Source of the DNA: Patescibacteria group bacterium
GTDB taxonomy: Bacteria > Patescibacteriota > Minisyncoccia > Phycocordibacterales > XYD1-FULL-46-19
NCBI GenBank assembly: GCA_048617235.1
Contig: JBMCHT010000001.1
Coordinates: 1-52,042, forward strand
Length of the DNA stretch: 52,042 nucleotides
Reading direction: 5' to 3'
Of this stretch, positions 1-52,042 are shown piece after piece. The notes beneath the pieces are model-generated. The model worked only from the letters and a program-made list of their open reading frames with translations. It was not told the DNA's origin and did not search any database. The position numbers and the translations under genes are program-made. Within the stretch, counting starts at the first letter, position 1. Each line of letters begins with the position of its first letter.

Positions 1-2
1 TA

Positions 3-581
3 AACAACAAAGACTTAAATCATAAAGACAATCCACCTTTCCCGGATGGTTTACAAACACTTTCTCTTGACAGGGTTACCCTCCCTAAAAACATCACCTT
101 CCCGGATGGTTTACAATGGCTTTGGCTTGAAAAAGTTGAACTCCCACCAAACATTACCTTTCCGGATGGTTTACAGGAACTTTCTCTTAACAGAGCCACC
201 CTCCCGCCAAACATTACCTTCCCGGATGGTTTACAATGGCTTTATCTTGACGAAGCCACCCTTCCTTCAAACATCACTTTCCCGGATGGTTTACAAAGGC
301 TTATTCTTAGGGGAGTTGAACTCCCACCAAACATCACCTTCCCGGATGGTTTACAAAGTCTTTCTCTTGAAAGAGCTAAGCTCCCACCAAATATTTCCTT
401 CCCGGATGGTTTACAAGTTCTTCGTCTTAACGGAGCCACCCTCTCACCAAACATCACCTTCCCGGATGGTTTAGAAGAGCTTTATTTTGACGAAGCCATT
501 CTCCCGGAAAACACCACCCCCGAAGAATGGCAAGAAAAACTCCGAGAATACCGGCAGAGGAATCCTGATGTTTTGTTTTAA
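3..581 (+). CDS. Leucine-rich repeat protein, 3' part (5'-truncated by window edge)
   Basis: Frame 3 is open from base 3 to TAA at 579-581. It translates as eight 20-aa repeats FPDGLQxLxLxxxxLPxNIT, then the tail EEWQEKLREYRQRNPDVLF. Missing from the ORF track because the start lies outside the window. Confidence 0.85.
   Translation, partial: NNKDLNHKDNPPFPDGLQTLSLDRVTLPKNITFPDGLQWLWLEKVELPPNITFPDGLQELSLNRATLPPNITFPDGLQWLYLDEATLPSNITFPDGLQRLILRGVELPPNITFPDGLQSLSLERAKLPPNISFPDGLQVLRLNGATLSPNITFPDGLEELYFDEAILPENTTPEEWQEKLREYRQRNPDVLF
39..510 (+). repeat. Tandem 60-bp coding repeat, 8 units
   Basis: Core TT(C/T)CCGGATGGTTTA recurs at 39, 99, 159, 219, 279, 339, 399 and 459, an exact 60-bp period. 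Confidence 0.95.
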
Positions 582-795
582 ACACACTCTTTTGTTATTA
601 ATAAATCTAACATTTCATTCTAAAGAGCAATATTCTAGATTGTTATAATAAATATTACTTAAAATATTTATTATTTAGATAGTGTTTACGGGATTTTATT
701 TTAAAAGGTTTTTAACTCCTGAATCTAAGTTAAATTTTGATTTAATTTTTCACTTTCCGATCATTTTTATTTATAGTATTGTAGGTTTAAATATT

Positions 796-2829
796 ATGAA
801 ATTTAAATTAAAAACGGAATTTAAGCCAACCGGAGATCAGCCACAAGCTATTGGTGAATTGGTTGGTGGTTTAAATGGTGGTTTAAATCGACAAACTCTA
901 TTGGGAGTAACCGGTAGTGGTAAAACTTTTACCATGGCTAATGTTATTGCCAAAATTCAAAGACCGACTTTAGTCATTGCTCATAATAAAACTTTAGCGG
1001 CTCAACTGGCTCAAGAGTACCAGAGTTTTTTTCCGGATAATGCCGTTTGTTATTTTGTTTCCTATTATGATTATTATCAACCGGAAGCCTATATGCCGGT
1101 AAGTGATACTTATATTGAAAAAGACGCTGCTATTAATGAAGAAATAGATCGCTTGCGACACGCCTCTACTCAAGCCCTATTAACCAGATCGGATGTGATT
1201 ATTGTGGCTTCGGTTTCTTGTATTTATGGTTTGGGTAGTCCGGTGGATTATTTAAAAGAGCATTTACATTTAGCGGTGGGTCAAAAAATAACTCGACAAC
1301 AATTATTGCAACAATTGGTGGGGGTTTATTATGACAGAACCAATGCTGATTTATTACCCGGTCATTTTCGAGCTACCGGTAATTTTGTGGAAATTATGCC
1401 ACCATCAGAAAGAGAAATAATAGCTCTTAATTTAAAAGCCGGTCAAATTGAATCAATTCGAAAAATAGATGCTTTAACTCGAGTGGATAAAGGAGTGGTG
1501 GCTGATTGTTTTCTGTTTCCGGCTAAACATTTCATTACCAATGAAGAAAATAGACAAAGAGCAATTGGGGCGATTAAAAAAGAATTAACTCAAAGATTGT
1601 CTGTTTTGGAAAAAGAGGGGCGTTTATTGGAAGCGGAAAGATTAAAACGGCGAACCAATTACGATTTAGCTATGATTAAAGAAGTTGGTTATACCAACGG
1701 GATAGAAAATTATTCTCGTCATTTGGCTAATCGTTCGGCCGGTGAGCCACCGGAAACTTTATTGTCTTATTTTCCCAAAACCGAAACCGGTCAGCCGGAT
1801 TTTCTAACCATTATAGATGAATCTCATGTGACAGTACCTCAGTTGGCCGGAATGTATGCCGGTGATGCCAGTCGTAAAAAAACTTTAATAGAACATGGTT
1901 TCAGATTACCGAGCGCTTTAGATAATCGACCTTTAAAATTAAAGGAGTTTGAGAAGACTATTGGTTCGGCTATTTTTACCAGTGCCACTCCGGGAAATTA
2001 TGAAAGAGAAGTCAGTCAAAAAACAATAGAGCAAGTAATTCGACCGACCGGTTTGGTGGATCCGGTCTTAACCGTTAAGCCGGTTATTGCTGAGGCTAAG
2101 TATCCGGGTCAGATTAGGGATTTTATTAAAGAGGCCAAGGAGGAAATTAAAAAAGGCAATCGGGTGATGGCTACCACTTTAACCAAAAAAATGGCCGAGG
2201 ATTTGGCCGAGTTTTTGAAAGAACAAGGTTTGGCTACTGAATATTTACATAGTGAAATTAAAACCTTGGATCGGATTAGGATTTTATCTCAATTTCGAAC
2301 CGGAGCTGCCGCCGGCGGTTTTGATTGTTTAATCGGAGTTAATTTATTGCGTGAAGGTTTGGATTTACCGGAAGTAACTTTTATCGGTATTTTGGATGCA
2401 GATAAAGAAGGATTTTTAAGATCAGAAACCGCTTTAATCCAGACTATTGGCCGAGCCGCTCGTAATGCCGCCGGTCGAGTAGCTTTATATGCCGATAGAG
2501 TCACCGGTTCCTTAAAAAAAGCGATTGAAGAAACCAATCGTCGGCGTCAAATTCAATTAGCTTACAATAAAAAACATAAATTAACTCCGCAAACCATTAA
2601 AAAAAAGATTGCTGATATTACCGATACTATAGAATCTTTTCGTCAAGAAACAGCCAGACAACTTTTACAATTTGATAAACTGGACTCAGTGGCAGATATT
2701 AAAAAGACAATTAAAGCCAAAGAAAAACAAATGAATCAAGCGGTTAAAAATTTAGATTTTGAAACCGCCGCCATTTTACGAGATGAGTTGTTGGAATTGG
2801 AAAGAATTTTAAAAGAGAAGTCCAAATAA
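796..2829 (+). CDS. uvrB: Excinuclease ABC subunit B
   Basis: PTGDQPQAI, GVTGSGKT Walker A, YYDYYQPEAY, DESH and a C-terminal UVR motif (LDFETAAILRD). Start moved from the track's GTG 682 to ATG 796 (MKFKLK), where homology begins. Confidence 0.97.
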   Translation: MKFKLKTEFKPTGDQPQAIGELVGGLNGGLNRQTLLGVTGSGKTFTMANVIAKIQRPTLVIAHNKTLAAQLAQEYQSFFPDNAVCYFVSYYDYYQPEAYMPVSDTYIEKDAAINEEIDRLRHASTQALLTRSDVIIVASVSCIYGLGSPVDYLKEHLHLAVGQKITRQQLLQQLVGVYYDRTNADLLPGHFRATGNFVEIMPPSEREIIALNLKAGQIESIRKIDALTRVDKGVVADCFLFPAKHFITNEENRQRAIGAIKKELTQRLSVLEKEGRLLEAERLKRRTNYDLAMIKEVGYTNGIENYSRHLANRSAGEPPETLLSYFPKTETGQPDFLTIIDESHVTVPQLAGMYAGDASRKKTLIEHGFRLPSALDNRPLKLKEFEKTIGSAIFTSATPGNYEREVSQKTIEQVIRPTGLVDPVLTVKPVIAEAKYPGQIRDFIKEAKEEIKKGNRVMATTLTKKMAEDLAEFLKEQGLATEYLHSEIKTLDRIRILSQFRTGAAAGGFDCLIGVNLLREGLDLPEVTFIGILDADKEGFLRSETALIQTIGRAARNAAGRVALYADRVTGSLKKAIEETNRRRQIQLAYNKKHKLTPQTIKKKIADITDTIESFRQETARQLLQFDKLDSVADIKKTIKAKEKQMNQAVKNLDFETAAILRDELLELERILKEKSK

Positions 2830-2933
2830 GTTTTTAGTTTCTTGTTTTTATGCTAAGGTAAAAGCTACAGGCGGTGAGCGATGACTCTTATGGTTTAACT
2901 GGAGTCAATCGGCACCGGTTTTAGTGATGATTT

Positions 2934-5582
2934 ATGTCTCAATCAGAAAAATATATACATATTAAAGGAGCTAAAACTCATAATTTAAAAAATATTGAGC
3001 TTAAAATTCCTCGGGATAAATTAACGGTTATTACCGGTTTGTCCGGCTCCGGTAAATCCAGCTTGGCTTTTGATACCATTTTTGCCGAGGGGCAAAGACG
3101 GTATATTGAATCTTTGTCGGCTTATGCTCGACAATTCCTAAGGCAAATGGCCAAACCGGATGTGGAAGAAATTACCGGATTATCCCCGGCTATTTCCATT
3201 GATCAAAAATCCAGATCACAAAATCCGCGTTCAACTGTGGCCACTATCACGGAGATTTATGATTATCTGCGGGTATTATTGGCTCGAGTCGGTCAACCCA
3301 AGTGTTTAGTTTGTGGTCGAGAAATTAAAAAATTATCTCACGAAGAAATTATTGCCTTAACTCTGGAAAAAATCTCCGCTATTGAAAATTCGACTACCGA
3401 TTGGAGTCTGCAAATTTATGCTCCTTTGGTTCGTGGCCGGAAAGGGGAGTATTACCAACTGTTATATGATTTATTAGATAAAGGTTATCAAGAAATTTTA
3501 TTGAATGATCGTCGATACAATCTGCGAGATCGAATTATTTTGGCTAAGAATAAAAAACATGATTTGGATGTTTTGGTTGATGAGATTGAAGCGGCGGATT
3601 TTAACTCCGGTGACCAAAAAGAAACTTTAGCCGGAAAAATAAATATGGCTTTATCTGATGATGCTCGGAATCGTTTATCTGAAGGAGTGGAAAAAGCTTT
3701 AAAGGCTTCTGACGGATTGGTGCGGGTAGTAATCACTCAAGTTGGTAAAACTAAAAAAGTTTTGAGTCAAGCCGAAGAGGCCTTTTTGATGTCGGCTCGC
3801 TTTGCTTGTCCGGAGGACGGTTTTTCTTATCCGGAAATAGAACCGCGTCTTTTTTCTTTTAATTCTCCTTATGGAGCTTGTCCGGAATGTCACGGTTTGG
3901 GAACTAAACATTTATACGGAGAAGAAAAGTGTCACCTTTGCCAAGGAGCTCGCCTACGCCGGGAAGCTCTTAATGTGTTTTTGAACTCCGGTAAGCAAGA
4001 ATTGAATATAGTGGAGATTACCGCTTTATCTATTAAAGAGGCTGTAACTTTTTTTAATCAATTGAACCTATCTAAAAAAGAAGCGGAAGTGGCTGCCGTT
4101 ATTTTAAAAGAAATAAAATCTCGCTTGCAATTTTTATTGGATGTGGGATTAGATTATATTTCTCTAAATCGTAAAGCCAATACTTTATCCGGAGGTGAGG
4201 CTCAAAGAATACGCTTGGCTTCTCAATTGGGATCTCGTTTGGTGGGAACTTTATATGTTTTAGATGAACCAACTATAGGTTTGCATGCCAAAGATAATGA
4301 TCAATTATTAACCACTTTACTTAGTTTGAGAGATCAAGGTAATACTATTATTGTGGTGGAGCATGATGAAGACACCATTTTAGTCTCGGATTTTTTAGTG
4401 GACATTGGGCCACGAGCCGGAGTTCATGGAGGTGAAGTGGTGGTAGCCGAGGAAACTGCTAAATTATTAAAAAGCAAATCCAATAAAAATAATTCTTTAA
4501 CTTTAGATTATTTAACCGGCAAAAAAGAAGTAGCTGTTCCGTCTAAAAAAAGAACCGCTAACAAAGGATTTATAAAAATAAGAGGAGGGCAAATATATAA
4601 TATTAAAAATTTAAATGTAGATATTCCTTTAGGTAAATTAATTTCTGTTACCGGAGTGTCCGGTTCCGGTAAATCTTCTTTTGTTTATGAAATACTTTAT
4701 CAAAATTTGCAGCGACGCCTTAATCGACGTTACCGAACTAATAAGATTGTTAATTGTAAAGAATTTACAGGTTCGGAATATTTAAGTCGGTCTATTATGA
4801 TTGATCAGTCACCAATTGGTCGAACTCCGCGATCAAATTTAGCTACTTATACCGGAGCTTTTACTTTTATTAGAGAATTATTGGCGGAAACTGATTTAGC
4901 TAAAGTTCGCGGTTGGAAGCCGGGACGCTTTTCTTTTAATGTTAAAGGAGGGCGCTGTGAAGCTTGCCAAGGTAATGGTCAGTTGGCAGTGGAAATGCAT
5001 TTTTTACCCACTATTTATGTTACTTGTGATGTTTGCCAAGGTAAGCGTTTTATGACCGAAACTTTGGAGGTGGTTTATAAAGGTAAAAATATATATGAAA
5101 TTTTAAAAATGACAGTAGAGGAGGGTTTACAATTTTTTACAGATATTCCGGCTATAGCCGATAGATTAAAAACTTTAGATGATGTGGGATTAGGTTATTT
5201 GGAGTTAGGTCAGCCGGCGACCACTTTATCCGGCGGAGAAGCTCAAAGAGTTAAAATCTCTTCGGAGTTATACCGACCAATGGTTTATAAAAGTTTTTAT
5301 ATTTTAGATGAACCGACAGTCGGTTTACATTATGAAGATGTGGCTAATTTAATAAAAGTTTTACAATTATTGGTGGATAAAGGTAATACCGTTTTAATTA
5401 TTGAACACAACATGGATGTGATAAAAAATTCGGATTATATAATAGATATGGGCCCCGACGGTGGTCAGGCCGGCGGTCGCTTGGTGGCTTTTGGTTTACC
5501 GGAGTCTATAATAGATTCTTCGGATTCTCATACAGCTGTTTATTTAAAAAAATATTTAAAACGTTCAAAATTTAAAGCCTAA
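2934..5582 (+). CDS. uvrA: Excinuclease ABC subunit A
   Basis: Two ABC domains (GLSGSGKS, GVSGSGKS, LSGGEAQR twice), zinc-finger CxxC motifs and the HNLKNI N-terminus. Confidence 0.97.
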   Translation: MSQSEKYIHIKGAKTHNLKNIELKIPRDKLTVITGLSGSGKSSLAFDTIFAEGQRRYIESLSAYARQFLRQMAKPDVEEITGLSPAISIDQKSRSQNPRSTVATITEIYDYLRVLLARVGQPKCLVCGREIKKLSHEEIIALTLEKISAIENSTTDWSLQIYAPLVRGRKGEYYQLLYDLLDKGYQEILLNDRRYNLRDRIILAKNKKHDLDVLVDEIEAADFNSGDQKETLAGKINMALSDDARNRLSEGVEKALKASDGLVRVVITQVGKTKKVLSQAEEAFLMSARFACPEDGFSYPEIEPRLFSFNSPYGACPECHGLGTKHLYGEEKCHLCQGARLRREALNVFLNSGKQELNIVEITALSIKEAVTFFNQLNLSKKEAEVAAVILKEIKSRLQFLLDVGLDYISLNRKANTLSGGEAQRIRLASQLGSRLVGTLYVLDEPTIGLHAKDNDQLLTTLLSLRDQGNTIIVVEHDEDTILVSDFLVDIGPRAGVHGGEVVVAEETAKLLKSKSNKNNSLTLDYLTGKKEVAVPSKKRTANKGFIKIRGGQIYNIKNLNVDIPLGKLISVTGVSGSGKSSFVYEILYQNLQRRLNRRYRTNKIVNCKEFTGSEYLSRSIMIDQSPIGRTPRSNLATYTGAFTFIRELLAETDLAKVRGWKPGRFSFNVKGGRCEACQGNGQLAVEMHFLPTIYVTCDVCQGKRFMTETLEVVYKGKNIYEILKMTVEEGLQFFTDIPAIADRLKTLDDVGLGYLELGQPATTLSGGEAQRVKISSELYRPMVYKSFYILDEPTVGLHYEDVANLIKVLQLLVDKGNTVLIIEHNMDVIKNSDYIIDMGPDGGQAGGRLVAFGLPESIIDSSDSHTAVYLKKYLKRSKFKA

Positions 5583-5585
5583 TTT

Positions 5586-6821
5586 ATGCCAACGGTTTTA
5601 ATAACTAAATTATCCAATTTACCGGATAAACCGGGTGTTTATATTTTTAAACAAAATAAACGGATATTATATATTGGTAAGGCCACTTCTTTAAAAAGCA
5701 GGGTTAAAAGTTATTTTAACAAAAACATCACCAAGACCAGGGGGCCGAAAATTGAAGCTATGGTTAAATTAATTACCAAGGTTGAGTATCAAGAGTGTGA
5801 TTCGGTCTTGGAAGCTTTATTGCAGGAAGCGATTTTGATTAAAAAATATAACCCACCTTATAATACCAAAGCTAAAGACGATAAGAGTTTTTGGTTTGTG
5901 GTTATTACCAAAGAATCTTGGCCTCGAGTCTTAATGGTTCGCGGACAGGATTTAAGTACCGTCGTAGATCCTGATCAAGTTAAAAAAAGCTTTGGACCAT
6001 TTCCTCATGGTCCGGAATTAAAAGCGGGTTTAAAAATTATTCGCCGGCTTTTTCCTTTTAGAGATAAATGTAAACCTCAAGGGGATTTAAAAAACAAAAA
6101 TCCCAAACCATGTTTTAATAGGCAAATTGGTCTATGTCCCGGAGTTTGCACCGGAGAAATTTCCCATAAAGAATATTTGAAAAATATTAAACATATAATA
6201 TTATTATTCGAAGGTAAAAAGAAAAAACTATTGACTCAATTGGAAAAAGAAATGCAACAAGCAGCTCGAGTTCAAGATTTTGAACAAGCAACTATTTACC
6301 GTAATCGTTTACAGACATTGAATAATTTAAAAGATGTTTCGGTGATCAAAAGACCTTTGGTGGATATTGGAGAATTACGAATAGAAGCTTATGATGTGGC
6401 TCATTTGGCCGGTCAAAATACGGTTGGTGTAATGGTGGTCTTGGATAACCAAGGTCCGCTTAAGAATGAGTATCGTCGTTTTATTATTAAAGGTAAAGCT
6501 GCCGGTCGGCCTAATGATACCGCTGCTTTGGCGGAATTGTTAAACCGGCGTTTAAAACATAAAGACTGGCTTTTACCGGATTTAATAGTTGCCGATGGTG
6601 GTCAGGCTCAAGTGGGGGTGATAGAAAAAATACTTCAAAAAAATAAATTATCTATTCCGGTGGTGGGAGTGGTTAAAGATGAAAAACACAGACCTCAAAA
6701 AATAATTAAGCGGCCACCAAAGTGGCCGGTTAACCAAGATCATTTAATAATCGCCGCCAACGATGAAGCCCATCGTTTTGCCTTGGCTTTTCATAGAAAA
6801 AAAAGAAGAACAATGATATAA
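5586..6821 (+). CDS. uvrC: Excinuclease ABC subunit C (short form, no C-terminal HhH)
   Basis: GIY-YIG domain (PGVY...YIGKA), UVR motif and RNase H-like domain (IEAYDVAH, PDLIVADGG); follows uvrA. Confidence 0.92.
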   Translation: MPTVLITKLSNLPDKPGVYIFKQNKRILYIGKATSLKSRVKSYFNKNITKTRGPKIEAMVKLITKVEYQECDSVLEALLQEAILIKKYNPPYNTKAKDDKSFWFVVITKESWPRVLMVRGQDLSTVVDPDQVKKSFGPFPHGPELKAGLKIIRRLFPFRDKCKPQGDLKNKNPKPCFNRQIGLCPGVCTGEISHKEYLKNIKHIILLFEGKKKKLLTQLEKEMQQAARVQDFEQATIYRNRLQTLNNLKDVSVIKRPLVDIGELRIEAYDVAHLAGQNTVGVMVVLDNQGPLKNEYRRFIIKGKAAGRPNDTAALAELLNRRLKHKDWLLPDLIVADGGQAQVGVIEKILQKNKLSIPVVGVVKDEKHRPQKIIKRPPKWPVNQDHLIIAANDEAHRFALAFHRKKRRTMI

Positions 6822-6845
6822 TGAAATAGATTTTCATTATATTAT

Positions 6846-8330
6846 ATGAACGAGTTGGAACAATTCAGATTAGATTTTAATTTGCGTCTGGTGTTTGTTC
6901 GCTGGGTTTTTCTATTGGTTGGTATTTTAATTTTAGCCGGTTTGGTTTTTTTAACCGAAGAGGGTTGGTTACCGGAAATCTCTGCTCAATTGGGAGGTAG
7001 TTTGTTATTTTTGGGAATAATGGTTGTTGTTAATTTACCGTTATATTTACTGATTAATAAATTAATTGGTCAACAAAGGATTAAAAATGTTAATTACTTG
7101 AGCTGGTTTCAAATTATTTTTGATTTATTCATCGTTGCCGGTTTGTTATTTTTTACCGGTATTAATGCTTGGACAATCTTATTAATGTTATGGCCTCTAA
7201 TTTCCGGAATTGTTTTGTTTGGTTATATTGGTTCCGGTTTAGTTTTAATAATTTCTTGGTTGGTAATTTTAGGTTTATCACTGGCTGACAGTTTAATAAC
7301 AAGTGGTTTATCCGGATTGGAAGATCATCAAACTTGGTCTGTTTTAGTGGTTTCCGGTTTGGTTTATTTATTGGTTTATGCCGGACTGGCTTATCATTAC
7401 CAGTTTATAAGACCGATGGCTGTTTTGTTTGGAGCCGGCAGAATAATTCACCATCAAGATGTCTCAGAATATTTAAAAAGAATAGAGGAGTTGGAGAAGA
7501 GAGTAATGATCACTGAGCGCAAAGCTCAAGCCAAGGATACCGAATTGGAAATGGCTAAACAAAAATTAAATAATTTAGAACAAGCCAAATCTAAGTTTAT
7601 TTCAGTGACTACTCATCAGCTAAGAACTCCTTTGGCGGCTATTAAATGGACTCTGGGGATGATGAATCAAGGGCAATTGGGTGAGGTGACTGAAGAACAG
7701 AAAGATTTTTTACAAAGAGGTTTAAACAGTACTCAGAAAATGATTACTATTGTTAATAATTTGCTTAATATTGATCATATTGAAGCGGATAAAAGAGATT
7801 ATAATTTTGCAGAAATTAGTTTGGCGGATTTAATCAACAAAACTGTTCAGGAATTTTCTTCTCGAGTGGAAAGTAAGAATATTAATTTGGAAGTTAAAAT
7901 ACCGGAAAAAACTCATTTAGTGGAAGCAGATTTGGGGAAAATTAGAATGGTTTTGGAAAATTTATTGGATAATGCTATTAAATACTCTAAAAATGATGGA
8001 CAGGTGACAGTAGAATTGAAAGATGATAGAATTAATAGTGCTCAAAGTAGTTTAGAAGTGGTGGTTAAAGACAACGGTATAGGCATCCCCGAAGCAGAGC
8101 AAAAAAAGATCTTTCACAAGTTCTTTCGAGCCAGTAACGCAGTGGCTAATGAGCCTGATGGCAGTGGTATTGGTTTATATATATCCAAGGATATAATAGA
8201 AAACCATAAAGGTACTTTTTGGTTTGAAAGTGTGGAAGGAGAAGGAACTGCTTTTCATTTTATTTTACCTTTAAAACAACCGACAAGTGTTAAAGCTTCT
8301 ACACCACCACCGGCTCCGAATTCTGAATAA
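6846..8330 (+). CDS. Membrane sensor histidine kinase
   Basis: Several N-terminal TM segments; H-box THQLRTPL, N-box NLLDNAIKY, G-boxes DNGIGI and GSGIGL. Confidence 0.93.
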   Translation: MNELEQFRLDFNLRLVFVRWVFLLVGILILAGLVFLTEEGWLPEISAQLGGSLLFLGIMVVVNLPLYLLINKLIGQQRIKNVNYLSWFQIIFDLFIVAGLLFFTGINAWTILLMLWPLISGIVLFGYIGSGLVLIISWLVILGLSLADSLITSGLSGLEDHQTWSVLVVSGLVYLLVYAGLAYHYQFIRPMAVLFGAGRIIHHQDVSEYLKRIEELEKRVMITERKAQAKDTELEMAKQKLNNLEQAKSKFISVTTHQLRTPLAAIKWTLGMMNQGQLGEVTEEQKDFLQRGLNSTQKMITIVNNLLNIDHIEADKRDYNFAEISLADLINKTVQEFSSRVESKNINLEVKIPEKTHLVEADLGKIRMVLENLLDNAIKYSKNDGQVTVELKDDRINSAQSSLEVVVKDNGIGIPEAEQKKIFHKFFRASNAVANEPDGSGIGLYISKDIIENHKGTFWFESVEGEGTAFHFILPLKQPTSVKASTPPPAPNSE

Positions 8331-8374
8331 GTAAATTAATAGTTTAAAATTTTAAAAATTAATATTTTATAAAT

Positions 8375-8758
8375 ATGGCAGAAGATAATAAAAAAAAGAT
8401 ATTAGTAGTTGAAGACGATGAATTTTTGCGTTCTTTGACTGTTAAAAGGTTAAGTGAAGAAAATTATGAAGTTATTACGGCTGTAGACGGTAATAGCGGT
8501 TTATCGACAGCGGTGGACGAGAAGCCGGATTTAGTATTATTGGATTTATTGTTACCCGGAATGAGCGGTTTTGAAGTTCTGGAAAAAATGAAAGCTGATG
8601 ATCAAGCTAAAGATATTCCGGTAGTGGTTTTTTCTAATTTAGGTCAAAGAGAAGATATTGAAAAAGCTAAAACTTTGGGAGCTAATGATTATCTAATAAA
8701 AGCCAATTTCACTTTAGATGATGTGGTGGAAAAGGTCGATAATTATCTCAATAAATAA
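8375..8758 (+). CDS. Single-domain response regulator (receiver)
   Basis: ILVVEDD, PDLVLLDLLLPGMSG and YLIK motifs; adjacent to the kinase. Confidence 0.93.
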   Translation: MAEDNKKKILVVEDDEFLRSLTVKRLSEENYEVITAVDGNSGLSTAVDEKPDLVLLDLLLPGMSGFEVLEKMKADDQAKDIPVVVFSNLGQREDIEKAKTLGANDYLIKANFTLDDVVEKVDNYLNK

Positions 8759-8771
8759 ATTTTAAATATTT

Positions 8772-9743
8772 ATGCCCAAGATTCGGGTTGGAATATTACG
8801 AGGAGGGCCCAGTAGTGAATATGAAGTTTCACTTAAGACCGGAGCGGAAATCTTAAAGCATTTACCAACTGATAAGTATACTCCGGCGGATATTTTTATA
8901 GACAAACAAGGGGTTTGGCATTCAATTGGATTGCCAATTTCCCCGGCAAAAGTTTTTGAACAGACCGAGGTTATTTTTAATGCCTTGCATGGAGAATACG
9001 GTGAAGATGGTCAGGTTCAAAAAGTATTGGAAGATTTTCAAGTTCCTTATACCGGTTCCGGGCGCTTAGCTTCGGCTTTGGGGGTTAATAAACCTTTAGC
9101 CGGAAAATATTTACACCAAGCCGGTCTGAAGGTGCCTCCCGGTTTGGCTTTTACTTGGTTGGATGAACCTCAAATTATAGCTCAAACCGTATTTAGAAAA
9201 ATTTCACCCCCTTGGGTAATTAAACCGGCTGATCGTGGTTCTTCGGTGGGAATATTTTTTGCTGATAATTTATCGGATTTATTATCCGGGATAGAGCAAG
9301 CTCTAGAATATTCCAACCAAATTATGGTAGAGGAGTATATTAAAGGAGTGGAAGCCACTTGTGGTGTGGTAGATGATTTCAGAGGTTTAAATTATTATCC
9401 GCTATTGCCGATAGAAATTCGGAGGCCGGTAAACAGCTCTGTTTGGTCTTATGAAGATAAATATTCCGGTTTGACTGAAGAATTATGTCCGGGACAATTT
9501 ACCGGTCAATTAGGAGAAGAACTTGGTCGGTTGGCAATTTTAGCTCATCAAACTCTGGGTTTGCGTCATTATTCCAGATCAGATTTTATAGTTTCTCCCA
9601 CCAGAGGGATTTATATTTTGGAAGTAAATACTTTACCCGGCTTAACCCCGACTTCTCTTTTACCCAAATCTTTAGAAGCTATTGGTTGTGATTATTCGGA
9701 CTTTTTGGATCATTTGGTGTCTTTGGCTTTAAAGCGTAAATAA
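8772..9743 (+). CDS. ddl: D-alanine--D-alanine ligase
   Basis: GGPSSEYEVS, ALHGEYGEDG, GSSVG and LEVNTLPG ATP-grasp motifs. Confidence 0.93.
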   Translation: MPKIRVGILRGGPSSEYEVSLKTGAEILKHLPTDKYTPADIFIDKQGVWHSIGLPISPAKVFEQTEVIFNALHGEYGEDGQVQKVLEDFQVPYTGSGRLASALGVNKPLAGKYLHQAGLKVPPGLAFTWLDEPQIIAQTVFRKISPPWVIKPADRGSSVGIFFADNLSDLLSGIEQALEYSNQIMVEEYIKGVEATCGVVDDFRGLNYYPLLPIEIRRPVNSSVWSYEDKYSGLTEELCPGQFTGQLGEELGRLAILAHQTLGLRHYSRSDFIVSPTRGIYILEVNTLPGLTPTSLLPKSLEAIGCDYSDFLDHLVSLALKRK

Positions 9744-9767
9744 TCTTTTAGATGTAACTAAAAGTAA

Positions 9768-9792
9768 AACCCCGTCCTTAATGGACGGGGTT
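9768..9792. terminator. Intrinsic terminator hairpin between convergent ddl and the small minus-strand peptide
   Basis: AACCCCGTCC-TTAAT-GGACGGGGTT, a perfect 10-bp stem; T-run follows on the minus strand. Confidence 0.8.
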
Positions 9793-9946
9793 AATGATGT
9801 GGAAAACAGCGGCGGCAAAAGTACCGCCGGCGGTGAGACAATTTTACTTTTTTGGCTTTCCTCTGATGCCAGAGGGTGGAGCCAAAAAGCTTAATTCTCA
9901 CCAAACGCCGGCACTTGGCGCAACGGAAGCACTGTATGCTTTTCAT
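9791..9946 (-). CDS. 51-aa basic Cys-containing small protein (MKSIQCFRCAKCRRLVRIKLFGSTLWHQRKAKKVKLSHRRRYFCRRCFPHH)
   Basis: Strong SD AGAAAGGAGA just upstream of the ATG; stop abuts the terminator; CxxCxxC...CxxC pattern. Below the ORF-track cut-off. Confidence 0.6.
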   Translation of the reverse strand: MKSIQCFRCAKCRRLVRIKLFGSTLWHQRKAKKVKLSHRRRYFCRRCFPHH

Positions 9947-10007
9947 GGGAAATCTCCTTTCTTTTTCTATCTAAACATATTGGCAGAGAAAGTAAAGGAT
10001 TTTTTAG

Positions 10008-10081
10008 TGGACCCGACAGGAATCGAACCTGCGACCTCCTGAGTGCAAAACAGGTGCTCTAGCCAACTGAGCTACGGGCCC
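10008..10081 (-). tRNA. tRNA-Ala(TGC)
   Basis: Reverse complement GGGCCCGTAGCTCAGTTGG...TTTGCAC...GGTTCGATTCC...CGGGTCCA; G3:U70 Ala identity pair; CCA not encoded. Confidence 0.95.
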
Positions 10082-10175
10082 ATCTCTAAAACGTTTTTAA
10101 CTATAGCTTAAAATAAATACAAGAGCAACTAATAATTTTGTTTTGGAAAAGCGATTTATGTAATATAATGAAGCT

Positions 10176-11162
10176 ATGGTAAATAGGTTAGATTTAAAAA
10201 ACAAAGATAATCATCAGGCTCAAAACTGGGCTACGAATAAGGTTCCCACCTTTGAACCGTCAATAACCGCCGGTGAGGTTAGAAAGAAGTTAGAATGGTC
10301 CGGTAATGGTTATGATAGTGTTAATTATATCTATTTAATCGGTCAGTCAAATCAATTAACCGGGGTGGTTTCCGTTAAAGATGTCTTAAAAGCAGATAAA
10401 GATACATCTTTGGCTAAATTAATTTCTAAAGATAAACCTTTAATTAAAATTAAAACCACAGATGATAGAGAAAAAGCGGTTTTATTGGTAGTTAAACACA
10501 AATTAAAAGGGATACCGGTGGTTACCCCTGATGGTCGTTTTGTGGGAGCAATTGTCTCGGATACAGTGATGGAGATTCTTCATGATGAACATACCGAAGA
10601 TTTATTGAAAACTGGTGGTGTTTTAGGTTCAACTAAAGTAACTATAGATCTTTTAGAAGCTCCGGTTAGTTTATATTTTAAAAAAAGAGCTCCTTGGTTA
10701 TTATTAGGATTGATGGGAGGTCTTTTAGCTGCCGGTATTATTGGTATATTTGAAGAAATGTTGGCGGAAATAGTTTTAATAGCCGCTTTTTTACCGGCAG
10801 TAGTTTATATGGCGGATGCCGTTGGGGCTCAAAGCCAGGTAATTTTTGTCCGTAGTTTAACTATTGGAAATGGTTGGTCTTTATTTGGATATATTCGTCG
10901 AGAGATTATGGTGGGTTTATTATTAGGATCTAGTATTGGTTTATTATCTTTTATTTTGATTAGTTTTTTCTGGGGTAATTTATTGGCCGGTTTGGTTTTA
11001 GGTTTATCTTTTCTTTTAACTACCACCATAGCTGTTGGTATTGGATTATTTATGCCATGGATTTTTTGGCGTTTAGGGGCTGATCCGGCAGTGACCGCCG
11101 GGCCTTTTACCACTCTTTTGAGCGATATTGTTAGTATAGTTGTTTATTTAAGTGTGGCCTAG
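10176..11162 (+). CDS. mgtE: Magnesium transporter MgtE (CBS pair plus membrane domain)
   Basis: CBS domains, KRAPWL and ADPAVTAGPFTTLLSD signature; lacks the MgtE N-domain. Confidence 0.88.
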   Translation: MVNRLDLKNKDNHQAQNWATNKVPTFEPSITAGEVRKKLEWSGNGYDSVNYIYLIGQSNQLTGVVSVKDVLKADKDTSLAKLISKDKPLIKIKTTDDREKAVLLVVKHKLKGIPVVTPDGRFVGAIVSDTVMEILHDEHTEDLLKTGGVLGSTKVTIDLLEAPVSLYFKKRAPWLLLGLMGGLLAAGIIGIFEEMLAEIVLIAAFLPAVVYMADAVGAQSQVIFVRSLTIGNGWSLFGYIRREIMVGLLLGSSIGLLSFILISFFWGNLLAGLVLGLSFLLTTTIAVGIGLFMPWIFWRLGADPAVTAGPFTTLLSDIVSIVVYLSVA

Positions 11163-11215
11163 CTTATTTTAATGAATGGTTTGTTCTAAAGTTGATTTTG
11201 GTTTAGAGTAACTGT

Positions 11216-12169
11216 ATGAAAAAAATAACCGTAGTTGGCGGAGGTTCGGGTATTTTTAATGTTTTAAAGGGTTTAAAAAATTACCCGGTGGACATTACTT
11301 CAATTGTAACCACCTTTGATAACGGTGGTAGTACCGGTTTATTGCGAGATGAATTTGGAATTTTACCTCCCGGAGATATCCGCCGATCTTTAGTAGCTTT
11401 GGCTCCGGATAGCAGTGATCGGACACTACGGGATTTATTTAATTACCGTTTTCGAGATGATTGCTCCTTATCCGGTCATAGTTTTGGTAATCTGCCATTA
11501 CAAGCTTTAACAGAGATTACTACTAGTCAGGTGGGGGCGATTAAAAAAGCCGGTGAGATTTTAAATATTAAAGGTCAAGTTTTACCCATTTCCCTAGATC
11601 CGGCTCATTTGTGTGCTCAATTGAAAGACGGGACTTTAATAGAGGGTGAGACTAATATAGATATTCCTAAACATGATGGTTCAATTAAAATAGATAAAAT
11701 ATTTTTAAAACCCAATCCGGTTATTTACCGTGAGGCTTACGAGGCGATAATGGAAACGGATTTGTTAATAATTGGTCCGGGAGATTTATATACTTTCATT
11801 TTACCCAATATCTTGGTCTCCGGTTTTAATCAAGCTCTGAGTTTGAATTCCAAAGCCAAAGTGGTTTATGTCTGTAATATTATGACCAAATGGGGAGAAA
11901 CCAATGGTTTTCAAGCTTCGGATTTTGTTTCTGTTATTTACCAATATTTAAATAAACGGAAAGTGGATTATATTTTATTTAATACAACCGAGTTGTCTGA
12001 AAATATTTTGACAAAATACGAAAAAGAGAGATCCCAACCGGTAGTTTTGGATGAGCCCGCTGTTAAACAATATGTTAATAATATAATAAAAGCCGATTTG
12101 GTTTTCCAAGATGAAATAATCCGACATGATGCCGAAAAAATATCTCGCTTAATTGTTGAGCTTTTATGA
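11216..12169 (+). CDS. yvcK: Gluconeogenesis factor YvcK / CofD-related family
   Basis: GGGSG, DNGGSTGLLRDEFG.LPPGDIR, GHSFGN, GPG.LYT and RHD motifs. Confidence 0.88.
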   Translation: MKKITVVGGGSGIFNVLKGLKNYPVDITSIVTTFDNGGSTGLLRDEFGILPPGDIRRSLVALAPDSSDRTLRDLFNYRFRDDCSLSGHSFGNLPLQALTEITTSQVGAIKKAGEILNIKGQVLPISLDPAHLCAQLKDGTLIEGETNIDIPKHDGSIKIDKIFLKPNPVIYREAYEAIMETDLLIIGPGDLYTFILPNILVSGFNQALSLNSKAKVVYVCNIMTKWGETNGFQASDFVSVIYQYLNKRKVDYILFNTTELSENILTKYEKERSQPVVLDEPAVKQYVNNIIKADLVFQDEIIRHDAEKISRLIVELL

Positions 12170-12645
12170 AAATAGTTATTTTTGATTTAGACGACACCCT
12201 TTTTGATACCTCCGGCCAACTGGACGAAACCTATTCCGGACTAAATGAGATCAAACTTTTTCCGGAAACTCTATCTGTTTTAAAAACCCTAAAAGCCAAA
12301 GGAATTATTTTGTTTTTAGTTTCTATCGGTTCGGAGAAAATTCAAACAGAAAAGATCAAGATTTTAAAAATAAATGATTATTTTGAAGAAATATTTATTT
12401 GTTCTACCGGAGAAGAAAAATACAAAATTTTTGAGAAAATAATAAATGATTATATTGAAATAGAAACTAAAGAAATATTGGTGGCAGGGGATAGAATAGA
12501 TAGAGAAATAACTTATGGTAAGCAATTGGGTTGCTTTACGGTTAGGATTAATCGCGGTAAATGGAAGGATTTACAGCCGGCTAACAAGTTGCAGGTCCCG
12601 GATTATATTGTTAATGATTTAACTGAGATTTTAGAGATAATTTAA
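12166..12645 (+). CDS. HAD-family hydrolase
   Basis: IFDLDDTL motif I and GDRIDREI motif IV; ATGA overlap with the upstream gene. Confidence 0.88.
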   Translation: MKIVIFDLDDTLFDTSGQLDETYSGLNEIKLFPETLSVLKTLKAKGIILFLVSIGSEKIQTEKIKILKINDYFEEIFICSTGEEKYKIFEKIINDYIEIETKEILVAGDRIDREITYGKQLGCFTVRINRGKWKDLQPANKLQVPDYIVNDLTEILEII

Positions 12646-12801
12646 AAATTTATTTTAGTGGTGTTTGTTGATTATTGCAAATGATTGGGTTTGTATAATA
12701 TGTAAGGTGTTGTTATAATATAGATGTGTAGTTTGGATAAAATGAATTATACAAAATTAAGTTTTTAGTTATGTTTATAAAGTCGTAAATTATCTTTTGT
12801 T

Positions 12802-13014
12802 ATGGTCAAAAAACTAAATGGATGTGCTCATTTAATTATTCGTGATGGTAAAATTGTAAATATTTATACGCATTTAAATGATTTACCTAAAAACGGAGTA
12901 GTTCATTTAAAAGGTGATAAAATATATACATACAAGGAATTTAAAAAATCCCATATTCATGATCATGATGAATTAATTCAAAAAGAACCACAAATAATAA
13001 TAGCTGATTATTAA
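12802..13014 (+). CDS. Hypothetical protein (70 aa)
   Basis: ORF with plausible composition; no motif recognised. Confidence 0.45.
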   Translation: MVKKLNGCAHLIIRDGKIVNIYTHLNDLPKNGVVHLKGDKIYTYKEFKKSHIHDHDELIQKEPQIIIADY

Positions 13015-13194
13015 ATAATTAATGTTGATGAAATGATTGATACCGCTGAAACAATCGCAAATTTCCCCTTTGTGCAACTTAAATATGTTGTAGAATGGAA
13101 AACGCAGTTAGGTAGAGAAAAAGACCTCAAAGATATTGAACTTATACAAAAATATAACGATGGCCAGAAATACATATTGCCTATGATAAAATAA
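13015..13194 (+). pseudogene. 5'-truncated gene fragment ending in an REKDLKDIELI motif
   Basis: Open frame IINVDEMIDTAETIANFPFVQLKYVVEWKTQLGREKDLKDIELIQKY directly after the TAA at 13012-13014. The R.KD..D ending resembles the C-terminus of nucleotidyltransferase-fold proteins (recognised from memory, not searched). Confidence 0.5.
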
Positions 13195-13262
13195 TAAGGA
13201 AGTCGGTAAAACTTCACATATATATGCAAACATTATGTGTAATATTGTTCGGAAAAATTTGA

Positions 13263-13583
13263 TTAAAGAAGTTTGAACTTTATTACTTTTACTTTGGTTT
13301 TGGGTTCAATTTTTATATTGTAATATCCTGAATATGTTTGGAGCATTTCTTCATCTGACGAGAATTTTTCATGTCCTTCTTTGTCTTCATTTGTTAAATT
13401 TTCAAAAGTTGTTTCTTTTATCCAAATAACTTCTGCTTTTGTAAATTCTCGTTCGTCATTGCAACATAATGAAAGTTGATCTCCTGTAGAAATTTCTTTG
13501 TCGTCATTAATTCTCCAAGTTGTATCTTTTTGACCACCCAAAACCAAATTAGGTAAAGGTTCAGTAAATTTTAATTGTTTCAT
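13263..13583 (-). CDS. ASCH-domain protein
   Basis: LKF...LVLGGQKDTTWR pattern (GxKxxTxR); about 106 aa. Confidence 0.8.
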   Translation of the reverse strand: MKQLKFTEPLPNLVLGGQKDTTWRINDDKEISTGDQLSLCCNDEREFTKAEVIWIKETTFENLTNEDKEGHEKFSSDEEMLQTYSGYYNIKIEPKTKVKVIKFKLL

Positions 13584-13881
13584 AGATAAATAAATTATAT
13601 CATATTATATAAAGATAGTATTAAATCTTTTCTACATTATATTGTCGTCGGTCGCTAATGTTTATTCGTTTGCCTTCCGGAGCATTTGGTAAGTATCTCT
13701 TTTTAAGACACTAATTTTACACCTTTCTAAAAGAATTTAAATTAGAATTAGAAGAAAAATAATTTTATTCAAAACTAACATACGTAAATTCCAAATTAAC
13801 TCCGCAGTTCTCACCTTAATCTGTCCAGCTCATTTTTGTACTCTGTTATGCGCAATAATTAAACTTTTTAAAATTTATATT

Positions 13882-14379
13882 ATGGCTGATTACAAATCTA
13901 CAACAAAAGAAGGTGAATGTATTTTTTGTAAAATAATTAGTGGTGATATTAAAACACCCGGTATCTTTTGGGAGAATGATGAATTTATGGCGTTTCTTTC
14001 AATATGGCCAAATACTGAAGGTTTTACGGTAGTTATTCCAAAAGAACATTATGGCAGTGATGTGCTTGGGATGCCTGATAATAAATTGAACAAATTCGTT
14101 CTTGCTGCTAAAACCGTTTCAAAAAATTTAATTAAACATTTTGAAGATGTTGGAAGGGTAGGTTTAATAATGGAAGGAACAGGAATTGATCATGCCCATA
14201 TTAAATTGTTTCCAATGCATGGAACTGGGTATATGAAAAAAGGTGAATGGAAACAATATCACAGTAAAAATGATCAATTTTTTGAAATCTATGAAGGCTA
14301 TATTACCTCAAACGATGGTCCAAAAGCTGATGAGGAAAAAATAAAAAAACTCGCTCAGAAATTAAGAGAAATAAAATAA
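13882..14379 (+). CDS. HIT-family hydrolase
   Basis: CIFCKII N-terminus and HAHIKL histidine-triad-like motif. Confidence 0.88.
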   Translation: MADYKSTTKEGECIFCKIISGDIKTPGIFWENDEFMAFLSIWPNTEGFTVVIPKEHYGSDVLGMPDNKLNKFVLAAKTVSKNLIKHFEDVGRVGLIMEGTGIDHAHIKLFPMHGTGYMKKGEWKQYHSKNDQFFEIYEGYITSNDGPKADEEKIKKLAQKLREIK

Positions 14380-14413
14380 TAGATTATTAAAATATTTTAT
14401 TTTATTTACATTT

Positions 14414-14489
14414 TGGTGGACCCAAGCGGGATTGAACCGCTGACCTCTACAATGCCATTGTAGCGCTCTACCAGCTGAGCTATGGGCCC
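14414..14489 (-). tRNA. tRNA-Ala(GGC)
   Basis: Reverse complement GGGCCCATAGCTCAGCTGGTAGAGC-G-CTACA-ATGGCAT-TGTAG...GGTTCAATCCC...TGGGTCCACCA; G3:U70; CCA encoded. Confidence 0.96.
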
Positions 14490-14556
14490 TGTCGTTTGAA
14501 AATTTAGCATATATTTGTTAAATTGAAAAGAATTATAAATCATAAAATATAAAACA

Positions 14557-14781
14557 ATGATAAAAAACTTTGTCGTTAAACAAATGTTAAAGCGTAAAGG
14601 AGTGCCGGCTAATCAAATAGACATGATAATGGAATTAATGAATAAGGATCCGGATTTGTTTAAGAAAATTGCTGATGAGGTTGATCATAAAGTTAAACAT
14701 GAAAAGAAAGGACAGCAACAAGCCTCAATGGAAGTTATGAAAAAATATGCTTCGCAGATTAGAGACTTGATGGGGAAATAG
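14557..14781 (+). CDS. Small helical hypothetical protein (74 aa)
   Basis: Clean ORF, Met/Lys-rich; no family assigned. Confidence 0.7.
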   Translation: MIKNFVVKQMLKRKGVPANQIDMIMELMNKDPDLFKKIADEVDHKVKHEKKGQQQASMEVMKKYASQIRDLMGK

Positions 14782-14842
14782 TTTTAGTTTAAAAATAAAA
14801 TAAAACTTGAATTTTTTCTGAAAAAAGTAGATAGTAGAGTTC

Positions 14843-15916
14843 ATGAGTTTATCTATTGGAATTGTTGGGTTACCTAATGTTGGTAAATCCACTTTATTTA
14901 ATGCCTTAACCAGTCGGGAAGTACCGGCGGAAAATTATCCGTTTTGTACTATTGATCCGACTGTTGGAGTAGTGCCGGTGCCGGATAAGCGCTTAGATCA
15001 ATTGGCGGTTTTAAGTCAGTCGGTTAAAGTTTTACCGCCGGTGGTGGAGTTTGTAGATATTGCCGGTTTAATTGCCGGAGCTTCGGTTGGAGAAGGTTTG
15101 GGGAATAAATTTTTGGCTAATATTAGAGAGACCGATGCCATCGCTCAAGTGGTTAGAGTGTTTGAAGATTCTGATGTGGTTCATGTTGCCGGTCAGATAG
15201 ATCCTCTGGCGGATATGGAAACCATTAATTTAGAATTAATTTTGGCGGATTTGGCGGTCGTGACCAAACATAAAGATAATCTGGCTAAAAAGTTAAATAG
15301 GCAAGAGAAAGAAGTAATTAAAGAAATAGCGGTTTTAGATAAAATAATTCCGCAGTTGGAAGCCGGCTTGCCGGTTTCCGCTTTAGGTTTAAGTCTTGAG
15401 GAATTATTTTTAGTTAAATCTTTGGGTCTTTTATCCGCCAAACCGGTGATTTATGTTGTTAATCAGAAAGCCGGTCGGGAAGTGCCGGCTGAGGTGATTG
15501 AGTATATAAACAAAATGGCCGGAGAATTGGTGGTGATGGATATTAAGACTGAGGCCGAGATTGCTCTCTTGGAAGAAAGTGAGCGTTTATCTTTTCGAGA
15601 AGGTTTGGGTTTTCAGGAATCCGGTTTGGATTTGTTGGCTAAAACCGCTTATAAAATCTTGGGCTTGATTACTTATTTTACCACTGGTGTTGATGAAACC
15701 AGAGGTTGGACTATTAAAGCCGGGCAAACAGCTCCGGAGGCGGGAGCGGCTATTCATTCGGATTTCCAAGATAAATTCATTAAAGCTGAAGTGATTAATT
15801 GGCAAGATTTGTTAACAGCCGGCTCCAGGAGTTTGGCTCGTGAAAAAGGTTGGCTTCGTTTAGAGGGTAGAGATTATCTTGTTAAAGATGGTGATGTAAT
15901 CGAATTTAGAATTTAA
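14843..15916 (+). CDS. ychF: Redox-regulated ATPase YchF
   Basis: GIVGLPNVGKST, NYPFCTIDP, DIAGL, GEGLGNKFL and a C-terminal TGS domain. Confidence 0.96.
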   Translation: MSLSIGIVGLPNVGKSTLFNALTSREVPAENYPFCTIDPTVGVVPVPDKRLDQLAVLSQSVKVLPPVVEFVDIAGLIAGASVGEGLGNKFLANIRETDAIAQVVRVFEDSDVVHVAGQIDPLADMETINLELILADLAVVTKHKDNLAKKLNRQEKEVIKEIAVLDKIIPQLEAGLPVSALGLSLEELFLVKSLGLLSAKPVIYVVNQKAGREVPAEVIEYINKMAGELVVMDIKTEAEIALLEESERLSFREGLGFQESGLDLLAKTAYKILGLITYFTTGVDETRGWTIKAGQTAPEAGAAIHSDFQDKFIKAEVINWQDLLTAGSRSLAREKGWLRLEGRDYLVKDGDVIEFRI

Positions 15917-15976
15917 TTTTATTATTGGACAGATTGGTTTTTATTGCTATACTGAGTCAATAAATATTTTTAAAGC

Positions 15977-18391
15977 ATGTCTAAAAAAGTACCAGAGTAT
16001 AATCATACTAAAATAGAAAAGAAATGGCAGAAACAATGGCAAAAGAAAGAAATTTATAAAACCAAAGACACTAGTCGAAAACCAAAATGTTATGTTTTGG
16101 ATATGTTCCCTTATCCTTCAGGGGTGGGAATTCATGTGGGTCATCCCAAAGGTTTTATTGCTACTGATATTTATTCCAGATTTAAACGAATGAACGGTTA
16201 TAATGTTTTGCATCCCATGGGTTGGGATGCTTTTGGCTTACCGGCGGAGAATTATGCTATAAAAAATAAAGTTCATCCAGCTCAAGTGGTGGCTAAAAAT
16301 ATTAAGCGTTATAAAAAACAATTGGAGATAATCGGTTTTGATTACGATTGGTCACGAGAGATAAGTACTACTGATCCGGATTATTATAAATGGACTCAAT
16401 GGATATTTTTACAAATGTATAAAAAAGGTTTGGCTTATGAGTCTTATGAACCCATAAATTGGTGTCCGTCTTGTCAGACGGGTTTGGCTAATGAGGATTT
16501 GGAGGATGGTTTATGTGAACGGTGCGGTTCGGAGATAGAAAAAAAGCCCATGAGACAGTGGGTTTTGAAAATAACCAAATATGCCGATCGTTTATTAAAA
16601 GATTTAGACGATTTAAATTGGCCGGAGTCTATTAAAGAGGCTCAGAGAAATTGGATTGGCCGGAGTGAGGGGGTAAAAATTAAATTCCCGGTTCCGGTTA
16701 TAGATAAAGACTTGGAAATATTTACTACTCGTCCGGATACTATTTTTGGAGTAACTTTTATGGCTTTATCACCGGAGGTGGCTGAGGCCTGGGTAGAATC
16801 CGGACACTTAACAGATAAAGCGGTTAGAGCATATGTTCAAAAAACTTTAAAAGAGAGGGCCAAGAAAAATTATGTAACCGATCAGCAGAAGTCCGGTATT
16901 TTTTCCGGTTTATATGCCGTTAATCCGGCTAATAATAAAAAGGTACCGATTTGGATTGTTAATTATGTTATGGGTGATGTGGGTACCGGAGCCATTATGG
17001 CGGTACCGGCGCATGATGAACGAGATAATGAATTTGCTATAAAATACGATTTACCGATTAAAGAAGTTATTAAACCAAATGAAAAAACAACCGGGGTTTT
17101 TACTGGAGTTGGGCACTTAAAAAATTCCGGTCAATTTAACGGTTTGGATAGTCAGGTGGCTAAGACGGCTATTGCTAAATATGTTCGGGGTAAAAAAACT
17201 GTTTCTTATAAGATAAAGGATTGGGTTTTTTCACGACAGCGTTATTGGGGAGAACCGATTCCTCTTATTCACTGTGATAACTGCGGAGTGGTGCCGGTGC
17301 CGGAGTCGGATTTACCGGTTAAATTACCTCAAGTTAAAAATTATCAACCGACAGGCACCGGAGAGTCACCGTTGGTTGGAATAGAATCCTGGGTCCGGGT
17401 TAAATGTCCTCAATGTAATAGCCCGGCTAAAAGAGAAACCAATACCATGCCACAGTGGGCCGGTTCCAGTTGGTATTATTTGCGTTATATAGATCCGACT
17501 AATAAAAAAGTTTTAGTTGATCCTCGGAAAGAAAAAAAATGGCAACCGGTTGATTTGTATGTCGGGGGGACGGAGCATGCTACTCGGCATCTGATTTATG
17601 CGCGCTTTTGGCATAAATTTTTATATGATCAAAAAGTGGTCAGCACCAAAGAACCGGTTAAGCGTTTGGGTAGAAACTTAGGTTTGGTTTTAGGTACAGA
17701 TGGTCGGAAAATGAGTAAGCGTTGGGGGAATGTGGTTAATCCGGACGATGTGGTTAAAACTTATGGTGCCGATACTTTAAGATTATATGAAATGTTTATG
17801 GGACCATTTGAAGCTGAGATTGCTTGGAGTACCGATAGTTTGATTGGTAGTCGCCGGTTCGTGGAAAGAGTGTGGTTGGCTATATTGAATCGGCAAAATA
17901 AACCGGTTAAACAAACGGATAAAAATATAAAAAGATTATTGGAACAAACCATTAAAAAAGTATCTGCCGATATTGAAACTATGGATTATAATACCATGGT
18001 ATCGGCTCTAATGACTTTTATTAAAGAATTAGGTACAGGCGCAGATGATTCAGCTATTAACCTTAAAGATCAAAAAAGATTTATTCAAATTTTAGCTCCG
18101 GTGGCTCCTCATTTGGCTGAAGAATTATGGCAAGCATTAAATGGAACCGGATCAGTTCATTTGTCTGCTTGGCCTCAAGTGGAAACAAAATATTTAGAGA
18201 CAGCTGACGTTAAAATAGCGGTTCAGATCAATGGAAAGGTTAGAGGGGTGTTAGAATTGACTATAGATACTCCTGAAGAAGAGGCTACGGCTTTAGCTTT
18301 AGCTCAAGAGGGAGTAGCCAGACATATTCAGGCTTCTAAAATAAAGAAAGTAATTTATATTCCCGGTAAAATTTTAAATTTAATTGGTTAG
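15977..18391 (+). CDS. leuS: Leucine--tRNA ligase
   Basis: MFPYPSG..HVGH (HIGH), DW.FSRQRYWG, KMSKR (KMSKS) and QINGKVR. Confidence 0.97.
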   Translation: MSKKVPEYNHTKIEKKWQKQWQKKEIYKTKDTSRKPKCYVLDMFPYPSGVGIHVGHPKGFIATDIYSRFKRMNGYNVLHPMGWDAFGLPAENYAIKNKVHPAQVVAKNIKRYKKQLEIIGFDYDWSREISTTDPDYYKWTQWIFLQMYKKGLAYESYEPINWCPSCQTGLANEDLEDGLCERCGSEIEKKPMRQWVLKITKYADRLLKDLDDLNWPESIKEAQRNWIGRSEGVKIKFPVPVIDKDLEIFTTRPDTIFGVTFMALSPEVAEAWVESGHLTDKAVRAYVQKTLKERAKKNYVTDQQKSGIFSGLYAVNPANNKKVPIWIVNYVMGDVGTGAIMAVPAHDERDNEFAIKYDLPIKEVIKPNEKTTGVFTGVGHLKNSGQFNGLDSQVAKTAIAKYVRGKKTVSYKIKDWVFSRQRYWGEPIPLIHCDNCGVVPVPESDLPVKLPQVKNYQPTGTGESPLVGIESWVRVKCPQCNSPAKRETNTMPQWAGSSWYYLRYIDPTNKKVLVDPRKEKKWQPVDLYVGGTEHATRHLIYARFWHKFLYDQKVVSTKEPVKRLGRNLGLVLGTDGRKMSKRWGNVVNPDDVVKTYGADTLRLYEMFMGPFEAEIAWSTDSLIGSRRFVERVWLAILNRQNKPVKQTDKNIKRLLEQTIKKVSADIETMDYNTMVSALMTFIKELGTGADDSAINLKDQKRFIQILAPVAPHLAEELWQALNGTGSVHLSAWPQVETKYLETADVKIAVQINGKVRGVLELTIDTPEEEATALALAQEGVARHIQASKIKKVIYIPGKILNLIG

Positions 18392-18447
18392 AATAATTAA
18401 ATAAATTGACTTTTATTAGAATAAGTGATAAAAAGTAGATAACTAAC

Positions 18448-19503
18448 ATGACTAAAACAAAAGATACTTTAACTTTCAAACCCAAAGCGGTTGTTCAGAA
18501 ATTATTAACTGCACTTCCGGAAAGAGCTAAAGACATTTTGACTAAGCGCTATGGGTTGGATAAGAGTGGCCAAGTAAAAACCTTGGAGGCTATTGGTAAA
18601 GAGTATGGAATTACCAGAGAAAGAGTACGTCAGATAGAAAACTTTGCTTTGGTCAATGTTAAAAAAGCCGAGGCTTATCAAAAAAATGAAGAAGCTTTTA
18701 TAGAATTAAAAGAATTGATTAATTATTACGGCGGAATAGTTCATGAAAGGGAATTTTTGAAAACAATGGCTAAAGATAAATTGACTCAAAATTATATTCA
18801 TTTTTTGTTAGTTTTATCCGATGCTTTTACTAAGATGAAAGAAAATAAATTATTTCATCATCGCTGGACGGTTAATCCGGATTTGGCTCAAAAAGTGGAA
18901 AATGGTTTGGATGCCGTATGTCAGGATTTAACTAATCAGGATCTGATTTCTGAAAAAGATTTATTAAGTCGGTTTTTAGCTAAACTACAAAATGTTGTAA
19001 AAGATATTAAATCTATAGAAGAAGATGTGGCTGTTCATTGGTTAAAGTTATCTAAAAATTTAAATAAAAATCCTTTGGGAGAATGGGGTTTGACCGACTC
19101 TCCCAGCGTGCGGATGCGAGGTATCAGGGATTATGCTTATTTGGTTTTAAGGCATCATGGTTCCCCGATGCATTTTTTGGAAGTGGCTCAAAGAATAGAA
19201 GAACTTTTTGGACGAGAAGCTCATCCGGCCACTTGTCATAATGAATTAATTAAAGATAAACGTTTTGTATTGGTGGGTCGTGGTTTATATGCTTTATCCG
19301 AGTGGGGCTATAATCCCGGAGTGGTGCAAGAGGTAATAAAGAACATTTTAGCCGGTGAGGGTCCATTAACCAAAAAAGAAATTATAGAGCGAGTAAAAAA
19401 AGAAAGATATGTTAAAGATAATACTATTTTAGTTAATTTGCAGAATTGTGAGGATATTCGTCAAGGACCTGATGGTCGATACCATTATATTAATTTTTCT
19501 TAA
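18448..19503 (+). CDS. Sigma-70 region-4 HTH plus C-terminal winged-HTH (HARE-HTH / RNAP delta-like) protein
   Basis: N-terminal RYGL...TLEAIGKEYGITRERVRQIE; C-terminal PMHF.EV...NELIKDKRFVLVGRGLYALSEW. No sigma region 2. Confidence 0.8.
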   Translation: MTKTKDTLTFKPKAVVQKLLTALPERAKDILTKRYGLDKSGQVKTLEAIGKEYGITRERVRQIENFALVNVKKAEAYQKNEEAFIELKELINYYGGIVHEREFLKTMAKDKLTQNYIHFLLVLSDAFTKMKENKLFHHRWTVNPDLAQKVENGLDAVCQDLTNQDLISEKDLLSRFLAKLQNVVKDIKSIEEDVAVHWLKLSKNLNKNPLGEWGLTDSPSVRMRGIRDYAYLVLRHHGSPMHFLEVAQRIEELFGREAHPATCHNELIKDKRFVLVGRGLYALSEWGYNPGVVQEVIKNILAGEGPLTKKEIIERVKKERYVKDNTILVNLQNCEDIRQGPDGRYHYINFS

Positions 19504-19528
19504 TTTGTTTGGTTTGTTCTTTTTTTGT

Positions 19529-19537
19529 TGCTATAAT
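19529..19537 (+). promoter_or_regulatory. Extended -10 promoter element
   Basis: TGCTATAAT 23 nt upstream of ATG 19561; the same TGnTATAAT motif occurs at 24750 and 30449 upstream of other genes. Confidence 0.6.
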
Positions 19538-19560
19538 AATATAGTAATTTAAATATTTTT

Positions 19561-20769
19561 ATGGAATTGATATCTCAATTACTGCCTGTTTTTATGTGGA
19601 GCTTTTTTTATGCTTTTCCGGTTTTTGCCGGGTTTATTTTATATTATTTATGGATTCGTTATATTCGTGGTGTTTATATTAAAGATGTGAAGTGGTCTTT
19701 ATTGGAAATTAGAATGCCCAAGGAAATTACCAAAACCCCTTTGGCTATGGAAGTGATCTTATCCGGGCTTCATAATACGGCCGATAATACTTTTATTAAG
19801 AGAATATTTGAAGGTTATGTCAGGCCTTGGTTTACTTTAGAGATAGTGGCCTCCGGTGGTCGAATTAAATTTTATATTAGGGTGATGGAAGAGCACCGTA
19901 ATTTGGCTGAATCTCTTATCTATTCTCAGTATCCCAGTGTTGAAATAAAAGAAGTAGAAGATTATGTTAATAATGTACCTTTTGGAGAGCCGGAAGCCGA
20001 ATGGGAAATGTTTGGGGTGGAATTTAAGTTAGAAAAAGAAGATGCTTATCCTATAAAAACTTATGTCGATTACGGAATGGACAAACATCAAGAAGAAGAA
20101 GAAAAGACCGATCCCATGACTGCCAATTTGGAATTTTTAGGTTCGGTATCATCTGAAGAACAAATCTGGATTCAAATTCCGGCTCGGGCGTCAATCAAGC
20201 GTTTTCAATCTAAAGATTCTTTTTTCAAAAAAGTGGACTGGAAAGAAGATGGTCAAAAATTGATAGAAAAATTAAGTAAACGGGATCAGGCTAAAGGAGG
20301 CGACCAGGCCAGTATTGCTTTATCTGCTTTTACTTTAACTCCGGGAGAAAGAAAAGTTTTAGAAGCGGTAGAGCGAAATGTTTCCAAATTGGGTTTTGAT
20401 TGCGGTTTGCGGGCTATTTACTTGGCTCCCAAAGGTGTTTTTAAGAAAACCAATATTGGTGGTTTAATTGCCACAGTTAAACAATATAATTCAGCGGATT
20501 TAAACGGTTTTAAACCGGATTTAACCACTAGTTTTAATTATCCTTGGCAAGATATTGGTGATAGGCGACTGGCTCGTCGCAAATGGCGGTTGTTTGATTC
20601 TTACAAGCGACGATCTTTTTTTTATCCCCCTTATGAAAAAAAACAGTTTGTTTTAAATACTGAAGAATTAGCCACCATTTTTCATTTACCCGGACAGGTG
20701 GCTTCTACTCCGGGTCTGGATAGAATAGAATCCAACAGAGCTGAACCGCCGGCTAATTTACCTTTATGA
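19561..20769 (+). CDS. Membrane-anchored hypothetical protein
   Basis: N-terminal TM; motifs W..LEI, QYP.VEI.EVEDY, YPIKTY, LNTEELATIFHLP and PPANLP, which I recall from a Parcubacteria family (not searched). Confidence 0.75.
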   Translation: MELISQLLPVFMWSFFYAFPVFAGFILYYLWIRYIRGVYIKDVKWSLLEIRMPKEITKTPLAMEVILSGLHNTADNTFIKRIFEGYVRPWFTLEIVASGGRIKFYIRVMEEHRNLAESLIYSQYPSVEIKEVEDYVNNVPFGEPEAEWEMFGVEFKLEKEDAYPIKTYVDYGMDKHQEEEEKTDPMTANLEFLGSVSSEEQIWIQIPARASIKRFQSKDSFFKKVDWKEDGQKLIEKLSKRDQAKGGDQASIALSAFTLTPGERKVLEAVERNVSKLGFDCGLRAIYLAPKGVFKKTNIGGLIATVKQYNSADLNGFKPDLTTSFNYPWQDIGDRRLARRKWRLFDSYKRRSFFYPPYEKKQFVLNTEELATIFHLPGQVASTPGLDRIESNRAEPPANLPL

Positions 20770-21764
20770 TATTAAATTATTTTAAAAATACTATATCCAG
20801 AATTACTGAGTATGTTAAAAAGCGACTACGGTCGGTGGTAACTACCGGTGTGACTATTGTTTTTTTAGTTTTAATAATTTCAATTGTAATCAGTAATCTT
20901 AGATATACTCCAGAGTTAAAAACCATAGAAATAGAACAAGGGGCGAGTGTTCAAGAAATTAGTCAGATATTAAAAGATGAAAATATTATAAAATCCGCTT
21001 CTTTTTTTAAATGGTATTGGCGAATTTTTCACCGATCAGATAATATAATAGCCGGTTGGTATAATTTGTCTGTAGGTACCGGTATTCGTCAAACCGCTTC
21101 TATGTTAGCTGAAGGTGATTTTGGTTTAGATCCGGTTCGTTTATTTATTCCGGAAGGTTTATCTATTAATCAAATTGCTAATATTGCCGAGGAAAAACTA
21201 GAATTTTTTGATCGAGAGGAATGGTTTAGTCTAACAGATGGTTTGGAAGGTTATTTGTTTCCGGATACTTATTTAGTTAGTCCTTATATTAAAGCCAAAG
21301 ACTTGGTTAAATTAATGCGGAATAATTTTAATGAACAAATTACTCCTTTGTTAGAAGAAATAGAAGAGTTTCCTTATAGCTTGCATCAGGTTCTAACTAT
21401 GGCTTCTTTATTAGAACTTGAAGCATTTAAATACGAAGATAGACAAAAAATAGCCGGTTTGTTGTGGAAACGCATAGAAAGCGATATGAAATTACAAGTC
21501 GATGCAGTTTTTCCTTATATAATCAATAAAAATACTTTTGAAGTGACTTTAGCCGATTTAAAATATGATTCTCCTTATAATACTTATCTTCATCCCGGTT
21601 TACCACCGACTCCAATTGCCAATCCCGGCTTAAATGCCATTAAAGCGACTATTCGGCCGATAGAAACTCCTTATTTGTTTTATTTATCAGATATGCAGGG
21701 AAATATACACTATACCGTTACTCACAGTGAGCATGTTGTTAACAAAAATAAATATTTACGTTAA
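20766..21764 (+). CDS. mltG: Endolytic transglycosylase MltG
   Basis: TM anchor, IPEG, LEGYLFPDTY, MAS..E.E, LQVDA and SPYNTY...GLPPTPIANPG. Confidence 0.94.
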   Translation: MILNYFKNTISRITEYVKKRLRSVVTTGVTIVFLVLIISIVISNLRYTPELKTIEIEQGASVQEISQILKDENIIKSASFFKWYWRIFHRSDNIIAGWYNLSVGTGIRQTASMLAEGDFGLDPVRLFIPEGLSINQIANIAEEKLEFFDREEWFSLTDGLEGYLFPDTYLVSPYIKAKDLVKLMRNNFNEQITPLLEEIEEFPYSLHQVLTMASLLELEAFKYEDRQKIAGLLWKRIESDMKLQVDAVFPYIINKNTFEVTLADLKYDSPYNTYLHPGLPPTPIANPGLNAIKATIRPIETPYLFYLSDMQGNIHYTVTHSEHVVNKNKYLR

Positions 21765-21836
21765 TAATTTTTGTTTAAGTTGTTTTTTTGTTAAGATAGG
21801 GTTTATCATTTATTAAAAATAAAATCTTATCTTATT

Positions 21837-22379
21837 ATGAAGAAATACAATTTAGCTTTTATTGATGTAGAAACTACCGGTTTTGATCCAAATAATCACG
21901 AAATTATAGAAATTGGCGGAGTTTTAACTAAACCTTTGAGTTTAGATGGAGGTTTGGAAACAATTACCGAATTTGAATATAAAATTAAACCGGAAAAGAT
22001 AGAGAAAGCCGAGCCTCAAGCTTTACGAGTTAATGGTTACAATGAAGCAGAATGGTTATTTGCACCTACTTTGGATCAAGTTATGCCGGAGGTGGCCGAG
22101 AAAACAGCTGGCGCTATTATGGTGGCTCATAATTTGGTTTTTGACTGGCGATTTTTGAATCAGGCTTTTATTAAAACCGGTATTGAAAATAAAATGCATT
22201 ATGCCAAATTGGATACCATTTCTGTTGCCTTTGCCAAATTATTTAAAGATCCGGTTATAGATAAATTTAATCTGGGTTCTTTAAATGATTATTTTGGAAT
22301 TAAAAATGAAAAAGCTCATACTGCCTTGGCAGATGCTAAGGCTACTTTAGAATTGTATCAAAAATTAATGGCTCTATAA
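21837..22379 (+). CDS. DEDDh 3'-5' exonuclease (DnaQ-like)
   Basis: DVETTG, AHN..FD and HTALADA. Confidence 0.92.
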   Translation: MKKYNLAFIDVETTGFDPNNHEIIEIGGVLTKPLSLDGGLETITEFEYKIKPEKIEKAEPQALRVNGYNEAEWLFAPTLDQVMPEVAEKTAGAIMVAHNLVFDWRFLNQAFIKTGIENKMHYAKLDTISVAFAKLFKDPVIDKFNLGSLNDYFGIKNEKAHTALADAKATLELYQKLMAL

Positions 22380-22387
22380 TTTAAACC

Positions 22388-23536
22388 ATGAATGATTGGT
22401 TAGAAGATATTCATCCACCTCCGGTTCTAGCGGCAGATATAACAACAGACGCTACGGTTGAAATTAAAAAAAAGACAGTGGTTGTTGGTATGTCCGGAGG
22501 AGTAGATTCCAGTGTAACAGCCGGTTTATTACAAGAAGCCGGTTACCGAGTTATAGGAGTTTTTATTAAAGCTTGGGAGATACCTAACAGTCATTGTCTA
22601 TGGCCGGCTGAAAGACAATCAGCTCAAAGAGCGGCAGCGGTTTTGGAAATACCTTTGGCCACTATTGATTTGGCTGAAATTTATAAACAAGAAGTGGTAA
22701 ATTATATGTTGGCTGAATATCAAAAAGGGCGCACGCCTAATCCGGATATTTTATGTAATCAGACAGTTAAATTTGGAGCTTTTTTAAGGGCGGTTCAAGC
22801 CAAGGGCATTAAACAAGTAGCTACTGGTCATTATGCCGGTCGACAGTTAGGCAATGATGGTTATTGGCGTTTATTATCCGGTGCTGATACAAACAAAGAT
22901 CAAAGTTATTTTTTATGGACTTTAAAACAAAAACAGTTGGAAAATATTTTATGGCCTTTGGCAGATATGACCAAAGAAAAAGTCAGACAAGAAGCCGAGC
23001 GTTTGGGATTACCTAATTCTCAAAAAAAAGACAGTCAAGGGATTTGTTTTTTAGGTCAAGTAGATGTGCCGGAATTTTTAAAAAAGTTTATAAAAACAGA
23101 ACCGGGTTTGATTGTAGATACCACCGGTAAAACGATAGGTCGACATCAAGGAGTACAATTATACACTATCGGTCAGCGTCACGGTTTTAGTTTAAAAGTT
23201 TATGATCGACAGACTCCGGCTCATTATGTGGTGGCTAAAGATGTTAAAACAAATACTTTAACGGTAGCTCCTTTGGTCGAAGCTGAAAAACTAACTCAAA
23301 GAGATTCGGTTTTAATTAGTGATGTTAATTGGATAGCGGAAAAACCGCTTCCGGATAAAGTGTATACTTGTCGTTTCCGTCATTTAGGAAAATTGCAAAA
23401 TTGTTTAGTGGAAATTAAGGCTGATAAATATTATTTGGTTAAATTTGAAAAACCACAATCTTTTTTGTCTGCCGGACAATCTTTAGTTATTTACGATAAT
23501 CGAGTATGTTTGGGTGGGGGAATAATTGAAGTATAA
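22388..23536 (+). CDS. mnmA: tRNA-specific 2-thiouridylase
   Basis: MSGGVDSS, TPNPDILCN, ATGHYA, KDQSYFL and DSQGICF. Confidence 0.96.
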   Translation: MNDWLEDIHPPPVLAADITTDATVEIKKKTVVVGMSGGVDSSVTAGLLQEAGYRVIGVFIKAWEIPNSHCLWPAERQSAQRAAAVLEIPLATIDLAEIYKQEVVNYMLAEYQKGRTPNPDILCNQTVKFGAFLRAVQAKGIKQVATGHYAGRQLGNDGYWRLLSGADTNKDQSYFLWTLKQKQLENILWPLADMTKEKVRQEAERLGLPNSQKKDSQGICFLGQVDVPEFLKKFIKTEPGLIVDTTGKTIGRHQGVQLYTIGQRHGFSLKVYDRQTPAHYVVAKDVKTNTLTVAPLVEAEKLTQRDSVLISDVNWIAEKPLPDKVYTCRFRHLGKLQNCLVEIKADKYYLVKFEKPQSFLSAGQSLVIYDNRVCLGGGIIEV

Positions 23537-23543
23537 TTAGCTT

Positions 23544-24161
23544 ATGCAAAAAACAGGTTATCAATTAAAATATTTATTAGTTATTCTTTTACCTTTGTTA
23601 ATTGTTTTAGGCTGGTATGGTTGGCTTAATTTTAATCAAAAAAAATATTTATCCATTAATCCTCCTTTAGGGTTGAAGTTTTCTTCTTCAATAAAGGAAT
23701 TAATATCAACTGAAATGGATTTTTTGACTATTGATAATCAAGAAGAGGATATTACCGTAACCACCAATCCATCAACTGAAATAAATAACTGGTCCGGAGA
23801 TTTACTAGCCGGTAATAATAACAGCCCTTTATTGCTATGGTCGGAAGCTGATTATGATAAAATTCAAGAAACAGATAACATCTTTTTGGTATTTATGGCG
23901 GAGTGGGATTTATTGAGTCAAAAAGAATTAGAGACAGAATTGATTCCGGCTTGGGATGAAAAAAGACCAAAAGAGTTGGTGGGAATAGTGGTACCTTGGG
24001 GTCAAAAAACAACAACAGTTAAAAAAATATCTGATTATTACGAAGTCGGATTTCAATTGACTAAAGTTTTAAAATTAAATGATCAAGTGAAAATGAGAGA
24101 CACCAATCCTTGGCAACGAGAGGATTATTTTAAATTATGGGAGGAATATTTAGGAGATTAA
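23544..24161 (+). CDS. Membrane-anchored hypothetical protein, possibly a degenerate thioredoxin-like C-terminal fold
   Basis: N-terminal TM; LVFMAEW resembles the thioredoxin 'F.A.W' but there is no CxxC. Confidence 0.6.
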   Translation: MQKTGYQLKYLLVILLPLLIVLGWYGWLNFNQKKYLSINPPLGLKFSSSIKELISTEMDFLTIDNQEEDITVTTNPSTEINNWSGDLLAGNNNSPLLLWSEADYDKIQETDNIFLVFMAEWDLLSQKELETELIPAWDEKRPKELVGIVVPWGQKTTTVKKISDYYEVGFQLTKVLKLNDQVKMRDTNPWQREDYFKLWEEYLGD

Positions 24162-24719
24162 TTGCTCTATATTTCCTTCTAAACCGGTAGCTTCTCCTTC
24201 TATTCCGGTGGCATTACCGGCTAAGCCCGTAACATCGCCTACTAAACCGGAAACATCACCAGTTAATTTAGAAACATTACCGGAGATATTACCAACTAAG
24301 CCGGAAATATTGGTAACTTCTCCTTTTAGTTGAGAGACATTGCCTCCCAAATCCGAAACATCACCGTTAATATTATCCACTTGACCGTGAATACGAGTAA
24401 CATCACCTTTGAGTTTGGTGGTGTTACCGACAATACCGGAAACATCACCGGAAATATTGGAGATATTGCCGTTTATTTTGGAAACATCACCGATAATATT
24501 GGAAACATCACCGATAATATTGGAAACATCACCGTAAACACCTGCTAAATTGCCACTAATCCTGGAAGCCTCTCCGGTAATTTTAGATTGATCAATATCT
24601 CCGTTTATTTTGGAAACATCACCGGTTAAATTTTTAAAATCTCCCCAAATATTGGGGTGAAGGCCGGTAATTTTATCCGTATTTATTTGTTGATGCCCCG
24701 GTATTCTTTGTAAAGACAT
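24150..24719 (-). CDS. 7-residue repeat protein (GDVSxIx)n
   Basis: About 20 tandem heptads, e.g. GDVSNII GDVSNII GDVSKIN GNISNIS; the 21-bp DNA repeats are visible on the + strand as GGAAACATCACCG. Confidence 0.8.
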   Translation of the reverse strand: MSLQRIPGHQQINTDKITGLHPNIWGDFKNLTGDVSKINGDIDQSKITGEASRISGNLAGVYGDVSNIIGDVSNIIGDVSKINGNISNISGDVSGIVGNTTKLKGDVTRIHGQVDNINGDVSDLGGNVSQLKGEVTNISGLVGNISGNVSKLTGDVSGLVGDVTGLAGNATGIEGEATGLEGNIEQLIS

Positions 24720-24768
24720 AGGATTATTATATCAAAGAATAAAAATTTTTGCTATAATATTTTAATCT

Positions 24769-25971
24769 ATGACCCAATTATTACCATTTTTTATTATCTT
24801 GCTGACAGGATTATTTTTCTCGGAGATATTTAAAAGATTACATTTACCTTTAGTGGCTGCTTTAATAATAGCCGGTTTAACTATCGGTCCTTCCGGTTTG
24901 GATTGGATAAAACCAAACGATGCCTTAGAATTAATTGGTAATATCGGTTTAATTTTCTTAATGTTTATGGCCGGTTTGGAAATAAAATTATCCGGTTTAG
25001 GTAAATTAAAATCTAAAATAGCAAAGTTGTCTTTGATTAACAGTTTAATTCCTTTTTTGGTTGGTTCGGGAATTGGGTTGGTTTTTGGTTATGGTCTATT
25101 GGAAGCCGTTTTAATCGGAATAATTTTTATGTCTTCTTCGGTAGCGGTTATTGTACCGGTCTTGGAATCTACCGGTTTAATGACTTCTAAAATTGGTCAA
25201 TCCATAGTAGGTTCGGCTATAATCCAAGACATAGTTAGTTTACTGTTCTTTTCTTTAATTTTACAATTAATTAGACCGGAAACCGGTATTCCTTTACCTT
25301 TATTTTATTTAATAATTTTAAGCGGTTTAATTATTACTCGACAATCAATTCCTTATTTGAGAAAATTTTTAGCTTCTATTAGATCAGCGGTGCGTTCAGA
25401 TAAAAATTTGTTTCAAGAGGAATTAAGATTAATTTTTACAATTTTAATTGGGGTGGTAGTTTTGTTTGAATTAATTGGCTTACACGATATTATTGCCGGT
25501 TTTTTTACCGGTTTAATTTTAGCAGATTCAATTACCAGTGATATATTAAAAGAAAAAATAAAATCAGTTGGCTATAGTTTTTTTATTCCGGTTTTCTTAG
25601 TGATGGTGGGAATTAAAACAGATCTTAGTATTTTAACAACGGCTAAAGGGGCTTGGTTATTGATTTTGGTGATCATCATTGGATCCATCGGTTCTAAATT
25701 TATTAGTGGTTACTTGGCTGGCTCTTTGGTTGGATTTAATAAAAAAGAAAATTTATTAATTGGTACTTCCACTATTGTGCAATTATTTACTACTCTGGCT
25801 GTAATCTTTGCCGGCCGCGAATTGGGAATGATAGATGAAATTTTAACAGCTGCTTTGGTTTTATTAAGTACGGTTACTACTTTAGTTGGTCCGATTATTG
25901 TCTTTTATTTAGCTCAGAGAGTTAATTTAACACAGTCTGATCCCCATTTTAAACCTGTGGATAAAATCTGA
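24769..25971 (+). CDS. Cation:proton antiporter (CPA2 / Kef-type membrane domain)
   Basis: About 12 TM segments; GLIFLMFMAGLE, SSSVAV, IIQD and FFIPVF. Confidence 0.88.
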   Translation: MTQLLPFFIILLTGLFFSEIFKRLHLPLVAALIIAGLTIGPSGLDWIKPNDALELIGNIGLIFLMFMAGLEIKLSGLGKLKSKIAKLSLINSLIPFLVGSGIGLVFGYGLLEAVLIGIIFMSSSVAVIVPVLESTGLMTSKIGQSIVGSAIIQDIVSLLFFSLILQLIRPETGIPLPLFYLIILSGLIITRQSIPYLRKFLASIRSAVRSDKNLFQEELRLIFTILIGVVVLFELIGLHDIIAGFFTGLILADSITSDILKEKIKSVGYSFFIPVFLVMVGIKTDLSILTTAKGAWLLILVIIIGSIGSKFISGYLAGSLVGFNKKENLLIGTSTIVQLFTTLAVIFAGRELGMIDEILTAALVLLSTVTTLVGPIIVFYLAQRVNLTQSDPHFKPVDKI

Positions 25972-26062
25972 GTAATTAGAATCTTTTCCTTGATGAATTG
26001 TATTTTTTTTGCTAGTATTTAAAACAAAGGTCGTCATTATAAACATTAGTTTTCGTATATTT

Positions 26063-26194
26063 ATGGACGATTTGAATACGACTAATGGCGGCGATCAGCA
26101 GCCAGTAGAAGGTACTGAAGAAGAAGAAACCACTGCTCCGGAAGGAGAAGGAGTTTCTGAACCTGGATTAGGTGCCGACCAACCTGCTGAGTAA
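26063..26194 (+). CDS. 43-aa acidic low-complexity small protein
   Basis: MDDLNTTNGGDQQPVEGTEEEETTAPEGEGVSEPGLGADQPAE; ATG 26063 preferred to the track's TTG 26009; followed by a terminator. Confidence 0.6.
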   Translation: MDDLNTTNGGDQQPVEGTEEEETTAPEGEGVSEPGLGADQPAE

Positions 26195-26211
26195 GCCGTT
26201 TGGTATTTAAG

Positions 26212-26246
26212 ATAAAACCCGCCACTTTCGAGTTGGTGGGTTTTAT
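26212..26246. terminator. Bidirectional intrinsic terminator
   Basis: ATAAAACCCGCCA...TGGTGGGTTTTAT stem between convergent genes. Confidence 0.75.
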
Positions 26247-26257
26247 TTTTTCAGAAT

Positions 26258-26809
26258 TTAATAAGCAGGAGAATGATTTAAATTTGAGGTTTTTTCTCCA
26301 AACCGACCGATAGCTCGATCGTGCACTCTGAGTATAATTTTTTTAATTTTATCCGGATCGGTGGCGTAATTGAGTATAAAGTCTTTACCTTGACCGGCTG
26401 TTTGAACATGTATATGGCCAAAACGTAACATGGTGGCAAAAAAGCCCGGAATTTCCACGGTTACATCTTGAATTCTTTCCAGTCGAAAATTAGAAATTTC
26501 TCGATTAAAAAAAGATATTTGATCTGTGTGAATAATTCTTCTGTTGGTAATAATCCAGACATCCAAATAGTAAGAAGTCCAGCCCCAAAAGAATATTATC
26601 CAAAGCAATAGAATAAAGAATAAATAAATAATTGAGAAAAGATAAAAAGTTTTAGCATCTATAGAAATCGGAGTTAAAAGAACCACTAAAACCAAACCTA
26701 AAAAGGGGATTAAGGCAACAAAACTTAAAGTGATACCTTCTAATAAAATAATAAACCAATGTTTGCGAACTTCAGCTTCTATTTTTTCTCCTGGTTCAAA
26801 TTTAATCAT
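26258..26809 (-). CDS. Bacterial PH-domain (bPH_2) membrane protein
   Basis: GEKI...VRKHW, two TMs, WIITNRRII and IQDVTVE..G. Start reassigned to MIKFEP at 26809 because the longer track ORF overlaps the upstream gene. Confidence 0.8.
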   Translation of the reverse strand: MIKFEPGEKIEAEVRKHWFIILLEGITLSFVALIPFLGLVLVVLLTPISIDAKTFYLFSIIYLFFILLLWIIFFWGWTSYYLDVWIITNRRIIHTDQISFFNREISNFRLERIQDVTVEIPGFFATMLRFGHIHVQTAGQGKDFILNYATDPDKIKKIILRVHDRAIGRFGEKTSNLNHSPAY

Positions 26810-26811
26810 AA

Positions 26812-27054
26812 TTAAAATAATGAAAAGACTAAAATCATAATGGCGGACAAAATAAGTAATAAACCGGTTACTATTAAATAAATTAATTCCGCTAAACGAA
26901 CAATATTGTTTTTCATTCCAAATTGTCGCCAGTGGTAAACAAATATGACACTTATTATTAAAGTGAAAATGAAAATTCCCAACCAAGCCAACCATAAATA
27001 AGAAGCCGGTACTAAATTAGATAGTTGGGTCAATAAATCGTAGTCATAATTCAT
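26812..27054 (-). CDS. Small two-TM membrane protein
   Basis: Two hydrophobic helices around YHWRQFG; start uncertain (27054 or 27072). Confidence 0.65.
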   Translation of the reverse strand: MNYDYDLLTQLSNLVPASYLWLAWLGIFIFTLIISVIFVYHWRQFGMKNNIVRLAELIYLIVTGLLLILSAIMILVFSLF

Positions 27055-27108
27055 AATACTGTAATAATACAACAGTTAGTGTTAAAATAAAAGTCTAATT
27101 TTGTATAT

Positions 27109-27516
27109 ATGTTTAGTAAAGAAAACAACAGTTACAAAGAACCGGTTAAAGTTAAAATAATAGAGGATAAACCTGATAATTTAAAAGCCTTAATCAAAAT
27201 GGTGGAAATATTAGGTTTAAAAGCCGATCCGGTTTTAGTTACCAATAAAACTTTATTGACTGAGGTTCCACCTCCAAAGAGTGGTTTGGTTCTTTTAGAT
27301 CAAAATTTACCCGGTCACTGGCAGGGTGATGATTGGTTAGAATATTATAAAAACCACTTAAATAAAGTAGCTGTTGGTTCAATCAGTAATGCCACTCCAC
27401 CTGTATCTTTAAGACATTTTCCGGACAAACACGGTTTGATTTTAGGAAAAACCAAAGCTCAGACGGATTTTAAACAATTTTTGCAAGAGCTATTGGTTGA
27501 TTGGAGAAAAAAGTAA
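27109..27516 (+). CDS. Receiver-domain-like protein (divergent)
   Basis: KIIEDK and LVLLDQNLPG..GDD resemble the REC acidic pocket and phospho-Asp motif. Confidence 0.55.
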   Translation: MFSKENNSYKEPVKVKIIEDKPDNLKALIKMVEILGLKADPVLVTNKTLLTEVPPPKSGLVLLDQNLPGHWQGDDWLEYYKNHLNKVAVGSISNATPPVSLRHFPDKHGLILGKTKAQTDFKQFLQELLVDWRKK

Positions 27517-27582
27517 AAATTGTTTTTTAGTTTAAAAATGTTATAATCGTAACTATTAAAAATTAACTGCTTTAATAAAAAT

Positions 27583-28518
27583 ATGATGGAATATTTAAAA
27601 GAACAAAAAGTAAATATTTTGATAATAGTTGGTTTGTTGTTAATTATCGGTTTTGTTTTATGGCCTCTTTTTTCTGACACTCCGGAAGAAGTAGAAATGG
27701 CCGAAGCGGAAAATGTAGCTTTATCTTGGCTGGAAACAGAAGCCCCTACTTATGTTTTTGATGGTTTTGAGCCTGAAATAACATCAACCACTCAGGCTGA
27801 TTGTCCGAATTGTTATTTGGTAGAGATTGTTTTTAAAACTCAAGCTGCCGGTTTTGGAGATAGAACAGAAGAAATGGCCGCTCAAGTTATAACTGAAAGA
27901 GAAATTAAGATATTGGTGGAAGATAATCAAGTAACCGAAGCTATAACAGATGGGCTTTATTCTGAAGTCAAAGACCAAATGTTAACAACCGAAGAATATG
28001 ATCAGTGGTTGGAAGAAGTTACACCAACAGAGACGGTTACAGAAGATGAAGATGAAATAATTGATGAATCGGAAACCGAAGTAATTGACACCTCTGATCC
28101 GGTTATTCCGGAAGGAGAAAACGGTACTGTTAGTTTACAAGTATTTTTTAGTAATTTAGCGGAAGATCCGGAGATGACAGAATGTGATCGAGTTTGGCCG
28201 ACAACCAGAGAAATATCGGCTACATCGGCTATAGCCGGAGCCGCTTTGGATCAATTATTACAAGGTCCGACAACAGCGGAAAAAGAAGCCGGTTTAACGA
28301 CGAGTATAAATCCGGAAACGACCGTTAATAATCTACAAATAACAGAAGGAGTAGCTCGGGTAGATTTTGATCAAAATCTGATTGAAGATGTCGGTGGCAG
28401 TTGTCGGGTTTTAGCTATAGTTAGCCAAATAAAAGAAACTTTGAAGCAATTTTCAACTATAACCGAAGTAGAAATAACTGTGGATGGACAATCGGCTGAG
28501 GAAGTATTGCAACCCTAA
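27583..28518 (+). CDS. Membrane-anchored GerMN-domain protein
   Basis: N-terminal TM, acidic linker, AALDQLLQGPT..E and GGSCRV..I..QI..TL.QF.TI..V. Confidence 0.82.
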   Translation: MMEYLKEQKVNILIIVGLLLIIGFVLWPLFSDTPEEVEMAEAENVALSWLETEAPTYVFDGFEPEITSTTQADCPNCYLVEIVFKTQAAGFGDRTEEMAAQVITEREIKILVEDNQVTEAITDGLYSEVKDQMLTTEEYDQWLEEVTPTETVTEDEDEIIDESETEVIDTSDPVIPEGENGTVSLQVFFSNLAEDPEMTECDRVWPTTREISATSAIAGAALDQLLQGPTTAEKEAGLTTSINPETTVNNLQITEGVARVDFDQNLIEDVGGSCRVLAIVSQIKETLKQFSTITEVEITVDGQSAEEVLQP

Positions 28519-28528
28519 ATAATTTTTT

Positions 28529-30424
28529 ATGCCGAAAGATAATTCTCTTAGTTTGCAAGCAATCCGGAGGAAATTTTTGGATTTTTATGCAGCTAAAGGG
28601 CATCAGCTATTGCCTTCGGCTTCCTTGATACCGGAAAATGATCCCACTACTTTATTTACCGGTTCGGGAATGCAGCCAATGTTGCCTTATCTTTTGGGTG
28701 AAGATCATCCGGCTGGTAAGCGTTTGGCTAATTCACAAAAATGTTTTCGAGCTGAAGATATAGATGAAATTGGAGACAATCGTCATACCACCGTTTTTGA
28801 AATGTTGGGTAACTGGTCATTGGGAGATTATTTTAAATCTGAACAATTGGCTTGGTTGTTTCAATTTTTGACGATGGAACTGGGTTTGGATCCCAATCGT
28901 TTATATGTGACCGTTTTTGCCGGCGATGATCGCTTTGGTTTACCACAAGACGATGAGGCAGTAGCAATTTGGCAAAAATTGTTTCAAGAAAAAGGAATAG
29001 ATGCCAAGGCGGTTTTTATGGGAAATGAAAAAACTGCCGAAGTCAAAGGAATGCAAGCCGGAAGGATTTTTTATTATGATGCTTCCAAAAATTGGTGGAG
29101 CCGAGCCGGTGGGCCGGATAAACAGCCTGTTGGAGAACCCGGGGGACCGGATTCGGAGATTTTTTACGAATTTGAACAAATAGAACATAATCCCGCTTAT
29201 GGCAAATATTGTCATCCTAATTGTGATTGTGGTCGGTTTGTGGAAATAGGCAATTCAGTATTTATGAATTATCGGAAAACAGCTTCCGGTTTTGAAAAAA
29301 TGTCTCAAGCTAATATAGATTTTGGTGGTGGCCTAGAAAGAATAACAGCGGCAGTGGCTGATGAACCGGATATCTTTAAAATAGATGTTTTAGCTAATAT
29401 TATTCAAGAAATAGAAAAATTAACCATTAATAAGCCTTATTCGAATCCCGAATACACTAAAGTTTATAGAATTGTAGCTGATCATTTACGAGGAGCGGTT
29501 TTTATGACCTCTGACGGTTTATTACCGGCTAATAGCGATCAAGGTTATTTTTTACGCCGATTAATCAGGCGACAAATTATTGCTTTACGAAAACTGGATT
29601 TAACTTCTGAAGGAATTTTAACCTCTTTAACTAAAACTGTAGCTGAAAGTTACCGAAAAGCTTATCCGGATATTATAAATAATTTGGATAATATAAATAA
29701 AGTTATTCTAGAGGAAGAGAAGCGTTTCACTAAAACTTTATCTGTCGGTTTGAAAAAATTCAAAGAAATGGTCAATCAAAAAAATATTTCCGGAGATCAA
29801 GCCTTTGAATTGTTTACTACTTATGGTTTCCCGGTAGAATTAACCAAAGAATTGGCAAATGAAAATGATATTCAAGTGGATTTAGAAGGTTTTAATCAAA
29901 AAATGATTGAACATAAAAAATTATCAAGCCAAGCCGCTTCCGGTAAATTCAAAGGAGGTTTGGCTGATAACAGTCAGCAAAATATTGTTTATCATACGAC
30001 TACCCATCTTCTGCAAGCAGCTTTAAAAAATATTTTAGGAGATTCCGTTGAACAAAAAGGGTCAAATATTACACCGGAGCGATTACGTTTTGATTTCACT
30101 TGGCCACAAAAATTAACAACCTCGGAGATTAAACAAATAGAGGACTGGGTTAATGACGTCATTGCTAAAAATTTGCCTATAAATTCAATCGTCTTACCAA
30201 AAGTTGAGGCTTTGGCCACTCAAGCTTGGCATTTGGGAGAAGAAAAATACGGAGATCCTGTTAAAATTTATTATGTGGGAAACAGTTTAGAGACAGCTTT
30301 GTCTAAAGAATTTTGTGGTGGCCCTCATTTACAACAAACCGGAGAAATTAAAGGTAAATTTAAAATAATTAAAGAAGAGTCAATTAGTGCCGGAGTTAGA
30401 CGAATAAAAGCTCAAATAGAATAA
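28529..30424 (+). CDS. alaS: Alanine--tRNA ligase (short form lacking the C-Ala domain)
   Basis: LFTGSGMQP, RH.T.FEMLGNWS, DFGGGLER and editing motifs HTTTH...EFCGGPH; ends at GVRRIKA. Confidence 0.95.
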   Translation: MPKDNSLSLQAIRRKFLDFYAAKGHQLLPSASLIPENDPTTLFTGSGMQPMLPYLLGEDHPAGKRLANSQKCFRAEDIDEIGDNRHTTVFEMLGNWSLGDYFKSEQLAWLFQFLTMELGLDPNRLYVTVFAGDDRFGLPQDDEAVAIWQKLFQEKGIDAKAVFMGNEKTAEVKGMQAGRIFYYDASKNWWSRAGGPDKQPVGEPGGPDSEIFYEFEQIEHNPAYGKYCHPNCDCGRFVEIGNSVFMNYRKTASGFEKMSQANIDFGGGLERITAAVADEPDIFKIDVLANIIQEIEKLTINKPYSNPEYTKVYRIVADHLRGAVFMTSDGLLPANSDQGYFLRRLIRRQIIALRKLDLTSEGILTSLTKTVAESYRKAYPDIINNLDNINKVILEEEKRFTKTLSVGLKKFKEMVNQKNISGDQAFELFTTYGFPVELTKELANENDIQVDLEGFNQKMIEHKKLSSQAASGKFKGGLADNSQQNIVYHTTTHLLQAALKNILGDSVEQKGSNITPERLRFDFTWPQKLTTSEIKQIEDWVNDVIAKNLPINSIVLPKVEALATQAWHLGEEKYGDPVKIYYVGNSLETALSKEFCGGPHLQQTGEIKGKFKIIKEESISAGVRRIKAQIE

Positions 30425-30463
30425 TATATATTATTAAATAATCAGTTGTGTTATAATTTTATC

Positions 30464-31648
30464 ATGAAATTGGAAGCGGTGGATAAAAAAAAGCAACAAC
30501 CGGTTCATTTGGTTATAGATTTGGGCACTGCCTCAGTTGGTGGATCTTTGTTTATTGAAAATCCTTCCGCTAAAAAACCGGAAATAATCAAAAGTGTTCG
30601 TTTAAGTATTGGTCGAGAACAAGCGGTTAATTTAAGAGATTTTTTAAATCAAACCAAAAAAACCATCGGAGAAGTGGTTGAGAGGTTAATAGGAAAAGAT
30701 TATTTGTCTGTTCAAAGTATAAATTGCATTTTGGCTGCTCCTTATTATTTGGCTAAAACTGAATTTATACATTATCAGGATAAAAATAAACATCTCAAAT
30801 TTACTCCTAATTTATTAAATCGTTTAGTTGAGCAGAAAGCAGCTACTTTAATTAAAGATCATCCCAAGCTATATCAAGAGATAATCTCTGATCAAAGCTG
30901 TTTATTGGAAAAAGAAATAATGATGAAAAAATTAAATGGTTATCCGGTAGAACAAGCTAAAGGTCAAATAGCTCACCGCTTAAATTTGGCAGTTTATTAC
31001 AGTTTGACTTCCGAGGCGGTTTTAAATCAACTGGAAGATATTTTGCATCTTTATACTGATCGTCATGTCTCTGTTTGTTTTCATAGTTTAGTAAAGGTTC
31101 TAGCTGAAGTAGCTCCCACTTTAATACCAAACCGAAGAAATTATATTATTCTTGATGCTAGCGGAGAATTAACGGATATTGCCGTCGTTAGAAATAAAGT
31201 ATTATCCGGGCATTTATCTTTTCCGGTCGGAACTAAAACAATTTTACGTTTAGCGTCAGAGACGGCTGGTAGCTCAATTGAAGAAATTAAATCTAGATTG
31301 GTTTTACAATCAAGCGGAGATCTAAAACAAACAGAGGTTGATAAATTAGATAAAATCTTAGAAACTGCTAAAATTAAATGGTTAGCCGGTTTAAAAGATA
31401 GTTTGAATTTAGTTAAAGAAACTACTATGTTACCGGAAAATATTTTAATTCTAACTGATGAGTTATCTGCCGATTCATTGATTAAGTGGATAAAAGATGA
31501 AAATTGGAAAGAGTACACTCTTTCGACCGGTTCTTTTAATGTAAAACCTCTAAGATCTTCGGTTTTGAAATCTTTTTGTCTGGCAGATAACAGTTTAAGC
31601 GATCCTTTCTTGTTGATGGAAACATTGTTTTGTCAAAGCCAGTTGTGA
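30464..31648 (+). CDS. FtsA/PilM-like actin-fold protein (divergent)
   Basis: LVIDLGTASV and ILDASGELTDI phosphate-loop-like motifs. Start set to ATG 30464 because TGTTATAAT (30449-30457) overlaps the track's TTG start. Confidence 0.65.
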   Translation: MKLEAVDKKKQQPVHLVIDLGTASVGGSLFIENPSAKKPEIIKSVRLSIGREQAVNLRDFLNQTKKTIGEVVERLIGKDYLSVQSINCILAAPYYLAKTEFIHYQDKNKHLKFTPNLLNRLVEQKAATLIKDHPKLYQEIISDQSCLLEKEIMMKKLNGYPVEQAKGQIAHRLNLAVYYSLTSEAVLNQLEDILHLYTDRHVSVCFHSLVKVLAEVAPTLIPNRRNYIILDASGELTDIAVVRNKVLSGHLSFPVGTKTILRLASETAGSSIEEIKSRLVLQSSGDLKQTEVDKLDKILETAKIKWLAGLKDSLNLVKETTMLPENILILTDELSADSLIKWIKDENWKEYTLSTGSFNVKPLRSSVLKSFCLADNSLSDPFLLMETLFCQSQL

Positions 31649-31702
31649 TATACTAAACTAGCTAAAAGCAATTTTACAAATAACCTTTAAATCTTTAATA
31701 TT

Positions 31703-32974
31703 GTGAATGATATTATAAAAAATAAACGTAAACTTAAGGATGTTTTACCCAAAAATTCGGGTTTTCAGATTAAAAAAACTCCACATAAAGAAACAAATAG
31801 CAGTAATAGCTTAGATTTATTGTCTAGACGATCGCGAATTCCCAAAAAATTTATTTGGTTCTTTGCTATTTTAATTTTGGTTTTTGGTTTAATTACCATT
31901 ACCAGTGCTTTATCGCGAGCAACTGTGAATATAACTCCTCAGGTTTCTGTCCCTTTTGAAATTAAAGGAGAGTTTTCGGCTTATCTGGATCCAGTTGATT
32001 CCGATTTAGCTTTTTATACAGTTAGTAACGAACAAGAAGTCACTAAAACAGTAGAACCCAGCGGAACGGAAACAGTTACTTCTTACGCCGAAGGCGATAT
32101 TACTATTTATAATAGTTCAGCCGAGCCCCAAACCTTAGTAGAAAGAACCAGGTTTGAATCTCCGGATGGAAAAATATTCAGAATTCAAAAACAAGTAGTA
32201 GTTCCCGGAAAGACTGATGAAGAACCGGGACAATTAACAACCAAAGTGATTGCCGATGAACCGGGAGAAGCTCAAAATATTGAACCTACTACTTTTACCG
32301 TTCCGGGTTTAGCCGGTGGTGATCTTTTTGATCTAATTACCGCTAAGTCTTTTGAAACTTTTGAAGGAGGACAAACCGGTGAGGTTAAAGTAATAAACGA
32401 AGAGGACAGAGAACAAGCCCTGACTGCCATTGAAACCGAGTTGGAAAGTCTAGATCTTAGCACTCAAGTTTTATCCGCTCCGGATGGATTTATTCTACCG
32501 GATGAGGCTGTTATTTCCGGTTTGGAGTATAAAACTGAAGATACCAATGATGGTCAAGTTAAAATAATCGGCCAGAAATCTTATACCGGTATTATGTTTA
32601 ATAAATATGATCTTAGTAAATTTTTAGCTAAAATATATTTAGGATCAGATCAATATCAAGGAGAAGATATTCTTTTAGATGATTTTTCCAAGTTAACTTT
32701 TGAAATAGATAATTTAGAAGAATTAAATCCTTATGAATTAGATAAAATAGACTTTACCCTAAGTTCAGATAATCAAGAAGTTAAATTTATTTGGGTAGTG
32801 GATGAAGAATCTATTAGAAAGCTGGTTGCCGGTAGTAATAAAGAGAGTTTTCAGCAAATATTAAAGAGTTCCAATACTGTTGGTCGAGCACAGATAGATT
32901 TTAGACCCTTTTGGCTTAAAACCGTTCCCGAAAACCCCGATAAAATAAAAATTAGAATTATTTATCCGGAATAG
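31703..32974 (+). CDS. Membrane-anchored protein with baseplate-J-like domain
   Basis: Single TM, then A.G.ITIYN, TRF...G..F and V.A.EPGE..NI motifs. Confidence 0.65.
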   Translation: MNDIIKNKRKLKDVLPKNSGFQIKKTPHKETNSSNSLDLLSRRSRIPKKFIWFFAILILVFGLITITSALSRATVNITPQVSVPFEIKGEFSAYLDPVDSDLAFYTVSNEQEVTKTVEPSGTETVTSYAEGDITIYNSSAEPQTLVERTRFESPDGKIFRIQKQVVVPGKTDEEPGQLTTKVIADEPGEAQNIEPTTFTVPGLAGGDLFDLITAKSFETFEGGQTGEVKVINEEDREQALTAIETELESLDLSTQVLSAPDGFILPDEAVISGLEYKTEDTNDGQVKIIGQKSYTGIMFNKYDLSKFLAKIYLGSDQYQGEDILLDDFSKLTFEIDNLEELNPYELDKIDFTLSSDNQEVKFIWVVDEESIRKLVAGSNKESFQQILKSSNTVGRAQIDFRPFWLKTVPENPDKIKIRIIYPE

Positions 32975-32985
32975 TGAAAAAAGAC

Positions 32986-33014
32986 TTGACTTCTATTATT
33001 TAAACTGATAACAT
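32986..33014 (+). promoter_or_regulatory. Candidate sigma-70 promoter for the infA operon
   Basis: TTGACT-N17-TAACAT, with TG in the extended -10 position. Confidence 0.55.
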
Positions 33015-33031
33015 CTCCAAAGTAATCCATA

Positions 33032-33280
33032 ATGCCTGCAAATAGGAATAATAATATAGATAAAGAACCTTCCAATAAAGAAGATGGCTTAGCTGTCGGC
33101 GTGGTGATAGAGTCTTTACCTAACACTCATTTTCGAGTGGAATTGGAAAATGGACAGGAGATTATGGCTTATTTATCGGGTAAAATGAGATTGAATCGAA
33201 TTCGAGTTTTAGTGGGAGATAGGGTCGAAGTTTTGTTAGATCCCTATGGTGGTAAAGGCCGCATCACTAAAAGATTGTAA
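33032..33280 (+). CDS. infA: Translation initiation factor IF-1
   Basis: [20 protein letters not shown] and IRVLVGDRV. Confidence 0.96.
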
Positions 33281-33352
33281 AAGACAAAAAATTGGGTCAG
33301 TAATAATTTCTACTGACTTTATCGGATTTGTTTGGTAAAAATTTTTATATTT

Positions 33353-33469
33353 ATGAAGGTTAAATCAACCATAAAAAAAAGATGTCCCCAGTGTAAGATG
33401 GTTAAACGCCGAGGGCATTTATATATTATTTGCAAAAATAAGCCAAGACATAAACAAAAACAAGCTTAA
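33353..33469 (+). CDS. rpmJ: 50S ribosomal protein L36 (Zn-binding C+ type)
   Basis: MKVKSTIKKRCPQCKMVKRRGHLYIICKNKPRHKQKQA; below the ORF-track cut-off; canonical position. Confidence 0.96.
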   Translation: MKVKSTIKKRCPQCKMVKRRGHLYIICKNKPRHKQKQA

Positions 33470-33485
33470 TCTATTTTAAATAACT

Positions 33486-33863
33486 ATGCGTATTTCAGGA
33501 ATAAACATACCGGATAAAAAAAGACTCGAAATAGGTTTAACCGCCATTTATGGAGTGGGTAGACCTCAAGCTCAAACCATTTTAACAGAACAAAATATAG
33601 ACTGGGGAACCAAGCCGGCAGATTTAACTACCGATCAAGAACAAAGTTTAAGATTAGCTGTTGAAAAATTAAGAATAGAAGGGGATTTAAAAAGAGAAGT
33701 CTCGGGTAATATTAAAAGATTGAAAGATATACAATCTTATCGCGGTTCGCGTCATAGTAAACAATTACCGGCTCGAGGTCAGCGTAGTAAGACTAACTCT
33801 CGAACTCGAAAAGGTCCTCGAAAAACCATGGGTTCCGGTAAAAAGAAAGTAGAAAAGAAATAG
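33486..33863 (+). CDS. rpsM: 30S ribosomal protein S13
   Basis: RISGINIP, LTAIYGVG and YRG.RH...LPARGQR.KTN.RTRKG. Confidence 0.97.
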   Translation: MRISGINIPDKKRLEIGLTAIYGVGRPQAQTILTEQNIDWGTKPADLTTDQEQSLRLAVEKLRIEGDLKREVSGNIKRLKDIQSYRGSRHSKQLPARGQRSKTNSRTRKGPRKTMGSGKKKVEKK

Positions 33864-33888
33864 TAATTTATTTTTAATTTAATATTTT

Positions 33889-34320
33889 ATGGGCAAAAAA
33901 CGCATAATTAAAAAAAGTGGACAAGATTTAAAACCGGGAGCCAGCCGGTCGGCAACTCGATCCATTAAAAGAAAATTGGAAAGAGGAATTTTACATATTA
34001 ACTCTACCTATAATAATACCGGTTTATTACTAACAGATACTAAAGGTGGAGCAGTAGCCTCTTCTTCAGCCGGAGCTCTTGGTTTTAAAGGTTCAAAAAA
34101 AGGAACTCCTTTTGCCGCCGGTAAAGTAGGTGAATTGTTATCTGAACAAGCCGAACAGGCCGGATTAAAAGATCTGGATGTGGTTATTAAAGGAGTAGGA
34201 GCCGGTCGAGAGTCTGCTTTAAGGTCATTTGTGGCCCGAGGTTTTATTGTTCATTCAATAGTAGATAAAACTCCGGTGCCTTTTAATGGACCGCGGCCAC
34301 CTAAGCCTCGTCGAGTTTAA
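33889..34320 (+). CDS. rpsK: 30S ribosomal protein S11
   Basis: STYNNT, GFKGSKKGTPFAA and TPVPFNGPRPPKPRRV. Confidence 0.97.
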   Translation: MGKKRIIKKSGQDLKPGASRSATRSIKRKLERGILHINSTYNNTGLLLTDTKGGAVASSSAGALGFKGSKKGTPFAAGKVGELLSEQAEQAGLKDLDVVIKGVGAGRESALRSFVARGFIVHSIVDKTPVPFNGPRPPKPRRV

Positions 34321-34350
34321 TTATAATTATAATCCCTTATTACTGTATTT

Positions 34351-34962
34351 ATGAAAATCGGACCAAAATATAAAATAGCTCGTCGTTTGGGAGATAGAGT
34401 TTTCCCTAAATGCCAAACTACTAAATTTACCGTTTCCGGTACGGAAAAGAAAACCAAGTCTAAAAAAGGTAGGCGAGGTTTGAGTGAATATGGTTCACAA
34501 TTATTGGAAAAACAAAAAGCCCGTTTTACTTATTGTGTTAGTGAGAAACAATTTTCTTCTTACATTAAAGAAGCTCGAGATCAAGCAGACAATCCGGCAG
34601 TGGCCGCTTTTATTTCTCTAGAAAAAAGATTGGATAATATAGTTTTTCGTTTAGGTTTGGCACCTTCCCGTTTAGCGGCCAGACAAATGGTTTCCCATGG
34701 GCATATTTATGTAAATGGTCGTCGTTTAAATATTCCTTCTCATCAAGTAAAAATAGGTGACAAAATTTCTGTCAGACCTCAAAGTAAAACCAAAGGTTTA
34801 TATACTGAGATAGAAGAAAAAATTGCCGCTAATCATTTGCCTACTTGGCTAAAATTAGATGAAAAGAATTTAGTTGGAGAATTGTTGGCAGAACCGAAAA
34901 CGGATGAATTGGAAACTAATCTTAATTTTGTAGTTATTTTAGAATTTTATAGTCGCTCTTAA
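34351..34962 (+). CDS. rpsD: 30S ribosomal protein S4
   Basis: SEYG.QL.EKQK, LE.RLDNIVFRLG, ARQMVSHGH and EFYSR. Confidence 0.97.
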   Translation: MKIGPKYKIARRLGDRVFPKCQTTKFTVSGTEKKTKSKKGRRGLSEYGSQLLEKQKARFTYCVSEKQFSSYIKEARDQADNPAVAAFISLEKRLDNIVFRLGLAPSRLAARQMVSHGHIYVNGRRLNIPSHQVKIGDKISVRPQSKTKGLYTEIEEKIAANHLPTWLKLDEKNLVGELLAEPKTDELETNLNFVVILEFYSRS

Positions 34963-35001
34963 AACTTTTATTAAATTTATTTATTAATCTAATAATATTT
35001 T

Positions 35002-35982
35002 ATGTCGGATTTAAATATTGTTTTACCTTCCAAACCTCAAGTCTTGACTGAAGACAATTTTAGAGGTGTTTATGAAATAGAAGGTCTTTATCCCGGTTAT
35101 GGTCATACATTGGGAAATTCTCTGCGACGTATTATTCTTTCTTCTTTACCCGGTTATGCCATTGTTTCACTTAAAATAGAAGGAGTAGAACATGAGTTTA
35201 GTACCATCACCGGAGTTAAAGAGGATGTTATTAACATTATCCTTAATCTTAAAAAAGTTTCTTTCAGGGCTGTTGGGGATGAACCTCAGACAATTACTTT
35301 AAAAGCCAGCGGGGTTAAAGAAGTAACTGCCGGAGATTTAAGTATACCCGGTGGGATGGAGGTAGTTAATCCGGAACAATTAATTTTAACCCTAACCGAT
35401 AAAAATGCGGAAATAGATATGGAAATGCATTTGGAAAAAGGTTTGGGTTATTTACCAAAAGAAGTTTTGCAGGCAGATAAAGTGGAGATAGGTTCCATTG
35501 CTCTAGATGCCACTTTTACTCCTATTCGCCAAGTCAGTTATGAAGTAGAACAAATGCGTGTTAACAAACGAACAGATTTTAACAAATTACGAATGATAAT
35601 AGAAACCAATGGCGATATCACTCCACGTCAAGCCTTGGAGGATTCAATCAGAATAATGATAGATCAATTAAAAGCCGTAGTTGGTTTTAAAGAAGAAGAG
35701 CCGGAAGTAATTCCAGCCGAAATTGAAGAAGAAGAAAAGATTGAAGATTTGGAAACAGAAGATAAAATTAAAGCTGAAAATGAAGAGGCTTTAAAAACCA
35801 GAATTGAAGATCTAAAATTATCCGCCAGAACAGAGAAGGCCTTATCGGGAGCCAGTATTAGAACAGTAGGTGGACTTATTCGTAAAAGCGAAGAAGACCT
35901 TTTAGCTTTAGAAGGTTTGGGAGATAAAGGTATCATAGAAATTAAAAAAGCATTGAGTAATTTCGGAATTGTGTTAAAGTAG
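35002..35982 (+). CDS. rpoA: RNA polymerase subunit alpha
   Basis: GYGHTLGNSLRRIILSS, HEFSTI.GVKED and an alpha-CTD. Confidence 0.97.
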   Translation: MSDLNIVLPSKPQVLTEDNFRGVYEIEGLYPGYGHTLGNSLRRIILSSLPGYAIVSLKIEGVEHEFSTITGVKEDVINIILNLKKVSFRAVGDEPQTITLKASGVKEVTAGDLSIPGGMEVVNPEQLILTLTDKNAEIDMEMHLEKGLGYLPKEVLQADKVEIGSIALDATFTPIRQVSYEVEQMRVNKRTDFNKLRMIIETNGDITPRQALEDSIRIMIDQLKAVVGFKEEEPEVIPAEIEEEEKIEDLETEDKIKAENEEALKTRIEDLKLSARTEKALSGASIRTVGGLIRKSEEDLLALEGLGDKGIIEIKKALSNFGIVLK

Positions 35983-36009
35983 AAACCGTCTTCAAGACAC
36001 TTATTTATT

Positions 36010-36369
36010 ATGAAACACGGCGCTAATATCAAAAAACTGGGAAGAGAAACCGATCAAAGACGAGCTTTGAGGCGTTCTTTGGCTAAAAATTTAGTGGAAC
36101 ATGGTAAAATAAAGACCACTGAGGCTAAAGCCAAGGCTTTGAGACCTTTTATTGAAAAATTAATAACTATGGGTAAAAAAGGAGATTTAGCCTCCAGGCG
36201 CTTAATTATCTCCAGATTAGGAGGTAATTCCGCTCAAGAAACAGCTACTAAAATCTGTAATGATTTAGCCAAACGCTATACCGATAGAAACGGCGGTTAT
36301 ACCAGAATAACCAAATTACCAGCTCGACCGGGAGATGCCGCTAAATTAGCTTTTATTGAATTAGTCTAA
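36010..36369 (+). CDS. rplQ: 50S ribosomal protein L17
   Basis: IKTTEAKAK and R.GGYTRI.K...R.GDAA. Confidence 0.97.
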   Translation: MKHGANIKKLGRETDQRRALRRSLAKNLVEHGKIKTTEAKAKALRPFIEKLITMGKKGDLASRRLIISRLGGNSAQETATKICNDLAKRYTDRNGGYTRITKLPARPGDAAKLAFIELV

Positions 36370-36376
36370 AATTACT

Positions 36377-36733
36377 ATGACTGAAACAAATATACATACC
36401 ATTAATGCAGAAGGAAGAACTCTAGGACGATTGGCTTCAGAGATTGCCGTTGTTCTTCGAGGTAAAGATTCTCCGGATTTTCAACGACATATTTTACCAA
36501 CCAAAAAAGTAAAAGTAACCAATGCCGGTTTAATTAAATTGTCCGGTAAAAAGATAACGGATAAAAAGTACACCAGACACAGTGGCTATCCGGGAAATTT
36601 AAAAACTGAAACCCCGATTGAAGTGATAGCTAAAAAAGGTAAAAAAGAATTATTAAGAAGGGCTGTTTATGGTATGTTACCGGCTAACAGATTACGAGCT
36701 AGAGCAATGGTTAATTTAATAATAGAAGAATAA
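36377..36733 (+). CDS. rplM: 50S ribosomal protein L13 (short form)
   Basis: LGRLAS.IA..LRGK, Y.RHSGYPG and AVYGMLP.N. Confidence 0.96.
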   Translation: MTETNIHTINAEGRTLGRLASEIAVVLRGKDSPDFQRHILPTKKVKVTNAGLIKLSGKKITDKKYTRHSGYPGNLKTETPIEVIAKKGKKELLRRAVYGMLPANRLRARAMVNLIIEE

Positions 36734-36751
36734 ATAAAAAGGTTTTAGATC

Positions 36752-37159
36752 ATGTCTACTAATTTAAAAAAATATACAGAAGGAGTGGGTCGACGCAAAG
36801 AAGCAGTGGCTCGAGTTAGAATTACTCCCAAAACCGGAGCCAGTGAATGGCTAATAAATGAAAGAACGCCGGAAGAATATTTTTCAGTAACAGATTTAAA
36901 AAGGGTAATAAAAGAACCCTTAACGGTTTTAGATAAGGAACCCAAATTAACTGTTTCAGTTTTGGTTAAAGGTGGCGGTATTAAATCTCAAGCCGAAGCT
37001 ATTTCTCTGGGATTGGCCAGGGCTTTATTAAAAGCGGAATTAGTGGACAAACCGGCTTTAAAAGAAAAAAAATTATTGACTCGTGACGGTCGAGTTAAAG
37101 AAAGAAAGAAATTCGGTTTAAAAAAGGCCAGGAAATCTCCTCAATGGAGTAAACGCTAA
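36752..37159 (+). CDS. rpsI: 30S ribosomal protein S9
   Basis: GRRKEAVARV, GGG..SQAEA and ERKKFGLKKARKSPQWSKR. Confidence 0.97.
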   Translation: MSTNLKKYTEGVGRRKEAVARVRITPKTGASEWLINERTPEEYFSVTDLKRVIKEPLTVLDKEPKLTVSVLVKGGGIKSQAEAISLGLARALLKAELVDKPALKEKKLLTRDGRVKERKKFGLKKARKSPQWSKR

Positions 37160-37186
37160 TTTTATTAATTTTTTAATTAAGTTGTT

Positions 37187-37738
37187 ATGGGTAAGATTAT
37201 AAATTCTCCTTGGATAATGACGGTTATCGGTTTAATGATTGGTTTACTGGCCGGTTATGTTTTCGTTTTTGGTCCGGAAGTTAATCAAACAGATAATTCA
37301 AATATCATAAATGATGTGGAAACAGATTTAACAGAAAACACCGAAAAAGAAGACGAGGCCTCTTTTTTAAATCTGCATATAAAAGTATCCGATCAACCTA
37401 TTTCAGAAACAGCCATTATAGATGAAGTTCTTATTCCTGAACAGGGAGCTTGGATAGCTATTCATAACGAACGAGACAACCAGCCCGGTTGGGTGCTAGG
37501 AGCTATTTTTCAAAGACCAGGTCGCTGGCAAAATATAGAAGTGCCTTTAATTCAAGCTCTGGAGCCAGGTAGTCGACATTATGCCGTTTTACATCAAGAT
37601 GGAAGCGGTCTTGATCTAGATCAATCCGGTCGCACTTTTGATTCAAGCCGAGATTTACCGATAATCGGCTCCACCGGCAATTGGATAATGGATCAATTTC
37701 AAGTAGAAATCACCGGCTCCGGTGGTCAAGGGATTTAA
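37187..37738 (+). CDS. Membrane-anchored hypothetical protein
   Basis: N-terminal TM; V.DQ, W.AIH and YAVLH.D motifs; family not assigned. Confidence 0.7.
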   Translation: MGKIINSPWIMTVIGLMIGLLAGYVFVFGPEVNQTDNSNIINDVETDLTENTEKEDEASFLNLHIKVSDQPISETAIIDEVLIPEQGAWIAIHNERDNQPGWVLGAIFQRPGRWQNIEVPLIQALEPGSRHYAVLHQDGSGLDLDQSGRTFDSSRDLPIIGSTGNWIMDQFQVEITGSGGQGI

Positions 37739-37740
37739 TC

Positions 37741-37768
37741 TTGACTCTATTTTAATTATTGGTATAAT
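37741..37768 (+). promoter_or_regulatory. Sigma-70-type promoter of grpE-dnaK-dnaJ
   Basis: TTGACT-N16-TATAAT with TG extension (TGGTATAAT). Confidence 0.65.
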
Positions 37769-37811
37769 AATAACCGGTTTTTAATCGTTTATTGTTTGAA
37801 AATTTAAAATT

Positions 37812-38390
37812 ATGTCTAAAAAAGATAAAAAAACAAACAATTCAACCTTCGGTGATAAAGATATCGAATTGGAAACCGATGAAGAATTTGCAGAAATTGA
37901 GATTAAAGATCAAACCGCTAAAATTAAAAAATTAAAACAAGAATTAAAAACCTGCTTGGCCGAGAAACAAGAATTTTTAACCGGCTGGCAAAGAGCTAAA
38001 GCCGACTTCATTAATCTTAAAAATGATTTTGAAAAAGAAAGAGAGAGAGCCCAAAAATTAGCCAATGAAAACATCTTAACAGATTTAATCAAATTAGCAG
38101 ACAGTTTTGACATGGCCTTGGCCGATACTAATTCTTGGCAAGAAACACCTGAGAATTGGCGAACCGGAATTGAGCAAATTCATAAACAACTTTTATCTGT
38201 TTTTGCTCAATATGATTTACATCCGATAGAACCGCAACCCGGCGACACCCCTGATCACTATCGACACGAATCTGTCGGTTTGGAAGATAAAGAAGGAATC
38301 AAGTCCGGTCAAATAAGTTTGTTGGTTAAAAAAGGTTATTGCTTATCCGATAAAGTTATCCGACCGGCTCAAGTTAAAATAGCCAATTAA
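37812..38390 (+). CDS. grpE: Nucleotide exchange factor GrpE
   Basis: QRAKADFIN and KGY.L..KVIRPA.V; upstream of dnaK. Confidence 0.95.
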   Translation: MSKKDKKTNNSTFGDKDIELETDEEFAEIEIKDQTAKIKKLKQELKTCLAEKQEFLTGWQRAKADFINLKNDFEKERERAQKLANENILTDLIKLADSFDMALADTNSWQETPENWRTGIEQIHKQLLSVFAQYDLHPIEPQPGDTPDHYRHESVGLEDKEGIKSGQISLLVKKGYCLSDKVIRPAQVKIAN

Positions 38391-38435
38391 CAATTTAAAA
38401 ATAATTTATTAATCTAAAATAATTTTAAAAGACTT

Positions 38436-40394
38436 ATGAAAAATATAATTGGAATAGATTTAGGTACCACTAATTCAGCTGTAGCCGCTGTTCGTGCCGG
38501 CCAGCCTCAGATTATTGAAAATGCCGAAGGTAACAGAACCACCCCTTCAATTGTAGCCGTTTCCAAAACCGGAGAACGCTTAGTTGGACTTTTGGCTAAA
38601 AGACAAGCTATCACCAACCCTCAAAATACCATTTTCGGAATTAAAAGATTGATGGGACATAAATTCAAAGATGAAAATACAACCAGAGATAATGAATTGG
38701 TTTCTTACGAAATTAGCGAAGCCGATGATGGAGGAGTAAAAGTAAAAATGGGAGACAAATACCATCGTCCGGAAGAAGTTTCAGCTATGATTTTACAAAA
38801 AATAAAAAGAGACGTTGAAGCCAAGTTGGGTCAAAAGGTAGAAGAGGCAGTGATTACCGTTCCGGCTTATTTTGATGATTCCCAAAGAAAAGCGACTAAA
38901 GATGCCGGGGAAATTGCCGGTTTCAAAGTTCGCCGAATAATTAATGAACCGACAGCCGCTGCTTTAGCTTATGGCTTAAATAGAAAGAAAAATGAACAAA
39001 TTGCCGTTTACGATTTCGGTGGTGGTACTTTTGATATCTCCATTTTGGAAATAGGCTCAGGCGAAGAAGGTGAACAAAGTATTGAAGTTAAAGCCACTGA
39101 CGGAGATTCCCATATGGGTGGTGAAGATATAGATCAACAAATTATCAAATGGCAGGTAGAAGAATTTAAAAAACAATCGGGAATTGATGTTGGTAAAGAT
39201 GAGCTGGCCTTACAACGATTAAAGGAAGCCGCTGAGAAAGCCAAACACGAATTGTCCACTACCACGGAATCGGAAATTAATATTCCTTTTATTACCTCCA
39301 ATGCCGACGGCCCTCAACATTTACTCTTGAAATTAACCAGAGCTAAATTGGAAGAATTGGCCGATAAATATATTCAAAAATCTATCGATATTACCAAAAA
39401 GGCGGTAGCTGCTTCCGGTTATAAAGTGGAAGATATAGATGAAGTGATCTTGGTGGGCGGACAAACCAGAATGCCCGGAATTCAAGAAGCAGTTAAAAAA
39501 CTATTCAATAAAGAGCCTCATCAAGGAGTTAATCCGGATGAAGTAGTAGCTATTGGAGCTGCTATTCAGGGTGAAATCTTATCCGCTACCGATGAAGGTC
39601 GTCGACCGGAAGGAGATATTAAAGATGTTTTGCTTTTGGATGTTACACCCCTGTCTTTGGGAATAGAAACCTTAGGTGGGGTAGCTACCAAAATAGTAGA
39701 AAAAAATACCTCCATTCCCACCTCCAGAACTCAAGTTTTCTCCACCGCTGCAGATAACCAATCTAGTGTGGAAATTCACATTGTTCAAGGAGAAAGAGAA
39801 ATGGCTGCCGATAACAAAAGTTTAGGTCGCTTTATTTTAGACGGTATCCCACCGGCTCCTCGAGGAACACCTCAGATTGAAGTTAGTTTCGATTTGGATG
39901 CCAACGGTATTTTAAATGTTAAAGCCAAAGACAAAACCAGTGGTAAAGAACAATCTATTAAAATAGAAGCTCAATCCAGCTTAAAGCAAGAAGATATAGA
40001 TAAAATGAAACAAGATGCTGAAAAACATGCCGAAGAAGATAAGAAAAAACGTGAATTAATAGATATTCGCAACCAAGCCGAACAGATTGTTTATTCAGCC
40101 GAAAAAGCGGTTAGAGATTATGGCGATAAAATAGAAGCTGAATTAAAACAAACTATTGAAACTAAAATAGAAGACTTAAAACAAGCCAAAGATAAAGACG
40201 ATAAAGAAGCAATTGAAACAGCTATCAATGCTTTATCAACTGAATTGCAAAAAATCTATGAAAAAATGCAAGCCGAACAACCGGCTGCTGATCAGCAAAC
40301 AACTACGGAACAACCGGAAGAAAACCAAAATACAAATGAAAGTGAAAAAGAAGAAGATGTAGACAAAGATCAAAAAGAAGAAGATAATAAATAA
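38436..40394 (+). CDS. dnaK: Chaperone DnaK
   Basis: [35 protein letters not shown] and NPDEVVA. Confidence 0.98.
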
Positions 40395-40396
40395 TC

Positions 40397-41461
40397 ATGG
40401 CTAATAAAGATTATTATCAAATTCTAGGAGTCAGTAAAAAAGCCACTAAAGACGAAATCAAAAAAAACTTCAGAAAACTGGCTCACAAATACCATCCGGA
40501 TAAAACCGGCGGTGATGAGCAAAAATTTAAAGAAATTTCCGAAGCTTATCATGTTTTATCTGACGATAAAAGAAGATCCGAATACGATATGTACGGTAAT
40601 GTCTTCTCCGGAGCCGGTGGAGCCGGTCAAGGCGGTTTTGACTTCAGTCAATTCTCCGGCGGTCAGGGTTTTGAGTTTGATCTGGGAGATATTTTTAATG
40701 AATTTTTCTCCGGCGGTGGCGGTCGGGGTCAAAGAGTGCGTCGAGGCCGAGATGTTTCAGTGGATATTCAAATTTCTTTTTCGGAATCAGTTTTTGGTAC
40801 CGAAAGAAAACTTTTAATTAACAAAGTCAGTCAATGCGATACCTGTAAAGGCTCCGGTGCCGCTGCCGGCTCCGGCACTAAAGATTGTCATAAATGTAAT
40901 GGTCAAGGTCAAGTGAGAGAAACCAGACAATCATTTATTGGTTCCTTTTCTACGGTTACCGAATGTGGTTATTGTAATGGTAAAGGGAAGATTCCTGAAA
41001 AACCCTGTCCCACTTGTTCCGGTCAAGGAGTCTTAAAGAAAAATCAAGAAATTAAGGTTAGAATCCCGGCCGGGATTAATAATGGCGAAATGATTAAAAT
41101 GTCCGGTCAAGGTGAAGCCACCCCCGGTGGAGTAGCCGGAGATTTATATATTAAAATTCATGTTGAACCAGACCCAAATTTCAAACGTCGGGGCTATGAT
41201 CTGGAAATGGATCTTAATATCAAGCTGACAGATGCTCTCTTGGGCTCAGAACAGGTCATTAAAACCCTCGATGGGGAAGAGAAGATCAAAGTACCGGCTG
41301 GGGTCTCTTTTGGCGAAATAATCACCATTAAAGGCAAAGGTGTCCCTAAAACAGCCACCGAAAGAGGGGATTTGTTGGTAAAAATAATCATCAATTTACC
41401 TAAAAAATTATCCGGAAAAACCAAGAAAGTGATAGAAGAGTTAAAACAAGAAGGGCTATAA
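40397..41461 (+). CDS. dnaJ: Chaperone DnaJ
   Basis: J-domain HPD, G/F region and four CxxCxGxG repeats. Confidence 0.98.
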   Translation: MANKDYYQILGVSKKATKDEIKKNFRKLAHKYHPDKTGGDEQKFKEISEAYHVLSDDKRRSEYDMYGNVFSGAGGAGQGGFDFSQFSGGQGFEFDLGDIFNEFFSGGGGRGQRVRRGRDVSVDIQISFSESVFGTERKLLINKVSQCDTCKGSGAAAGSGTKDCHKCNGQGQVRETRQSFIGSFSTVTECGYCNGKGKIPEKPCPTCSGQGVLKKNQEIKVRIPAGINNGEMIKMSGQGEATPGGVAGDLYIKIHVEPDPNFKRRGYDLEMDLNIKLTDALLGSEQVIKTLDGEEKIKVPAGVSFGEIITIKGKGVPKTATERGDLLVKIIINLPKKLSGKTKKVIEELKQEGL

Positions 41462-41465
41462 TTAC

Positions 41466-42881
41466 CTATTTTAAAGCTCTAATCATTTTTAGAGCTTTCT
41501 TTTCCAAAGTTTTAATATGATCATTTAAATTATAAATGGTTTCTATATTTTTTTCTTTTATAATCAAAATTTTATCTAATTTAATTTTTTCCAAGAAATA
41601 TCTATCATGAGAAACTATTAGTAAAGAACCGGAATAATCCTTTAACATTTCCTCTAAAGCTTCCATGGTCTCCATATCTAAATTATTGGTGGGCTCATCT
41701 AAAACCAAACAATTAATAGATTTCACGGTAAATAGAGCAAACAAAACTCGAGCTCTTTCTCCGGGACTTAATGAAATAATTTTACCGGTAATATTTTTTT
41801 CATTTAAACCGAATTTAACCAACAATGAAAAAATTTCAGACTGATTTAAATCACTATTTAACTTCATAAACTCAATTACTGTTTTTTCTTTTGGTAAATT
41901 TGTATATTCTTGAGTTAAATTACCGAAAAAAACTTTAGAACCAATTGAGCGTTCACCGGCCAAAGGTTTTAACTCTCCGGTTATAGTTTTTAAAAGACTG
42001 GTTTTACCACTACCATTTAAACCTAAAATAGCCACCCTTTCACCTAAAGAAATATCCAGTGATAGGGGATTTAATTTAAAAGTTTGAGGATGACCAACAA
42101 TCACTTCAGATAATTTAATCCAAAATTTCTTTTCATTTCCTTTTCTATCTATATCCATATTTAAACCTTTTCTGGCAATCGGATTGTCTATTTTTTCCTG
42201 CTGATTTTCATAATCTTCCTTTTGTTTATTAAACTCATCTTGACGCCGTTTCAAATAATTAGTGTAACTGCCGGATTCAAGTAATATTTCAGATTGAGCC
42301 CAATCAAGTTCCATCACCCCTCCAACTACTTTATCTAAAAATTTTCTATCATGGGAAACTACTATACAAGTTAAATTAACCTCCTGTAAAAAGTTTTCCA
42401 ACCAAATTAAAGAGGGAATATCCAAATTATTTGTTGGTTCATCTAAAAGTATTAAATCCGGTTCTGTTAATAAAATTTTAATCAGTTGAATTTTTGTTTT
42501 TTGGCCGGTAGATAATTTATCTAATTGAAAAGAAAGAATTTCTGTTTCAAAACCAAATCCGGTTAAAAAGATTAGTATTTTTAGACGAAGTTTATCATTT
42601 GGCTTTTTTTCATTTTCAAATAAATAACCTTCAACTGTTTGCTTGGTTAAAAAAGATAAGTCTTGCGGTAAATACCCGATTTTGGTTTCTTTTTTAATAT
42701 CTATTAAACCACTATCTATATCTTCTATCCCGGCTATTATTTTTAGTAAAGTGGATTTACCAACTCCATTATACCCAACCAAGGCTATTTTTTGCCCCGG
42801 CTCTATAGTAAAAGAAATATTTTTCAATACAGATCGAGAACCATAACTTTTATTTACTTTTTTAAACTTAATTAAACTCAT
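41466..42881 (-). CDS. ABC-F family ATPase
   Basis: Two ABC domains (GYNGVGKS, GLNGSGKT, LDEPTNNLD twice, VSHDR twice) and no TM segments. Confidence 0.9.
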   Translation of the reverse strand: MSLIKFKKVNKSYGSRSVLKNISFTIEPGQKIALVGYNGVGKSTLLKIIAGIEDIDSGLIDIKKETKIGYLPQDLSFLTKQTVEGYLFENEKKPNDKLRLKILIFLTGFGFETEILSFQLDKLSTGQKTKIQLIKILLTEPDLILLDEPTNNLDIPSLIWLENFLQEVNLTCIVVSHDRKFLDKVVGGVMELDWAQSEILLESGSYTNYLKRRQDEFNKQKEDYENQQEKIDNPIARKGLNMDIDRKGNEKKFWIKLSEVIVGHPQTFKLNPLSLDISLGERVAILGLNGSGKTSLLKTITGELKPLAGERSIGSKVFFGNLTQEYTNLPKEKTVIEFMKLNSDLNQSEIFSLLVKFGLNEKNITGKIISLSPGERARVLFALFTVKSINCLVLDEPTNNLDMETMEALEEMLKDYSGSLLIVSHDRYFLEKIKLDKILIIKEKNIETIYNLNDHIKTLEKKALKMIRALK

Positions 42882-43009
42882 ATAAGAATTATAGCATTAA
42901 ATTACTTGTTGTTAGCTAAGAATAAAATCAAGGGAATATTTCTAAACCTTGATTAAATTTTTATATTTAAACGTTTTTAAAGATTATTAACAATGAAATT
43001 TATTAACTA

Positions 43010-43037
43010 TTGCCAACAGTTTTTTGTTGTTTAAAAT
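43010..43037 (+). promoter_or_regulatory. Candidate promoter for the Gly-rich peptide
   Basis: TTGCCA-N16-TAAAAT with TG extension, about 70 nt upstream of ATG 43107. Confidence 0.45.
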
Positions 43038-43106
43038 GGTTATTAGATAAAACAAGGTCTTTCATAAGGAAAGATCAAAACTCGGATCAGAAAGGAGGTG
43101 AAAATA

Positions 43107-43217
43107 ATGGGAAAGAAAGGTTCAGGCGGCCACGGAGGTGGTCGACACGGCTCTGGCGGTCAACGCGGAGGCGGAGGAGGTGGCACAGGTGGAGCTACCG
43201 GCGTACGAGGCAAATAG
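43107..43217 (+). CDS. 36-aa Gly-rich basic peptide MGKKGSGGHGGGRHGSGGQRGGGGGGTGGATGVRGK
   Basis: SD CAGAAAGGAGGTGA-N5-ATG; 20 of 36 residues are Gly; own terminator. Confidence 0.75.
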   Translation: MGKKGSGGHGGGRHGSGGQRGGGGGGTGGATGVRGK

Positions 43218-43246
43218 ACTCGCTTTCCACTCATTCTTGACCGTAT

Positions 43247-43283
43247 GTCTGGTGTGTATTTCATCTACATACCAGACTTTTTT
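43247..43283 (+). terminator. Intrinsic terminator after the Gly-rich peptide
   Basis: GTCTGGTGTGTA / TACATACCAGAC stem (one G-U pair) followed by T6. Confidence 0.8.
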
Positions 43284-43299
43284 ATGTTAAAATAAATTT

Positions 43300-44577
43300 A
43301 TGGAAAAACATATAATTTCACAAAAAAGGCTTAAAAACGGATCAAATTTGATTCATATAAAAATATCCAATTGGCCACTTTCTTTAATTTCTGTTTGGTT
43401 TAAAACAGGATCAAGGTATGACCCAATAAAAAAGGAAGGTTTAGCTCATTTTGTAGAACATTTATTTTTTAAAAAAACCAAAAATTACAATACTCCTCAA
43501 AAAAAATTTAAAGAAATAGAGTCTTTAGGAATAGAGTTAAATGCTTACACCACTAAAGAAAATACTGTTTATTATCATTCACAAATTAAAGAAAGTACGG
43601 AAAAATCAATCTCTTTATTGTTAGATTCTTTAAAAAACCATTTAATTACTGCTAAAGATGTAGAATCTGAAAAAAAAGTTATCTTAGATGAATTAAATAG
43701 GGATTACCAAGATTCAGATAGTTATATATATACTTTAGCCGAGGCTAATTTATGGCCTCAAGATCCAATCGGTCGAAACATTCTCGGGACTAAAGATAGT
43801 ATAAATAAAATTACTTTTAAAGATGTTAAAGATTTTATTAAAAATAATTATAGTCAAGCCCCCGATTTTCTATTTATAGGAGATATGGAATTAACTGAAG
43901 TAATTAATATATTAAATAAAGAAAATTTAATATTTAAAAATCCAACTAAAGAAAAAATAAATGAAACAGTATCTTCACCTAAATTAATTTTAATAAACAA
44001 AAGACCGGAAAATCACTTGACTATCAGTATAAGCTTTCAAACTGTTTCTATTAAAAACACTTCGGAAAATATTAAATTACATTTATTGATGGCTTATTTA
44101 GCTAATGGTTGGATATCTAAATTAATTGATTCTTTAAGAGTTAAACATAATTTATCTTATTGGGTTAATGGGCAAATGGTTGCCTTAAGTGATAGAGGTT
44201 ATATACAATTTGTTTTTAATGTTGATAAAAAAGAATTGAATCGATCTTTAAAATTAATTTTTAGTGAAATTAAAAAACTAAAACAAATAAATATCGTAAA
44301 AGATGACATTGAAGCTCATAAAAGTTCTTTAATTTCTTCTATTAGACATACCAACATAACCCCATCTGCTTTAATGTGGTGGTATGGATGGGATATGTCT
44401 TTAAATGGAAAAAGTGAAACTCCATCATCTTATATAAATAAAATTAAAAATTTAGATTTTTCAGATATCAAAGAAGTTGCCAAAAAATATTTTAAAAAAG
44501 ACAATTTATCTATCAGTATTATAGGAAATGTTTCAAAAAAAGAAGTAGGGGATATTATTGCAAAAATTAAATTTTAA
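43300..44577 (+). CDS. M16 (pitrilysin-family) zinc peptidase
   Basis: GSRYD....GLAHFVEHL (HxxEH), NAYT and C-domain LR...NLSY; no signal peptide. Confidence 0.92.
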   Translation: MEKHIISQKRLKNGSNLIHIKISNWPLSLISVWFKTGSRYDPIKKEGLAHFVEHLFFKKTKNYNTPQKKFKEIESLGIELNAYTTKENTVYYHSQIKESTEKSISLLLDSLKNHLITAKDVESEKKVILDELNRDYQDSDSYIYTLAEANLWPQDPIGRNILGTKDSINKITFKDVKDFIKNNYSQAPDFLFIGDMELTEVINILNKENLIFKNPTKEKINETVSSPKLILINKRPENHLTISISFQTVSIKNTSENIKLHLLMAYLANGWISKLIDSLRVKHNLSYWVNGQMVALSDRGYIQFVFNVDKKELNRSLKLIFSEIKKLKQINIVKDDIEAHKSSLISSIRHTNITPSALMWWYGWDMSLNGKSETPSSYINKIKNLDFSDIKEVAKKYFKKDNLSISIIGNVSKKEVGDIIAKIKF

Positions 44578-44578
44578 A

Positions 44579-44864
44579 ATGAAATTCTCAAGATCTAATT
44601 TTAAAAAAAATAAAAAAATTTTTAAATCCTTTAGTTGATTCAGTAGTTAAAAAATATATTAAGGATTATAAAATAAAACATCAAACAGATTTAACTTATA
44701 AATTCAATGAACTAGAACAAGCTGGCTGGAAATATTTAGATTTTGCTCTAATAAAATATCTTGAACGAATTGAAGATGAAAATAAAGATTATTTATTTAC
44801 TCAATATTTTACTTGGTTTATAAGGCAGGGAGTTCACGAGTACACAATAATTGAAGTAGAATAA
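44579..44864 (+). pseudogene. Stand-alone sigma-70 region-2-like mini-protein (94 aa), broken by +1 A in the A8 run at 44603-44610
   Basis: Removing one A gives MKFSRSNFKKIKKFLNPLVDSVVKKY...FNELEQAGWKYLDFALIKYLERIEDENKDYLFTQYFTWFIRQGVHEY..., matching the sigma region-2 pattern LV.S.AKKY...DL.Q.G..GL..A..KF...FSTYATWWIRQAI. Confidence 0.7.
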
Positions 44865-44914
44865 AAAAAAATAATTAAAATAATATTAGATTTTTTGTAT
44901 ATTTTATATAAAGT

Positions 44915-44923
44915 TTATCCACA
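44915..44923 (+). promoter_or_regulatory. Consensus DnaA box TTATCCACA inside the duplicated leader (copy at 50510-50518, minus strand)
   Basis: Exact 9-mer match to the DnaA-box consensus; function here unproven. Confidence 0.45.
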
Positions 44924-44996
44924 CCTTTTCTTGCTTTTTTTTTACTTTTACTAAGATGGAAATAGAAACTGCATTCCAACCAAAAAAGGAAAAAGA

Positions 44997-45116
44997 ATGT
45001 TTAATCCTTATTTACCCGATCCTCCGGGTATGGATTTGGAAAAATGCCTGGGAGAAGGATCCGCCTTGCCCCAAGAAACTCATTCCGATCTCAATCATCT
45101 GACAGATGATTTGTGA
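44997..45116 (+). CDS. Possible 39-aa ORF within the duplicated leader (MFNPYLPDPPGMDLEKCLGEGSALPQETHSDLNHLTDDL); second copy at 50317-50436 (-)
   Basis: AAAGGA upstream of the ATG, ends TGA TAA; may instead be non-coding structured RNA. Confidence 0.3.
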   Translation: MFNPYLPDPPGMDLEKCLGEGSALPQETHSDLNHLTDDL

Positions 45117-45145
45117 TAAATTCACACAGAAAGGAGGTGAAAATT

Positions 45146-45232
45146 ATGAGTGACCCTAAGGAGCAGCGTTGGGACAACGATTGGGATGACGGAGCATCCC
45201 AAGATTGCGGAAACCTCCCCTCGGGAAGTTAA
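45146..45232 (+). CDS. 28-aa acidic Trp-containing peptide MSDPKEQRWDNDWDDGASQDCGNLPSGS
   Basis: SD CAGAAAGGAGGTGA-N5-ATG; own terminator; directly upstream of the M16 and S9 peptidases. Confidence 0.72.
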   Translation: MSDPKEQRWDNDWDDGASQDCGNLPSGS

Positions 45233-45252
45233 CTGACACTAAACGCACACTC

Positions 45253-45289
45253 AACCCCGAATCTTCAAAAGATTCGGGGTTACCTTTTT
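45253..45289 (+). terminator. Intrinsic terminator after the 28-aa peptide
   Basis: AACCCCGAATCTT-CAA-AAGATTCGGGGTT, a perfect 13-bp stem, then ACCTTTTT. Confidence 0.82.
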
Positions 45290-45323
45290 AAGTAAAATAT
45301 AATAATATTGTTAATATGTTTAT

Positions 45324-46511
45324 ATGTTAAAAGATAAAATCTCATTTTATTCACAAATTAATTCCAGATTTGGACTTCAATCTTTGGAAATCTGGATTCC
45401 TTATGGTTTTCGTCATGAAAACTCAACTGAAGAAGGTTATACTCATTTAATAGAACATTTAATGATGAGTGGATCCAAAACTTATCCGACAGAAAAAGAA
45501 TTAGCGAATGTTATAGATAAAACCGGGGCTATAATTAATGCCACAACCTCTACAGAATATATGAGAATTTATAGTTTATTTATACCAGAACATTTAAAAT
45601 TAATAACCTCGGTACTTTTTGATAAAATATTTAATCCAATTATAAATCAAAAGAAGATTGAAAAAGAAATTAAAATATTAGAATCCGAAGCCGAACACAA
45701 TAAGTCTAATCCTTTTACTCAAATTCAAAGATTAGCCACCGCTCAAATTTTAAATTCTAGTGGAATTAAAACTGTTATTAATGGAGAAAAACCAAAAAAT
45801 ACACCCACAGCGGAAATTCTTAAAGATTTCTATTATAAAAGATTAACTAATTCTAAGATTATTGTCTCAACAGCTGGACCATTAAAAAAAGACAAGGTAA
45901 TCACAGAAATCAATCATTCTTTGAAAGATTTAAACACTTATTCAAAAATAAAAATTCCGAATTCTTTTAATCTAGAAAAAATACCAACAAAAATAGTGAA
46001 TAATAAAAACAAACACTTGGCTATTTCCTTTAAAACTCCTTCGGCCGTTAACGATCTCAATTATGTTTTTAAAATAATAGGGGATTATTTAACTGGAGGA
46101 TATAATTCGGAGTTATATCAAAAATTAAGACTAAAAGAAGAACTGATATATTCTGCCACTGCTAAAAATGTATTATTTTCAGATATAGGAATTTTTTCTA
46201 TTTATACTCATTCTCATAATATTAACAAAACTATCGATAAAATATTTGAAATATTAAATAACCTAACCGAAAATCCTCAAAAAATAGATTGGAATACTAT
46301 AAAAGATCGCTTAATTCTAAAACAAAAACAAAATAGCTTATCTTCACCTTTAATAAATAGCTATCATAATAGTCATTCTTTCATTACCACCGGAGAATTT
46401 ATTACTTTAAAACAAGAAGAAGAAAAAATAAAGCGAATTAATTTAAAAGATATAAGAAAAGTTTTAAAATATTTAAAACTAAATAAAGCAGTTATAACTA
46501 CAATCAAATAA
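45324..46511 (+). CDS. M16 (pitrilysin-family) zinc peptidase
   Basis: G.THLIEHLM..GSKTYP (HxxEH), NATTS and S.LYQKLR...LIYS. Confidence 0.9.
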   Translation: MLKDKISFYSQINSRFGLQSLEIWIPYGFRHENSTEEGYTHLIEHLMMSGSKTYPTEKELANVIDKTGAIINATTSTEYMRIYSLFIPEHLKLITSVLFDKIFNPIINQKKIEKEIKILESEAEHNKSNPFTQIQRLATAQILNSSGIKTVINGEKPKNTPTAEILKDFYYKRLTNSKIIVSTAGPLKKDKVITEINHSLKDLNTYSKIKIPNSFNLEKIPTKIVNNKNKHLAISFKTPSAVNDLNYVFKIIGDYLTGGYNSELYQKLRLKEELIYSATAKNVLFSDIGIFSIYTHSHNINKTIDKIFEILNNLTENPQKIDWNTIKDRLILKQKQNSLSSPLINSYHNSHSFITTGEFITLKQEEEKIKRINLKDIRKVLKYLKLNKAVITTIK

Positions 46512-46523
46512 AATAATAATTAA

Positions 46524-48299
46524 ATGCATAAGTGCCAACCAACAGATTTTTTAAATATATCATCAGTTAGAGATTTTTCTTTAAATTGTAATGAAAAACA
46601 CATTGCTTGTATAATCAAAGAAAAAACAAAGCAACGACTTTTTATATATTCTATAGAAAATAAAACTCTTAAAAAACCAACAAAAGAATTCGATACTGTC
46701 TCCTTTGTTAAATTTTCTCCCTCTGATAAAAACCTGCTCTTAGTTAAAGCAGCTAGAATTAATGATCAATATTTAAGTTTCTTTTTTTTAAATATAAAAA
46801 ATAAAACTCAAAAAAAATTACCGGAACCACCTGATACTCTTATTCGCTTTGGAAATTGGTCACCCCAAGGAGATAAAATAACTTATGCTATAAATAAAAA
46901 AAATGAAAAAGATTTTAAAATAAAGATTTTCAATTTAAAAACCAATACAACAAGGGATGTTTTTTCTTTAAAAACTTCTTGTTCTGTTCCGGGTTTTTCT
47001 CCCAAAGAATCTTTTCTAATAATACTGGAACATATTTCCTCAATTAAAACTAATTGTTATTTATTGAATTTAAAAACCAATAAGATTAAAAAAATAATCA
47101 CAAATAACAAAAGCCAAGATTTTATTATAGCCGGAATTAAATGGTTATCAGATGAATCTGGTTTTTATTATATATCGGATAAAAATTGCGATAGAAATTC
47201 TTTATATTTTTTTGATTTAGTAAAAAATAAAAGTAAATTAATTACTGAAACACCCGGAGATTTGCAAAATATACATAAATCAAATACTGAAAAATTTTTA
47301 TTTTTAGCTATTAATGAAGGAGGTAAAATATTATTGTACAAATTTAATATAAAAAACAATAAATTATCTAAAAAAATAGAATTTCCAAAAGGTTCTATTG
47401 ATTCTTTTTTACTTTCTAAAGACAATCTAGCAATAATGACTTGCAGTAGTCCAACTCAGGGTTCAAGTTTATATTCTTATAATAAATCCTTTAAACAATT
47501 AATTGCTTCTAAACAAAAAATACCACCTAAAAACTTAGTTAGTCCCATCTCTTTTTATTATAAATCTTTTGATAATTTAAAAATACAAAACTTTCTTTTT
47601 TTGCCTAAAAATAAAAAAATAAAATATCCATTGTTTATATTTTTACATGGTGGCCCAGCCTCTTTATATGTTCCTAATTATAATTCTTTAATTCAATTTT
47701 TAGTAAATAAAGGCTATGCGGTGGCGGCTCCAAATATAAGAGGAAGTTCCGGTTATGGAAAAAAATTTAAAACTTTAGATGATAAAGAAAAACGTTATCA
47801 TGCTTTGAAAGACGTTATTTATTTACAAAGATTTTTAAAAAAGGAATATAATCAAATAAATACCGACAAAACTATACTGTGTGGAGAATCTTATGGTGGA
47901 TTTTTAACTATGTTATTGTTAGCTTTATATCCTCAAAAATGGTTAAAAGGTATTTCTATTTCAGGTATATCTAATTTTATTACTTATTTAGAAAATATCC
48001 CTGAATGGAGAAGGCCTGTCAGAGAAGAAGAATATGGATCATTAAAACACAATAAAGTCTTATTAAAAGCCTTATCTCCTATAAATAACAAAGAAACTAT
48101 TCAATCACCTTTATTATTAATCCATGGTAAAAATGATACTCAAGTACCATTAGACCAAACATTAGATATGTATAAAGCCCTTAAAAAACTAAATAAAAAA
48201 GTAGAAAAAATTATTTATACAGATGAAGGACATATTATATATAAAAAGAAAAACCGTCTAAATTTATATAAAAAAATTATTACTTTTATAGAAAATTAA
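46524..48299 (+). CDS. S9 family (prolyl oligopeptidase / acylaminoacyl peptidase-like) serine peptidase
   Basis: N-terminal beta-propeller repeats (FSP, WSP), HGGP, N.RGSSGYG, GESYGG nucleophile, HG.ND..V and EGH. Confidence 0.93.
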   Translation: MHKCQPTDFLNISSVRDFSLNCNEKHIACIIKEKTKQRLFIYSIENKTLKKPTKEFDTVSFVKFSPSDKNLLLVKAARINDQYLSFFFLNIKNKTQKKLPEPPDTLIRFGNWSPQGDKITYAINKKNEKDFKIKIFNLKTNTTRDVFSLKTSCSVPGFSPKESFLIILEHISSIKTNCYLLNLKTNKIKKIITNNKSQDFIIAGIKWLSDESGFYYISDKNCDRNSLYFFDLVKNKSKLITETPGDLQNIHKSNTEKFLFLAINEGGKILLYKFNIKNNKLSKKIEFPKGSIDSFLLSKDNLAIMTCSSPTQGSSLYSYNKSFKQLIASKQKIPPKNLVSPISFYYKSFDNLKIQNFLFLPKNKKIKYPLFIFLHGGPASLYVPNYNSLIQFLVNKGYAVAAPNIRGSSGYGKKFKTLDDKEKRYHALKDVIYLQRFLKKEYNQINTDKTILCGESYGGFLTMLLLALYPQKWLKGISISGISNFITYLENIPEWRRPVREEEYGSLKHNKVLLKALSPINNKETIQSPLLLIHGKNDTQVPLDQTLDMYKALKKLNKKVEKIIYTDEGHIIYKKKNRLNLYKKIITFIEN

Positions 48300-48312
48300 T
48301 TAACATTTCATT

Positions 48313-48420
48313 ATGTTTTTAAACACCTGGCACAATTTACTAAAAATGGAAAAACACGATCTTGATTGGCATCAAGAAGATTTAAAAACAGAATTAGTGG
48401 AATACAAAGAAGCTACCGGA
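48313..48420 (+). pseudogene. 5' fragment of a hypothetical gene, fused out of frame to the ribA fragment
   Basis: MFLNTWHNLLKMEKHDLDWHQEDLKTELVEYKEATG looks protein-like, then runs into ribA sequence in another frame and stops at 48468. Confidence 0.45.
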
Positions 48421-48662
48421 GGCCCTTGGGTTTCCTCCAGAGATGAGAGATTACACATGTGTTCGTGACATGTTGGCTGATTTAAAAGTTAAAAGTATTA
48501 GACTTCTAACTAATAATCCTGATAAAATTAATAAATTAACAGAATTAGGAGTTATTGTTCAAGGTGTCGAATCAATAGAGGTGTTACCTAATTTACTCAA
48601 TAAAAGGTATTTAAGAACAAAAAAAAGATAAAATGAATCATAAATTGAGAAAAATAAAATGA
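48419..48662 (+). pseudogene. ribA: GTP cyclohydrolase II, C-terminal fragment
   Basis: EALGFPPEMRDY...IRLLTNNPDK...N.RYL.TKK. Removing one A from the A8 run near 48619-48626 restores the usual DKMNH ending and an ATGA overlap with the next gene. The N-terminal catalytic part is absent. Confidence 0.8.
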
Positions 48663-49192
48663 AAATTGCAATCGGAACAACCTCAGAAAATAAGACAGCT
48701 ATAGTAAAAGCTTTTTTTGGAGATATTAAAAATTTTATGATCGTTCCATGTGATGTGAGCTCTGGTGTAACTGATCAGCCATTAGATGAATTTACAACAA
48801 GAGAAGGCGCTATAAATCGGGCAAAAAATGCTTTCGAGATGACACTTGAGACTGATATAGATTTTTCACTTGGACTTGAGGGGGGGCTTGTGTTAATTGA
48901 TAACACTTATTTTTTGTTATGTGTAGCTGTAATTACTGATAACTCTGGAGTTGACATAGTTGGTATGAGCGATACCCTTCCTCTACCTCAATATGTGTCT
49001 GACCAGATTGCGAATGGTAAAGAGTTTGGTGTATCAATTAGAGAGTTCCAAGAGTCTTTAATAGCTAATATTGACGATAATATTAAGAACTGGATTGATG
49101 AATTAATTAGCCGTCGCTCTAGTTTTCTAATGGCAATCGGATCTGCTTATATTCAATATCTAAAATTAGTAGTAGATCGCACAAAAAAATAG
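48659..49192 (+). CDS. Non-canonical purine NTP phosphatase (YjjX / DUF84 family)
   Basis: IAIGT...K, SSGV.DQP, GA.NRA and GLEGG. Confidence 0.85.
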   Translation: MKIAIGTTSENKTAIVKAFFGDIKNFMIVPCDVSSGVTDQPLDEFTTREGAINRAKNAFEMTLETDIDFSLGLEGGLVLIDNTYFLLCVAVITDNSGVDIVGMSDTLPLPQYVSDQIANGKEFGVSIREFQESLIANIDDNIKNWIDELISRRSSFLMAIGSAYIQYLKLVVDRTKK

Positions 49193-49220
49193 ACATTACC
49201 AAGTAATTGGTAATGTCTAT
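49189..49220. terminator. 14-bp perfect hairpin at the end of the YjjX-like gene
   Basis: ATAGACATTACCAA-GTAA-TTGGTAATGTCTAT. Confidence 0.65.
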
Positions 49221-49222
49221 GC

Positions 49223-49315
49223 TATTGTGAAATCTTCGAGGATTGTTCTGGAGGATGCCCACTACTATGGACGGTGTATCCGCCGGACAAAATGATTGTA
49301 GGATGGTCGAAATAA
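49223..49315 (+). pseudogene. 3' remnant of a radical SAM/SPASM-domain gene
   Basis: Start-less frame YCEIFEDCSGGCPLLWTVYPPDKMIVGWSK*; C-x5-C-x-G-G-C-P matches the end of the SPASM Cx2Cx5Cx3C motif; followed by its own terminator. Confidence 0.65.
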
Positions 49316-49327
49316 GAAACCAAACCA

Positions 49328-49368
49328 AACCCCTTGGCGCAATATAATGTACCAAGGGGTTATCTTTT
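49328..49368 (+). terminator. Intrinsic terminator after the SPASM remnant
   Basis: AACCCCTTGG...CCAAGGGGTT stem, then ATCTTTT. Confidence 0.7.
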
Positions 49369-49412
49369 GTTAAAATAATTTTATAATTATTAATTATTCA
49401 TATCTATAAAAC

Positions 49413-50045
49413 ATGTCTACTATACTGATAAAATTCAAATTCGATATTGAATCTGAAATCCGAAGAGTAAAAGAAACTTTGGATAACTTAGGGTGGCTCA
49501 CAAAAAATAACTACAGATTCCTTTTACCCTCCAACATAAAAAAAGACGCCAGCACTGATGATATTAAACAGGCAATAGAAAACGAGTATAATTTACAAAT
49601 TTATCAGATTGCTGAAAAAGCCATTTTAAAATCATGGGAAGGAAACAATAAATTATTAAAAAAAATTAACCAGAAATTAAAGAATTCGTATCAACTAGAC
49701 GAAGTAGAAGTAATATTAACTGCATATGGAACACAAGGCAGTTATTCGACACCAAATTCAATCATTATAAATATTTCTACTGGTACTCCTCCGGAATTTT
49801 TAATCAAAACAGTAATCCACGAATCTTTACATTTAATGATCGAGCATCTCATTAAGAGATATTCTGTCGAACATTGGGTCAAAGAACACATTGTGGACTT
49901 AATAATGGATTTAGAATATCAATCACGTTTTAAGATGCAGTCTGTGCCTGATTGGGTTTTAGAAATAGACCCAATATTCAAAAAAGATTACCCAAATATA
50001 GATATTATTACAGAGAAAGTTGGAAAAATCTTCCCCAAGAAGTGA
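49413..50045 (+). CDS. Hypothetical protein with HExxH zinc-metallopeptidase-like motif
   Basis: YGTQGSY...IIIN...VIHESLH with downstream KE.IVD as candidate third ligand. Confidence 0.7.
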   Translation: MSTILIKFKFDIESEIRRVKETLDNLGWLTKNNYRFLLPSNIKKDASTDDIKQAIENEYNLQIYQIAEKAILKSWEGNNKLLKKINQKLKNSYQLDEVEVILTAYGTQGSYSTPNSIIINISTGTPPEFLIKTVIHESLHLMIEHLIKRYSVEHWVKEHIVDLIMDLEYQSRFKMQSVPDWVLEIDPIFKKDYPNIDIITEKVGKIFPKK

Positions 50046-50066
50046 ATTGAGTCAGATTAAATTATT

Positions 50067-50104
50067 AAAAAATTCCGGTATGCCTAAAATAGGCATACCA
50101 GAGT
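50067..50104 (-). terminator. Intrinsic terminator after the Cys-rich peptide (probably bidirectional)
   Basis: GGTATGCCTA-AAA-TAGGCATACC 10-bp stem (50077-50099) with a T-run on the minus strand. Confidence 0.8.
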
Positions 50105-50125
50105 CACTCCTGTCAAAAACTTCAG

Positions 50126-50287
50126 TCATTGACCGGAACAATCGCAGTTGCATTCACATGCACCCCAACCGCCGTCGCAGTTGCCAGTGATACAGTCTCC
50201 ATCCCCTTGGATTTGAGGAGAGAAGCCACGAACATTTCTCTGACAAGAAATCCCCGTCACTTTAAGAAATTTTACGAACTCTTCCAT
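50126..50287 (-). CDS. 53-aa Cys-rich peptide MEEFVKFLKVTGISCQRNVRGFSPQIQGDGDCITGNCDGGWGACECNCDCSGQ
   Basis: SD CAGAAAGGAGGTGA-N5-ATG places the start at 50287, not the track's 50320; 7 Cys including CxCxCxC; own terminator. Confidence 0.78.
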   Translation of the reverse strand: MEEFVKFLKVTGISCQRNVRGFSPQIQGDGDCITGNCDGGWGACECNCDCSGQ

Positions 50288-50292
50288 TATCA

Positions 50293-50568
50293 TCACCTCC
50301 TTTCTGTGTGAATTTATCACAAATCATCTGTCAGATGATTGAGATCGGAATGAGTTTCTTGGGGCAAGGCGGATCCTTCTCCCAGGCATTTTTCCAAATC
50401 CATACCCGGAGGATCGGGTAAATAAGGATTAAACATTCTTTTTCCTTTTTTGGTTGGAATGCAGTTTCTATTTCCATCTTAGTAAAAGTAAAAAAAAAGC
50501 AAGAAAAGGTGTGGATAAACTTTATATAAAATATACAAAAAATCTAATATTATTTTAATTATTTTTTT
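50293..50568 (-). repeat. 276-bp leader, copy 2 (inverted duplicate of 44865-45140)
   Basis: Reverse complement matches copy 1 by eye over the full length. Confidence 0.95.
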
Positions 50569-50762
50569 ATTTACTAATTCTTTATTGTTTATAAAATTTT
50601 AAGAATATGATAAAGACATAACATTATTTTACAATAATCAACATTTATAATCTAGTTTTTTATTAAATAATAAAAAACTAGACAATCACAACTTTATCTC
50701 TAAAATAAATGACAAAAGCTTAAAAATGTTATAGAATAAAAGAGTAGCCGAAGGTTAAGACT

Positions 50763-51458
50763 ATGACAGATATAGCTATTCTTAAATATTTTGTTCCCAT
50801 TTACCAAATAACCATTTGGCCGGTTTGCCGTCTTTTATTGTTTATTTTTGGTAATTTAAAAGTTTCCGGAATAGAAAACCTTAAAGATATACAATCCGGA
50901 GTTATTTTGGCGGCTAATCATACAACCGCCATGGATCCGGTAATAATCCGAACAGCTATGCCTTTTTGGGGTTATCATAAGGCTACTTATGCTGTTTCTT
51001 TAACTAAAGAAAATTACGATACCTTTTGGGGTCGTTTATTGTATGGTGGTTGGTTTTTTAAAATAATTGGAGCTTGGCCGGCCTTTAGAAAAACAGGGGA
51101 TTACAAAAAAAGTTTTAAATACCATATATACCTGCTAAATAACAAAAAAGCTGTTATAATTTTCCCAGAAGGGGGGAGGAATAAATTAAGTAAACCTATG
51201 GACAAAAAACCGAAGCCGGGATTGATTCATTTATCTCTTTTAACTAATACTCCTATTATTCCCATATCCATTAAAGGTCAAGCTGGTTTAAATCCTTTAT
51301 CCTTTTTTTTAAGAAAACATAGAATGTCTGTTCATTTTCACCAACCAATTAAACCGGAAGATTTAAAAGAAAAATATCCTGATTTAAAAGCTGAAGAAAA
51401 AAGTGATGGAAGTATTCGAGCGGTTAAAGAAATTATGGATAATATTTATAAAATATAA
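50763..51458 (+). CDS. Lysophospholipid acyltransferase (PlsC family)
   Basis: ANHTTAMD (HX4D), IFPEGGR and PIIPISI. Confidence 0.9.
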   Translation: MTDIAILKYFVPIYQITIWPVCRLLLFIFGNLKVSGIENLKDIQSGVILAANHTTAMDPVIIRTAMPFWGYHKATYAVSLTKENYDTFWGRLLYGGWFFKIIGAWPAFRKTGDYKKSFKYHIYLLNNKKAVIIFPEGGRNKLSKPMDKKPKPGLIHLSLLTNTPIIPISIKGQAGLNPLSFFLRKHRMSVHFHQPIKPEDLKEKYPDLKAEEKSDGSIRAVKEIMDNIYKI

Positions 51459-51463
51459 AAAGC

Positions 51464-52042
51464 ATGATTTATTTAAAATCTATACAATTAAGAGATGGTG
51501 ATTTATTTTGCTCAGATATTAAAGCAAACGATATTGATAATCTTAATAAAGTTTTTCAACTTCGACATGAAATTTTCGTTAAAAATTTAAAATGGGTAAA
51601 AAACAATGATGATAAATTAGAATCAGATAAATATGATAAAAATTCAATAATTTTTGCTGTATTTTTAAATAAAGAAATATTGGGAACCGTAAGAGTGATA
51701 TTGCCTACAGAAAAATTTATGTTAGAAGATGATTTTCATTATCTTTTAGATGAAAATCATACTATAATTAAAAATAAAGCGATAGAAATATCTAGATTGG
51801 GAGTAAAATCAGAAATAAAAGACAACCCTAAACTTAAAAAAAGAGTCGTCATGCTTTTATATAAAACATTATATAAATGGGCAAGTGAAAATGATATACG
51901 TTATTTTTATTTTGTGTCTACTGAAAAATTTTTAAATTCCTTAGACAGTAGGTTTTCTATACCTATACACTTATTTAAAAAAATAGCATCTGCTCCAAAT
52001 TGTCCTAAATATAGAGCAGCTTTAATAGATTTAAAAGAATCT
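51464..52042 (+). CDS. LuxI-like acyl-homoserine-lactone synthase / N-acyl amino acid synthase (GNAT fold), 3'-truncated by window edge
   Basis: 193 open codons to the window end: FQLRHEIFVKNLKW...LESDKYD...GTVRVILPT..FML...F..LL...IEISRLGV, containing the R,F,W,E,D,D,R,E,S,R pattern conserved in LuxI-family enzymes. Missing from the ORF track because there is no stop in the window. Confidence 0.78.
   Translation, partial: MIYLKSIQLRDGDLFCSDIKANDIDNLNKVFQLRHEIFVKNLKWVKNNDDKLESDKYDKNSIIFAVFLNKEILGTVRVILPTEKFMLEDDFHYLLDENHTIIKNKAIEISRLGVKSEIKDNPKLKKRVVMLLYKTLYKWASENDIRYFYFVSTEKFLNSLDSRFSIPIHLFKKIASAPNCPKYRAALIDLKES

What the first reader, a model, noticed from the sequence alone, without database searches (positions are those of the whole stretch)
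43000..50570. Candidate undescribed modular peptide (RiPP-like) system: three SD-peptide-terminator cassettes with four peptidases, a mini-sigma and a SPASM remnant
Seen: three unrelated tiny ORFs (43107-43217, 45146-45232, 50126-50287) share the identical CAGAAAGGAGGTGA-N5-ATG start and each ends in a strong terminator. The first two are each followed directly by an M16 peptidase; an S9 peptidase, an HExxH protein, a sigma region-2 mini-gene and a SPASM 3' remnant lie between the cassettes. Established: an abundant terminator-delimited precursor followed by lower-expressed enzymes is typical RiPP architecture; M16 (PqqF) and S9 (FlaP, POPB) peptidases process RiPP precursors, and rSAM/SPASM enzymes cross-link them. 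Inference: a mix-and-match peptide maturation or signalling locus in a probable CPR organism, now partly decayed. No intact modifying enzyme or exporter is visible in the window.
Basis: partly seen in the sequence, partly recalled or inferred. Interest (0 to 1): 0.88.

Follow-up and report, generated by a model that had tools for sequence, protein, structure and literature searches.

The report
Decayed peptide-maturation locus in tiny bacterium
A small-genome (Parcubacteria-type) bacterium carries the worn-down remains of a peptide-modifying gene cluster that is intact in a few relatives, and its small peptide genes keep a textbook ribosome-binding site that this organism's own ribosomal RNA seems unable to pair with.

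Summary
Three small ORFs (36, 28 and 53 aa) start with CAGAAAGGAGGTGA-N5-ATG and each ends in a 12-13 bp terminator.

Cassette 3 is a genuine RiPP precursor. Three relatives keep a 53-aa orthologue (68-72% identical, under purifying selection) in the layout radical-SAM/SPASM enzyme, 210-aa HExxH protein, convergent peptide. Here the enzyme is cut to its last 29-33 codons, and no radical-SAM gene was found in the 643-kb genome.

Cassette 2 (peptide plus M16) has a few counterparts elsewhere. S9 homologues in relatives also sit beside small ORFs with the same start motif. Cassette 1 has no comparative support, and its M16 looks like the lineage's ordinary one.

The HExxH protein belongs to an unannotated zincin-like family. 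The RiPP-like, partly decayed reading is therefore supported, most firmly for cassette 3.

One point is unexplained. This order's 16S rRNA lacks the CCUCC anti-Shine-Dalgarno (27 of 30 tails read), and ordinary genes here carry no SD. Yet the perfect 12-nt SD precedes only small ORFs, at 8 of 8 sites in this genome.

The parts
43090..43217 (+). Cassette 1: GAAAGGAGGTGA, 5 nt, then a 36-aa Gly-rich basic ORF (peptide 1)
   Evidence: No Pfam hit. Only low-complexity matches in the fetched loci.
43247..43277 (+). Terminator of cassette 1 (12-bp stem)
43300..44577 (+). M16 peptidase 'a' (425 aa, HFVEH), closest to the lineage's common M16
   Evidence: Pfam. BLASTP: 24-30% identity, E 1e-31 to 1e-49, to the relatives' HFLEH M16s.
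44583..44861 (+). Sigma-70 region-2-like frame of 93 codons without a canonical start; probably a remnant
44853..45148 (+). Left arm of the inverted repeat: AT-rich upstream part, about 190-nt leader with a 39-codon ORF (44997-45116), and the GAAAGGAGGTGA motif
   Evidence: exact core 44865-45140; this unitig has about twice the depth of its neighbours.
45146..45232 (+). Peptide 2 (28 aa, acidic, with an NDWDD motif)
   Evidence: Relatives: L150/L151 and L177. Alignment A6.
45253..45281 (+). Terminator of cassette 2 (13-bp stem)
45324..46511 (+). M16 peptidase 'b' (395 aa, HLIEH), of the clade found next to rSAM/peptide or HExxH genes
46524..48299 (+). S9 (prolyl-oligopeptidase family) serine peptidase, 591 aa
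   Evidence: Rare in relatives and peptide-linked there.
48443..48631 (+). 3' remnant of a GTP cyclohydrolase II gene
   Evidence: Pfam PF00925, E 1e-10, profile positions 122-162 of 165.
48659..49192 (+). NTPase_I-T (DUF84) gene. With the ribA remnant it looks like a piece of ordinary genome wedged between the two cassette groups.
   Evidence: GC 0.31-0.42 against 0.2-0.3 in the flanks.
49214..49316 (+). 3' remnant (33 codons) of the rSAM-SPASM maturase gene, followed by a hairpin at about 49340-49362
   Evidence: frame; 24 of 29 residues identical to the C-termini of the L049 and L050 enzymes; one unitig runs across this junction.
49413..50045 (+). HExxH protein (210 aa), member of an unannotated zincin-like family
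50126..50287 (-). Peptide 3 (53 aa): RiPP precursor with a conserved N-terminal part and a CxC-rich core
50074..50102 (-). Terminator of cassette 3 (13-bp stem)
50285..50580 (-). Right arm of the inverted repeat (same leader, driving peptide 3)

Best explanation
The region is a low-GC accessory island. It holds the partly decayed remains of a ribosomal-peptide (RiPP-type) maturation system that is sporadic in Parcubacteria/Paceibacterota.

In intact relatives, a short precursor gene with its own start motif and terminator sits beside a roughly 345-aa radical-SAM/SPASM enzyme and a 210-aa zincin-like HExxH protein. The precursor has a conserved N-terminal part and a Cys/Asp-rich C-terminal core. 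An M16 peptidase or an MMPL-type membrane protein is sometimes present too.

Inferred mechanism in the intact system:
1. The rSAM enzyme cross-links the Cys-rich core.
2. The HExxH protein and the M16 or S9 peptidases trim or further modify the peptide.
3. The product is exported.

In this genome the rSAM gene has been cut down to its last 29-33 codons and no other rSAM gene was found. Peptide 3 can therefore no longer be cross-linked. The peptide genes, the HExxH gene, M16b and S9 are still open.

A 276-nt exact inverted duplication gives peptides 2 and 3 the same leader. Its inner edge is the GAAAGGAGGTGA motif.

Shown: homology, synteny, purifying selection on peptide 3, truncation of the enzyme gene. 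Inferred: the chemistry, which protease cuts what, and whether the locus still does anything.
For: Peptide 3 and its module:
- Orthologues in L049, L050 and L053 are 68-72% identical, with 29 of 53 columns invariant.
- pN is 0.15-0.22 against pS 0.77-0.95 in all 6 pairs.
- The layout is the same: intact rSAM, HExxH, convergent peptide.
- The remnant at 49214-49316 is 83% identical to those enzymes' C-termini.
- PF04055 and PF13186 gave 0 hits in the genome, which is rated 100% complete.

Variants of the module elsewhere:
- G140: rSAM, then a peptide with the same GAAAGGAGGTGA, then HExxH.
- G071: M16, peptide, HExxH, rSAM, MMPL.
- G024: rSAM, peptide, M16.
- G242: rSAM, peptide, M16.

M16b:
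- Its nearest relatives are the G024 M16 (31%, E 2e-44) and the G020 M16.
- Metagenome members of that clade sit beside HExxH genes in L147, L149, L152 and L153, or behind a peptide-2-like ORF in L150/L151.

S9: found in 3 of 60 relatives, 2 of them with a convergent motif-led small ORF, and the same in L068.

HExxH family: H, E, H plus K157/E158 are invariant in 55 sequences. The model has pLDDT 96.6. The best fold matches are zincin-type hydrolases at Z 5-7.2.

Island: GC is 0.22-0.33 over 42-53 kb, against a genome median of 0.36.
Against: - 46 of 66 HExxH loci show no rSAM on the fetched stretch, although many stretches are short. The close homologues L051, L052 and L055 have neither rSAM nor peptide. 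The HExxH protein may therefore have a peptide-independent role.
- Peptide 1 has no homologue. M16a groups with the common M16 of relatives.
- The peptide-2 profile was found in 0 of 60 relatives. Its family rests on three short sequences.
- rSAM homologues occur in only 4 of 301 genomes of the order.
- No NCBIfam RiPP-maturase model is reached. Only the generic SPASM domain passes, at 30.4 bits against a cut-off of 27.
- No chemistry, expression or product has been observed.
- The orientation of the 5.1-kb inner segment cannot be told from the unitigs.
Confidence: 0.7

Rival explanations
1. The locus is not a relic but a working, protease-only peptide system. Peptides 1-3 are made and trimmed by M16, S9 and the HExxH protein into signalling or antimicrobial peptides. 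The rSAM step is dispensable.
For: - All three small ORFs, the HExxH gene, both M16 genes and S9 are open.
- Peptide-plus-peptidase pairs without any rSAM recur in L150/L151 (M16) and in L068, L191 and L192 (S9).
- Many HExxH loci lack an rSAM.
- The 276-nt exact repeat is recent or maintained.
Against: - The core of peptide 3 is conserved together with an rSAM in all 3 orthologous loci.
- In this genome one otherwise invariant core Cys is replaced: GDGDC instead of GDCDC.
- Gene remnants (ribA, sigma-like frame, rSAM) speak for decay.
Confidence: 0.3
2. The peptidases are ordinary scavenging enzymes. The small ORFs are unrelated, highly expressed small proteins that happen to lie beside them. 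The shared start motif is simply a feature of all such small ORFs in this lineage.
For: - The motif is not specific to this locus. There are 8 sites in the genome, and the other 5 lie in unrelated contexts.
- In 5 relatives it also precedes zinc-ribbon and Gly/Ser/His-rich small ORFs.
- M16a groups with the common M16.
- Peptide 1 has no relatives.
Against: - Peptide 3, the HExxH gene and the rSAM are syntenic.
- The M16b clade is adjacent to an rSAM, a peptide or an HExxH gene in L146, L147, L149, L150/L151, L152 and L153.
- S9 is an accessory gene, present in 3 of 60 relatives and peptide-linked in 2 of those 3.
Confidence: 0.15
3. The 5.1-kb segment between the inverted repeats is an invertible or mobile element (a composite-transposon-like unit or a phase switch).
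For: - A 276-nt exact inverted repeat bounds it.
- The unitig graph leaves its orientation open, and the repeat unitig has twice the depth of its neighbours.
- The region is a low-GC island.
Against: - No transposase or recombinase showed up among the nine ORFs of the region that Pfam scanned.
- No direct duplication was seen by eye at the outer edges.
- Both arms carry the same leader and point inward, so inversion would swap nothing but the outer context.
- The repeat has only two copies in the genome.
Confidence: 0.1
4. The GC-rich islands are structured non-coding RNAs, not peptide genes.
For: - They are GC-rich (0.5-0.6) in an AT-rich region.
- The leader plus peptide 2 folds better than shuffles, z = -4.0.
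Against: - Rfam finds only two tRNAs in the window.
- Peptide 3 evolves as a coding sequence: saturated pS against pN of 0.15-0.22.
- The motif sits at a fixed distance from ATG.
Confidence: 0.03

Closest known systems
Thioether RiPPs made by rSAM-SPASM enzymes (ranthipeptides/SCIFF with PapB-type maturases; sactipeptides such as subtilosin and sporulation killing factor)
   Same: - A short precursor with a Cys-rich C-terminal core lies next to an rSAM-SPASM enzyme of about 345 aa.
- The PapB model aligns over its whole length with the G071 enzyme.
- SkfB is the only solved-structure sequence hit for the L050 enzyme.
- M16-type peptidases also occur in the subtilosin cluster (AlbE/AlbF; recalled, not from a call).
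   Different: - All maturase models score far below their cut-offs: PapB 43.5 bits against 340.
- The precursors match no NCBIfam or Pfam peptide family.
- The cores are CxCxC/Asp-rich.
- The constant partner is an unannotated 210-aa HExxH protein.
- The enzyme is lost in this window.
PQQ biosynthesis (PqqA peptide, PqqE rSAM-SPASM, PqqF M16 peptidase)
   Same: The same three gene types occur together: small peptide, rSAM-SPASM enzyme, M16 peptidase.
   Different: - PqqE reaches 31.8 bits against a cut-off of 381.
- PqqF reaches 40 and 28 bits against a cut-off of 320.
- No pqqB, pqqC or pqqD were seen in the loci read.
- The peptides are unrelated to PqqA in length and make-up (recalled).
alpha-Ketoglutarate-dependent HExxH enzymes of RiPP pathways (ChlBH, BpmH, PflC/PosC)
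   Same: - A zincin-like HExxH protein is encoded beside, or fused to, an rSAM enzyme in a RiPP cluster.
- Known members hydroxylate Asp, His, Gln or Asn (PMC12636437, passages read). The cores here are Asp/Asn-rich.
- The ChlB HExxH domain appears among the fold matches at Z 6.1.
   Different: - The 210-aa family matched no NCBIfam model at E <= 0.01 and no PDB sequence.
- Z 6.1 is no better than the matches to YbeY, Wss1 or M1 peptidases.
Loss of the anti-Shine-Dalgarno in a Parcubacteria subgroup
   Same: 16S tails without CCUCC are in print for part of Parcubacteria. The authors detected the motif in 48% and wrote that SD helices are thought not to form there (PMC9297842, passages read). 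The tails read here agree.
   Different: The passages read do not mention canonical SD motifs retained before a few small ORFs. Searches for 'Shine-Dalgarno' with 'Patescibacteria' or 'candidate phyla radiation' listed nothing on that.

Membership tests
rSAM-SPASM RiPP cluster (generic) | An intact radical-SAM enzyme (CxxxCxxC) with a SPASM domain encoded in the locus | tested here: not met
   The window holds only a 33-codon 3' remnant at 49214-49316. The genome gave 0 hits for PF04055 and PF13186. The feature is met in relatives L049, L050, L053, G140 and G071.
rSAM-SPASM RiPP cluster (generic) | A short precursor gene adjacent to the enzyme, with a conserved leader and a modifiable core | tested here: met
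   Peptide 3 and its three orthologues lie beside the enzyme or its remnant. Alignment A5. Purifying selection.
Named maturase families (PapB ranthipeptide, SCIFF, StsB sactipeptide, PqqE, mycofactocin and others) | NCBIfam equivalog score above the curated cut-off | tested here: not met
   The best scores were 36-61 bits against cut-offs of 180-650, for the G071 and G140 enzymes.
Thioether (sactionine/ranthionine) peptides | Cys-to-carbon cross-links in the product | not testable with these tools
   This needs mass spectrometry or NMR of a co-expressed product.
Peptidase M16 | HxxEH zinc motif, and both Pfam domains above their cut-offs | tested here: met
   HFVEH and HLIEH. PF00675 and PF05193 at 74-110 bits.
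Peptidase S9 | Pfam S9 domain above its cut-off, and the GxSxG nucleophile motif | tested here: met
   PF00326 at 136.6 bits. GESYGG is in the translation.
Zincin metallohydrolase fold | HExxH on a helix plus a downstream Glu, and a zincin-like fold | tested here: inconclusive
   H136, E137, H140, K157 and E158 are invariant in 55 sequences. VIA gave Z 5-7.2 to YbeY, Wss1, M1, M30 and thermolysin. Foldseek gave no hit at E <= 0.001.
alpha-KG HExxH hydroxylases (IPR026337 / TIGR04267; accession numbers partly recalled) | A match to the family's sequence model | tested here: not met
   NCBIfam returned 0 families at E <= 0.01 for the window's protein and for G071's. The fold match is Z 6.1 only.
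Canonical Shine-Dalgarno site | Complementarity to the 3' tail of the organism's own 16S rRNA | tested here: not met
   After helix 45 the tail reads GGAACTATTCC, which I read by eye downstream of a group-I-intron-like insertion. In relatives, 27 of 30 tails lack CCTCC.

The most novel reading that the evidence does not exclude
In a bacterial order that has lost the anti-Shine-Dalgarno, the perfect 12-nt canonical SD (GAAAGGAGGTGA) is kept under selection at a fixed distance before a handful of small-peptide genes per genome, RiPP precursors among them. It would then be a dedicated expression signal read by something other than the organism's own 16S tail: an unknown RNA-binding factor, another rRNA contact, or, most boldly, the ribosomes of another (host) cell. 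It would mark a small regulon of processed or secreted peptides.
Probability: 0.25. Interest if true: 0.85.

Novelty: new variant of a known kind. Interest (0 to 1): 0.64.

Why it matters
- Parcubacteria-type bacteria are usually reported to have little or no secondary metabolism. Here a family of rSAM-SPASM peptide clusters appears in them, with CxC/Asp-rich cores and an unannotated, confidently folded HExxH partner. It can be tested directly by heterologous co-expression of three small genes from an intact relative.
- The window shows how such a cluster decays in a 643-kb genome. The enzyme was lost first, while the peptide and protease genes are still open.
- The start motif poses a sharp question about translation. 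Why is a textbook SD kept only before small ORFs in organisms whose 16S rRNA cannot pair with it?

Tried and rejected
- Rfam on the whole window found only two tRNAs. The ncRNA reading of the GC islands was dropped.
- A DNA search with the repeat in 60 relatives gave only short chance matches. The leader is not conserved with the L049, L050 and L053 upstream regions beyond the motif.
- My early idea that relatives carry an inactive/active M16 pair was wrong. The upstream ORFs of about 450 aa are other genes: GlyRS in L054, and a 658-aa protein's homologue in G001.
- The M16b search across 300 genomes of the order gave only matches of 21-28% identity, which I took for the lineage's common M16, and told nothing about the clade.
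- Peptide 1: tblastn against all fetched loci gave only Gly-rich low-complexity matches. The best, in L080, lies inside a G-rich stretch of a larger frame.
- The 39- and 48-codon ORFs in the repeat have no match below E 0.06 in the fetched loci.
- A CACCTCCTT-bearing site at C2:114556 that looked like an anti-SD RNA lies inside a 434-aa ORF that I took by eye for histidyl-tRNA synthetase.
- CsrA as a reader of the motif: no hit above the cut-off.
- Complex prediction with the HExxH protein and peptide 3 gave 'no answer'. This is no evidence either way.
- The look-up of sequencing runs listed no RNA holder. Nothing can be said about expression.
- Read laying used contigs only. No contig joins across the repeat, so the orientation stays unresolved.
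- Foldseek against the PDB gave no hit at E <= 0.001. The profile search against PDB sequences gave 0 hits.
- Literature searches listed no paper on this cluster type in Patescibacteria. PMC11613949 (one passage read) reports no BGCs in its Patescibacteria MAGs. Supplementary files were not opened.

Full report
**1. What is in the sequence**

The window is the first 52 kb of contig C1 of a 642,865-base genome in four contigs, rated 100% complete with 1.14% contamination.

The three small ORFs are at the stated places:
- 43107-43217, + strand, 36 aa.
- 45146-45232, + strand, 28 aa.
- 50287-50126, - strand, 53 aa.

GAAAGGAGGTGA-N5-ATG occurs three times in the window and never in 100 shuffles. 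Each ORF is followed by a 12-13 bp GC-rich hairpin and a T run.

Pfam gives the following:
- Two M16 peptidases, both with HxxEH (motifs).
- An S9 peptidase.
- A 3' fragment of GTP cyclohydrolase II.
- An NTPase_I-T gene.
- An HExxH protein without a family.
- An acyltransferase.
- An autoinducer-synthase/FeeM-like gene that runs off the end of the window.

The region from 42 to 53 kb is one of three low-GC islands of the genome.

**2.

Peptides 2 and 3 have the same start because they lie at the inner ends of a 296-nt inverted repeat.
- Its core of 276 nt is exact: 44865-45140 equals 50568-50293.
- It has only these two copies in the genome.
- The exact part ends at the last base of GAAAGGAGGTGA.
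- Each arm holds an AT-rich upstream part and a leader of about 190 nt with a 39-codon ORF. I found no relative of that ORF.

In the public contigs of the probable source run, the repeat is a separate unitig at about twice the depth of its neighbours. The 5.2-kb inner segment is one unbroken unitig. The truncated-enzyme junction is therefore real, but the orientation of the inner segment is not settled.

**3. Cassette 3 is a real precursor whose enzyme has been lost**

The frame 49214-49316 ends with a SPASM-type Cys pattern. It is 83% identical over 29 residues to the C-terminus of intact 345-346-aa rSAM enzymes in L049 and L050.

A scan of one genome per species with an HExxH-protein alignment gave 66 loci. 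Most of their record titles name Patescibacteria, Parcubacteria or Paceibacterota, or carry the 'Candidatus Saccharibacteria' label.

In three of the closest loci (L049, L050, L053) the order is rSAM-SPASM, then HExxH, then a convergent 53-aa ORF. That ORF carries the same motif and is 68-72% identical to peptide 3. Across all six pairs, pN is 0.15-0.22 while pS is 0.77-0.95. The ORF therefore evolves as a protein.

A profile of the four peptides finds only 3 cluster representatives among 1.84 billion proteins.

In this genome no PF04055 or PF13186 match exists.

**4. The wider family**

More distant loci keep the same parts in other orders:
- G140: rSAM, a peptide again preceded by GAAAGGAGGTGA-N5-ATG, then HExxH.
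- G071: M16, peptide, HExxH, rSAM, MMPL.
- G024: rSAM (frameshifted at an A7 run), peptide, M16.
- G242: rSAM, peptide, M16, with both enzymes split.

Further Cys/Asp-rich small ORFs lie by HExxH genes in L069, L074 and L077.

The enzymes reach no NCBIfam maturase cut-off. Only the generic SPASM domain passes. The only solved relative by sequence is SkfB, at E 1e-5.

Results against a strict link:
- rSAM relatives were found in 4 of 301 genomes of the order.
- Only 20 of the 66 HExxH loci show an rSAM on the fetched stretch. Two of those 20 are the query loci themselves.
- Motif-led small ORFs are only about twice as dense within 1.5 kb of HExxH genes as further away: 0.12 against 0.07 per kb.

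**5. The HExxH protein**

- Fifty-five full-length members share invariant H, E, H and a Lys-Glu pair 17-18 residues on.
- The AlphaFold model is confident, with pLDDT 96.6.
- Foldseek gives nothing significant.
- The wide structural search puts zincin-type hydrolases on top at Z 5-7.2: YbeY, Wss1, M1, M30, thermolysin. The HExxH domain of the oxygenase ChlB is at Z 6.1.
- There is no Pfam, NCBIfam or PDB sequence match.
- All 63 database homologues are unnamed or 'hypothetical'.
- Both a peptidase and an alpha-ketoglutarate-dependent hydroxylase stay open. HExxH enzymes of the second kind are known in RiPP pathways (PMC12636437, passages).

**6. Cassettes 1 and 2 and the S9 gene**

M16b is nearest to the G024 and G020 enzymes (31% and 29%). 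A metagenome scan with these three gave 10 loci, read:
- One is the G024 contig.
- Four have an HExxH gene beside the M16 (L147, L149, L152, L153).
- Two near-identical ones (L150, L151) have a 27-aa acidic ORF directly upstream, with GAAAGGAGGTGA and the NDWDD motif of peptide 2.
- A third relative of peptide 2 lies in the genome that also holds the L050 module (L177).
- The family is short and rare: 0 of 60 relatives.

S9 homologues occur in 3 of 60 relatives. In two of them, and in L068, a motif-led small ORF lies convergent to the S9 gene.

M16a groups with the M16 that 26 of 40 relatives carry. Only 1 of 25 such loci, that of G024, has a small SD-led ORF upstream. Peptide 1 has no relative. 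Cassette 1 is therefore unsupported.

**7. The start motif does not fit the organism's ribosome**

The motif in this genome and its relatives:
- GAAAGGAGGTGA occurs 8 times in the genome.
- Seven sites lie 4-5 nt before the start of ORFs of 28-87 aa.
- The eighth overlaps the GTG start of a 91-aa ORF.
- In five relatives AAAGGAGGTGA occurs 18 times, against 3 for the reversed control, mostly before small ORFs.

Ordinary genes show no SD:
- GGAGG lies upstream of 1.8% of 386 long ORFs.
- G is 4-17% at every position from -22 to -1.

The 16S rRNA:
- The single 16S gene has a group-I-intron-like insertion (43.5 bits, below Rfam's cut-off of 50).
- Downstream of it, read by eye, comes a helix 45 with a GGAA loop and then GGAACTATTCC.
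- Of 30 16S tails read in relatives, 27 have helix 45 followed by a tail without CCTCC, 2 are interrupted, and 1 is canonical. One search agrees.
- Loss of the anti-SD in part of Parcubacteria is in print (PMC9297842, passages).
- Retention of a perfect SD before a few small ORFs was not found in the papers listed.
- I have no explanation that I could test. CsrA is not present.

**8. Verdict**

- The RiPP-like, partly decayed reading is supported for cassette 3, plausible for cassette 2 and S9, and unsupported for cassette 1.
- The cluster type is a new variant of rSAM-SPASM peptide systems with an unannotated partner family. The instance in this window has lost its key enzyme.

Noticed in passing
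window 50763-52042 (runs off the end): An acyltransferase gene (PF01553) is followed directly by an autoinducer-synthase/FeeM-like N-acyl amino acid synthase gene (PF00765, 44.9 bits against a cut-off of 24). This is a possible acyl-signal or lipid pair right next to the peptide locus.
   Followed up: no
G000 contig C4:44181-46483 (locus L161), outside the window: The only 16S rRNA gene is interrupted near its 3' end by a group-I-intron-like insertion with an internal ORF (RF00028, 43.5 and 26.8 bits, both below the cut-off). The 3' exon I read by eye lacks CCUCC.
   Followed up: partly
loci L193-L222 (16S 3' ends of 30 relatives): 27 of 30 tails read have helix 45 followed by tails of the GGAATATTTCAA type without CCTCC. 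The one canonical tail (L216, G011) may be a foreign contig.
   Followed up: partly
whole genome G000: The 22 nt upstream of 490 long ORFs are 75-90% A+T and enriched in TAAT, TATA and AATA. This would fit leaderless or SD-free initiation.
   Followed up: no
window 49189-49220: A perfect 14-bp palindrome with a 4-nt loop sits exactly between the NTPase stop codon and the rSAM remnant, at the truncation junction.
   Followed up: no
L049:8963-10433 and L050:8309-9631: A second, larger rSAM-SPASM gene (435-440 aa; PF13186 at 34 bits) lies next to the peptide-3 module. In L049 it is followed by a 42-aa CxC-rich ORF.
   Followed up: partly
L068:2928-3443; L152:916-1422: A transglutaminase-core-like protein of about 170 aa (PF01841 at 23 bits, exactly at the cut-off) lies beside the HExxH gene in L068. 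An ORF that looks similar by eye lies beside it in L152.
   Followed up: partly
L177:377-1303; L191:145-1086: A protein of about 310 aa with a similar N-terminus (by eye) lies next to motif-led small ORFs in two genomes. It may be a further accessory family.
   Followed up: no
G000 C3:117-126 kb and C4:8-20 kb: Two further low-GC islands (0.22-0.29) exist in the genome. They were not examined.
   Followed up: no
L040:11440-11460 (G024): The rSAM gene of the G024 module changes frame at an A7 run. This is either an assembly error or another decaying copy.
   Followed up: no

Follow-up and report, generated by a model that had tools for sequence, protein, structure and literature searches.

How have two unrelated peptide genes, on opposite strands and at the two ends of a 5.15-kb block of genes, come to be preceded by the same 276-bp leader? 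The question arises in the window, a 52,042-nt stretch of a Patescibacteria group genome whose relevant features are collected in Table 1. The original prediction had taken the leader for a reusable expression cassette into which different peptide genes are plugged, the two copies being the result of recent duplication or gene conversion and able, as inverted repeats, to flip the DNA between them.

Table 1. Features of the locus (window coordinates).
Feature	Position	Strand	Remarks
pep1, 36-aa Gly-rich peptide gene	43107..43217	+	14-nt SD; upstream of M16 peptidase a
M16 peptidase a	43300..44577	+	Pfam PF00675 and PF05193
Disrupted 'mini-sigma' gene	44579..44864	+	ATG frame stops after 19 codons
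Repeat copy A	44865..45140	+	Fills the whole intergenic gap from the mini-sigma remnant to the pep2 gene
DnaA-box-like 9-mer TTATCCACA	44915..44923	+	Mirror copy at 50518
Promoter-like site, copy A	44931..44966	+	TTGCTT 44931-44936, TAAGAT 44952-44957, ATAGA 44962-44966 (regex)
ORF39, orphan 39-codon ORF	44997..45116	+	Mirror copy 50317-50436, minus strand
Perfect 19-nt palindrome	45093..45111	+	9-nt arms, 1 central base; within the 3' end of ORF39
Second palindrome	45112..45126	+	5-nt arms, 5-nt spacer; spans the ORF39 stop codons
Extended SD CAGAAAGGAGGTGA, 14 nt	45127..45140	+	3' end of the repeat
pep2, 28-aa orphan peptide gene	45146..45232	+	Behind copy A; starts 8 nt after GGAGG
pep2 terminator-like hairpin	45253-45281
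M16 peptidase b	45324-46511	+	Pfam; within the repeat-flanked block
S9 peptidase	46524-48299	+	Pfam; within the repeat-flanked block
Radical SAM/SPASM maturase remnant	49193..49312	+	Last 38 codons, one in-frame TAA
210-aa HExxH protein gene	49413..50045	+	Convergent with pep3; conserved partner
pep3 terminator-like hairpin	50102-50074	-
pep3, 53-aa Cys-rich peptide gene	50126..50287	-	Behind copy B; starts 8 nt after GGAGG
Repeat copy B	50293..50568	-	Promoter/leader of pep3

Identity, borders and copy number of the repeat

Copy A and the reverse complement of copy B match at 276 of 276 positions, as originally noticed, and a scan for repeat pairs widens the match to 296 nt at 98% identity (44853-45148 and 50285-50580). 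Identity stops at 45140, directly after ...AGGAGGTGA, and the sequences past both borders are unrelated; outside the 5' border, 12 nt of A-rich sequence match at 8 of 12 positions. The observation that identity ends at the SD, with different ORFs of 28 and 53 aa downstream, was verified for the borders as well as for the ORFs.

A whole-genome sequence search found exactly two copies of the repeat in 642,865 bases (E 1.7e-153 and 7.3e-144). A DNA search of 60 relatives returned just AT-rich or SD stretches of 15-60 nt (best E 8.1e-5), none of them convincing, and the leader was absent from 32 related loci, that is, 23 metagenome loci with pep3 homologues and nine loci with the HExxH neighbour. 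The original prediction itself held that a single orientation and a lack of further copies would reduce the cassette to a one-off duplication; since none was found in the genome, the relatives or the related loci, the 276-bp unit looks like the product of a recent one-off copying event and not like a widely reused cassette. The other part of the prediction was upheld, namely that a promoter/leader/SD unit, now in front of two unrelated peptide genes, was duplicated or gene-converted very recently. An IS element, a MITE or a composite transposon was considered and rejected: no transposase domain was found in the 15 scanned ORFs of 41.5-52 kb, in line with the first reading of the sequence, the flanks adjoining the two copies have no common direct repeat that could be a target-site duplication, and the copies are only two.

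In 200 genomes of the order, a search with pep2 matched nothing beyond noise within larger ORFs, and the 32 related loci gave no homologue of it. The block that follows it also contains a GTP cyclohydrolase II fragment (Pfam). The gene upstream of copy A had been called a mini-sigma gene. A sigma-like frame does exist (44583-44864, with no canonical start in the window) and has a weak similarity to RpoD region 2 (E 0.004), but the gene is disrupted here in comparison with P0015, an intact 118-aa protein on another metagenome contig that is 98% identical, has about 20 residues extra and matches RpoD region 2 with an E of 0.00066. Mini-sigma ORFs inside the HExxH genes of related loci, suggested by weak tblastn matches, were rejected after direct comparison (E 11).

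A promoter-like site, a small ORF and two palindromes within the leader

The promoter-like TTGCTT...TAAGAT is present as predicted, though with a spacer of 15 nt, which includes a run of nine T (44935-44943). Because of this spacer, it is missing from a consensus promoter scan, which lists TTAAAA-17-TATATT at 44875-44903 instead. Besides the repeat, 8 of the 15 upstream regions of pep3 homologues show the layout TTGnnn / TAnnnT / 3-7 nt / ATAGA; after shuffling, 0.47 regions on average and at most 3 show it, and in the same genome it turns up in 150 out of 5000 windows drawn at random. The predicted DnaA box was recovered in both copies, as a sequence match only: TTATCCACA occurs three times in the window, two of these being the repeat copies, versus 0.45 expected, and 20 times genome-wide. 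The predicted hairpins correspond to the two palindromes of Table 1. The 19-nt palindrome is confined genome-wide to the two repeat copies, and RNA folding predicts that it forms an 8-bp hairpin.

Between the promoter-like site and the SD lies ORF39. Among the six frames, its own alone has a positive codon log-likelihood (+0.29 per codon; z 2.9 compared with shuffles), and its GC1/2/3 values are 0.59/0.36/0.38. We infer that ORF39 may be translated and that the leader would thus not be purely non-coding. The ORF is an orphan: its stop-to-stop reading of 53 aa had no match below E 0.05 across 200 genomes of the order and none in the genome-contig database, phmmer with the 39 aa found no credible homologue among 1.84 billion protein representatives (a marginal match concerned a 20-residue stretch of a 2024-aa repeat protein, E 3.4e-4), and none was found in the 32 related loci. 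Two viral contigs retrieved by a pattern search were discarded as chance matches, the identity being limited to nine residues close to the C-terminal end of a 1046-aa protein.

These data bear on a first alternative, in which the repeat acts as a structured regulatory RNA (attenuator- or riboswitch-like), a non-coding leader that was reused, and ORF39 is a chance open frame. Such a leader would account for the two adjacent palindromes immediately 5' of the SD and for the G+C content of the leader, which is above that of its surroundings; hairpin-forming palindromes are also present in the leaders of pep3 homologues, where, by eye, the arms vary by paired changes in one subgroup (loci L054 and L056 versus L066). 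However, a scan of 42000-52042 with Rfam at E <= 1 gave chance-level matches only and no family reached its gathering threshold, the best match being a CRISPR repeat model (22.6 bits versus 39, E 0.27) that was judged fortuitous. The predicted fold of 44950-45150 is hardly more stable than expected (z -1.56), as 18 of 200 shuffled sequences were equally stable, no homologue of the leader that could show covariation was found in the relatives or the related loci, and the positive codon score is restricted to the ORF39 frame. We therefore regard an RNA leader as doubtful.

The pep3 cassette, the SD-led mini-genes and the origin of the unit

We found 13 pep3 homologues with 63-88% identity, and 23 metagenome loci. 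In an alignment of 15 sequences, the core NCxGGWGACECNCDC has four invariant cysteines (C32, C37, C44 and C46) and two nearly invariant ones (C48 and C50). The peptide matches no Pfam or NCBIfam family and no curated precursor model, and among the papers listed by a full-text search on Patescibacteria RiPPs and radical SAM enzymes, no title or opening part of an abstract describes this family. Of 12 representative homologue loci, 11 keep the convergent arrangement with the HExxH gene; in nine of the 12 the HExxH gene is followed by a radical SAM gene, and two more contigs, with the HExxH gene only, are too short. Of 200 other genomes of the order, nine encode the HExxH protein, for which no family of Pfam or NCBIfam scores above its cut-off. 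The radical SAM enzyme of the homologue loci carries a SPASM domain (30.9 bits, cut-off 27), and its best named similarities are the PapB and StsB maturases, with equivalog scores far under the cut-offs (47-51 bits versus 340 for PapB). In the present genome its sole match is the maturase remnant, 71% identical to residues 308-345 of the radical SAM protein of locus L050 (E 3e-13). Judging from these sequence comparisons, pep3 is a real conserved gene that encodes a precursor-like peptide of a three-gene cassette, and this cassette appears to be decaying here, its maturase being cut to a 38-codon remnant.

The 3' border of the repeat was compared with the other SDs of the genome. The 14-nt CAGAAAGGAGGTGA has five genome copies, in front of pep1, pep2, pep3 and two mini-genes on contig 3, each preceding its small ORF at an 8-nt spacer, and all eight GAAAGGAGGTGA sites are upstream of ORFs of 28-88 aa. 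From SD to start, pep1 and pep2 are identical at 21 of 22 nt, and pep1 lacks the rest of the repeat. The sharp 3' border is explained if the copied tract ended, as is probable, inside a 14-nt SD that both genes already had. Few ordinary genes of this genome have an SD, and a small class of G+C-rich mini-genes has a perfect 12-14-nt SD; no copy of the 16S rRNA 3' end in an rRNA context was found within the assembly.

It is moderately likely that a recent ectopic gene conversion or duplication copied the regulatory region of one peptide gene onto another, with pep3 as the likely native owner. In this scenario the 276-bp unit would be a miniature peptide gene's whole regulatory region, made of the promoter-like site, the 188 nt between the -10 and the start codon, with ORF39 and the two palindromes, and the 14-nt extended SD. 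Most likely it would be native to pep3 of the decaying peptide/HExxH/radical SAM cassette, and a very recent non-reciprocal recombination would have set an identical copy before the unrelated pep2, at the head of the M16-S9 peptidase genes. The tract would end 3' in the SD already common to pep2 and pep3, and 5' in A-rich low-complexity sequence. With a common promoter, upstream ORF and candidate operator/hairpin, pep2 and pep3 should now be expressed together.

Copy B is probably the original, its promoter layout matching that of the pep3 homologues. The promoter of pep1 fits the same layout, so the layout does not tie the repeat to pep3 uniquely. Against a pep3 origin, the additional part of the leader that contains ORF39 has no counterpart in the homologues, where the -10 is 48-73 nt from the start codon versus 188 nt in the repeat; against the promoter assignment, the -35 element is poor, the spacer is short and the consensus scan prefers another site. 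We infer the recombination mechanism and the direction of copying, because no sister genome with the pre-event state was recovered. Selection or repeated conversion could alternatively maintain the perfect identity, which would then not reflect a single recent event.

Inversion, assembly and comparison with known systems

A second alternative is that the duplication is the by-product of an inversion of the block, in which breaks staggered across the leader at one end were filled in and left inverted leader duplicates at both ends. Its footprint would be identical to that of conversion, and the copies do lie exactly at both ends of one block, inverted and with sharp borders, among other scars of rearrangement (the radical SAM remnant and the GTP cyclohydrolase II fragment). 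However, pep2 would earlier have had no SD unless the break fell within a pre-existing common SD, the genes of the block are co-oriented with pep1, M16 peptidase a and the mini-sigma remnant, an order that looks ancestral, and the opposite order was seen in no relative. We consider this origin unlikely.

A broader scheme would make the repeat a portable driver that spreads by SD-anchored recombination, in which a translated 39-aa peptide and a palindromic operator co-regulate peptides near M16/S9 peptidases, the block being flipped in part of the population; we hold it to be quite improbable.

Homologous recombination between the copies could invert the 5.15-kb block, and a functional role of the repeats in flipping the peptidase block, as a phase-variation switch, was also considered. 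The block is flanked by inverted repeats and both orientations are compatible with the assembly graph (flank, 2x repeat, inner block, repeat, flank), which was built from contigs only. Against such a switch, there is no recombinase gene near the locus on this contig, as had been remarked from the sequence; the genome has two serine recombinases (PF00239, contigs 2 and 4) and one tyrosine recombinase (PF00589, contig 3), all on other contigs. At 276 bp, the repeats are far longer than the sites of invertases, which are much shorter. Moreover, the promoter, ORF39 and the SD lie inside each identical copy, so that either orientation gives a leader in front of pep2 and a leader in front of pep3; because each copy is a self-contained promoter-to-SD unit, inversion would be nearly neutral for expression. 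A dedicated switch is thus very improbable.

The duplication itself was checked in run X1, the probable source sample, through its Logan unitigs, an independent re-assembly that provides contigs and no reads. The repeat is a separate 276-nt unitig of depth 26 joined to four distinct flanks, with depths of 12.4 in the left flank, 12.6 in the inner 5.2 kb and 11.9 in the right flank. Two low-depth joints with unmatched letters between their sides (44806->48262 and 50572->47334) and short-sided joints (sides <=24 nt) were excluded from interpretation. In run X2, from a second study, a contig covers copy B and 142 nt of its right flank with 0 differences. Although the genome is metagenome-assembled and the repeat exceeds a typical k-mer length, a duplication made by the assembler is scarcely credible, since the repeat forms its own unitig at twice the flank depth and copy B with its right flank is present in a second study, which confines the uncertainty to the orientation of the inner block; the mis-assembly suspected as a possible pitfall was thus set aside.

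Several known systems can be compared with this locus. As in upstream small ORFs and leader peptides, ORF39 lies between promoter and SD, ends 10 nt before the extended SD and is overlapped at its 3' end by hairpin-forming palindromes; unlike them, it has no run of regulatory codons, and no terminator/antiterminator alternative is predicted. The locus resembles invertons and phase-variable promoters in having a DNA segment between inverted repeats, but its repeats measure 276 bp and enclose 5.15 kb of genes, no invertase is adjacent and the promoters are inside the repeats, not between them.

The pep3 cassette recalls those of ranthipeptides (PapB), sactipeptides (StsB) and SCIFF: the peptide is short, its N-terminal part is conserved and its C-terminal core is rich in Cys, and its homologues adjoin a SPASM-domain radical SAM enzyme. 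It differs by the absence of a curated-model match, by equivalog scores far below cut-offs, by a constant third partner, the 210-aa HExxH protein of no described family, and by the loss of the adjacent maturase in this genome, which has no other copy. The locus thus exposes a conserved, undescribed cassette of Patescibacteria-type genomes (Cys-rich 53-aa peptide, HExxH protein and radical SAM/SPASM enzyme), together with a group of G+C-rich mini-genes headed by strong SDs in a genome whose ordinary genes seldom have one, and this context is more useful than the repeat itself.

Ectopic (non-allelic) gene conversion and inverted segmental duplication of regulatory regions occur in bacterial chromosomes. 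The present case is like them in its dispersed copies of perfect identity, with abrupt borders in short pre-existing identity; as in inverted segmental duplications, the copies face opposite ways, and recombination between them can flip the intervening DNA. It is unlike usual conversions in that the tract is a promoter/small ORF/SD unit of two unrelated mini-genes, not a gene-family member or an IS, and in that its 3' anchor is the SD itself. The duplication is of an ordinary type, yet it offers a clean natural case in which a regulatory region was carried over to an unrelated gene, a ribosome-binding site being the probable recombination anchor.

Identity and anatomy of the inverted repeat

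Copy A (44865-45140) and the reverse complement of 50293-50568 (copy B) are identical at 276 of 276 positions, and the sequences flanking both repeat borders are unrelated to each other, which confirms the inverted duplication of the original prediction. A repeat search of the window returned the same pair as 296 nt at 98%, and a search of the whole genome (642,865 bases, four contigs) found only these two copies.

Run X1, a metagenome of a microbial mat and the probable source sample, supplied unitigs independent of the assembly. In these, the repeat stands alone as a node of 276 nt with a depth of 26, compared with 12.4 for the left flank unitig (which ends 30 nt inside the repeat), 12.6 for the inner block (45111-50322) and 11.9 for the right flank. 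This separate node, at depth 26 versus 11.9-12.4 for the flanks, rules out an assembler artefact. In run X2, from a second study, a 425-nt contig covering copy B and the right flank matches 50286-50710 with no differences. The X1 graph is compatible with either orientation of the inner 5.2 kb and so does not independently confirm the assembled one. Two low-depth X1 contigs connect 44806 with 48262 (depth 2.2; 13 unmatched letters at the junction) and 50572 with 47334 (depth 3.5; 20 unmatched letters); a variant strain or other organisms may be their source.

Features of the unit (copy A coordinates) and of its surroundings
Feature	Position	Strand	Remarks
pep1	43107-43217		36-aa Gly-rich ORF
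'mini-sigma' gene	44579-44864	+	disrupted; upstream of copy A
A-rich stretch			5' end of unit, immediately 3' of the upstream ORF's stop codon
TTATCCACA	44915		copy A
Promoter-like site			TTGCTT, 15-nt spacer with T9 run, TAAGAT, ATAGA four bases on
T9 run	44935-44943; 50490-50498		both copies
ORF39	44997-45116		39 codons
Perfect 19-nt palindrome	45093-45111		unique to the repeat within the genome
5+5 palindrome			spans the ORF39 stop codons
CAGAAAGGAGGTGA			14 nt, 3' end of unit
pep2	45146-45232	+	28 aa, after copy A
GTP cyclohydrolase II fragment	48443-48631 (fragment region 48313-48631)	+	probable pseudogene
Maturase remnant (radical SAM/SPASM)	49193-49312	+	last 38 codons, one in-frame TAA
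HExxH gene	49413-50045		convergent with pep3
pep3	50126-50287	-	53 aa, after copy B

In both pep2 and pep3 the start codon lies 8 nt past GGAGG, and a strong terminator-like hairpin follows each ORF. The TTGCTT/TAAGAT site was missed by a consensus promoter scan because its spacer is short; another, weak site (44875-44903) was listed instead. Changes in the length of the T9 run would alter the spacing between the promoter-like hexamers; no length variants were seen in contigs, where rare variants drop out.

The 39-codon ORF39 is probably a small gene: of the six frames it alone scores above zero for codon usage (+0.29 per codon; z 2.9 versus shuffles), with GC1 higher than GC3. The fold of the leader RNA is unremarkable (z -1.56) and the leader has no match in Rfam. 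The start codon lies 188 nt from the -10 element here, versus 48-73 nt in pep3 homologues, and the surplus is the ORF39 region.

The unit was originally proposed to be a reusable cassette, a proposal that finds no support beyond this one pair. In 60 relatives, searches with the repeat DNA gave just AT-rich or Shine-Dalgarno (SD) matches of 15-60 nt. The leader, ORF39 and pep2 turned up in none of the 23 pep3 loci and 9 HExxH loci, and searches of 200 genomes of the order also failed to detect ORF39 or pep2. Against 1.84 billion representatives, phmmer returned a single marginal local match to ORF39; in genome and viral contigs its only match was a 9-residue identity within a 1046-aa viral protein, judged to be chance.

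Origin of the two copies

The genome contains five instances of the 14-mer SD CAGAAAGGAGGTGA, which precede pep1, pep2, pep3 and two small ORFs of contig 3. All eight GAAAGGAGGTGA sites precede ORFs of 28-88 aa, seven of which have a G+C content of at least 0.48 (genome, 0.35-0.36). Among ordinary genes the signal is rare: GGAGG precedes the first start codon of 5 of the 507 ORFs of at least 150 aa in this genome (35 of 507 when all candidate starts within the first 80 codons are considered). The 16S 3' end, sought for the organism's own anti-SD, is absent from the assembly. This SD-poor genome yet holds a small class of mini-genes (28-88 aa, mostly G+C-rich at 0.48-0.65), all preceded by a perfect SD of 12-14 nt and, as a rule, followed by a terminator (examples: C2:143956-, C2:25478-, C3:79065+, C3:153641+, C3:21353- and C1:145171+).

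From SD to start codon, pep1 and pep2 are identical at 21 of 22 nt, and the rest of the repeat is absent at pep1. Judged from this comparison, pep2 and pep3 almost certainly had the 3' 14 nt in common before the event, and the copied tract probably ended inside this already shared stretch. The sharp border at the SD would then be a sign of homology-anchored recombination, not a designed plug-in site.

Of 15 regions upstream of pep3 homologues, which are mutually related loci and hence not independent, 8 have the layout TTGnnn / TAnnnT / 3-7 nt / ATAGA (shuffles: mean 0.47, maximum 3); it also occurs in 3% of random windows of the genome studied here. As the repeat has this layout, it would be pep3's own promoter, and copy A would be derived. 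The layout also fits the promoter of pep1, so that we lean only slightly towards an origin at pep3. In one subgroup of pep3-homologue leaders (L054 5950-6000, L056 270-318 and L066 265-315), a short palindrome lies just before the start region; read by eye, the differences between loci in its two arms are paired.

The evidence best fits a very recent event of ectopic gene conversion or duplicative recombination, in which pep3's regulatory region would have replaced the entire intergenic region before pep2. The 276/276 identity and the unrelated flanks bear out the original suggestion that duplication or gene conversion took place recently. The same footprint would result from an inversion with staggered breaks, which we regard as an improbable source of the inverted copies. 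Gene conversion or duplicative recombination would have left pep2 and pep3 with a common promoter, upstream ORF and palindromes, so co-expression of the two peptides is expected.

Homologous recombination between the copies, which are adequate substrates for it, could invert the inner block. Because each copy runs complete from promoter to SD, both peptides would stay under the same signals after an inversion; only the outer neighbour upstream of each peptide and the orientation of the peptidase genes would change. A domain search of the genome revealed no recombinase near the locus, as had been noted from the sequence.

Peptidase neighbours and decayed genes

The peptide gene pep1 lies upstream of the first M16 peptidase gene (M16a), and pep2 precedes the second (M16b), which is followed by the S9 peptidase gene. 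In another genome, G024, the M16b orthologue (31% identity) is preceded by an ORF of 40 aa that contains Cys and has a strong SD. In the more distant G071 (locus L036), M16 peptidase, peptide, HExxH and radical SAM genes follow in this order in one direction, which likewise puts a peptide gene beside an M16 peptidase. This association suggests a functional link of such peptides with M16 enzymes. Small Cys-containing ORFs adjoin M16 genes in different genera at L071 2817-2939 (-) and L036 7871-8032 (+); both have strong SDs and identical first four residues, and they may form an M16-linked family.

The block 43300-48300 is unusually A+T-rich (0.18-0.30 G+C). The 'mini-sigma' gene reads only 19 codons from its ATG before a stop, and a canonical start is lacking in the sigma-like frame. 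A 118-aa protein encoded on another metagenome contig, 1102 nt long (P0015), is 98% identical and has about 20 more residues, which come behind residue 10 of the reading that begins at the ATG; the likeness to region 2 of sigma-70 is weak (E 0.0007-0.004). The 62-aa ORF of the GTP cyclohydrolase II fragment covers only positions 122-162 of the 165 of the Pfam model. Beyond copy B lie, at 50763-52042 (+), an acyltransferase gene and, after it, an ORF resembling autoinducer synthases (E 1e-11) and the FeeM N-acyl amino acid synthase family (6e-9), unusual cargo in so small a genome.

The pep3 module

The Cys-rich pep3 has 13 homologues in the protein collection (52-72 aa, 63-88% identity), in which the N-terminal part is conserved and the Cys-rich core invariant, and a scan of metagenome contigs yielded 23 pep3 loci. 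Neighbourhoods were counted in 12 representative loci. In nine of them (L047, L048, L050, L051, L052, L054, L056, L063 and L065) the peptide gene is convergent to a gene for a ~210-aa HExxH protein, itself preceded by a radical SAM gene (~346 aa); two, on short contigs, have the HExxH gene only, and L059 has neither. The window retains the convergent pair. Directly upstream of its HExxH gene lies the maturase remnant, which matches the final 38 residues of the L050 enzyme at 71% identity and is the single match in the genome; the pep3 cassette has thus lost its enzyme here.

The HExxH protein, found in nine of 200 further genomes from the order, belongs to no Pfam or NCBIfam family, and a curated family is missing for two of the three parts of the conserved peptide/HExxH/radical SAM-SPASM module. 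A SPASM domain scores above cut-off in the radical SAM protein, which resembles PapB-type and StsB-type peptide maturases but falls far short of their equivalog cut-offs.
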